DNA from: Nitrosopumilales archaeon
GTDB lineage: Archaea > Thermoproteota > Nitrososphaeria > Nitrososphaerales > Nitrososphaeraceae
NCBI GenBank assembly: GCA_044507735.1
Contig: JBIQJB010000019.1
Location: 1 to 43,857 of the forward strand
DNA length: 43,857 bases
Direction: 5' to 3'
Positions 1 through 43,857 of this stretch are shown piece after piece. Made by a program: the position numbers and the translations under genes. A model generated the notes under the pieces. It did not search any database, was not told the DNA's origin, and was given only the letters and a program-made list of their open reading frames with translations. The number at the start of each line of letters is the position of its first letter. Position 1 is the stretch's first letter.

Positions 1-1533
1 TTACTGCGGCTCTATCGTCGCAGGCGGCTTGCTTGATACCGCATACGTGACCCAGGTCGCGCCTTCAACTTCGTTGGTTATCCTGTTGCTGATCCTCTCG
101 ACCAGCTCGTAGGGCAGTCGTGACCAGTCCGCAGTCATGGCATCGATCGACTCTACGACCCTTATCATGACGATGTGCCCGTAAACCCGCTCGTCTCCAA
201 GCACTCCGACGGCCCTGTCGTCGCCAACGGCCGCATATGCCTGCCACACCTTGTCGTACCAGCCGGCTGCCTTCAGTTCGTCTTCCACTATCTTGCTTGC
301 ATGCTTGCAAATCCTGATCTTTTCCGGGGTAATTACGCCGATTATCCTGACTGCCAGGCCCGGCCCGGGGAACGGGTGCCTCTTGAGCAGCGCATCAGGC
401 ACTCCCAGCAGCTTTGCGACCTTCCTCACCTCGTCCTTGTACAGGTATCGCAGAGGTTCTATCACCTTGAGGTTGAGCCACTTGGGAAGCCCGCCCACGT
501 TGTGGTGGGTCTTGATGACAGCGGCAGGTCCCTTTGATACGCCGCTTTCAATGACGTCAGGGTAGAGCGTGCCCTGGGCGAGCCAATGGAACGGGCCCTC
601 CTTCTTTACGACGTCGACAAACACTTTGGCGAATTCTTCGCCGATAATCTTGCGCTTTTGCTCTGGATCGGAGACGCCCTCCAGCTTGGCCAGGAACTGC
701 TTTTCAGCGTTGACATAGATGAGGTCAATCCCCAGGTGTTCCTTGAACAGCTTTACCACATCCTTCTCCTCGTCCTGGCGCAATAGCCCGTGGTTGATAA
801 AGACGCACCGCAGCTGGTCGCCAATCGCCCTGTGCATCAGGGCGGCCACCACTGTCGAGTCGATGCCGCCGCTCACCGCCGCGAGCACCTTCTCCTTTCC
901 CACCTGCTCCCGGATGTCCTTTATCGTGGATTCAATAAAGCTCTCCATGTCCCACTCCGGCTTGGCCCTGCTAATCTCCTGTGCAAAGTTCTTCAGGATC
1001 TGCGTGCCCCGCTCGGTGTGGACCACTTCGGGATGGAACTGGATGCCATAGAATTGCTTCTCCTTGTTGCCGATGGCAGCCGAGTGGGAGTTCTCTGTGT
1101 GCGCAAGCACCGTAAAGCCCTCTGGCAGTTTCTCGGCCGCATCGCCATGGCTCATCCAGCAGCTGATGCTCTCCCCCAGATCCTTGAAGAGATCGGCCTT
1201 GTCGTCAATCACCAGGCCGGCGCGGCCATATTCGCGGCTGTTTGCCCTCTTTACCCTGCCTCCAAAATTGTCGACCAGCACCTGGTGGCCGTAGCAGATT
1301 CCGAGGATCGGCTTGCCCAGCTGGAACAGCTGCTTGTCAGGCTTGGGGGCGTCCTTTGCATAGACGCTGGCCGGCCCGCCGGAGAAGATTATCCCCTTTG
1401 GATCGATCTCTTTGATCACTTTGGCCGGAGTGTTGTACGGCAGAAGTTCGCAGTACACGTTGGCCTCTCGAATGCGCCGGCAGATGAGGTGGCTGTACTG
1501 CGACCCAAAATCTAGAACAACTATTTTATCCAA
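1..1533 (-). CDS. guaA: GMP synthase (glutamine-hydrolysing)
   Basis: Class I GATase domain (LDFGSQY, GICYGHQ, QFHPE) fused to an ATP pyrophosphatase domain (SGGIDS, IKTHHNVGG), ending in KPPATIE. Confidence 0.97.
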   Translation of the reverse strand: MDKIVVLDFGSQYSHLICRRIREANVYCELLPYNTPAKVIKEIDPKGIIFSGGPASVYAKDAPKPDKQLFQLGKPILGICYGHQVLVDNFGGRVKRANSREYGRAGLVIDDKADLFKDLGESISCWMSHGDAAEKLPEGFTVLAHTENSHSAAIGNKEKQFYGIQFHPEVVHTERGTQILKNFAQEISRAKPEWDMESFIESTIKDIREQVGKEKVLAAVSGGIDSTVVAALMHRAIGDQLRCVFINHGLLRQDEEKDVVKLFKEHLGIDLIYVNAEKQFLAKLEGVSDPEQKRKIIGEEFAKVFVDVVKKEGPFHWLAQGTLYPDVIESGVSKGPAAVIKTHHNVGGLPKWLNLKVIEPLRYLYKDEVRKVAKLLGVPDALLKRHPFPGPGLAVRIIGVITPEKIRICKHASKIVEDELKAAGWYDKVWQAYAAVGDDRAVGVLGDERVYGHIVMIRVVESIDAMTADWSRLPYELVERISNRITNEVEGATWVTYAVSSKPPATIEPQ

Positions 1534-1540
1534 CGATTGA

Positions 1541-2179
1541 TCATCCGCTCTTTTCCAGCATTCTGGTGAATACCCATGATGAAGTGTTGAATATCTCTTG
1601 AAGGCGATCCTTGTCGCGATAGTTGTTTATCACTATGCGCCTTATCGTGCCATTGTCGTCTTCAACTTTGTAATTCAGCGCGTCAGGCTCCTTGATCCCC
1701 TGGCCTGCGTCCTTGTTCTTCATGCCATCCAATATCCTGTTCAGAAAGAACGACTTGAAAGGTGGTGTATTAACATTGAGGTTCACACCGGGCGCAGGCA
1801 CAATGACAACGGCGCCTGGCGACACCTCGGCGTTTGCAAGCACAAAGTCATCCTTTGCGCGTTTGAGCGGCCTGACATCTCTGTTGTCGGCAGACGACCT
1901 GAGGCCTGCGGCTGCAGCTGGGGGCGGTGATGATGGTGCCACCTGGTGCCTTGCACCCTGCCTCGTTTGCTGAACCTGCGCGGTGGCTGCTGCGGGTCCG
2001 GCGGTTGCAAAGCCAATACTGGCCGCCGCTTTAAAGCTTCCCTGCTTGAGCAGGCTGTCAACGATTGTCAAAACCGTGCGCAAACGATCCACCTCTTCCT
2101 GCTTGTCGGATATCTGCTTGATCAGCCACTCGCGTATATCTGCCGCGCGCCTGATGTCGTCCTCGGAATAGCCTGACAT
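1541..2179 (-). CDS. Hypothetical protein with N-terminal coiled coil, co-oriented just upstream of guaA
   Basis: Long ORF ending 7 nt before the guaA start; ATG at 2179 preferred over the upstream TTG; Ala/Pro-rich linker between two globular-looking parts. Confidence 0.75.
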   Translation of the reverse strand: MSGYSEDDIRRAADIREWLIKQISDKQEEVDRLRTVLTIVDSLLKQGSFKAAASIGFATAGPAAATAQVQQTRQGARHQVAPSSPPPAAAAGLRSSADNRDVRPLKRAKDDFVLANAEVSPGAVVIVPAPGVNLNVNTPPFKSFFLNRILDGMKNKDAGQGIKEPDALNYKVEDDNGTIRRIVINNYRDKDRLQEIFNTSSWVFTRMLEKSG

Positions 2180-2216
2180 GAGCAAACCCTCTACTGCACA
2201 AAACCTATAATAGCTT

Positions 2217-2381
2217 TTAGCCTCGGCGCTTTCTCTTGTTCAGGCTGAACACTATGAAGACCGCGCCGCCCCAGAGGATCAGCGCTCCGATGTAAAATTG
2301 GTAGAACCATGCCACGGCTCCCAGAACTGCCATGGCCATGCCTATGATGCCCTTGGTCTGCCTCAGGCGACGGGGATTCAT
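2217..2381 (-). CDS. 54-aa membrane microprotein (not in ORF track)
   Basis: Hand translation MNPRRLRQTKGIIGMAMAVLGAVAWFYQFYIGALILWGGAVFIVFSLNKRKRRG: two hydrophobic helices with basic ends; ATGA overlap with the stop of the upstream gene. Confidence 0.75.
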   Translation of the reverse strand: MNPRRLRQTKGIIGMAMAVLGAVAWFYQFYIGALILWGGAVFIVFSLNKRKRRG

Positions 2382-3148
2382 GCCTTTGCAGCAACAAACC
2401 CCTTGATGGGTTTGGTTGCCGTGTCTGCGAGCTCCGAGCGTGACTGCTTTGCAAGCATCTCAAGCAACTTCCTGCCTTCCCGCATCTTTCTCTGCTTGAG
2501 CTCGACGTCCTTGATCTTTTTCTTTGAATACTTGCCAACGCTGTCGCCAAAGTCCATGGCCACAAGCACTATTCTCTTGGCGCCAAACTCTTCTGCCAGG
2601 AAAACGCACCTGTCGCCGTCGGTAAAGCCTCCAAAGTTGTAGACGTTTTCAACAGGCATCACCTGAGTGGTGCCCACAAGCTTTTTGAATTTTGGAACTA
2701 ATTTTTTGAGCATTTCAACGTTGTCGCCGTGAGCGTGCACGACCATTATTGCGCCGCCTTTCTCTGCCTTTTGCAGGGCAGAGGGGCTGCCGTCGAGGTC
2801 TGTCACGACTATATCTGGTTTGATATTATTTTCAAGCATAAATTCAGTTGCGCCGTCGGCCACAATCTTGACGGACGACTTGTTCTTTTTGATGAACCCG
2901 AGTGTCCGGCTGTCCTCGAGGCTTGGCCCTGCGCCAACAACAATGACGTTCTTGCCCTTGATCTTTTTCTCCAGGACTTTCGGGTCAAGCGCCTTCTTTT
3001 TTATCATTCCAGAGAGGATTCTTGCCGCTTCCTGATCCCGCTCTGTGCTGTATCCAAACTCTGCGCGGATCCCCTGATAGTACGGGAACCACTCGGCGAA
3101 CTTCACAAGAAATGGAGCATGGGTGTTACTATTAATAGCTTCTGCCAC
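2378..3148 (-). CDS. mptE: 6-hydroxymethyl-7,8-dihydropterin pyrophosphokinase MptE-like (DUF115)
   Basis: Motifs VGAGPSL, VADGA, VVTDLDG, HAHGDN, GTTQ, NFGGFTDGDR. True start may be the GTG at 3106. Confidence 0.85.
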   Translation of the reverse strand: MAEAINSNTHAPFLVKFAEWFPYYQGIRAEFGYSTERDQEAARILSGMIKKKALDPKVLEKKIKGKNVIVVGAGPSLEDSRTLGFIKKNKSSVKIVADGATEFMLENNIKPDIVVTDLDGSPSALQKAEKGGAIMVVHAHGDNVEMLKKLVPKFKKLVGTTQVMPVENVYNFGGFTDGDRCVFLAEEFGAKRIVLVAMDFGDSVGKYSKKKIKDVELKQRKMREGRKLLEMLAKQSRSELADTATKPIKGFVAAKA

Positions 3149-3220
3149 GAGGCAGTGTGGACTAGCTTTAATTACAAGCTGAAGGAATGCAACTCATGGG
3201 GATGCCATGGGGGTTATGCA

Positions 3221-3799
3221 TTGAAAAAGACCTCTAGGCGCCAGAAGATCGAGCTGCAGCACAAGGCTCTGGTCTTCATGGCAAGCATGATCGCCAAGGC
3301 ATTTCTCATGGCAGTAGTTTCAAGCCATGTCTTTTGTGGAAGCATCGACCCGACCGTTGTTTTCATGCAATGCGGAGCCAGCGCGGCGTTTATGGGCGGC
3401 AGCGTGGCGGCGGTGGCGCTGATGGGCATCTTTTTTGGAAACTATATCGTCCGGCTCAAGTCGTTCGATGACATCTTTGCAAGGGTCATGAAGGTCGACT
3501 TTATCGTGACAGCTATGTACCTTGGCATTGCGTTTATCGCTCCAGATGCAGTCGCGTCCAGGGTAATGATCTGGCTCCTTGGGATGTGGATAATTGGCAT
3601 GGTCCTCGCGCCGTTCAGCAAGGAAAGGACGCTGCTCAAACAGATAACAGAGTATGGATCGATTGTAGCACTCGGAGGGTTTCTTGCCATGCAGATCATC
3701 CCGCTCCCCGAGCTTGAAGTATATGATTCGTCATCAGGGATTGGCATGATACTCTCCAGCATCCTGGCAACGTTTGGCGGCGGAAGGTCATCCAGGTAG
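3221..3799 (+). CDS. Hypothetical multi-pass membrane protein
   Basis: Non-overlapping 3' part of ORF 2729-3799 with 5-6 hydrophobic segments; in-frame TTG at 3221 chosen as start. Confidence 0.6.
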   Translation: MKKTSRRQKIELQHKALVFMASMIAKAFLMAVVSSHVFCGSIDPTVVFMQCGASAAFMGGSVAAVALMGIFFGNYIVRLKSFDDIFARVMKVDFIVTAMYLGIAFIAPDAVASRVMIWLLGMWIIGMVLAPFSKERTLLKQITEYGSIVALGGFLAMQIIPLPELEVYDSSSGIGMILSSILATFGGGRSSR

Positions 3800-4288
3800 C
3801 AGCCTGCGGCCACAACAGCAGGTTTGACAGAGCAACGGCCAGCTTTTGCCATTTTGGCAATACACGGCAATAGCTGATTTTGCTGCTTGGGTCATCATAA
3901 GAGAAGTGAAATCCGTTTATGTATTGTTGTCCTAAATATATTGCAGCGAAGGCAACGGAGGAGAAGGGTTTGTTCAAGCCCGAAAGCCGGCTCTCTTGCG
4001 TCACCCACGGTGCTGGCGAGTAGGGCTTATGATTTATCATTACTTTGGTGGGGGATGAAGGCCTATTCTATTTTGAAGGAGGGGTTGAGCGAGAGAATAC
4101 GAGATTGGCCGCTGCTATGTCCATATGCAGCCAACCAAAGGCGCCCGACATCCTGCCATCAACCAACCCATTGACGCAGGCAGGGAGCTTCAAGGCTTTT
4201 GAGACCGTAACAATAGCATAGCAAAACTTGCTCTGAATCATCAACATCAAGAAAAAAGAAAGATGATGCTGCGAAGACCCGTCGCCGG

Positions 4289-6178
4289 TCAGTTTCTGAA
4301 CAGAAAGATCCCGTCGCCTGCTTGCTCGATAGACCCGCCATCTGTTGGCGACATCGGCAATGTAAAGGAAACCGTGGCCCCTTTTCTTCCCACATTGTTT
4401 TCTGCCCATATCTTGCCCCCGTGCGACTCGATGATGTTTTTTGACAGATACAGGCCAAGTCCGGTGCCGCTGTCGGATCTTGATACAAATTTTGAAAACA
4501 GCCTTGGCATTATTTCATTTTCAATGCCCCGGCCAGAATCAATGACGCTGACGACGGCGTGGCCGTTTCTCTCCCCGCACCTGACAACAATCTCCCCCTC
4601 ATCTGTAAATTTTATCGCGTTTGCAATCAGATTGGACAGCACCTGGTATATCCTTTCCTTGTCGCAGTAGACGCGTACCGGCTTGTTTATCGGGGCTCCG
4701 CTCCGGTCCCTAATGATCCGGATCTTTTCCTTCTTCTGGTCATGCAAGGAGCTCCTTGCGTCAGATATAACGTCCATGATCTTTTGATCAAGGTCGAACC
4801 ATTCCCTGTGTAGCTTGAGGGAATTGCTCTCTATCTTGGATACATCCAAGAGGTCTGAAGACAGGCGTTCAAGGCGCTTGGCGTTTCTCCTGATCAGGTT
4901 CAGATCGTCCCGAGAGATCTCTATCTTTTCAGCGCCTGCCTGCTCAAAGTCGTAGTCCAGAAGGTCTGCCATGCCAAGCAGAGGCTGCACAGGAGTCCTG
5001 AGTTCGTGCGCCGCTATGTTGATAAATTCTGACTGCATCTTGTCGTGCACTTCAAGTGCCTCGGTCCTTTTCCTTACTTCGCGCTGCAATGTTTCATTCC
5101 ATCGGGCCAGAAAATAGATAATGACAGCTATCGACGCGGCTATGGCAGAAACCAGCGTGACGGTCTGGATTCTCTGTGCAAAGACAATGTCCTCGATCTT
5201 GGAGTAGATCCCCTCAGTTGGCGTCGAACCGACTATTACAAACACAGTCTCCTCTCTAAGATTGACAGGATATGCAACCAGAAGGCGCTCGCCCTCATAG
5301 AGCCCGTCGATAACAACGCTGCCGGGCCGGCCACCGAGGGCCATGCTAATGAGGCTCTGAAAGTCGTCCGGCTTGTTCACCCGCTGGAGTATCTCTTTGT
5401 CTTCAATTTTCTTTCCGATCAGGGCTTGATCGTCGGCCAGGACAAAACGGCCAGACTTGTCAGTTGCGATGACCCGCTCGCTTTCTGTGATGTACGGGCT
5501 GCCAAACCCGCCGAGAATCTGCTGTGGAGGGATTGAGGCGGCTACGAGCCCAAGGTACGTGCCTGTCTCTCTCTGGATTATGGGATAGGACATTACGACG
5601 TATGAGGCATTCTTGGAGTCGGTATAAGACCTCGAGAGAACTGGGAATAGCTTTTTCCTTGCGTCGGCCACATAGTCCTTGCCAAAATGCGACAGACCAA
5701 CTTGGTTTTCCGAATCGTCGTCTGCACTGATTATTGATGCCACCCTGTCATTTCTGTCCAGGATGAAGATGCTTCCGACCGACTCTCTGACCGGGAGATA
5801 GTTCTCGGCAAGAAGCGACGATGTCCCGTTACCGGCCAGCTCGCCTCCCTGGATGTAATTTGAATTGGCGATTCCTTGCAGCCTCCCGGCGATGGACTCT
5901 AGCTCGGAGCTTATCTGCCTTGCCAGCCCTTCCATGTTCTGGGTCTGCCTGATGCTCTGTTCCTCAAAGAGTGCGGCCCTGATGTTCCGCTCGTTGACCG
6001 ACTCGTAGTAAATCGACGAACCAAGGGCGAATCCGATGATAAGCGCGATGACCACTATTGCAAACCTTGTCGGGCTTGATTTTGCTGCCTCCCGGATGGC
6101 TGCTATCCTGTCTGTAGAACCCTTGATAACATCCAACTTGCAGTGACTACCATGCAGGCAGTAATCAGCATAAACCAT
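4289..6178 (-). CDS. Membrane sensor histidine kinase (extracellular Cache-like domain, HisKA, HATPase)
   Basis: Two TM helices flanking about 280 aa; H-box AAHELRTP, N-box NLIANAIKF, G1 DSGRGI, G2 GTGLGL. Confidence 0.93.
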   Translation of the reverse strand: MVYADYCLHGSHCKLDVIKGSTDRIAAIREAAKSSPTRFAIVVIALIIGFALGSSIYYESVNERNIRAALFEEQSIRQTQNMEGLARQISSELESIAGRLQGIANSNYIQGGELAGNGTSSLLAENYLPVRESVGSIFILDRNDRVASIISADDDSENQVGLSHFGKDYVADARKKLFPVLSRSYTDSKNASYVVMSYPIIQRETGTYLGLVAASIPPQQILGGFGSPYITESERVIATDKSGRFVLADDQALIGKKIEDKEILQRVNKPDDFQSLISMALGGRPGSVVIDGLYEGERLLVAYPVNLREETVFVIVGSTPTEGIYSKIEDIVFAQRIQTVTLVSAIAASIAVIIYFLARWNETLQREVRKRTEALEVHDKMQSEFINIAAHELRTPVQPLLGMADLLDYDFEQAGAEKIEISRDDLNLIRRNAKRLERLSSDLLDVSKIESNSLKLHREWFDLDQKIMDVISDARSSLHDQKKEKIRIIRDRSGAPINKPVRVYCDKERIYQVLSNLIANAIKFTDEGEIVVRCGERNGHAVVSVIDSGRGIENEIMPRLFSKFVSRSDSGTGLGLYLSKNIIESHGGKIWAENNVGRKGATVSFTLPMSPTDGGSIEQAGDGIFLFRN

Positions 6179-6221
6179 TACGGAAGTCGATTCTAGAAAA
6201 AGATGTCAGGATTGCTACAGA

Positions 6222-6359
6222 CTAGCGAAGGTAGCAGGCATCGCTGCAGTAGCAGCGCTGGCTCGTGCACCAGCCGTGGCGATCGCTGGCTGGCATCTTG
6301 TGGCCGCAGTTGTCACAATGGTCTTTTTTGCGGCAATGTGTGTCTATTATTAGGCTCAT
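6222..6359 (-). CDS. 45-aa Cys-rich microprotein, TRASH/MYM-like zinc finger
   Basis: MSLIIDTHCRKKDHCDNCGHK...CYCSDACYLR: CxxC plus YCSxxC pattern. Confidence 0.55.
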   Translation of the reverse strand: MSLIIDTHCRKKDHCDNCGHKMPASDRHGWCTSQRCYCSDACYLR

Positions 6360-6586
6360 TGTGGCTTTCTTGCTACCCGGGCACCACTTAAATGAGATAA
6401 TGCAATAATTGTTGACTCGCAGGATAACGGCAGACACACAATTAAAAATATTGTGACTGCGCCCTGCCTCTCATGCGCTTGTGGCTGCTGCCACTGTTAT
6501 TATTCTATTTTGCAGTAAAAAGTGAAAAGAGAGAGAGAGAAGCGGCGTGCGAGTGAAGAGTTGCAGCAGCTATAGCAGCGCCCTTC

Positions 6587-8782
<2,196 letters not shown>

Positions 8783-9024
8783 CTATCAATCATTCGGCTG
8801 TAGTGCTCCGGAATATGACGATTATCGCAAATGAAAATGGCACAGCGCAGCCATCATGACAAGCCTCTCCTGTCAGCTTGAACCCGGTTTTTGAAAATAA
8901 TTGACACATGATGCCAGATCTTGTAATTTAGCAGACAAGAAGGCGCGGCTGCGGCAGTCCAGTGCTTATCTTACTTGATGCAGCGGTCGCGCGTGGGGCA
9001 TACATACATACATACACATACGCG

Positions 9025-9960
9025 CTAGTGCAGTTGGGAAATTCTGTTAAATGACACCTCTTTTCTCAAGGCGTCTGCCAAAACGTCAAACAGAAGCTTT
9101 GCGATCGAATCTCCCATTATCTTTCTCAGTTTCTCTTCAAAAACATCTGGCTGAAAGATGATTGTCTGTTCAGGGTCTACCTTGTATACAAGCTGTAGAG
9201 TTTTGAATATCAGGTTTGCCGTCCCCTTGCCCAGAACCCTGTCCATGCCCTCCCTCACATGTGCAATGATGTCATGCGGCCGCCATTCCCGATAGAGCCA
9301 GCCGGTGTGGATGGTTGAATGGTGGGTATTGATAAGGTTGACCAGGTCGCTAAATGACATCTTGGCTACGAGCCCGGGGTTGTTGTACCAGCAGATCGCC
9401 TCTTCCAACGGCTTGACAAGCTCCTTGCATATCGCACTTTCGTACTGGGCCAGTTTGATATGACGGTGGCTACTATCGTCATTCTCAAAGAACGTCGAAG
9501 GATCGCCAATGGCAACGATCCCTCTTGGTTTGGATTGCTTGTGCACTTCTAGAACAAGCGAACGCCACAGGCCTGTCAGCTTGGGGATGTCCAGCTCGTT
9601 GGTCTTGGAAGGTTGATAAAACTCGTTTCTGTTAATTACTGTCAGGGCTCTCCTGGTTATGCAATTTTCAATCTCCCTCTCTTCGTCTGAGGCCAGCTCC
9701 GCTGCCACCTTTGACATTTGCTGTATCACTCTTGACGGGTCCGGCTCTGCAGCGTAAATGATGGCGTAATCATTTGACAGGTACTTCCAGACTTGTCTGT
9801 ACACTGCGAGCCTTACACTGTCATGCTTCCCTTGAAATGCTGGCGCCATGATAATGGAATGGTGGCGCCTCCCGATGTCCCCCTGCATTTGATGTTGATG
9901 TATCTTTTTGACCGGCTTTGCTAATATGACTTGCTGTCTTGCAGTAGTGGCCTTTTGCAA
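9025..9960 (-). CDS. MEDS-like domain plus C-terminal NitrOD5/DUF3227-like helical domain
   Basis: IYAAE...GIVAIGD...QYE...AICWY resembles MEDS; C-terminal VLGKGTANLIFKTLQLVYK...FEEKLRKIMG is shared with the ORFs at 16379 and 40561. Start uncertain. Confidence 0.7.
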   Translation of the reverse strand: MQKATTARQQVILAKPVKKIHQHQMQGDIGRRHHSIIMAPAFQGKHDSVRLAVYRQVWKYLSNDYAIIYAAEPDPSRVIQQMSKVAAELASDEEREIENCITRRALTVINRNEFYQPSKTNELDIPKLTGLWRSLVLEVHKQSKPRGIVAIGDPSTFFENDDSSHRHIKLAQYESAICKELVKPLEEAICWYNNPGLVAKMSFSDLVNLINTHHSTIHTGWLYREWRPHDIIAHVREGMDRVLGKGTANLIFKTLQLVYKVDPEQTIIFQPDVFEEKLRKIMGDSIAKLLFDVLADALRKEVSFNRISQLH

Positions 9961-10129
9961 CTGCGCGCCATGCTAATTTTCATCTAGCAGATTGTCATTA
10001 TCATCATACTTATGATGCTGCTTATAGTGTGCGAATAAAGCGGCATTGTCTCGCTATTATTTTCAATTTCTTCATGCAGAACCTGATACTTGAAGTTATA
10101 AATGTCACAAATTCACTAATCTTGAGTAC

Positions 10130-10519
10130 TTGAACTATGGCAAGTTTTGCGAAGATATTTTGCATCTGAATGAATCCATAAGGCTAGTGCTGCTGTTCAC
10201 CAAAGAGGGGGACATCGTTGGGGTTGAATCGAACGCGTCATCAGATAAGCTGCCATTGCCTCCGCAGCAGATGCCTGAGCTGATAATGAAGGCCCTCATC
10301 GGACTGAACGTTCTGGAGACGCTTGATAAGACCTTGGGAAAGGTGAAGTACCTGTTCACAGAGTTTGAGAAGGTAAAAGGAGTAGCAGTGGTTCTTGGAA
10401 GCTACATTCAGGATCCGACTCTGCGCGACTGTGTTCTGCTGGTGCTGTTTGGAACAGAGTCTGACCACTGCAAGATAATTGAAGAGCAGCTTTTTCCTTT
10501 TCTAAAGAATGTGCGATAG
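10130..10519 (+). CDS. Roadblock/LC7-like (profilin-fold) small protein of a thaumarchaeal family
   Basis: MNYGKFCEDILHLNESIR...LGKVKYLFTEFEKV pattern; TTATAAA about 30 nt upstream of the TTG start. Confidence 0.65.
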   Translation: MNYGKFCEDILHLNESIRLVLLFTKEGDIVGVESNASSDKLPLPPQQMPELIMKALIGLNVLETLDKTLGKVKYLFTEFEKVKGVAVVLGSYIQDPTLRDCVLLVLFGTESDHCKIIEEQLFPFLKNVR

Positions 10520-11229
10520 ACCAAGTAAGAAGGTTATTACCGCAATCTTAAGATCAGGCAGAGAGAGTTCTTACCTGCTGCGAACAAAAGTGGATCCTGC
10601 CTGTTCGCCGTCAATTCAGCTTTTCAATTCGTACTCTTGGTTTCTAAATTTTGAATCTAACAATGAGGAGAACCCTGTAACAATGATTATTGATCTAGAG
10701 TCACACTGGGTAGCTGTGACCAGTATGCCCGAAAGCCGCGGCGTTCTTGTTTGCCAACTCGATTGCCTGGCGAGTAGGGCTTTTTGCTTCATTTCGCTGT
10801 ATCTGATGACAGGTCTAACGCAGTAAAAAAGAAAGTAAGTGCGGACTCATGGCGCGGAGGCGGAAATGATGTGTTGTCCAACTTGTTCGCAAGATCCGGC
10901 CGTGGCTGCTACTTGAAAAAAAGTGCAGTCAGTCAAGAAACAGGATATCATTATTATGTTCTGCCCCCACCCTCCGCAGGTGGGGACCGATTGACATTGC
11001 CGTTTGGTTGTCATAGTTCCCTGTCAGCAACAACACAACCAAGGGATATGTCATGGTGACCCATGAATAAGCCACTTTTGGGCTGCTTTGACGGCTGTTG
11101 AAGAGATTATCGGCGACCATTAAAGACATTAAGCAGCAGAATTGCTGATTGCTCATAACAATTCTTGAGATGTAAAATGCAAGTCGTATCTAATTATTAA
11201 TATCAAGATTAGACACGCCAATTTTGCAA

Positions 11230-11421
11230 ATGGGTTTTCTCGACAGATTCAGAAGGAAAAAGGAAGCAAAGACGACAGCGACGACGACGACGGCGTCCAA
11301 AGCCACTACTACTACTACTGCTACCACTACTGCAGAACAGCCCACCACCAGCACAGAGAAAGCATCGACAGAAAAGAGGATCAGAGCATACACATCTGAT
11401 GGCACGCCGATCTATGAATAA
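11230..11421 (+). CDS. Small protein with Thr-rich linker
   Basis: MGFLDRFRRKK - poly-Thr - RAYTSDGTPIYE; AT-rich TATA-like element at about 11192-11202. Confidence 0.7.
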   Translation: MGFLDRFRRKKEAKTTATTTTASKATTTTTATTTAEQPTTSTEKASTEKRIRAYTSDGTPIYE

Positions 11422-11717
11422 TAGACGTTTGTGGTAGACCCACATCTTTTTCTAAGCTTCTGTTGTGGCCAGTGCATCGCAAACCTTGTGATATCTGATT
11501 TTCTCCGATAGGCGAGCATACCTGCCAAGTTGTTGCAAGCTTGGCCACACTTGAAATTCAAAGGGGCAAGAGGGGATTACAAGATGGAAACGTGTCAATC
11601 AATCTGGATCGCAAAAAAAGCGTCCACAAATCCCATCAAGGTCGAGAGAGATTTTTCCGGCCATGGCTTTGAAGCGCGACCTGTTAAATTGTATGTTTGG
11701 TATGCAAAATGCGTATA

Positions 11718-12257
11718 ATGGCTTATCATGCGGCGGATCCACCTGCAATTCCTCCACCCAGGTCACGCTGGCCGCTTGGAGACCATTCCGGAGCAAAAAA
11801 GAAGACGCTGCTCATAGTCATTGGCGCCTTGGTCGCAGCTGCAATTGTGATTGCGGTCGTATTGGCGCTGACCTTTCAGCAGGTCCAGCGTACCATAAGC
11901 GACGAGTCTGCTCCAAGAGTAACTTTTGTGGAATTTGAGATTGAGAGGCAGGAGCTGCAAGTAGGTCAAAATACAAGCATTGTGTTCAACGTGGAAAGCT
12001 CTGAGGACAGAATAATTGACGATGCTACAGTCTCAATAGAAGTCAGTCCGGCGGTGGGCAGCAACTATCTCTCCATTAGCAACAACACAATAAACCTGCC
12101 AGTACTCTACACAAATGGAAGAAGCGGCGAGATAAAGGTCACCATAACTGCGACTGGGACGCCTGCAAGGGAAGCGGTTTACGATATCACGAGCACCCTG
12201 TCTGCAGGGGGAGCAAGAGCAGATGTCAGGCAATTTGAGATAACTATTCGTCAGTAA
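11718..12257 (+). CDS. Single-pass membrane protein with extracellular beta-sandwich (Ig-like) domain
   Basis: KKK followed by a roughly 24-aa hydrophobic helix and a beta-strand-rich C-terminus. Confidence 0.7.
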   Translation: MAYHAADPPAIPPPRSRWPLGDHSGAKKKTLLIVIGALVAAAIVIAVVLALTFQQVQRTISDESAPRVTFVEFEIERQELQVGQNTSIVFNVESSEDRIIDDATVSIEVSPAVGSNYLSISNNTINLPVLYTNGRSGEIKVTITATGTPAREAVYDITSTLSAGGARADVRQFEITIRQ

Positions 12258-12403
12258 CTCTCTATCCTTTTGAGAAAAAATGTGAGAATGCGCGATATAT
12301 TCACTCTATTTGCAGTTGCTGGCGCCATTGATCAGCGCGGTAAATAATTTTGATTTACTCTAGAGAAAATAAGAGAGGGTTTCTTTGTTTACCGCAAGTT
12401 TTT

Positions 12404-12607
12404 TCAGACCAGGTGAAGCTGAGGTTCTGCCGGACCAAAGACTCTGGCAACACGGCCAAGATCTTGAATCTCTATTTGTGCGTCAATGAGATATTCTTGG
12501 TGGCTCCTCCTTGCATGGTACCTTACTCGTGCGACGAGAGAGTCCCTGTCACTGTCGGCTATCAACCTCTGGCACAAGGGGCATTTAGCGGAGCAGGTCT
12601 TGACCAT
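12404..12607 (-). CDS. Small putative zinc-binding protein (CxxC...H-x4-H)
   Basis: CPLC...HARRSH spacing, DUF1059/C2H2-like. Confidence 0.55.
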   Translation of the reverse strand: MVKTCSAKCPLCQRLIADSDRDSLVARVRYHARRSHQEYLIDAQIEIQDLGRVARVFGPAEPQLHLV

Positions 12608-12900
12608 TCTTCTCCTTCTTCTTCCGCTACTGGTTTTGTAATCGCATTAACCATCAAGTGGGCATCAATTAACCTTGTTGACAAGCGTCCTTCACCTACC
12701 AGAAATGCAGTAGTAAAAGCAGAGGGCCAAAGCCATCAATCGATTTCATAATATTTCGCTATAACAATTGTACATATACTTTGAATTTGCGCCCGCATGG
12801 ACGAAAATCTACCAACAATCTTCAAGATATCAAAAATATGAGCGGGATTAGAGTTAATAAAAGCAGGTTGTGCTGCCCGATCATATAAGAAGGGGCATCG

Positions 12901-14901
12901 ATGCAAGACCCGCTTGAGCGTCCGGCTACTGCATACATGCACAGAGAGTTTGTCATGCTGGACGAGAATGTCAATGTCGCGTATGCCGTGGGTGAGATGC
13001 AGGCCCGCCACGCTGAAACGATAATAGTAACAAGAAACGGCGTGCCGATAGGGATCGTCACAGACAGCGACATCCTCGACAAGGTTGTGATGAGAGGCGA
13101 AGATTCTGACAATGTATACCTCAAGTCGATAATGACCTCTCCCATAATCACGCTCTCTTCGAGAGGAAACGTCGAGCAGGCCCTGCAGCTCATGAGGATA
13201 AACCAGGTCAAGCGCATACCGATTACCGACAACGTCACAATCATAGGGATGGTTACGCAGAGGGCCCTTGCCGATGCCGTGAGAAATGCGGTCATTGAGA
13301 CCACATTTCGAAGCTACCGCGCTGCCGTCCGGGAACACTACAAGCCGATTCTTGGAAACCTCGGATTCATACTCCAGTTTGCAGGCATATTGATGATCGC
13401 ACCCACATATCTCGGGACCGCGCTTGGAGAGAACGTCAGTGCCACCGGGATATTTCTGGCTGCAGTCCATCTGCTTGGGGCCGGCTTTGTGCTGAACGCG
13501 TATGGCGAAAAGAGGCCTCTCAGCCTGAAGCAGGCCTCGATCCTGGTGATATCCAGCTTTTTGGCGTTGAGCCTGTTTGGGTCCATTCCATACATCTATG
13601 TCAACCCGTTCAGAGATGGTATTGACCCGCTGTCGCTATTTGTCAACAGCTTTTTTGAGAGCGCTTCTGGATTTACCACGACCGGCCTCTCAATGATAGC
13701 CAGGCCCGAAAACCTCACCGATACCATGGTGTTTTACCGTTCATACACTCAGTGGGTGGGAGGGCTCAGTTTCGTCTATCTCGTGATGATGCTCTTTTAC
13801 CCGGAGCGAAAGCTCAGCGCCATGAAAAGCGTGCTTGGCGCCGGCATGCTCAGGTTCAAGCAGCTGCTGGTCACCGTGGGCGTGATATTTACAGCATACA
13901 CTGTTGGTCTGGTGCTGTTCCTGGTCCTCGTGGGCCATACGCCTGACATCTATGCTGTTTCAATTATCTTCAGCTCAGTGACTGGCGGAGGCTTTGTCCC
14001 GGCGTCTGACATCCTAGCCACGGGTCAGGTGCAGGTCATGTCTGCGCTGATAGTGGGAATGGTGATCTCTGCCCTTCCCTTTGCATTTCACTACTCACTG
14101 TTCAGCAAGCAGGCCCGGACAAAGAGGCTCACCTCCGAGGTTATCACTTATGGCATCATCATGGCTGCATCAATCCCACTCTTTACTTTCCTTTCAGGGG
14201 CGAGTTGGACCACGGGCAGCGGCTGGTTCTCTTCAATCTTTCACATAGTGAGTGCATCAACAAATTCGGGCTATCAGTTTGTTGATGTCAGGAGCCTTGG
14301 ACTTGACGCCAAGATCGTTCTAATAGTCCTCATGTTCGTGGGCGGAACCGCATTCTCTACTGCAGGCGGGATCAAGGTTGCCAGAATTCTCGTGCTATTC
14401 CAGCGCCTGTTCAAAAAGGAGGCCACCACTGACACGCCATCCTCGATCTCAATCCTTTCGAATCCTCAAAAGCAATCATCATCATTGGGCAGGGCCGGCT
14501 CGCGCAATAGAAAAGAGCAAGAGCAGCTGCGCAAGGAGAACGGCATGGTGGTGACTGACAAACAAGTCGAGGATCCATCCGCTGACCACATTGAAGGCGA
14601 ATTGCCCAAAAGAATGTCGTTGTTCTCCGACAGGCTGATCAGGGAATCTGCAGTCGTCATATTGTCATTTGTCACAATCTCTATAGCAACGGGCCTCGTT
14701 CTTGCCTACCTGACAGCAAGCAGTATCGAAAACGGCATCTTTGAGGCAGTATCTACGCTAACAACAACAGGGTTGACCACTGGCATAACATCCGTGGACC
14801 TTGACATATTTTCAAAACTGCTGCTTGCCACAAACATGATCGTTGGCAGATTTGAAATAATTGCAGTGCTCTACATCTTTTTTGAGGCACTCAGAAGATG
14901 A
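12901..14901 (+). CDS. trkH: CBS-domain / TrkH-family potassium uptake protein fusion
   Basis: N-terminal CBS pair (GIVTDSDI, GMVTQRAL) then TrkH pore loops SGFTTTG, TGGGF, TNSGY, TTTGL and STAGGIK. Confidence 0.88.
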   Translation: MQDPLERPATAYMHREFVMLDENVNVAYAVGEMQARHAETIIVTRNGVPIGIVTDSDILDKVVMRGEDSDNVYLKSIMTSPIITLSSRGNVEQALQLMRINQVKRIPITDNVTIIGMVTQRALADAVRNAVIETTFRSYRAAVREHYKPILGNLGFILQFAGILMIAPTYLGTALGENVSATGIFLAAVHLLGAGFVLNAYGEKRPLSLKQASILVISSFLALSLFGSIPYIYVNPFRDGIDPLSLFVNSFFESASGFTTTGLSMIARPENLTDTMVFYRSYTQWVGGLSFVYLVMMLFYPERKLSAMKSVLGAGMLRFKQLLVTVGVIFTAYTVGLVLFLVLVGHTPDIYAVSIIFSSVTGGGFVPASDILATGQVQVMSALIVGMVISALPFAFHYSLFSKQARTKRLTSEVITYGIIMAASIPLFTFLSGASWTTGSGWFSSIFHIVSASTNSGYQFVDVRSLGLDAKIVLIVLMFVGGTAFSTAGGIKVARILVLFQRLFKKEATTDTPSSISILSNPQKQSSSLGRAGSRNRKEQEQLRKENGMVVTDKQVEDPSADHIEGELPKRMSLFSDRLIRESAVVILSFVTISIATGLVLAYLTASSIENGIFEAVSTLTTTGLTTGITSVDLDIFSKLLLATNMIVGRFEIIAVLYIFFEALRR

Positions 14902-15033
14902 TAAGAAATCATCATCCGGTTTTTTGCCCGTGATCGATTGAAGAGAAGAGGAGTTGCTCAAAGAGATTTTTGCTGTTACAGCCAACTGCAGAAATGTTTG
15001 GAATCAAGAACCGATGAAACAAAAAAGAAAAGG

Positions 15034-15951
15034 TTAGGGGTCAATCTCCCTGACGCTGAACCACTTAAAGTCAACGTCATCTGCGTCGTCCCACCTGAAG
15101 GTCACAATTGGCCCGCCCCATGTAACTATTTGATCGTCGTCTCCGCCGCACTTGTTGTCAGAGTCAGCCTTCCATCCGCCGTCGTCCAGGTACTCGTTGA
15201 CTTTCTTCCAGCCACGCCCATTGCCGTCATTGTCTATCCACAGCTCTTGCTTCACGGCGGTTGAACCGTCGGACTTTTCTACATTGTAGATTACACTCTT
15301 TATGCCGACCCACCTTCCCTCCAGGTCGTCAGTGGAGCCTTCCTTTCTGTTTGCTACTGCATACCCGTCATTGTGCCACAACTCCTTTACCGAGGCGGTG
15401 TTTCCGTTATAGTATATCCTTGGTTTGACGCCGGTTCCTTCGCATTCCTGATCCTCACCGTTAGGTGCCTCGTCGTGTGTGTGGCGACCACTCCTTGCAT
15501 ACCAACTAAAGTAGGCGTTTGAGTCGTAGTCATTCAGCTTGACATAGCCGGTGATTTCCACGTTCTTCCAGTCGTTTCGATCCTGCATGTATCCTCTGGA
15601 GGCAAGGACATCCTGATCATATGTCTCGATCTCTTCTGGATCATATCCGCTCTTTGTGAAGACGTTCATGCGGATTTGATCATCTTTTACCTTCCATGAA
15701 CCATCCTTGTTTTTCTTGATCTTGTCCTTGGTAGTGAATCTGTCCTCATCGACGTTTGGGTCCTTCATATTCATGAACCATTCGTCGCCTCCTTTCTTGG
15801 TAGGATACAGCTCTACCACTCCGAATTTGTCTCTGTCAGCAGCAGCATCTGCGGTATAGGATGTTGGAGGAAACACCAACGAAGCCGCAGCAAGTACTGC
15901 CATCGCTGACAGTGCAAGGATTGTTGTTGTTTTCGCTTGCATTTCGCGCAA
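15034..15951 (-). CDS. Secreted Trp/Asp-rich beta-sandwich protein, putative carbohydrate-binding
   Basis: Signal peptide, many Trp, two Cys, motifs WKNVEITGYVK and WGGPIVTFRWD; function is inferred. Confidence 0.7.
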   Translation of the reverse strand: MREMQAKTTTILALSAMAVLAAASLVFPPTSYTADAAADRDKFGVVELYPTKKGGDEWFMNMKDPNVDEDRFTTKDKIKKNKDGSWKVKDDQIRMNVFTKSGYDPEEIETYDQDVLASRGYMQDRNDWKNVEITGYVKLNDYDSNAYFSWYARSGRHTHDEAPNGEDQECEGTGVKPRIYYNGNTASVKELWHNDGYAVANRKEGSTDDLEGRWVGIKSVIYNVEKSDGSTAVKQELWIDNDGNGRGWKKVNEYLDDGGWKADSDNKCGGDDDQIVTWGGPIVTFRWDDADDVDFKWFSVREIDP

Positions 15952-16378
15952 AGCCTTGCGGGTAGCATAAAGGCAATCCGGAACAATTTTTTACAGCTTA
16001 GAAAGAAGAGATCTAGATCTATATCAAGAAAGCAGTGTTTTTGATTTATGTCTTATACAGGATTAGCAATTTCCGTTTTAGTATCTTATATCATAACAAG
16101 CGTCAGATTTTCTAGATTTTTCGAGAATGCGCCTCATGCCGGCTAGGAAACCTTGCGCCATGTGATCGGCAGGTTAGAATTGCAAACAAAAAAAGGCCGC
16201 CAAAAATAGACAAATGTTGAAGAAATCAGACACGAAAAGCGATGCAACAAAGTACTGATAGTATAATATTGTAGAATCTCTCTTTATGCTTCTGGCTGCC
16301 GACATCAGGTCGGGGCAGGCCGGTGGCAGCTGCTAGGGCCTTCTAGCTAGAACATCATAAAATTTCCTAGCTTGCTTT

Positions 16379-17365
16379 TCAGCAGGAGCAAGGACAATCA
16401 ACCTTGATGATCCGTTCCTTCATCTTGTCCAAAACATTCGCCAACACAGTATTGGCTATCCTCTTTCCTAGCAACCTCTCAAGAGTCTCTGCAAAGAGCG
16501 ATGGCCGCCTGATAACTGTCTCTTCATCCATGCGATAGACAAGCTTCATAGTCTTGATTACCAGATTGCATGTACCCCTTCCCAAAATGTCGTCTATGGA
16601 TTGTCTTAACAATTGCTGCATATGGCTAGAGTACAATGGTTGCATGACGAGCGGTTCTTCTTCTCCGCCTCCTCCTTCTTTCTCGGCGCTTCCAATCTTG
16701 TTATCGTGGCTAAACAGAATGGAGGTTAGCATGGGCATTGATGGTATCCGAGTGATGGCAGAAGCATTAAAGCAGCAAATGCATTCAACGGTAGTAGTTG
16801 TTGCGGAAGAAAATAAGGCAAATTCAGATGACTTTGCTGCTGACGCTGTCGATGGTGATGGGGATGGCGACGGTGACAGTGCATTCCTCTTAACACATTC
16901 GTAATCAACTAGACCATTATAGTTGCCTTTATCCGTAAATGGCTTGCAGGTATCGACAATCAACACCTGTCTGTATTTTTTCTTCTGCTTTTTCCTGACC
17001 TCTGACTGCCACCATTTGATCAGGTTTCTGCTATCCAGACCTTTGCTATCATTACCATTGTAAGGAGCGTCGTACTTCATGATTGTCAGCGCTCCGTTCT
17101 TTACAAAAGTTTCAACGTCGATGTTGGTTGCCCTTGAAAAATTGTTCAGAGTCTCTTCAGGCGGTAGGTCTTCTGCAGCGTATAGCACAGCACCGCCGGA
17201 TGCCAGGTATCTTGCGACTGCCCGGTATGCTGCAGAGTAATTGGGTTTGCATCCTTCTTCTGCACCTACTACGCATAGAGAATGATTTAGAGACATTTTC
17301 CTGTTTTTCTCTTCATCTGAATATTTGGCGAGTTTATTACTCTTGTGTAGGGTAATTTCCGTCAA
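16379..17365 (-). CDS. MEDS-like domain plus NitrOD5/DUF3227-like domain, paralogue of 9025-9960
   Basis: Shares AYR.V..YL, LYAAE, GALT, .YE, CICCF and ILGRGTCNLVIKTMKLVYR...FAETLERLLG with the 9025 protein. Confidence 0.72.
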   Translation of the reverse strand: MTEITLHKSNKLAKYSDEEKNRKMSLNHSLCVVGAEEGCKPNYSAAYRAVARYLASGGAVLYAAEDLPPEETLNNFSRATNIDVETFVKNGALTIMKYDAPYNGNDSKGLDSRNLIKWWQSEVRKKQKKKYRQVLIVDTCKPFTDKGNYNGLVDYECVKRNALSPSPSPSPSTASAAKSSEFALFSSATTTTVECICCFNASAITRIPSMPMLTSILFSHDNKIGSAEKEGGGGEEEPLVMQPLYSSHMQQLLRQSIDDILGRGTCNLVIKTMKLVYRMDEETVIRRPSLFAETLERLLGKRIANTVLANVLDKMKERIIKVDCPCSC

Positions 17366-17724
17366 AACACCTATTGTATTTGAAATATTATACCGGTATG
17401 AGGTAAAATAACGTCATTGTCTCTTTTTCTGGCCACGTCAGGCTGTGGAAGCAATCGGGATTATTGCGCGGACATGGTGGCCAGCCGCATGCTCCATTAT
17501 TCTACAGCTTTAGACTATATTATTTGGAGGTATGAATTATCCATCGATTTTTTTCATTATTTCCGTTTCGACAGGATGCCACGATTTGCGGGCGTTGTTT
17601 CATTTGATTGGAAAATACTTGCAGCTCTATGCAGAGCTAGCGCTTTGTCGTAGAGATTGCGACTACAATTTCTGATGCAGGAAAAGGCAGCCACATGTTA
17701 TATTCCGACAACGATTCCAATTCC

Positions 17725-17898
17725 TCATAAAGTCTTCTTGCAGGCTTCGCATTCATTGCTATTTTCTACTACAATAGCCCTTGGGGGATTCTTTCTCTTG
17801 CCCTTACCTTCCCGCTGCCTGTATTTGATTGCGTGTTCAAAACATAGCTTTTTGACCTGGTTATTTTCAGAAGTCATAATGCGTTTCCCCCCACCCAT
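17725..17898 (-). CDS. 57-aa basic putative zinc-binding microprotein (not in ORF track)
   Basis: MGGGKRIMTSENNQVKKLCFEHAIKYRQREGKGKRKNPPRAIVVENSNECEACKKTL: CxxH...CxxC; starts 4 nt after the upstream stop (alternative ATG 17877). Confidence 0.55.
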   Translation of the reverse strand: MGGGKRIMTSENNQVKKLCFEHAIKYRQREGKGKRKNPPRAIVVENSNECEACKKTL

Positions 17899-17902
17899 CT
17901 CG

Positions 17903-18058
17903 TTAGACTTGAGGGTGCGTCAGCTTTTGCCAGCAATCTAGGCAATATTCTCCGCTTAGCTGGAATAGCTCCGCTGTCTCCTTGAGGCACATGTCGCAAA
18001 TTTCATCCCCGGTACCGCTTCTGGGAACCTGTTCTTGTTGCTGAACACCGACAACCAT
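17903..18058 (-). CDS. 51-aa C4 zinc-finger microprotein (not in ORF track)
   Basis: MVVGVQQQEQVPRSGTGDEICDMCLKETAELFQLSGEYCLDCWQKLTHPQV: CxxC-x14-CxxC. Confidence 0.7.
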   Translation of the reverse strand: MVVGVQQQEQVPRSGTGDEICDMCLKETAELFQLSGEYCLDCWQKLTHPQV

Positions 18059-18526
18059 GCTGCTGCTGGTAATATGACATCGACCGGGCTCTCACTATCT
18101 GGCCGGCAGCTAAAAACGTTGTGCCACTAGATCACAGCAGAGCCTATATCAACTTCAATTTCAAAATTGGCGGATAATTCGAGTATAGCGCTAACCAATT
18201 CTTGTTTCTTGAATATCCCGTAAAATATTTTGGTCAACAGAAGGCGAATGGTGCATACTGTCGATCGTGACGTGCGCCGGTGAAAAATGAGTCTTAAATT
18301 TCAAGAAGCGTTTTGAGCAATCAGCAAGAATCGTTCATAAAATCTTTAACACATGCCACCATAGGATTCCCGGACAGCCATCAGAACCACGTCTAGCGAG
18401 GCCAGGATTGACCAAGTTCATATCTCGGGGTTATCACCATGTCTTGGAAGACCCTTTGGTTGATCGTTGCTGACACACCTTCAACCTAGGCATGGTGGTG
18501 ATCCCATTCCTTTTAATCAGCCCATA

Positions 18527-18727
18527 ATGAAGACCTTGGAAGACAAAAAAAAGCTGCTCACTCGTCTTTTTGAGGTGGGATTCATTTGCGCGCCTTGTCA
18601 TTACAGTCATGTGCGGAGACTGCATGTACATTATGATTGCCCGAAAATAGAAGGGACAGAAAAGGCCCTCCCGTCAGACGATAATAGCAAAGTTTCACTC
18701 GAGAGAACAGAAAGGATCTATTCTTAA
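18527..18727 (+). CDS. Small hypothetical protein with CxxC/His cluster
   Basis: MKTLEDKKKLL...ICAPCHYSHVRRLHVHYDCPK; weak support. Confidence 0.4.
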   Translation: MKTLEDKKKLLTRLFEVGFICAPCHYSHVRRLHVHYDCPKIEGTEKALPSDDNSKVSLERTERIYS

Positions 18728-18775
18728 CGAGACGAAAATAAACAAAAAATCTGGAAATTAGATACTGATGTCCTT

Positions 18776-18952
18776 TCAGTCGGACTTTAGGGGCACCTTT
18801 ACCCTATTCCATCTTGCATCTACTGCCAGTATGGCCCTTTCTCTGCGCCCGCTCAACTTGCTTCTTATTCCGTCAACCGCTATGGAGGCAATCAGGCCCA
18901 GAAGTATTACGCTTCCAGCAGTTATTGAAACAAGTTCTATCAAATCCACCAT
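18776..18952 (-). CDS. Single-TM microprotein
   Basis: MVDLIELVSITAGSVILLGLIASIAVDGIRSKL...: hydrophobic helix then basic tail; tandem with 18986-19153. Confidence 0.55.
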   Translation of the reverse strand: MVDLIELVSITAGSVILLGLIASIAVDGIRSKLSGRRERAILAVDARWNRVKVPLKSD

Positions 18953-18985
18953 CTTTCCACGCACCACCGCACGTTCATTTTCGCA

Positions 18986-19153
18986 CTAAGCTGCCTTGGG
19001 CGATGCTCCGCCAGCAACTGAGGCTGTTCTGGGACTGTCCCTTTTACCAAGCCTGTAAGCCATCCTCCATGACAGTTCAAGTGCTAGCAGTGTTGGTACA
19101 AATCCAAGGGCGATTAGTCCTGCTGAGTATAATGCATTAGTTATTTGGTCCAT
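18986..19153 (-). CDS. 55-aa single-TM microprotein (not in ORF track)
   Basis: MDQITNALYSAGLIALGFVPTLLALELSWRMAYRLGKRDSPRTASVAGGASPKAA. Confidence 0.6.
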   Translation of the reverse strand: MDQITNALYSAGLIALGFVPTLLALELSWRMAYRLGKRDSPRTASVAGGASPKAA

Positions 19154-19525
19154 TGGTTCTTATCACCACTCTTGAGTTGTCAGGGAAAGAAGATTAACCG
19201 TACTAAGGTTGCGTTTTGATGTTTTCGTTTGATGCAAAAGGACTCAGCTACGATTACGTCTAGTATAAGATACCTTTGAAGAATCAAAAGCTAATTTTAC
19301 TGCAAGAAGCGAATATTATTTTCATCGACCGCTGGATTGAAGCAGCAGCCTTGGAAAAAGTGCGGCTCCGTTGCGTGCACGGGTTTTCAATCTTGCCGAG
19401 CAAGGGTTGGTGTTAAGCAGGTCACCAATGTGTTTCCGAATTGATTTGATCCACCGAATCAAAATGCATACCCCGTATAAGCGATTTCGACCTTCTGTAC
19501 ACCATGCGAAGGTGGACACGGTGGA

Positions 19526-20173
19526 ATGAAAACCGGAACCGAACAACGGGATTCTGATGACGACGAGTCTGTGGAAAGAATCGCCATCAACAGCAATAAC
19601 AATAACTCCCTACTACCACCCGTCGCACTATCCTTTGTTGCAAAGCCTTCTCCGCCAGCAAGCTTGAACAATCTTGAGGAGGCAGGCAGAATCCGGTTAA
19701 CCGTGCATTTTGAACAACAACATCAACAATATCAGCAAGATGAAGGGGCGGCTGAGATGCCAGTCAAGCGCGTGAGTGCAAAAATTACGAACAATACAAG
19801 GTCAAAGTCCGCCGCAATTTCCATGCCAGCGATGACGGAAACATCATCCCATGGTGCTAGCAGCAATGATGAAGAATCTGTCATGGCACACTCTTATTCT
19901 GCAGCAGAACTTGTACAAAAGGGACTGGACACATGGTATGGCGAAATCGCGATTCCCTGCAATTGGTTTGAAGGCGGCAGCAAGACCTATGAACGAACAG
20001 GCTCATTCACCCCCTACTATGACGACAATTTGTTCACAATGACCATAAGCTGGTTGGTGCCTTTTCCCAGGGACAACCGCACAGACGAAGAAGGCAAGAG
20101 ATCTGTGGTGGAGCTGCATTCAACAGACGCTTTTCACTGGGAGCAGCAACAGGAGGCGTTGCTGCCATCATGA
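19526..20173 (+). CDS. Hypothetical protein with low-complexity insertions
   Basis: 215-aa ORF with poly-N/Q tracts and an aromatic-rich C-terminal part; no recognised motif. Confidence 0.5.
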   Translation: MKTGTEQRDSDDDESVERIAINSNNNNSLLPPVALSFVAKPSPPASLNNLEEAGRIRLTVHFEQQHQQYQQDEGAAEMPVKRVSAKITNNTRSKSAAISMPAMTETSSHGASSNDEESVMAHSYSAAELVQKGLDTWYGEIAIPCNWFEGGSKTYERTGSFTPYYDDNLFTMTISWLVPFPRDNRTDEEGKRSVVELHSTDAFHWEQQQEALLPS

Positions 20174-20639
20174 TCCGCTGTCGACTGAATATTCCGTCTT
20201 CTTCCACGTTGGCCTACCAAAACCTCTGTGATAGTGAATGGCAATAATGGTGTGGCACTAATACCATGATTTGCTGAATCTTTTCTGATTTCTTGTAGCC
20301 AAACTCTGTTCTTTGCAGAAATTGATATGCATTTGATGGGAAAACAGTGCCAAAGTTATCCATATTGCCTTTAATATTGTTCGAGGCAATTGTGTTCTTG
20401 GCGGGTCCATGACCTGCCGCTGACGTCAGTCAAAAAAAGCCTGGACCCTCACTTTATTCTGTCTGAACCTGTGAGGAGGGTCTGGGCTTTCCTCACTAGA
20501 CAACAGAAAAAAGCACCGTTCACATCCATGTTTGCCATTGCATCACGCCTTGCTGGTTCGCAAGTCAACCCTAGCTACTTCCAGAGTCTGATGATGACGC
20601 AAACAACAAACGCATTCTTGGTTTCAAAATTGTTATTTA

Positions 20640-20862
20640 CCAAAATTGCGATATGGGGTTCGTGGAAGGTAGCTCCCTGGAAATGCCGATTCTTGAAGTA
20701 CTCTCGCCTATGCTCTCCGAGCCAGCCTAACCCCATATCGCTTTCAATATATCGGAGGAGCTACCCCTGTGGCCAGACTCTTGGTGTAATAGATAAGACA
20801 AAAGCACAATAATCTTCTTCAACTCGGGTTTTGATTGTTCAGAAGCGCCGCTGATTAATACG
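20640..20862 (-). ncRNA. Candidate structured ncRNA, family 1 copy 1 (pseudoknotted)
   Basis: Homologous to 37310-37530; 13-bp inverted repeat 20648-20660/20729-20741, invariant 20-mer 20673-20692, two further helices with compensatory changes; G-U pairs favour the minus strand. Ends approximate. Confidence 0.65.
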
Positions 20863-20954
20863 AGACCAATTTTTCAAAATGCTTGATCGCAATCGAAATC
20901 CCCGCATACATCAACTATCATAGAGCCACCACAGTGCGCCCAATAGCCTCTCCT

Positions 20955-21124
20955 TGCTGCTACAATGCCTTTTTGGAATCTACATGTGCGTGCATATCGG
21001 CGTTCCACAGGTGGCAGCGTCGCCAGCGATTCTGACAATCCTCTCCGGGGAATATTGCGACCACTTACCTGCAGGACATGTCTGGTGGCGTTACCGCCGC
21101 TGTCGCCGCCCCACCACTTTTTTT
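20955..21124 (+). ncRNA. Candidate structured ncRNA, family 2 copy A
   Basis: Homologous to 25564-25725 (23/25 identity at 21074-21098); long hairpin with conserved UCUAC/CGGCG internal loop; 3' hairpin followed by a T-tract. Confidence 0.55.
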
Positions 21125-21519
21125 CACAAACATCTTTGGCTTTGCAAGCGCTGCCGGCGCAGAGCAATTTCATGTCGAATCATGGCGATATCGCGTGCGT
21201 AAGCTGTATAGATTTCTGATACCAAGCTGATAGCAGTGGAAATTCTGTGTTTGCGATGTAGACGTATCAATTATTTACTTTCTCTGATAATCAGATTGCG
21301 GGTGTGTGTGAATCCCGCACAGCATGGGTCTCCGGCCTTGTTCATCCCATGCCGGCAGCCACTGCAATCGGCCCATGCTGTGCTACCAGCTACTATCTCT
21401 CGCTTGCCGGTGATTGCATTGTATACACAATGATTATTATCTGAAATATGCTCGATTGACGCGCCAAGGATGAAAGCGTGAAAGGCGACGTCCATAAAAA
21501 GGAAGGTAAGACCAGAGGT

Positions 21520-22152
21520 ATGAAGATATCTACAGACAATGACCAGGTTCGAGGCCATAGAGACAACCCGTCAGTCGATGAGCCTCAGCAATCTGCTGCA
21601 GGAGAGCCCAACAAGGCGGTCCTGGTCAGGATCCCGCAGGACCTGCTGCAGTCACTGAGAGAGGAGTCACACTACAAGGGTACAAGCGTGAACTCGGTCA
21701 TAGTCAGCATACTCAGAAAGTACTCCGGCTGGTGGAGATTCCAAGAAAGGCTCGGCTTCATGCCCCTTCACAAGAGCATGGTGGTCCAGATCATGGACAA
21801 GATTTCTGACGATGACGTGGAAGAGATTGGCCGGATTCAAAAGGACCAGACCATCAAGGACTTTATACTATTCTCCGAATCTGGCTACGACCTGGGCGCG
21901 TTCATTAACTGGTTAAGGCTCAGGTGCGAAGTGATGGGCTTTCAGCTGGTGGTCAGGCATGAGAAAGACGCCAGCATCTTCATCATGATCAACCATGGGA
22001 TAAGCTCAAAGTGGTCCCGCTATTACAAGGGCATGTTTGAAGCGGTGCTGCAGGAACTGCTCAAACCTGGCGACTATGGCGAGATGAAGTTTAGCCTGAC
22101 CAATTCTTCATTTAGCGTCACCATATCAGGCATCAAATATTCGTGGGAATAA
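21520..22152 (+). CDS. Ribbon-helix-helix putative transcriptional regulator with C-terminal effector-type domain
   Basis: VLVRIPQDLLQSLREES...SVNSVIVSILRKY is an RHH pattern; C-terminal NHGISSKWSRYY typical of a thaumarchaeal paralogue family. Confidence 0.75.
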   Translation: MKISTDNDQVRGHRDNPSVDEPQQSAAGEPNKAVLVRIPQDLLQSLREESHYKGTSVNSVIVSILRKYSGWWRFQERLGFMPLHKSMVVQIMDKISDDDVEEIGRIQKDQTIKDFILFSESGYDLGAFINWLRLRCEVMGFQLVVRHEKDASIFIMINHGISSKWSRYYKGMFEAVLQELLKPGDYGEMKFSLTNSSFSVTISGIKYSWE

Positions 22153-22203
22153 TAGTAGCAGCAAAAAATCTGCTCTGGAAAAAATGAGATGGTGATGAAA
22201 AAG

Positions 22204-22251
22204 ATGGCCGGCCCGCAGCTGAAGCCAGAGATCAGTGCGGCGGCCAGCCAT
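22204..22251. terminator. GC-rich hairpin between convergent genes
   Basis: ATGGCCGGCC...GGCCAGCCAT outer stem and CGCA/TGCG, CTGA/TCAG inner stems. Confidence 0.35.
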
Positions 22252-22284
22252 TCGCGACTACTACTGTGTGTCCTCTATCTCCTT

Positions 22285-23601
22285 CTACATTGGAGTTCCT
22301 GCATAGTACGGCGTGGTTTCCTGCCTTATGGTATCGATTCCGGGCGGAGGCACTGCATTTGACGGGTTGTTGCCCTTGTAGTTGAGCGGGTTTTCTCCGT
22401 TTGCATCGTCTACTACTACTATTGCAACCTGTCCCTTGAAGAGGGCTGAATAGTCGTGGTTCACTATTGCGTATACGCCCGGCTCGTCAAATATCACGTC
22501 AATTATCGCGTCGTTAGAGCCGCCCACAAGATACGTCTGCAGCCCCTGTCCCTGCACCCTGCCTCCATGGACTACTCTGTCCAGCTGTTCTCCTACTATA
22601 TGGAAGTTGACTGGGATGTTGCCCGCGTTGAGGACAAAGAACCTGACATGGTCCCCTGCCTTCACGTGCAGAGGCATTGCTCCCGGCGTCTGGGTGATTG
22701 CGGGGTCATACCCAAATGGAATCCCGTTGATAGTTGTCCATGTTGGCTGGTACGCATACATCGCATCTGCATTGTACTCGCCTGACTCGGTCAGGTAGAG
22801 CTCTGAAAACTGCAGCGTAAACTCTTTTGCCTTGCCATCTTCGTGTGTTATCTGCCTCTGGGGCTTGCCGCTGCTATCGTACGTGTATTCTACATTCGCA
22901 TATGGTCCGTATCCGTTGGCTGGATCAACAATAAAGCCGCCCACCATTCCGGAAAACACGTGCTCGTCCATTCCAAGCACGTCCTCACCTTCGCAGTGGT
23001 ACTTGAAGAACCCCGGCTGCTTTGCCACAAATGTATATGTCCTGTTCTGGCCGATGTCGACTGCCCCAAAGTTAGGTACTGCGCTGATTGTGGCAGCATG
23101 ATGGTCTACGCTGTGCAGCCTGATGTTATCTGGATGGTTTATTATTGTAATTTCAATGATCTCTCCTTGACGCGCTCTCAGGGTCGGAGCCGGGTCTGTG
23201 CCATTAAAGGTGAGCCGTGTTGTATTCTCGCCGGTTGGAAGGGCGATCTGTGTTTCATACGCGACAAGCGTGAACTTGCGCACAGGGGCGCCGTTTTCCT
23301 TCAACTGCTGTGCTGATTCTGTGCTGACCTGACCAAATGCTGCTGGCAAAACGAGGTTCAGGCCGCCGATAGGAGTGTTATTGTCGGTAGACGTGGAAGA
23401 AACGTCATCCTGAACCATTTGATGATCTTCATGGGTTGCGGTTGTTGCTGTTGTTGCCTTGTATTCCTCTCCCTGATTGTTGAACCCTGCCAGCGTTAGG
23501 GGCGATATGGCCAGTATTGCTGCCAAGGCAATTGCTGGCATCCAAAGTTGCCTTGCATTGTTTTTCATTTTGTCCGAGAAGAATTTTCTTAGTTTGTCCA
23601 T
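22285..23601 (-). CDS. nirK: Copper-containing nitrite reductase (thaumarchaeal NirK)
   Basis: Signal/TM N-terminus; HSVDHH, KYHCEG...EHVFSGM, NFHIVG and VNHD provide T1/T2 Cu ligands and the catalytic Asp/His. Confidence 0.88.
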   Translation of the reverse strand: MDKLRKFFSDKMKNNARQLWMPAIALAAILAISPLTLAGFNNQGEEYKATTATTATHEDHQMVQDDVSSTSTDNNTPIGGLNLVLPAAFGQVSTESAQQLKENGAPVRKFTLVAYETQIALPTGENTTRLTFNGTDPAPTLRARQGEIIEITIINHPDNIRLHSVDHHAATISAVPNFGAVDIGQNRTYTFVAKQPGFFKYHCEGEDVLGMDEHVFSGMVGGFIVDPANGYGPYANVEYTYDSSGKPQRQITHEDGKAKEFTLQFSELYLTESGEYNADAMYAYQPTWTTINGIPFGYDPAITQTPGAMPLHVKAGDHVRFFVLNAGNIPVNFHIVGEQLDRVVHGGRVQGQGLQTYLVGGSNDAIIDVIFDEPGVYAIVNHDYSALFKGQVAIVVVDDANGENPLNYKGNNPSNAVPPPGIDTIRQETTPYYAGTPM

Positions 23602-23746
23602 CGCATTGCCGGCAATGCTTTCTGTTCTTTAACCGCTCAGTCCATACTGCAAGTATCAGGAATCATGGTGATATCGGACAATATGAGTTGAAATCCACGG
23701 TAACCTCTTCATTTGCACTATAAACGTCCTACATAAAACAACAAAT

Positions 23747-25228
23747 TTGCAGCGTGCTCTTAGGATGGATCATAACAACAACAATAGGCGCTATAGAAAG
23801 ACGGTAATAATCATAGCACCGGCAATTGCTGCAGTTCTTTTTGGAGCCGGAATTGTTGCCGCGCTTTCAGGCAACCAGCTAGCAACGACCATGTTTGCGA
23901 ACAGCACCTTTGGCCTAGCTTCGGCCAACGCACAAGGCACATCGGAAGAGTACAAACCAAAGACGGTTGAATACACGCTCATTGCGGAGGAGACCACTCT
24001 TGAAATAGCACCCGACACACGAGTTCCTGCATGGACATATAACGGGACGATCCCCGGGCCAACGTTGCGGGCGACTGAAGGCGACCGCGTCATTATCCAC
24101 TTCATAAACAAGACTCCCATGGCTCACACCATCCACCTCCATGGAGACCACGACGAGAAGGATGACGGCGTGTTCCAGGAAGTCCAGCCTAACGAGACAT
24201 ACACCTATGACTTTATTGCAGAGCCGGCAGGCGCGCTGATGTACCACTGCCATGTCATGCCAGTATCTCAGCATATCAGGATGGGACTGTATGGCGCGTT
24301 CATAGTTGATCCTCAAACCCCATTGGAGCCAGCAAGAGAGTATGTGATTGTCACAGGCGAATATGACACTGAGGACCAGCTGACTGAACTTCCAGAATAT
24401 GTGATTTTCAATGGATATGCGGACCAGTACTGGGAGAACCCGCTTCCAGCACGGACAAACGAGCTTGTCCGCATCTACCTGATAAACCTGGGCAGTTCGC
24501 CGGCCTTTGGGTTCCACATACACGGGACGTTGTTTGACGCGTGGCCTTCAGGCGTATGGGAAAACCCCTCGCTCAGGGTTCAGACATGGGAAGTTTCTGC
24601 AGGCAACGCAGCGATATTTGAAGTGAAATGGCCATGGGAAGGCAGGTATCTGTTCCACCTTCACGGAACGCCAGAAGAGAAGGGAACTATGGCGTACTTT
24701 AACGTCACCGACGCGCCAGAGAATGCGGTGGATGGAGTAGATATAGCAAAGACAAAGTCTATCAGCATGATAGACTGGCAGGCCGACCTTGCAAGGAAGA
24801 TCCAAAAGGCAGATCCAAATGGCAATGTAACAATTCCTTCAAACGAGTCTGAGAGCGAAGGAGGACATTCGATGCCAGTCTCTAGCACCGGCGGGGCAGG
24901 AACTGACCAGCAGCAACAGCAGCAGCAATCTGCAGACCAGGGCGGAGTAGTAGAGACCACTTCAGTGTCTATGCCCAAGGGCTCCAGCCAGAAATCCTCA
25001 AACAAGAGCTTTACTCCCGGGCACATATCAGTACATGTGGGCGACACCGTGACCTGGAAGAATGATGACTCGACTGCCCACACGGTAAAGAGCAAGGAGA
25101 GCGGGCTATTCACCAGCGGCTCAATCCTGCAAAAGCGAACCTTCCAGCACACCTTTGAAGAGCCAGGGACGTACGAATACTACTGTTCCCTGCACCCATG
25201 GATGACTGGAATAGTGGAGGTCAAGTGA
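23747..25228 (+). CDS. Two-domain multicopper oxidase with C-terminal plastocyanin-like domain
   Basis: HTIHLHG, YHCH...HIRMG, FHIHG, FHLHG; C-terminal AHTV...YYCSLHPWM type-1 Cu site; N-terminal TM anchor. Alternative start ATG 23765. Confidence 0.9.
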   Translation: MQRALRMDHNNNNRRYRKTVIIIAPAIAAVLFGAGIVAALSGNQLATTMFANSTFGLASANAQGTSEEYKPKTVEYTLIAEETTLEIAPDTRVPAWTYNGTIPGPTLRATEGDRVIIHFINKTPMAHTIHLHGDHDEKDDGVFQEVQPNETYTYDFIAEPAGALMYHCHVMPVSQHIRMGLYGAFIVDPQTPLEPAREYVIVTGEYDTEDQLTELPEYVIFNGYADQYWENPLPARTNELVRIYLINLGSSPAFGFHIHGTLFDAWPSGVWENPSLRVQTWEVSAGNAAIFEVKWPWEGRYLFHLHGTPEEKGTMAYFNVTDAPENAVDGVDIAKTKSISMIDWQADLARKIQKADPNGNVTIPSNESESEGGHSMPVSSTGGAGTDQQQQQQQSADQGGVVETTSVSMPKGSSQKSSNKSFTPGHISVHVGDTVTWKNDDSTAHTVKSKESGLFTSGSILQKRTFQHTFEEPGTYEYYCSLHPWMTGIVEVK

Positions 25229-25265
25229 CTGACTCAGGCGAGAGCTGACTAGAGAGAACTCTACT

Positions 25266-25287
25266 CTTTTTCCCTTTTTTTATTTTC
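25266..25287 (+). terminator. Oligo-T archaeal terminator after the multicopper oxidase
   Basis: Consecutive T-tracts about 40 nt after the stop codon. Confidence 0.5.
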
Positions 25288-25563
25288 TATTGACATATGC
25301 GAGCAGAGACTGCAGTGTTTTGATTATTTTTGCTGCGCAGCCCGGGACGGCAAAATGAGAAGAAGAGGCACGATATTGTCAATTGCAAAATGCGGGAAGG
25401 AATACTCTACGAGTGGCGTGCATTAGGCAGATAGAGGGCAAGAATTTCTGTCCACAAGAGAAGTTATATCATCATTGTTCTCCAGATTTTCCCGGTAAGA
25501 AAAAAATGGAATGAGTGAATGAAAAAATAGCAGTACTTTTTATCGAATCCAGTAGTAGCGTAT

Positions 25564-25725
25564 TGTTGTTATCGCTCCTTTGGATTCTACGAAGGCGCGA
25601 CTTGGCGGCGTTTCATCGGTAGCTACAGCAGTTGCAAGAACAGCAACAATTCCATTTATCGCTTGAGAATGTTGTGGCGACTCATCCGTCCACCGGACTT
25701 GTCCGGTGGCGTTACCGCCACTTTT
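25564..25725 (+). ncRNA. Candidate structured ncRNA, family 2 copy B
   Basis: Homologue of 20955-21124 with the same block order and preserved stems despite substitutions; a 1-nt indel argues against coding. Confidence 0.55.
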
Positions 25726-25774
25726 CAACAAAAAAATTTTCGGGCCCCGAAAAAAACCGCTTTAGAACCTGCTG

Positions 25775-26377
25775 TCAGGATGCCGCCAGGCTTTCGCTCT
25801 CGTAGATGTCACCTACCACGTACAACTTGCACGAGCTGGGACCATACGCTCCTGTCACCGGGTTTTCCTCCAAATCTCCAACATCCCCTACATGGCAGTA
25901 GCAGAACACCTTGAAGTTGTCCATTATTCTTGTTCCAATCCACGCCTCGTATGAGATCAGCTGGTCTATCCTCTCTATGAGCTGAAATGCCTCCAGATCG
26001 CCTATAATCACCACTCTGCGCTTTCCGCGATTTCGAGCATAGGCGGCAAATTCGCTAATCAGCTCGACGATATCGTCTTCCTTGTTGGAATATGCGTCCA
26101 GCGCGTCGATTATTAGAAGCCGCATGCTGCGCTGATATCCTGATACGTCCACCCCGGCGCTCTCAAGCCAGAACCTTGTATTTTCCACCTGTTCGTAGAA
26201 CGGCCACAGTATCACAATTTCATTTCTTCTTAACAGTTCTATTGTGCACTTGGTGTAAGTCTCCCTAAATGAGCGAAGGTCCTTGTATACCAGAATGCAA
26301 TGCGATGGCGCATCGGCAGCCACGATTTCCTCTATTAGCTCGGGTATCGCGCGTCTTATCTCCTCATTGCCACTCAT
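25775..26377 (-). CDS. Stand-alone MEDS-domain protein
   Basis: HCILVY...LLIIDA...VIIGD...LISYE...FCYCH pattern. Confidence 0.75.
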   Translation of the reverse strand: MSGNEEIRRAIPELIEEIVAADAPSHCILVYKDLRSFRETYTKCTIELLRRNEIVILWPFYEQVENTRFWLESAGVDVSGYQRSMRLLIIDALDAYSNKEDDIVELISEFAAYARNRGKRRVVIIGDLEAFQLIERIDQLISYEAWIGTRIMDNFKVFCYCHVGDVGDLEENPVTGAYGPSSCKLYVVGDIYESESLAAS

Positions 26378-26633
26378 ATCAATAATCTCCCCCACCCCAC
26401 ACTCCCCACACACTCTTCACGAATTCACATACCGGGATCTGCTTCCGCATGCTGCGCTCTCAAGCCGGTATCTGCCATTGACATCGACAACAGCAAGAAC
26501 TGAGCTCTTGAAGAAAATAAGAAAGGAGAGGGTTGTCGTTGTTGTTGTTGGTTATGTGACGGTGTACCATCTGGCCTTGTATCTGTCCGGCTTGTGTTGC
26601 GGTTGCTGACGATCCCAACGACTGGTGAGCCGC

Positions 26634-27197
26634 TCATGGGATCGCCCTGCTGTACAGCTTGCCTTCAAGCGCCAGCTTGTACATCTCTGCAACGTACGGG
26701 TTCTTTGCCGGCTTTTCTGCACCGAGCTCTACCAGGCGTGCGTACACCCTGACGACAAACGCCAGTGCTCCCATGAATGCCAAGACTATTCCCACGTTGA
26801 ACAGCCAGTGGTTAGGTACGGCGAATATCTCCTCGACGAACCAGAAGTGCCACAGCTCGTTTATTCCGATCGTGAACATGGTTGCAAGGTACCCGGTTAT
26901 GGTTATCTTTAGGCTGGTTGGCAGTGAATTTCCTGGCCCTCTAAGGATTGGAATCCTCCTGCTGTACATTGCTACCATTCCCCACCCAAGCGGCAGAGCC
27001 ACAAAGTGGCTGTACAACCACCAGTGAGCTGGGGTGAATGCAGAATCTCGTATCGCAGTCTGGTGCAGCGAAGCGTCAATAAAGTTGTCCACTTCGACTG
27101 AGGCCGCGATTGAACCCAGCACTACTACGAAGATATAGACCTTCTTTAGTCGCTGGATTTCAACTTCTTTTGGTATCAACGAAGGCATCTGTGCCAT
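26634..27197 (-). CDS. amoC: Archaeal ammonia monooxygenase subunit C (solitary paralogue)
   Basis: MAQMPSLIPKEVEIQRLKK, VDNFIDASLHQ, RDSAFTPAHWW, NELWHFWFVEEIFAVPNHW, EGKLYSRAIP. Confidence 0.97.
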   Translation of the reverse strand: MAQMPSLIPKEVEIQRLKKVYIFVVVLGSIAASVEVDNFIDASLHQTAIRDSAFTPAHWWLYSHFVALPLGWGMVAMYSRRIPILRGPGNSLPTSLKITITGYLATMFTIGINELWHFWFVEEIFAVPNHWLFNVGIVLAFMGALAFVVRVYARLVELGAEKPAKNPYVAEMYKLALEGKLYSRAIP

Positions 27198-27224
27198 TTT
27201 TGATCGTTATAATATGGCTTGTTT

Positions 27225-27245
27225 CATATTAATAACTTTCTTTTC
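27225..27245 (-). promoter_or_regulatory. Putative BRE/TATA promoter of amoC
   Basis: Minus strand AAAAGAAAGTTATTAATA about 30 nt upstream of the ATG. Confidence 0.45.
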
Positions 27246-27543
27246 GAAAGTACCTTGCATTTTTACAATGACTAGCGTGGAGAAAGTTATTAATAGCGTG
27301 AGTGAGAAATAGAATCGATCGCGTTGGAAGAACGACCAAAATATTCTTGCATCGTATGTGCCAAATCATTTCCAGGTCCACTTGATCTGGAAGAGCACAC
27401 CAAATTGGACCGGTGTGGCAGCAGGCAGAGCGAACAGAGCGCCGCTTAACAACGAACGATCCTACGACCGTCAGATTTTTCACAGGGGAGCAATTGTCTA
27501 TGACACTACTACAATTCGCTCAATTTCAGGAGCGCTGAGCGGT

Positions 27544-27792
27544 TTGAGGAGTTGCAGAAATATCTGCGTGCGCACCAGGTCCAGACCTGGTGGCTGTCGA
27601 GGTTCGTACATCAATGGCTTGCGCAAGTGCTCTATCTGCGATGCATTCTTTCAAGACAGCGCAAGCAAGTGCAGCTGCTGCGGGGCAAGATTGCGGAGCA
27701 AACCAAGGGGAAGAAAGCTGAGGACAAACCTGAGAAAGAGACATCTGGAGAAGCAGAGGATCGTATATGCAGAAAGCCTGCCAGTGGAGTGA
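27544..27792 (+). CDS. Cys-rich basic zinc-ribbon protein, paralogue of 36826-37143
   Basis: CRNIC...Y..G..KCSIC...CSCCGARLRSKPR; in-frame TTG at 27544 aligns with the start of the paralogue. Confidence 0.7.
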   Translation: MRSCRNICVRTRSRPGGCRGSYINGLRKCSICDAFFQDSASKCSCCGARLRSKPRGRKLRTNLRKRHLEKQRIVYAESLPVE

Positions 27793-27797
27793 ATGGC

Positions 27798-28223
27798 TCA
27801 CCTGCCATTCTTTAGTATTTGAGAAAGGGGTCTCTTTTTGCCATCCTGGACTTCTTTGCCAAAGTATGTCAGCGAGTATCCGGCCATCATGTCGAGGAGA
27901 GGCTTGAGGGCAAGACCCTTCTTGGTCGGATAGTATTCTATTTTCACAGGGTGTTCATTGAAAATTCTGCGCTCAATCAACCCGGCTTGCTCCATCTCCT
28001 TTAGCCTATTGGTCAGAGCCTTGGTATTGATATCTTCGATCGAATTTAGAAATTGATTGAAGCGGTTTTGTTTGAAATAAATCATGTTGCGTAAAATTAA
28101 AAGGGTAAATTTGTTGCCCACAACTTTCAGGGTGAAGTTGATGGGACACTGTTTTGCCCCATCATATATTTTGAAAAGTTCTAAATCAAATTTCACATTA
28201 TCTGATGATAAAGCTGATTGCAA
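27798..28223 (-). CDS. HxlR-family winged-helix transcriptional regulator
   Basis: CPI..TLKVVGNKFTLLILR, RFNQF, LTNRLKEME..GLI.R, PVKIEYY.T.KG. Confidence 0.9.
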   Translation of the reverse strand: MQSALSSDNVKFDLELFKIYDGAKQCPINFTLKVVGNKFTLLILRNMIYFKQNRFNQFLNSIEDINTKALTNRLKEMEQAGLIERRIFNEHPVKIEYYPTKKGLALKPLLDMMAGYSLTYFGKEVQDGKKRPLSQILKNGR

Positions 28224-29162
28224 TCTATGTTAGAATGGGTCTACTCACTTATAGAGTTATCTGGTTAACGTTTATCGAGCGTGCGAGAATTGGAGAAACA
28301 CTCTCAAGCCATGTACGGGTTGGCAATTGATTCCCCCCTGAACGAATGATGGCACAGCTTACTTCAAAAATAGGTAGGGCGGATCTTGCTGCCCAGATCT
28401 TTTACCAACTCTCGAAAAAATTCAATTCTCTTCGGCCTGATCAGCCTTGGAGCGTCTTACTTTATCATCCATCAAGGCAGCAATATCCGCAATCACAGGG
28501 TTCGTGTCCGAACGATTCGCACCTTGTTACTTCTATTGCTGTCACAATTTATTTTTGCAAAAACGATATTAAAATCTTGGCTGCGCGCAACGTCGGCACA
28601 GCATTTCTACAGTGTCATCCAAGGTCGAGCTTTGCCGGAATTATTTTTCAATGTTGGCAACTCAAGTCTCAACAATACCGATCAATCAATTGGTTGAGTC
28701 TTGAGTACAATTCAGTAACACAGGTCTGTTCCTTTCCTTGTTTCCATGAAGGTAACAAGACTACTGCGTTATTTACAGCGACAGACTTTTCGCGGCAAAA
28801 TGGCCATGATTTGCCATTGGAGATAATAGCCCAAGAGGTCTTTGATCTCTCGGTAATGTACGGATCAAAAGAAGCAGACGATGTAAGAGATTTTCCAGAC
28901 AAAAGAATTGTTACTTATACAGCTCGCTAGGATCTTCTTTTTCCAGAGCGCGAACCAGCCTAGGATGCTGAGCTGTCAATCTCTCAAGCCGATCTACTAT
29001 GGTTGATGATCTGCTCCCTTCGTCGCATACAGGCGCGGGTCTCTCCTTAGGAAGGGTCGTCATATGTATCCGTGCATCCGCAGTGTAAGCATATAAACGC
29101 ACTATAATTCTATGGACTCGCACACAGATGTGTCTCCCTGTTTCCCATACCCTTCATAACTG

Positions 29163-30098
29163 CTAGATCCACCTGATCTTGTGAAAGTAGGCCAGCATAG
29201 CACCAGCAGCGGCGCCGGATCCAGTGACGATGATGATAAAAGTAGTATACCTTCCCAGAAACGCCTGATCGCTGCCATCACTCAAAATTGGTATGTCCAC
29301 ATTCATGCCATACAACGAGCTCATAATGGTAACAGGCATCGAAAGCGTGAATATTATTGTGAGCACAGCCAGTATCTTGTTTGATCTGTCAGTAGCATGC
29401 ATGAAATCCGTGTCTTTGTATATCTCAATAGTCTCTTTTGACTCCTCGATCGTTTCGATTACCTTGTCCAGGTGATCGTTCACGTCGTCAAAGTAAGGAG
29501 TCAGATCCTGGTCGGAGAACCGTTTCATGTCCCTCATGGTAAGCTCTGCCAGAGTCCTGCGCAGCGGTATCACGATTCTCCTGAGCGTCGTTATCTCCCG
29601 CCGGATATACGAAATTTCATTTGCGGCATCAGACTGCTTGTCAAAAACAACCTCTTCGATGTCCTCTATATTCCCAACAATCTTTTTGACGATATTGAAC
29701 AGATCGTCTGTCAGAATATCGACTATTCGGTGGAAAAGATGGCCCGTAGACTTGCCCATATATTCCTGGCGGGCCTTGTCGTTTTGCTTGCATTGCTCAA
29801 AAAGGTCCACAATGGGCCGCAACTCAGCCTGGTGCACAGTCACGATGTAGTTATGCCCAATGAAGGTCGCAAGCTGTGTCGACCTTGGAAACTTGTCTTC
29901 TCCCATTGTTGGAAAATGCAGAATGACAAAGATGTGATCTTCATATCTGTCGATCTTTGGGATCTGGATTTTTGACAGGCAGTCGTCAAGGTTTAGCTCA
30001 TGAAAGTGGAATTCCTGCCCCAAGGCATTCATTTCCGCCTTTGTTGGCTTGATCACATCTATCCACCTGAGGCCATTGTTTGCAACTTCCTGCAGCAT
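29163..30098 (-). CDS. corA: CorA-family Mg2+/Co2+ transporter
   Basis: YGMN signature between two C-terminal TM helices; WID, PKIDRY, YFDDVNDH. Confidence 0.93.
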   Translation of the reverse strand: MLQEVANNGLRWIDVIKPTKAEMNALGQEFHFHELNLDDCLSKIQIPKIDRYEDHIFVILHFPTMGEDKFPRSTQLATFIGHNYIVTVHQAELRPIVDLFEQCKQNDKARQEYMGKSTGHLFHRIVDILTDDLFNIVKKIVGNIEDIEEVVFDKQSDAANEISYIRREITTLRRIVIPLRRTLAELTMRDMKRFSDQDLTPYFDDVNDHLDKVIETIEESKETIEIYKDTDFMHATDRSNKILAVLTIIFTLSMPVTIMSSLYGMNVDIPILSDGSDQAFLGRYTTFIIIVTGSGAAAGAMLAYFHKIRWI

Positions 30099-30388
30099 CT
30101 TGTTCTGATATCTCCCCGGATAGCGTAGAACGCAATTGGACTCTAATATACACTAGTACGCCGGCAGAAGCGAAGATAGGAAAAAAGCATTGTCGGTCAA
30201 TGAACAAGGATCACGTGGTAGCGCAGCGCTTCAATGCATGTGTGTATAATGATGATCTTTGTCCATGCCTTGATTCGTCTGGACTTACTCCGCTGCCAGC
30301 CAACCGGCCGCCTGTTAATGCCAAGAGAACCGCCTGAGCGATGAGACGATGATATATGTTCTTAAAACCATTTCAAGATAGTAATAGC

Positions 30389-30859
30389 ATGACAAAGACA
30401 ATCCTTGTTCCGCATGATGGAAATGCGATGTCTGATACCGCTCTAAAGTATGCCATTGAAATTGCCAAGAGCATGAACATGAAGATCAAGCTGGTTAGAA
30501 TTATTCCTGAAATTCTTGACTTTTCCGTCGTCTCCTTCTGGACAGAGGCTGAGAGAAGGAGGGTCAAGAGAGAGGTCAGGATGATGAAAAAGAAAGCGGT
30601 CGAGACAGAATATGGGAAGCTGAAAAAGCAGTTGTCGTTGATAAACTCAAGAGGGTTAGAGGGGTCGGCCTTTGTCAAAGAAGGCGTCGACGTGGTGGAA
30701 GAGGTTGTACGGCTGATCAAGAAGGAAAAGCCTTACCTTGTGGTGGTCGGCAGCAAGAAGTTGAAGCAGCGGAGCCGGTTATCAAAAATACAGCTCCTGG
30801 GCAGCGTGGCTAGAAGGTTGACGGAACAGTCGCCCCAGCCCGTCCTGGTAGTCAAATAG
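30389..30859 (+). CDS. Universal stress protein (UspA family)
   Basis: ILVPHDG...S..ALKYA, LVVVGS, LLGSVA, PVLVVK. Confidence 0.9.
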   Translation: MTKTILVPHDGNAMSDTALKYAIEIAKSMNMKIKLVRIIPEILDFSVVSFWTEAERRRVKREVRMMKKKAVETEYGKLKKQLSLINSRGLEGSAFVKEGVDVVEEVVRLIKKEKPYLVVVGSKKLKQRSRLSKIQLLGSVARRLTEQSPQPVLVVK

Positions 30860-30972
30860 CGGCAATGTGAGGCATATCTGAGAACTAGGTGTACGTCATA
30901 CATCTAATACTACACTATCTTTTTTTCAAATACCTTTTTAGTAATTAGAGTATAGCTTAAGGTGCGTAAAAG

Positions 30973-32244
30973 TTGGCGACAGAAATTGCAGCAACCCAGG
31001 TGATACAAGACTTTGCGATAATAATGGTTATCGCATCCTGCATGGCGCTTCTGTCATACAAGCTCAAGCAGCCAATGCTCATCGGATACATTGTGGCAGG
31101 GATGATAATTGGGCCGTTCACGCCGCCGTTTAGCCTCATCCTGCACCCCGAAATACTCAACCTCCTTGCAGAAATAGGGATCGTCCTGCTCCTGTTCGTT
31201 GTAGGGCTTGAATACCCGATCGCAAAGCTCCGGTCGGTCGGAAAGAAGGCTCTGGTAATTGCCTTTTCCGAGGCGTTTGGGACTTTTGCGCTCGGGTTTG
31301 TCGTAGGTCAGCTGATGGGCATGACGGTATTTGACAGCCTCTTTATCGCGCTGGCCATATCAGTCACAAGCACCGTGGTGCTTTCCCGCGTACTGGAAGA
31401 ATTTGGAATTGCAAAGGCAGATGTTTCCACCCTTATCTTGGGCGTGACTGTAATCGAGGACATTATCATAGTCTCGACTCTTGCAGTATTGCAGTCAGTT
31501 GCCACAACCGGCAGCCTGGAAATTACCGAAGTCGCAATTTCGGTCGGGCTGGTCCTTGCGTTCATCGGCGGAGCGCTGTTCATAGGTTCAAAGACAGTGC
31601 CAAGATTTGTCGATTTTGTAAACAAGACAAACCACTTTGATGTCCTGGTTGTGGCAATCCTCGGCATCGCATTTGGACTGTCGTTCATTGCGAGCCAGCT
31701 TGGCATATCGGTTGCCGCCGGCGCGTTCTTTGCAGGAGTCCTGGTGGCAGAATCAAAGACCCACGCGACTGCAAGGGTCCTATCGACGCCGCTAAAAGAC
31801 ATGTTTGCAGCCCTCTTCTTTGTATCAGTAGGCGCCCTAATGGATATCTCGCAGCTGCCCCTGTTCATTGTTCCAGCACTGATCTTTGTCGCAACCTCGT
31901 TTGTGGCAAAATTCGCAACGGTCTACCTCTCCGCAAAATCCCAGGGCGTGAGCACAAAGAAATCTGTGCAGACAGCTTTTGGATCGTCGGCTTCAGGAGG
32001 CGAGCTTGCACTGGTCACCGCAAAGGGCGGAGCCGACGTAGGTGCAACCAGCCCGTTTGTCCTGCCGATGGTGGGGACAATGACCATCATTACATCTTTC
32101 TTGTCTCCCTACGTAGTCAAGTTTGGATGGATGATGGGAGAGAGGGTCAAGCAGGAAGAAGAACCAGAAGGGGGAGGAGAAGAGGAAGAGCAGCCTGAAA
32201 AGGAAGGAGAAGGAGGAGAAGGAGACGAGCAGCAGCAACATTAG
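30973..32244 (+). CDS. CPA2-family cation:proton antiporter with acidic tail
   Basis: GYIVAGMIIGP, LLFVVGLE, TSTVV, IEDI, GAFFAG, FFVSVG; about 12 TM helices; no RCK domain. Confidence 0.9.
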   Translation: MATEIAATQVIQDFAIIMVIASCMALLSYKLKQPMLIGYIVAGMIIGPFTPPFSLILHPEILNLLAEIGIVLLLFVVGLEYPIAKLRSVGKKALVIAFSEAFGTFALGFVVGQLMGMTVFDSLFIALAISVTSTVVLSRVLEEFGIAKADVSTLILGVTVIEDIIIVSTLAVLQSVATTGSLEITEVAISVGLVLAFIGGALFIGSKTVPRFVDFVNKTNHFDVLVVAILGIAFGLSFIASQLGISVAAGAFFAGVLVAESKTHATARVLSTPLKDMFAALFFVSVGALMDISQLPLFIVPALIFVATSFVAKFATVYLSAKSQGVSTKKSVQTAFGSSASGGELALVTAKGGADVGATSPFVLPMVGTMTIITSFLSPYVVKFGWMMGERVKQEEEPEGGGEEEEQPEKEGEGGEGDEQQQH

Positions 32245-32438
32245 CTGTCGCTGACCGGTCGCTTTCTTGCAATAGCTTGTGGGCAAATGCTTCGATGAGT
32301 GGTTCCTCAGGTCTCTTGTGTCTCTCCATCTAATTCTCTCGCTCTTTGTGAAGGAGATGTCGCCGGGATTTGACATGGCTCTCTGACTTTTGATGGGCGT
32401 CCTTCTCCGTCCGTCATGTGTGTACCCGGCAACCACAC

Positions 32439-32720
32439 TCAGCTTGGAGGGGGCCGTAAAGACAACAACCTAGGCTTGTTGTTGCTCCCATGATGGCACT
32501 TTTTGTTGCAAAACGGGCAATTCTGCCTATCCGAATTTTCGCATTGACACGGATGTGCCAGAATGAAACTAGCTCCGGCTTTTGTGAACTCGCCTGTTCC
32601 GTTGCAAAATGGACATATTACGGCTCGCCATGTGTTCAATCTGCCTTCTCCCTTGCATACAGGGCAGCCCGTGTCTGCCGCCGGCTGCTTGACTTGGTTT
32701 ATTCTGTTAAGCCAATTCAT
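32439..32720 (-). CDS. Small protein with DnaJ-type CxxCxGxG zinc finger and a second Cys/His cluster
   Basis: CPVCKGEG, CPFCNGTG, CQC...CPFCNKKCHH. Confidence 0.75.
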   Translation of the reverse strand: MNWLNRINQVKQPAADTGCPVCKGEGRLNTWRAVICPFCNGTGEFTKAGASFILAHPCQCENSDRQNCPFCNKKCHHGSNNKPRLLSLRPPPS

Positions 32721-32896
32721 ACCAGACTTTCTATCAGAACAATTAACTATGACTATTTACAAGTGTCGAAGAAAAATTCAGTAGAAACAATACATGAAGG
32801 GGAAGGAACCGGTTTCGCCCCTCTTTTTGTGTCTGGAATTGCATGAAAATGAACAAGGAAATTGCAAATAAAATGCCGAAAATTTCGGGACAGGCT

Positions 32897-33007
32897 CTAA
32901 TAGGAATGCTCCTCGCTCAGATGATTCTTTAGGCTTTTCTTGCTGGCAAACGTCTTGTTGCACTTTTCGCATCGGATGTGTCCGACATCTCTGATTTCTC
33001 TTGACAT
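32897..33007 (-). CDS. 36-aa stand-alone C2H2 zinc-finger microprotein (not in ORF track)
   Basis: MSREIRDVGHIRCEKCNKTFASKKSLKNHLSEEHSY matches C-x2-C-x3-F-x5-L-x2-H-x4-H. Confidence 0.75.
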   Translation of the reverse strand: MSREIRDVGHIRCEKCNKTFASKKSLKNHLSEEHSY

Positions 33008-33095
33008 TTTGCTCGCTTGGATGCGCGTGTTATGTTACCTCGATTGAATTAAGGATTTGGATTGCGAACGATTGCATTTGATATCTCATTTGCCA

Positions 33096-34412
33096 TCACG
33101 CAATCGCTTCAAACGTATCCTTTCTGGCAAACGCTTCTCTGGCTATTGCTAGTGCTCCCTTCCGCAGAAGCATGGCCCGATGCACTCGCTGTTTGGCCAT
33201 CTCCATGGCAACTTCCCTTGGTGTCTTGTCGTCATCGCCACCATTGTTGCCATTTTCATCTCCCTCCCTTGCATGTTCTTCCATGATCGACCGGGCTAGC
33301 ACCCGCTTTACGTTCCTGGATATCTTGTATGCGATAAGATCAAATGCATCCTTTTCAGTGCCACCCTTGTACTCTACAAAAGACCCTATCACGCCGCCTG
33401 CATTCGCTATAAAGTCGGGCACAATGAGAACGCCATTTTCATAGAGATACCTGTCTGCAGAGGGGGAAGTTGGAATGTTTGCAGCTTCTACTATCACCCT
33501 TGTGCCATGCTCAAGAAGCTTTTTGGCAGTTCTGTCGTTTACAGAGTCGCTGACGGCTGCCGGTATGAAAATGTCTGAATCTATTTCAAATATCTCCTCT
33601 TTATTTCTGATGTTGTATTTTGATCCGCTTCTTCTTCCTCCTCTTCCTCCTTCTTCTTCCCTTTTCAGGTCAGCTATCGTGTCCTTGCCCCGCATGTCCA
33701 TCATCAGCCTTGGAACATCGATGCCACCAGGGTCGTGTATCATTCCAGAGATGTCGCTGATGGCAACCACCCTGTACCCTCTCATGTGGAGGAATTTTGC
33801 GGTAAAAGACCCCACGTTGCCAAACCCTTGAATAGAAACCGTTGCAGACCTCTTGTCCAGTTTCGCGGGGCCTGCAGAAGACCTTGGCGGCCACGGCTGT
33901 GTATTGTCAAGTGCATCCATGGTTGAATCAAGTGCCACCGCCACTCCATAGCCTGTCGTTCCCAGCTCGTGGGGAATGCCTCCAAGCTCTTGCGGCTTGC
34001 CCGTGCAGGCTCGCATGTCGCCAATCTCATGGGCAAAGATTGCCATGTCAAGCTCAGTTGTGCCAATGTCAGTCGCCGCTATGTACTGAAGAGGACAGTA
34101 GGGGCGAATCATTTTGGCAAAAGACTTGACCCAGCCTACCCTGTCCACCGCCGCAGGGTTCCCGACAATTCCGGCTTTGGCCCCGCCAAACGGGAGGCCG
34201 GCGGCAGCGCACTTCCAGGTCATGGTCCGGGCGAGCCGGAATACCTCCTGCACATTGGTTTTCTCGCTAAATCTTATCCCACCTTTTCCGGGACCTGCTG
34301 CAGTGTTGTCGATGACAAGGACTCCTTTCATTCCGGTGTCCGGGTCGTAGACGCTCAGAACTTTCTCAGGTCCCCATTCATCGGCAGCAAAAATGCCGTC
34401 GTCTTGTTCCAT
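33096..34412 (-). CDS. Glu/Leu/Phe/Val dehydrogenase (glutamate dehydrogenase-like)
   Basis: GPGKGGIR, MTWK, GGAKAG, QGFGNVG, EAANIP, PDFIANAGGV. Confidence 0.9.
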   Translation of the reverse strand: MEQDDGIFAADEWGPEKVLSVYDPDTGMKGVLVIDNTAAGPGKGGIRFSEKTNVQEVFRLARTMTWKCAAAGLPFGGAKAGIVGNPAAVDRVGWVKSFAKMIRPYCPLQYIAATDIGTTELDMAIFAHEIGDMRACTGKPQELGGIPHELGTTGYGVAVALDSTMDALDNTQPWPPRSSAGPAKLDKRSATVSIQGFGNVGSFTAKFLHMRGYRVVAISDISGMIHDPGGIDVPRLMMDMRGKDTIADLKREEEGGRGGRRSGSKYNIRNKEEIFEIDSDIFIPAAVSDSVNDRTAKKLLEHGTRVIVEAANIPTSPSADRYLYENGVLIVPDFIANAGGVIGSFVEYKGGTEKDAFDLIAYKISRNVKRVLARSIMEEHAREGDENGNNGGDDDKTPREVAMEMAKQRVHRAMLLRKGALAIAREAFARKDTFEAIA

Positions 34413-34616
34413 GGAACCGGAGCGCTAACTTGATAATTATAGGCATCGCACAATATCCTTGCAAGGTTGCCAGGTTTTGGTCGGGCAGAGTATGTATCTA
34501 TGCAGCCAAGTTCTGTATCATCGTGATAGGAATCTCGAAACTATCTAGTCACGTCAGATAATTGTCTGAAGCACGAGTTCTCTATCCGATAAATACCATA
34601 GTCCTACATCGATGCC

Positions 34617-35075
34617 ATGGCACAAATCCAACAAGAAATAGAGATTAATGCACCAGTAGACAGAGTGTTCCAGTATTATACAGACCCTGACAAGATCAAA
34701 GAAGCATGGCCGCAGGATGTAGTAAAAGAATCTCAAGCCACCACTGCTACAAAGAATGAGCCGGGCTCTGAAATGCGCGTTGCGGGAGAGCAAATGGGGA
34801 TGTGGCAGGAAATGCGACTGCAGGTTGCTGAAAAGGACCAAAACAGGAGATTAGTGACGAGGCAGGTGGAAGGACCATTCAAGAAATGGGAGAGTATTCA
34901 AGAGTTTGAGGGCGATAATAATAGAACGCATGTTCGCCACACAATCGACTACGAGATTCCGACAGAAGGAAAGGTTGCAGACTTTTTCTCAGGCGGCAAG
35001 GCTGATGAGAAAATAAAGCAGGGTCTGGAACAGGCTATCCAGACAGTCAAGGGAAAACTTGAAGGAACAACTTAG
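34617..35075 (+). CDS. SRPBCC/START (polyketide cyclase/dehydrase-like) protein
   Basis: IEINAPVDRVF, GPFKKWE, THVRHTIDY. Confidence 0.85.
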   Translation: MAQIQQEIEINAPVDRVFQYYTDPDKIKEAWPQDVVKESQATTATKNEPGSEMRVAGEQMGMWQEMRLQVAEKDQNRRLVTRQVEGPFKKWESIQEFEGDNNRTHVRHTIDYEIPTEGKVADFFSGGKADEKIKQGLEQAIQTVKGKLEGTT

Positions 35076-35092
35076 GAGACACGATACAACAA

Positions 35093-35440
35093 ATGACAAG
35101 CCGCAACATAGTAGAGCATTTTGAGATACCTGCTGACAGCACGGACGAGCTGAAGGGCTTTTACTCGTCCCTGTTTGGATGGCAGTTTGAAAAGGGGCAT
35201 ACCCAAGACTATTGGATGATAAGAAATGCAGGGATAAGCGGCGGGCTGGCTCCAAGAGAAAATTCAGAGCAGATGCCGACCATGTTTGTAACAGTTGAGT
35301 CTATAGAGGATCATATCAGCAAGGCAGAGCAGCTAGGCGCAAGGGTGGTAAAGGACAAGCAGGAGATCGATGTAGGATACTATGCAGTACTGGAAGATCC
35401 CCAAAGGAACACATTTGGGATCTGGCAGGGAAAACTGTAG
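35093..35440 (+). CDS. VOC/glyoxalase family protein
   Basis: HFEIPAD...FYSSLFGW...DPQRNTFGIWQ. Confidence 0.88.
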   Translation: MTSRNIVEHFEIPADSTDELKGFYSSLFGWQFEKGHTQDYWMIRNAGISGGLAPRENSEQMPTMFVTVESIEDHISKAEQLGARVVKDKQEIDVGYYAVLEDPQRNTFGIWQGKL

Positions 35441-35504
35441 TAATGTCTCATCGCATACCGCCCCTTGCTATTTCTTGACTACAGAGGAATGATAGCAGAG
35501 AGAT

Positions 35505-35846
35505 ATGTCTTATCTTTCAGATGACAAGAACTATACGGACCCAGATAATTCGGGAATAGATGCGATTGACAGGGCAGGGGAGATTACGGGAGAGCCTTCG
35601 GATAATGAGGCGATCGACAGGGACAAGGCAGCTAAAATGGCTAACCTGCTTGAAGGGCTGGAATTTCCAGCAACAAAAGAGGACATAAAGAATCACATTA
35701 ACAGAAAATCCCCTGCAATGGGCAACCGAATAAACGACATTTTCGAAGTGGTATTGAACAATCTGAGCGATGGTGTAAGGTTTGAGAGTGTTTATGAAGT
35801 GGAAAAGGCTGCGGGCCTGATAAGAGAAACCAAGGGAACGACATAG
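35505..35846 (+). CDS. DUF2795-like protein
   Basis: LEGLEFPATKEDI...L.NL.D...F.SV.EV motif. Confidence 0.7.
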   Translation: MSYLSDDKNYTDPDNSGIDAIDRAGEITGEPSDNEAIDRDKAAKMANLLEGLEFPATKEDIKNHINRKSPAMGNRINDIFEVVLNNLSDGVRFESVYEVEKAAGLIRETKGTT

Positions 35847-35870
35847 GAAAGTCCATCAGAGATTTCGTCG

Positions 35871-36740
35871 ATGCTTCTTATTGCATTCCCGCGGTTACTA
35901 GCCGCATTCATCATTATGGTCTTGATGCTCTTCCTTTCCCTCTCTAATGTGTATGCGCATAAACCGCTTCAAGCTGAATCAGATAACAACAACAGGCTTT
36001 TGGATGCAGTACATATCCCAGACCACAAGGTTTCATACGCGATACACCAGGAGATTAACGATCCTGGCGAAGTAGATTACTATTCTTTTGATGCCAAAGA
36101 GGGCGATGAGCTGTATGTAGAGATGACAATTCCAAAGCTAGCAGGACTGGAATCATTTACGCCATCCATAGCTCTCATTGGTCATGGCATTAATTCAGAG
36201 CTGCTTGAACAACATGATAACAATAACAATAACAACATCAGCATTTCGAAAGTTGAAATCAACCCAGATCCACACGAGCACAGGAATTATGATGATAATG
36301 ATGATGATGCCTTTTCCTCACAGGTTCCTGCCAATAAAGGCGCTATTATAGTTGTTAACTACAACGGAACTATCCCATCGACAGAATTTTTCGAACCCTT
36401 TACACAGACATCGTACTGGGAGAGGCAAAAGTTAATCGTAGACGAATTGCCGTCTAGCGGTAGATACTATCTTGCGGTTTTTGATGGGCAGCGCGATGTT
36501 CAAGGCGACAATAATAATAATAATGATGATACCGCTGCTACCGAAAAATACACCCTTGCCGTGGGAAAGATAGAGGATTTCACAACTACAGACTATGTAG
36601 TTACTCTGCCAGTGGCGTGGTTTGACACAAAATTGTTCTTCAACGATTATGTGACACCCTCGATCGCAATAGTCTTGCTGATAGCGATTCCTTCTTTAAT
36701 CGTGACATTCCTCCATATCCACAGGTCTCGGCGCTGTTAA
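35871..36740 (+). CDS. Exported protein with C-terminal membrane anchor
   Basis: Signal peptide ending AH, VDYYSFDA, FFEPFTQTSYW, YTLAVG, C-terminal TM helix. Confidence 0.75.
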   Translation: MLLIAFPRLLAAFIIMVLMLFLSLSNVYAHKPLQAESDNNNRLLDAVHIPDHKVSYAIHQEINDPGEVDYYSFDAKEGDELYVEMTIPKLAGLESFTPSIALIGHGINSELLEQHDNNNNNNISISKVEINPDPHEHRNYDDNDDDAFSSQVPANKGAIIVVNYNGTIPSTEFFEPFTQTSYWERQKLIVDELPSSGRYYLAVFDGQRDVQGDNNNNNDDTAATEKYTLAVGKIEDFTTTDYVVTLPVAWFDTKLFFNDYVTPSIAIVLLIAIPSLIVTFLHIHRSRRC

Positions 36741-36793
36741 CCTATCGCCACCTGTAGCGTTTTGTCCCATCCATCCCGCATTGTGCAGTGAAT

Positions 36794-36816
36794 GTCAAGC
36801 CGACAGGCGGCTTGAC
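36794..36816. terminator. Perfect 9-bp hairpin between convergent genes
   Basis: GTCAAGCCG-ACAGG-CGGCTTGAC. Confidence 0.4.
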
Positions 36817-36825
36817 GGTCTTGCA

Positions 36826-37143
36826 TTATGGTTCTTCCTTTTCTACTACTACCATCATCACCTGCTTTTGTTCCTCTGCTACAGGAACAGATGATGATGA
36901 TGCTGTTGTTGTTGCTTCTGTTGCTATTGTGCCCTTCTTATTCTGCATTTTTTCCCGCAGTTTGTTCTTGTATTTCAAATTGCGAGGCTTTGTTCTCAGC
37001 CTGTAGCCACAACACGGACACCAGAGATCATTCCAATTGATGAATATCTCGCATATCTGGCAGCGCTTCTGTCCTGTAGAATACCTGCCTGCGCCAGTTG
37101 GTTTCGGTGCTCTGTGACGAATGCAAATGCCTTTACATGTCAA
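36826..37143 (-). CDS. Thaumarchaeal Cys-rich zinc-ribbon protein
   Basis: MTCKGIC...RY..GQKRCQIC...CPCCGYRLRTKPR. Confidence 0.8.
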   Translation of the reverse strand: MTCKGICIRHRAPKPTGAGRYSTGQKRCQICEIFINWNDLWCPCCGYRLRTKPRNLKYKNKLREKMQNKKGTIATEATTTASSSSVPVAEEQKQVMMVVVEKEEP

Positions 37144-37309
37144 TCCTGGATCTTCACCCTAAAGAATTTGCACATTAACTATGGGGGATTTACCAATTAT
37201 TATATTAACTTTTATGAAATTTTTGTCTCAAATTTCATGCCATAAATCAACAACGAGCGTTCTCTGAGCAAGAACGATGATAACAATAACGTGCTTTTCC
37301 AAATGCTAG

Positions 37310-37530
37310 ATGTTAGCGATATGGGGTTGTTGAGGGCAAACTCCCTGGAAATGCCGATTCCCAAAGGAACACACTATGATATTCCCTCACATGCGACTGA
37401 GCTGACTAACCCCATATCGCTGGAACGAGGAGATGCCCTCTTTAGTCAGACTCTTCAAGAAGAAGAGTGGATTCACATTTCAATTTTAGTCAAAGCTGCT
37501 TTTGACTTTTCAAAACTGCCGCTTAGTACG
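37310..37530 (-). ncRNA. Candidate structured ncRNA, family 1 copy 2
   Basis: Same 13-bp inverted repeat (37316-37328/37408-37420), identical 20-mer (37341-37360) and covarying helices relative to 20640-20862. Ends approximate. Confidence 0.65.
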
Positions 37531-37766
37531 GCTACTACAGGACCGCACCGGTTTCTCCACTGACTCGCAAAAAACTGCTACATAGTTGTGGAATCAACAA
37601 CTACAACAGAGCTCCTCGGATGATAAGACATGCTAGTGCGATTGTTGCGATAGTTCTTCTCCATAGTTATGTTTGACTGGAGTCTTGATACTGCCTCTGC
37701 TCTGCTGTCATTTCGTCAATCCGCATTGCGTCAAGTGCGTACCTTGCCACTTGGCTGTCTAACTCG

Positions 37767-38574
37767 CTAGTGTTCTTGAAGGAACGCAAGTGTGTTTCTT
37801 AGATCCAGAATCACATTGTCGGCCTCGGGCAGATCCCTTACCAGATGGGCCAGACTGCTAGTCCAATGATCCTTTGCCTCAGCTATTCTGACTCTGTCAA
37901 AGAGGAGATCGGGCATGAATTTTATCCCCTTCAATTCACACTTTTCCACTACGAGTGTCTTGATCTCTTGTTCGTCGAACTCTTGTTCCTTCATCAGTCT
38001 CCATACGTCATAGTAATCGCGGGAATATCCCCTTTGCATGATGCTTCTTATCTTTTCAGCCAGTATTTCCTTAAGCGAATAAGATAGTATGGTGTATCTA
38101 GCAAGTCAGGATAGTCACTCTTCACGATTCTTGATTCAGGTGCAAGTGCCATCTCTCCGAAAGCGAGATGTCAAGTTTGATTCTGTTTGGATGGTTCAGC
38201 GGACCGCGGAACTGCACGCTTGATATTAGGTGGCCTTCATTTGGATGGAAAGAATAGATAGAATAAGTAATTCCGCTTTCTACAGCCAATATGCTCAAGA
38301 CGCTCTGAATTGCTTCCTTTATCTTCCTTGGGTCCTTATCATCGGCATTGTAGCCAACAATAGTAAAGTCCAGATCTTCGGAGAAGCGCCATGTGCCTGG
38401 GAAGAAGGCTTTGCGAATAGCAGTGCCGCCCTTTAACGAAAAGATTTGTCCGAGCTTGCTATCTTGATGGTAGAAGCCTTTCAGCAACCATGTTAGGGCA
38501 TAATCCTTCTCTGCAACTGCAGCTCCTATCTTTTTGTCTCTTGCAATGCTTCTAATCCGCTCATTATCAATCAT
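37767..38574 (-). pseudogene. AbiEii/AbiGii nucleotidyltransferase toxin with two frameshifts
   Basis: EKDY, LKGGTAI, RFSEDLDF in one frame; SDYPDL in a second; YSLKEILAEKIR...RDYYD in a third. Shifts near 38153 and 38100. Confidence 0.85.
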
Positions 38575-39431
38575 TGCGATTCTTGCTTCCAGCTTACAAG
38601 AGAATCCTTTGGTACATTGACCAGCAAGTTCCACTTGGTGTTGTATTTTCCTTTGCTGTCTTGACGAGGGCGAATCGTCGGATCGAGTATGGACATGCCC
38701 GGCGAAATCATACCCATCATTCTCGGATACAGTTCTAGGTATCTGATATCGAGAATATCTAGCAGAAACCCGAGCCTCTTGATTATTGTAGAGTTGCCCA
38801 TCCTTTGCGCATATTCGAGCACCTTTTCGATAGATATAGAATCTCTGGCATTCGAGATGCATTTTGCCACTTCTGCCATTCCACCGCAGTATTCCGGATG
38901 GTCAAGTGCATCTGCTATCGTCTTTTCTCTGTCAGATATGTTGACTCTGTCTGAGCCAAGCGATATGCTTGAAAAACCAAAGAACTTTTTCTTATCAAGT
39001 GTTATGAATCGATACCTTACGTCCATGATGGTTCTGCTCTTTGCCCTCTTTGTAGTGGCTATGAAAACTGTTAATGGTGTTTGCTCTGTCATGTTGTAAA
39101 AGTTCAGGGCACTCCAGTATCCTATGTAGTATGGAGATACAAGATGAGAGGCTATGATAAACTCGTGTTCTGTATATTTTGCATCAACCCCTGCACTTAG
39201 CGGGACTATGAGGTATGTGCCGCGCTTGAGATTTATCGTCCATTTCTTCTTGGCCAGCACTTTTGCAATATTCTTGGCATAGTCGTACGAGCAATCTAGC
39301 TCTGAAATTATGTCTCTCATGGTAAAGATGCTCTTTCCCTTGCTAGCGAGAGATGACAGCAGGAAGCTCTCTGTCTTCGACAGCCCTTGCCTTATATTTT
39401 GTGTGCTCTTGGAGGTTGATATGATCCCCAA
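38571..39431 (-). CDS. Type IV toxin-antitoxin AbiEi-family antitoxin / wHTH regulator
   Basis: LKRGTY, YYIGYWSAL..Y.MTEQ.P, SDREKTIAD.LDHP.YCGG, KRLGFLL; ATGA overlap with the toxin. Start uncertain (TTG 39431 chosen; ORF open to 39500). Confidence 0.88.
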   Translation of the reverse strand: MGIISTSKSTQNIRQGLSKTESFLLSSLASKGKSIFTMRDIISELDCSYDYAKNIAKVLAKKKWTINLKRGTYLIVPLSAGVDAKYTEHEFIIASHLVSPYYIGYWSALNFYNMTEQTPLTVFIATTKRAKSRTIMDVRYRFITLDKKKFFGFSSISLGSDRVNISDREKTIADALDHPEYCGGMAEVAKCISNARDSISIEKVLEYAQRMGNSTIIKRLGFLLDILDIRYLELYPRMMGMISPGMSILDPTIRPRQDSKGKYNTKWNLLVNVPKDSLVSWKQESQ

Positions 39432-40231
39432 CGTTACATAACATATAATGCCGTCAGTTAATAAAAGTATTCCGTACGCAAGGGTTGTTGCACTTGCCAT
39501 TCTTGCGCACTCCCATCACACACTCGGAGCACTTTTCAAAGATTGTTGTTGTGGAGTCAGGCCCGGGCATATCTCGTAATTCTGCTATCGACTGGATTGT
39601 GGATAAGCATCGGGAGTACACTGCATTGCTGCGCCATGCCCTGCCTTTTGCTGCAGGTCGCAGGAAAAAGGGACTGGCCTCATGTTCTTGTTGTTCTTGG
39701 CATTTGCCGCGCTTGGAAAAAAGAATTGACTCAAGACAAGAGGAGTAGCGTGCACAAATGTCGATGGTACCTTTCTTGGTTGTGCCGGGGTTCGTCTCTG
39801 CCAGGTTCACATTGTGCAGTCGTGTGCTTCTCAGGTTGGCTCATCGAAGCTTGGCCCCCACAAAAGCCAGCACTATCGGAGTTGCATCCATTCAGCTTTG
39901 CCTAGCGCAAATCGTTGCAGTCAAGTAGATAGAAGAATAACAACAATAGCCGCGCATTACCATCATTATTGACCCAAAAATCTCTTTGACAGCCACTTAT
40001 GGCAGCTGCGCTGGCAACGTTATGATTCCATGCAAGGCAGCTAACAATTTCTGGACTGTATGCATGGATGTATGCAGCTGTGATGAGTCGCGTCACCGCT
40101 GGTGGTGGTAGTAATAGCAACATGGCGAACTTTTGCAGGACAAGTTGCGAAGGGTCAGACAAATTGTTTCAGACATGCCATGTGAATGGCAGTTGTCACT
40201 CTAACTCAACATCACTCCCTGGCAACTTACC

Positions 40232-40282
40232 TTACTTTTTCTTTGGTTTTGATTTCTTTGCCTTCTTTTTCTTTGCGGCCAT
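40232..40282 (-). CDS. 16-aa Lys-rich micropeptide MAAKKKKAKKSKPKKK
   Basis: Complete ATG-to-TAA ORF with TTTTATAG about 26 nt upstream of the ATG (leaderless spacing). Confidence 0.5.
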   Translation of the reverse strand: MAAKKKKAKKSKPKKK

Positions 40283-40560
40283 CGCATTTTTGAATGGTGT
40301 CGATCTATAAAAATATCTCTAGGTTAACAAGGCGCCGGCAAGAAGAGCAGCTGCGAGAGCCGTGCCGCAGAAGGAGCGCCAGAGATCAGGAAGTGCAATT
40401 TGGTCGTGCGCAGGCGTGTCTCGATTTCTTCTGGATATTGGCCGTATTGCAACTCAAACCATCAGCCCGGTGGCATAGAGGTTGTTTACCTCTGCCAAGA
40501 ACTTTTTGAGATTCTATCGAGCTTGCAGATGCTTGGCTTGATGCCCAGCTAGTGCCGCTA

Positions 40561-40854
40561 TTACTGCTGCTGTTGCTGTCGTCGCTTCCTTTCCAGCTCT
40601 GACACGATCCTCCTGCGCAGTGGTATTGCTCCCGCTCCAAATATGCGGTCTAGCAACTCATCGAACCGCTCTATTTTGAAGGGTATCGCTTCACTGTCAA
40701 GCTTGTATACCAGCTCTAGCGTTCTGAAAACTAGCTTGGCAGAGCCTGGCCCAAACACATTTTCAATGGCATCAACCAGGGCTTCAAGGACTTGCCGTGG
40801 TTCAAGGCCTGCAACAGCCTCTTTCAGAGATGGAGAGTCGTTTTCTTCGCCCAA
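40561..40854 (-). CDS. Stand-alone NitrOD5/DUF3227-like protein
   Basis: VFGPGSAKLVFRTLELVYK...FDELLDRIFG aligns with the C-termini of the 9025 and 16379 proteins; TTATATAT about 30 nt upstream. Confidence 0.75.
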   Translation of the reverse strand: MGEENDSPSLKEAVAGLEPRQVLEALVDAIENVFGPGSAKLVFRTLELVYKLDSEAIPFKIERFDELLDRIFGAGAIPLRRRIVSELERKRRQQQQQ

Positions 40855-41254
40855 TAGCTAGAGCACCACTGATTGCCGCAGATATATAATAATCCTCTAG
40901 AGTATTTTCTTGCTAGCATTAGTATCACAATTCGCGCAGATTATGATGATTCATTCTGGAAATTGTTGTAAGAGCACCCCTTCCATATAGAAGGAAAAAG
41001 CCGTTTTTGTGCATTGGCGTGTACACGCTGTTGTCCTGCAACAACAATAGTAGGGCTTGCGGCCGCGCCCAAAAAGGCCGTCGAGGATGCTGACGTCTGA
41101 CGAACATCATGGCGAACTCTACAAAATTATGCACTCAACAAGAAAAATATCGTAAGCACAATCCCGCCTAGTCAAGCATGATTGCAAGCGATATGTCTCA
41201 TGTCCCCAAACTCAAAGATACTGATGCAAGCGAGGCGGTTCAGAAATAGCTCTT

Positions 41255-41587
41255 TTACATAGTCACCGGCATGGTGCCGACGTAGTTGTAGGCAAGAGCG
41301 AGCTGCACAATTGGCGCTGAAGCGATTGTTATCAGCATCTTGGAATCGCCAAGTATTCGCTTTATTCTCTCAATGAGCAAAGGTGTCACATCTTTGCTGA
41401 AAAGTTCGTCAAGGCGCCTTGCAATGTCTCTCAACGCATAGTAATGCTTGTCGTCAAGCACAATTCCCTGCGCTTCAATGTCCTGAATCAAGAGTTCCTT
41501 CATGCTGGTACCGAGAGAATCAAACTGGCGCAGGGCATCCCCGAGAACATCGCCTCGAATTGGTTTGTCATCATATTCTTCAGACAA
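41255..41587 (-). CDS. Small helical protein, divergent NitrOD5-like, with hydrophobic tail
   Basis: LRQFDSLGTSMKELLI...LDELFSKDVTPLLIERI has similar helical spacing; TCTTATAT upstream. Confidence 0.6.
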   Translation of the reverse strand: MSEEYDDKPIRGDVLGDALRQFDSLGTSMKELLIQDIEAQGIVLDDKHYYALRDIARRLDELFSKDVTPLLIERIKRILGDSKMLITIASAPIVQLALAYNYVGTMPVTM

Positions 41588-41973
41588 TTTCTAAATCGCC
41601 AGCAATTGCTGCTATTAGGCAGCAATTACCAATATAAGACATATTCGGTCGTTGACGCTAAAGTCGTGGAAAAGTGAGATAATTTTGCCATTGTGAAAAC
41701 GCCTCGAGGTTTTCTGTATCCCGTGGCTATTGCTTGTGCAGCATAGTTGAACAAGAAATGCTCTGGGTGTCACTCACATCGGACAGGGACGAGAGAAACG
41801 CCATCTTTTTGTCGGCTTGCACTTCATGCCATACCTTGGCTGCGCTGCTGTCTCAAAGACCGGGGCTGCCAGATTGCATCTCCGGACGGCCACGATAATC
41901 GAGTCTCAGCTGTCGATCAGAGGGACAGTCTTTAGAATGAAAAATCTCGCAAGCAGGCTGAAAAAACTGCGAC

Positions 41974-43857
41974 CTAGCTTGCTTCGATGGTCATGACAGT
42001 AACTTCCGACAGTGGGCTCGCTGTAAGGCTGATTCCGTCCCAGACAAATATCGTGACCTTGTAAGTGCCTGGTGCCTGTGGAGTCCACGAGTTGGAAACG
42101 TCTGTGGTGCTGCCGGCGCCAAGCGTTCCTATCTGCCACATCAGGTCAGTCACAATGCCATCCTCGTCTGTTACCTGGATTATGAACGCATAGGTCTGAG
42201 ACTTTTGCTGCTGGTTGCCGAACGAGCCTGAGATTGTTATCTGCTGGCCTGACTGGACCTGCGAGATTTTCACTCCGGCTGAGTTAAAGAACCCAGAGCT
42301 GGTTACCATGATCCTCTCCAGCGGGTGGTCTTCAAAGTAGCCGTCAGGCTTTGTCGCGATTGGCGGCCATGTCAGTACTGTAGAGCGTCCGCCTCCGCCT
42401 CCGCCTCCGCCGCCTCCACCAACACTACCTCCTCCGCCGCTGCTACCTCCTCCAGATCCGCCATTCGATGGTGGCGGGGTCGGTGTGGTCGCTGGGGCAA
42501 AGAAGGAGAAGTTGTCGGTGGTACCGTAGACAATGTTTGCAAGAACATTGACCTCTTCGCCTCCATTGACATCCATGTTGTCGTTCTCGAGAGCTTCCCA
42601 TTCAGTGGCTCCATGCGGGAGGTGGAGCACGCGCATGTTCAGCTCTTCCTCTTCGTCGAGGCCGGTGTCGTCATAGTTAAGTGATATCGTGACTAGTGTA
42701 CCCTCTGGCAGTCCAAGGCCGTCGATGTTTATGTTGACTATAGGGCCTGCTGGATGGTAGTTGGTGTCAGAGCCGCCTACAGAGAACGTGGGCTTGTCGC
42801 CATCCATCTCGATTCCATAATCCTCAAGATCGCCCAGGCTTTCCAGGAACTCGACAAACTGGTCGGCATCGTGCACGGTCACGGTGACCTGGCCGTCGCC
42901 TGTAGTAGCGGTGTCAAAGTTCAAGTCGACGACCAGCTCTTTGCCACCCACTGTGACTCCGGTGCTGATGGTTGCGTTGACAGAGTTCTCGGGTACTACG
43001 TCAACTACCACCTGCGACGATGGGTCGCCGACTACTTCTACTGACACCAGATCCGCAGAAGTGGAGTTCTGGCCTAGGTCGTCTGCAACTATCAGGCTGA
43101 ACGTGTAGACTCCAAGGGCTGAGGGTATGAAGATTGGTGTGGCCGTATCGCTGCCTGCGAGCGTCACTGTGTCAGGGCCGCTCTGAAGTTCCCAGAAGTA
43201 TTCCGAGATCTCGCCATCCACGTCGAAGCTACTGCTGCCGTTCAAGGTGACTGTCGAGCCAATGATCACTGTCTGGTTTTCGCCTGCATTGGCCACCGGT
43301 GGGTCGTTGACAGGAGTTACAGTTATCGAGATTGTGGCCGGTGCGCTGCCGATCGTCCCATCATTTGCCACGAAGGTAAAGCTGTCACTGCCGGTAAAGT
43401 TGCCGTTTGGAGTGTAGGTCAGGGTGGTGGTTGTGGTGGTGTTTCCGCTTGCAGGGGACAGCATGCCGTTCGTTGGTCCAGATTCAATCAGGAATGTCAG
43501 CGAGTCACCATCGACGTCTGTGCCGTTCAGAGTGATTGGCAGTGGGGTGTCTTCGTCGGTGCTCAGGGTCTGGTTGAAGGCTACTGGCGCGTCATTCACT
43601 GAATTTACGGTTATGGATATGGTGGCTGCGGTGCTGTTGACGGTTCCGTCGTATACTACAAATGTAAAGCTGTCACTGCCGAAGAAGTTCGGGTTGGGTG
43701 TGTAGGTCCGGGTGGCGTTCGTGCCAGTCAGGTTACCGTTCGCGGGCTGAGAGGTCACAATGAATGTCAGGGAGTCACCATCGACGTCTGTGCCGTTCAG
43801 AGTGATTAGCAGCGGGGTGTCTTCGTCGGTGCTCAGGGTCTGGTTGAAGGCTACTGG
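41974..43857 (-). CDS. Large cell-surface protein with tandem Ig-like/cadherin-like repeats, PKD-like domain, Gly linker and thaumarchaeal C-terminal domain (5' end outside window)
   Basis: Repeats VNDAPVA...TDEDTPL.ITL.GTDVDGDSLTF...YTPN.NF.GSDSFTF; PVANAG..Q...LNGS.S.D.DG; frame is open to the window edge. Confidence 0.88.
   Translation of the reverse strand, partial: PVAFNQTLSTDEDTPLLITLNGTDVDGDSLTFIVTSQPANGNLTGTNATRTYTPNPNFFGSDSFTFVVYDGTVNSTAATISITVNSVNDAPVAFNQTLSTDEDTPLPITLNGTDVDGDSLTFLIESGPTNGMLSPASGNTTTTTTLTYTPNGNFTGSDSFTFVANDGTIGSAPATISITVTPVNDPPVANAGENQTVIIGSTVTLNGSSSFDVDGEISEYFWELQSGPDTVTLAGSDTATPIFIPSALGVYTFSLIVADDLGQNSTSADLVSVEVVGDPSSQVVVDVVPENSVNATISTGVTVGGKELVVDLNFDTATTGDGQVTVTVHDADQFVEFLESLGDLEDYGIEMDGDKPTFSVGGSDTNYHPAGPIVNINIDGLGLPEGTLVTISLNYDDTGLDEEEELNMRVLHLPHGATEWEALENDNMDVNGGEEVNVLANIVYGTTDNFSFFAPATTPTPPPSNGGSGGGSSGGGGSVGGGGGGGGGGGRSTVLTWPPIATKPDGYFEDHPLERIMVTSSGFFNSAGVKISQVQSGQQITISGSFGNQQQKSQTYAFIIQVTDEDGIVTDLMWQIGTLGAGSTTDVSNSWTPQAPGTYKVTIFVWDGISLTASPLSEVTVMTIEAS
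43492..43857. repeat. Near-identical intragenic direct repeat, period 270 nt
   Basis: 43492-43587 matches 43762-43857 with only 3 substitutions seen. Confidence 0.85.

Follow-up and report, generated by a model that had tools for sequence, protein, structure and literature searches.

A candidate family of pseudoknotted small RNA genes with long crossing helices in Nitrososphaera

Several described groups of RNAs are built around helices that cross one another or are tied together by long-range pairing. H-type pseudoknots, with the strand order S1-S2-S1′-S2′, occur in the telomerase RNA core, in the pseudoknots of tmRNA and in the SAM-II and preQ1 riboswitches, and three-way junctions closed by pseudoknots are found in the flaviviral exoribonuclease-resistant RNAs and in the phi29 pRNA. 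HDV-like ribozymes contain crossing long-range helices in the order P1-P2-P1′-hairpin-P2′, and the archaeal H/ACA and C/D guide sRNAs pair with segments of other RNAs. To our knowledge, very few structured non-coding RNAs are known in the ammonia-oxidising archaea beyond the universal ones.

The DNA analysed here (the window; 43,857 nt, contig JBIQJB010000019.1 of a member of the Nitrososphaeraceae) contains two segments, 20640–20862 and 37310–37530, that reading and pairwise alignment identify as paralogous and non-coding. A preliminary description of the window had reported them as homologous and had listed their shared blocks, spacer and variable parts, all of which are found as described. 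In window order the segments carry GCGATATGGGGTT (20648–20660 in copy 1 and 37316–37328 in copy 2), a directly following 12-nt spacer, the 20-mer CTCCCTGGAAATGCCGATTC that is identical in both (20673–20692 and 37341–37360), a variable part of 36 nt (copy 1) or 47 nt (copy 2), and AACCCCATATCGC (20729–20741 and 37408–37420), the first and last of these blocks forming a 13-nt perfect inverted repeat. The 20-mer has no third site in the 2.33-Mb genome at up to three mismatches. The blocks further to the right (TCAA..TTTGA, GCCGCT and TACG), which had been listed with the others, lie outside the fold and belong to a promoter-like region that, on the minus strand, precedes the RNA.

Read on the minus strand, the window copies have the segment order a, 1–3 nt, b, a linker, c, 0–1 nt, a′, a loop domain M, b′, 1–5 nt and c′ (Table 1), and the helices a, b and c formed by these strands cross one another mutually. 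The short junction linkers (a-b 1–3 nt, c-a′ 0–1 nt and b′-c′ 1–5 nt) hold in all nine family members that have c. The positions first given for helices a and b are right in both copies. At helix a, where all nine pairs of copy 2 are Watson-Crick, the two copies differ at junction positions 1, 3, 4 and 5 with pairing kept, positions 1 and 3 being changed on both sides. The 13-bp stem c, originally presented as invariant, is present and mostly invariant, but it is an accessory part of the fold and is absent from six of the 15 full members.

Table 1. Coordinates of the two window copies and of their predicted parts.
Feature	Coordinates	Strand	Notes
Copy 1 RNA gene, type 1	20642–20786	-	Predicted transcript ~145 nt; covariance-model match 20646–20782 (R1, R2; E 1e-32 to 1e-34); 5′ end placed at ~20783–20787 from the TATA-like box ~30 nt upstream; 3′ end placed from the U4 run at 20642–20645
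Helix a 5′ strand, copy 1	20771–20780	-	GAGuCUGGCC, bulged U; partner 20719–20727
Helix b 5′ strand, copy 1	20757–20767	-	Partner 20666–20676
Candidate helix d 5′ strand, copy 1	20751–20755	-	CCGAU; complement 20686–20690; would extend b across a 9-nt bulge
Helix c 5′ strand, copy 1	20729–20741	-	13 bp; perfect inverted repeat with 20648–20660
Helix a 3′ strand (a′), copy 1	20719–20727	-	
Loop domain M, copy 1	20677–20718	-	GCGAGAGUACUUC, then AUCGG (d′, 20686–20690), then invariant bulge CAUUUCCAG (20677–20685)
Helix b 3′ strand (b′), copy 1	20666–20676	-	
Helix c 3′ strand (c′), copy 1	20648–20660	-	
TATA-like box, copy 1 (putative)	20807–20814	-	GATTATTG on the minus strand
TCAA-N8-TTGA palindrome, copy 1	20819–20834	.	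Putative transcription-factor site
Distal upstream conserved block, copy 1	20844–20864	.	CGTATTAATCAGCGGCGCT on the minus strand
Copy 2 RNA gene, type 2	37314–37459	-	Predicted 5′ end ~37458–37460; covariance-model match 37314–37455 (R1, R2; E 8e-22 to 8e-24)
Helix a 5′ strand, copy 2	37444–37453	-	Partner 37399–37407
Helix b 5′ strand, copy 2	37429–37440	-	Partner 37332–37344, with internal loop
Helix c 5′ strand, copy 2	37408–37420	-	Partner 37316–37328
Promoter-like block, copy 2	37481–37505	.	TATA-like 37481–37488; TCAA-N8-TTGA 37490–37505

Homologues were collected by a DNA search of the genus, by exact-pattern scans of genome contigs and of metagenome contigs, and with two covariance models (R1 and R2). 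The family comprises 15 full copies and one truncated copy, distributed over seven of 72 genomes of one genus and one metagenome contig, with one to three copies per genome (two in the single-contig genome G062); the genome contigs carrying them are catalogued under Nitrososphaera sp. or Thermoproteota archaeon. The scan of genome contigs returned 63 stretches, five of them real (L029, L032, L038, L053 and L070) and the remainder chance-like on reading, and the metagenome scan returned 11, with one real element (L089). A weak match in genome G016, obtained when the genus was searched (E 0.005), was dismissed as false after reading, and the stretch L111 resembles coding repeat DNA. The covariance-model search of 131 genomes of 17 sister genera gave no convincing match; three weak ones (E 0.06–0.09) were rejected after reading. 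Each of these, like the G016 match, is missing the invariant loop, helices or promoter block.

The copies fall into five types. Type 1 contains copy 1 and four orthologues, type 2 contains copy 2, one orthologue and a truncated copy with the 3′ half only (G031), and types 3 and 4 have one member each; helix c is present in all four. Type 5 has six members of 95–110 nt that lack the 13-bp stem and keep helices a and b, and it includes a third copy in the same genome as the window copies (G000:C17:253830–253939). Two motifs are shared across the types. The first, GGCAUUUCCA, is conserved in every one of the 15 full members, apart from single-base variants in G000c (GACAUUUCCA) and in three members of type 5 (GGCGUUUCCA), and the second, GCGAGA(G)URCUUC, is found in 13 of the 15. 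The loop domain M varies in length from 32 to 67 nt, with 32–37 nt in type 5. The family core consists of the a/b pseudoknot and a loop that carries both conserved motifs, a refinement of the preliminary description in which stem c becomes accessory.

Like the H-type pseudoknot RNAs, the family has the strand order S1-S2-S1′-S2′ and a long loop with conserved nucleotides, but both stems are of 9–13 bp, the first loop is 1–3 nt and the third loop 32–67 nt, most members add a third crossing helix, and there is no sequence or model match. Types 1–4 resemble the three-way junctions closed by pseudoknots in that three helices meet at one junction with 0–5-nt linkers and arms tied by long-range pairing. 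However, in the helix model no arm of the junction is capped by a hairpin loop, all three being built from distant strands, and these are cellular chromosomal genes with their own promoter-like block and no sequence similarity to those RNAs. We know of no described family with a junction that lacks any hairpin-capped arm. The archaeal guide sRNAs are of a similar size class and share a hairpin pocket whose two strands pair with two adjacent segments of another strand, whereas here the partner is the RNA's own 5′ end and the polarity is opposite to that of the H/ACA guide-target arrangement. Their signature motifs are also missing: there is no consistent ACA box after the last helix (only the two type 2 copies have one within 8 nt, ~3 nt after c′), box C (RUGAUGA) is found in none of the 15 members, CUGA occurs in five of the 15 at scattered positions, and no K-turn was recognised by eye. 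Loop E and BHB motifs, looked for in the same way, were not recognised either.

HDV-like ribozymes are similar in having crossing long-range helices, and the order a-b-a′-(hairpin)-b′ of the family resembles their P1-P2-P1′-P4-P2′. With invariant unpaired nucleotides beside a compact pseudoknotted junction, the family could on this basis be a self-cleaving or otherwise catalytic RNA whose multi-pseudoknot core positions the invariant loop nucleotides as an active site. We regard this as very unlikely, because the parts of known ribozymes do not fit and no Rfam ribozyme family matches even at E values up to 1–10. The strand between b and a′ is only 6–7 nt in the six type 5 members, leaving no room for P3/L3 or P1.1, and is used by helix c in types 1–4; the helices of 9–13 bp are longer than those of known small ribozymes, and much longer than those of the HDV-like group; the hammerhead core CUGANGA occurs in one of the 15 members and there off the junction; and the genes are single-copy, syntenic and unlinked to repeats or mobile elements.

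Database comparison places the elements outside the described families. Rfam 15 at gathering thresholds gave no match in the whole window, and a search of 20500–20950 at E values up to 10 gave three matches of 12.8–14.5 bits against cut-offs of 50–54.5, none of them on the core. At E values up to 1, five further loci returned only a tRNA next to the element and a second, sub-threshold match over the same tRNA, and ARAGORN predicted no tRNA or tmRNA cloverleaf genes in the window. The Rfam search proposed at the outset matched no family on the elements, and the expectation that the segments would not fit tRNA, C/D-box or HDV patterns extends to the rest of Rfam. Full-text literature searches, judged from the search listings, contained no description of the family. 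It therefore looks undescribed: a pseudoknotted small non-coding RNA of a known general kind with an unusual topology.

Two plus-strand ORFs (20390–20812 and 37291–37563) and several minus-strand mini-ORFs overlap the elements, and a decayed protein-coding gene had been named beforehand as an alternative. No frame is kept across the homologues, and these ORFs have no Pfam match. Indels of 1–2 nt separate the conserved blocks; in G085a, for example, the ATG within the repeat is followed by a spacer that is shorter by 2 nt. The plus-strand frame of the type 3 copy stops at codon 3, and type 5 is without that ATG.

The pairing of helix b was counted in 15 members on a covariance-model-fitted alignment that is itself fitted to b. 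In this alignment 95.5% of the cells are paired and five of the 11 pairs are changed on both sides (22 cells), a score reached by none of 500 column shuffles, and control registers slid along the sequence are 28–54% paired. Types 1 and 5 differ from each other at three consecutive pairs (G-C to A-U, G-C to C-G and U-A to C-G). Helix a was tabulated in the same number of members as six junction-anchored, ungapped positions, using a segmentation of our own; 91.1% of the cells are paired compared to 77.9% in shuffles (reached by none of 1000), with slid controls of 11–44%, and four of the six positions are changed on both sides, as is reached by 54 of 1000 shuffles. A segmentation-free test, in which the region 5′ of c was compared with the interior of hairpin c, gave two best duplexes that, taken together, were matched by 0–19 of 1000 dinucleotide shuffles in all nine members with c. 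In an unfitted MAFFT alignment of eight sequences four pairs are changed on both sides, a count that 73 of 500 shuffles reach.

The cells in these counts are not independent, since the 15 members represent about five lineages. Helix c is largely constant; one of its pairs is changed on both sides, and the G062 copy has minus-strand G-U pairs. The pairs of helix d never vary, and both of its strands are jointly absent in the type 3 copy. Because helices c and d hardly vary, covariation is uninformative on both. The original claim that the sequence changes while pairing is kept holds across the 15 members and owes its weight to the further homologues; from the two window copies alone it is thin. 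The a/b pseudoknot probably forms, as judged from these sequence comparisons.

The mismatches point to one strand. In the ungapped registers the minus strand has 35 G-U cells and only two A-C cells, where an A-C cell on the minus strand is a G-U pair on the plus strand; this bears out the earlier observation that mismatches become G-U pairs on the minus strand only. The summed duplex energies are -431.6 kcal/mol for the minus strand and -368.3 kcal/mol for the plus strand, and a conserved upstream block lies on the minus-strand 5′ side in all five types. Nested-fold z-scores do not separate the strands (copy 1, -2.66 for minus and -0.83 for plus; copy 2, -2.68 and -3.06). The proposal of a structured non-coding RNA, read on the minus strand and containing crossing helices, is supported in all three respects by the pairing and the strand asymmetry, and we consider it highly probable that the segments are real structured RNA genes.

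The same asymmetry bears on whether the conserved object is DNA rather than RNA, such as a recombination or inversion site, a remnant of a mobile element or a protein-binding array. The perfect 13-bp inverted repeat around a 68–79-bp segment and the position of copy 2 beside broken AbiEii genes would suit such an element; however, an excess of 35 to two in G-U over A-C cells is meaningless for double-stranded DNA, and type 5 is entirely without the inverted repeat. The 10 neighbouring ORFs contain no transposase, TnpB or recombinase domain in Pfam searches, as would be looked for with an IS element, MITE, omega RNA or bridge RNA, and the loci have one to three copies per genome with no target-site duplications seen. 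A DNA-level explanation is thus extremely improbable. The orthologous element is 81–89% identical in three other species, compared to 77–79% for the flanking coding DNA, and the G081 orthologue of copy 2 is 80% identical. The loci of types 1 and 2 keep their synteny between species. As the element is more conserved than its flanks and the loci are syntenic, these comparisons argue that it is under purifying selection and has not been mobile in the recent past.

All five types share the organization of the region upstream on the minus strand, which contains a distal motif (CTAA..GCGGCAGT), a TCAA-N8-TTGA palindrome, an A/T-rich TATA-like box and 22–25 unconserved nucleotides, followed by helix a. 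The distal block is common to most members in similar form and has diverged in G062 and G067, and the A/T-rich box is situated ~26–34 nt before helix a in all five types. These boxes are what we take to be weak matches to the archaeal TATA consensus. In most members the two halves of the palindrome are a constant 8 nt apart, and in type 1 the inner bases are non-complementary; the combination is what a protein site would show, rather than an RNA hairpin, and the palindrome probably binds a dimeric regulator. A strict form of it (TCAAAA-N3-6-TTTTGA) occurs once in the genome, as does its reversed control, so that this form reveals no regulon, and the family's own sites do not fit the strict form. 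The layout is as expected of an archaeal promoter preceded by a regulator site and would place the RNA 5′ end at or just before helix a. Behind the last helix, several members have a run of U4–U5.

No gene recurs beside every type, such that the element does not appear to be the leader of a particular gene. The type 2 copies are ~170 nt upstream of a conserved zinc-ribbon ORF (36826–37143, minus strand) in all three loci, including that of the truncated copy in G031, and the type 3 copy is ~190 nt upstream of a thermosome subunit gene predicted from its sequence. Types 1 (five loci), 4 and 5 have no conserved same-strand ORF downstream. A link of the family to the zinc-ribbon ORF was considered and rejected; this ORF adjoins type 2 only, and tblastn finds no copy of it near copy 1. 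Copy 2 also adjoins broken AbiEii genes.

Public RNA libraries were searched for the element. Three contain small shares of the query, and over 19500–22200 they cover 19520–20043, within a neighbouring ORF. One 215-nt RNA-library contig, from the type 2 copy of a relative, aligns at 20665–20698, leaving the rest uncovered; it is strandless, could reflect DNA carry-over and is no proof of transcription. This contig extends ~120 nt past c′ towards the zinc-ribbon ORF and, together with the positions of the type 2 and type 3 copies, it would be compatible with a cis-regulatory 5′ leader of a downstream minus-strand gene, riboswitches included. Types 2 and 3 are followed by unrelated genes, however, the other three types have none on the same strand, and the U-run after the last helix in several members also speaks against it, making a leader highly improbable.

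The reading we favour, and hold to be somewhat better supported than an even chance, is that of a family of stand-alone minus-strand genes for a structured non-coding RNA with an H-type pseudoknot core, whose scaffold might display a loop to a partner and whose paralogues would be co-regulated. The stand-alone character is supported by the absence of any gene shared by all types. Each gene would consist of the distal conserved block, the TCAA-N8-TTGA site for a dimeric regulator and a TATA-like box ~30 nt before the RNA, with the palindrome common to the paralogues providing their joint regulation. The RNA would start at or just before helix a, with a and b, separated by 1–3 nt, pairing with a′ and b′ around M. 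In types 1–4 the strand from b to a′ would also carry c, which pairs with the 3′ tail c′, so that a, b and c meet at one junction with 0–5-nt linkers. Type 5 would be an H-type pseudoknot with two stems of ~12 bp, in which a and b could stack into one quasi-continuous helix since only 2–3 nt separate them; by the same structural reasoning, the 6–7-nt strand from the end of b would return along b to start a′, and the 32–37-nt M would span both stems. At the three-way junction of types 1–4, c could stack on a with b alongside c. In the type 3 copy, with a 3-nt linker between b and c, we reason that the three helices could coexist only if b and c pack side by side.

Whether a, b and c form simultaneously is, on our estimate, about an even question, and the RNA could instead be a conformational switch in which a state with hairpin c, where a and b are either unpaired or joined together, alternates with the a/b pseudoknot under the control of a ligand, a protein or temperature. 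All three helices cross, and some linkers are very short, as with the b-c linker of type 3. In the nested minimum-energy fold of copy 1 (-48.7 kcal/mol), a and b are paired together within hairpin c, as are a′ and b′, and for the type 5 members RNAalifold finds that a′ can pair alternatively with the GAUACU motif of M. These alternative pairings are not conserved between types, though, copy 2 and the type 5 copy folding differently, and type 5, which lacks c, still keeps a and b. Types 1, 4 and 5 also leave a cis-acting switch nothing to control, as they are without a same-strand downstream gene. A switch is accordingly rather unlikely, with a modest residual chance of being correct.

For the stand-alone RNA with its pseudoknot core, the scaffold would expose the invariant loop (CAUUUCCA and its flanks) for contact with a partner, either a protein or a nucleic acid. 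The invariant GGCAUUUCCA and GCGAGA(G)URCUUC, located in M by the distal end of b, are obvious candidates for the recognition surface. A search of the genome for antisense targets of the 17-nt loop motifs with up to two mismatches found only the genes' own antisense strands and one two-mismatch site on another contig, the complement of the loop is not enriched at the starts of long ORFs, and no linked or conserved neighbouring protein points to a partner. That the RNA is a trans-acting regulatory or RNP RNA presenting the invariant loop is a tentative suggestion, to which we give roughly a one-in-three standing. A bolder version, in which the distant-strand junction is a catalytic or a ligand- or protein-sensing core around the invariant GGCAUUUCCA loop and defines a new archaeal class of functional RNA, is unlikely; if true, the family would represent a class of ribozyme or riboregulator that is new and restricted to soil ammonia-oxidising archaea.

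The weight of these findings is limited by the narrow distribution of the family, in seven of 72 genomes of one genus and without a convincing match in the 131 genomes of 17 sister genera. The architecture is nevertheless unusual, with long crossing helices meeting at one junction, and would offer RNA structural biologists a compact new pseudoknot topology. The paralogues with and without the third helix amount to a natural deletion experiment, and the shared promoter palindrome points to a dedicated regulator. For archaeal biologists, the family provides a candidate regulatory RNA in a group that is important for soil nitrogen cycling.

A third member of the pseudoknotted small RNA family is present in the same genome, outside the window (see table). 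It belongs to type 5, being shorter and lacking the 13-bp stem (helix c), and it is preceded by the same promoter-like block (TCAA-N8-TTGA and a TATA-like box) as the other members. Elsewhere in the genome, a palindrome scan found two CAAAA-N-TTTTG palindromes ~380 nt apart on contig C16 (at ~11810 and ~12193), which have no link to the RNA family.

Features of the RNA family members and their surroundings
Feature	Location	Strand	Remark
Third RNA copy, same genome	G000:C17:253830-253939 (locus L113 1501-1610)	+	Outside the window
Small CxxC...CxxC zinc-ribbon protein ORF	Window 36826-37143	-	~170 nt downstream of copy 2
Zinc-ribbon paralogue of ORF 36826-37143	Window 27550-27777	+	38% identity
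AbiEii nucleotidyltransferase toxin profile match	Window 37767-38039	-	Adjacent to next
AbiEii nucleotidyltransferase toxin profile match	Window 38122-38862	-	Adjacent to previous
224-aa protein ORF	Window 21478-22152	+	Right of type 1 RNA loci
Truncated type 2 RNA copy	Locus L009 (G031:C181), ~1481-1560

The zinc-ribbon ORF downstream of copy 2 is retained at all three type 2 loci, and a Pfam search with it returned no match. At one of these loci (L009, from another genome of the genus), the RNA gene is reduced to its 3′ half, comprising the loop motif and the 3′ strands b′ and c′, and this adjoins the zinc-ribbon ORF. Unrelated sequence takes the place of the 5′ half, which indicates a rearrangement breakpoint within the RNA gene. 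Also near copy 2, the two AbiEii ORFs cover separate parts of the profile (positions 155–229 and 7–112, respectively) and look like a single toxin gene of a toxin-antitoxin system split by a frameshift or stop codon; a leftwards ORF overlapping the second of them (38571–39500) may encode the partner of the split toxin.

To the left of copy 1, the intergenic stretch at 20257–20537 is 78% identical to the corresponding locus of G081, a second genome of the genus. It contains no ORF conserved between the species, and may be a further non-coding feature. In one RNA library from compost, a 570-nt contig with adapter sequence at both ends matches the neighbouring 215-aa ORF (19526–20173) with zero differences across window positions 19520–20043; the source organism, or a near-identical one, occurs in that library.

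To the right of copy 1, ~200 nt (within 20903–21141) have no counterpart in G081, whose orthologous locus has 35 nt between the flanking homology blocks. The missing stretch takes in most of a leftwards 99-aa ORF (20874–21173), which is probably not a gene. Further right, the 224-aa protein is conserved at all four type 1 loci with sequence extending that far, the fifth (G031a) stopping at a contig edge. No Pfam match was found for this protein; by eye, its N-terminal part resembles a ribbon-helix-helix DNA-binding motif, and it is a candidate for a regulator acting at the TCAA-N8-TTGA site.
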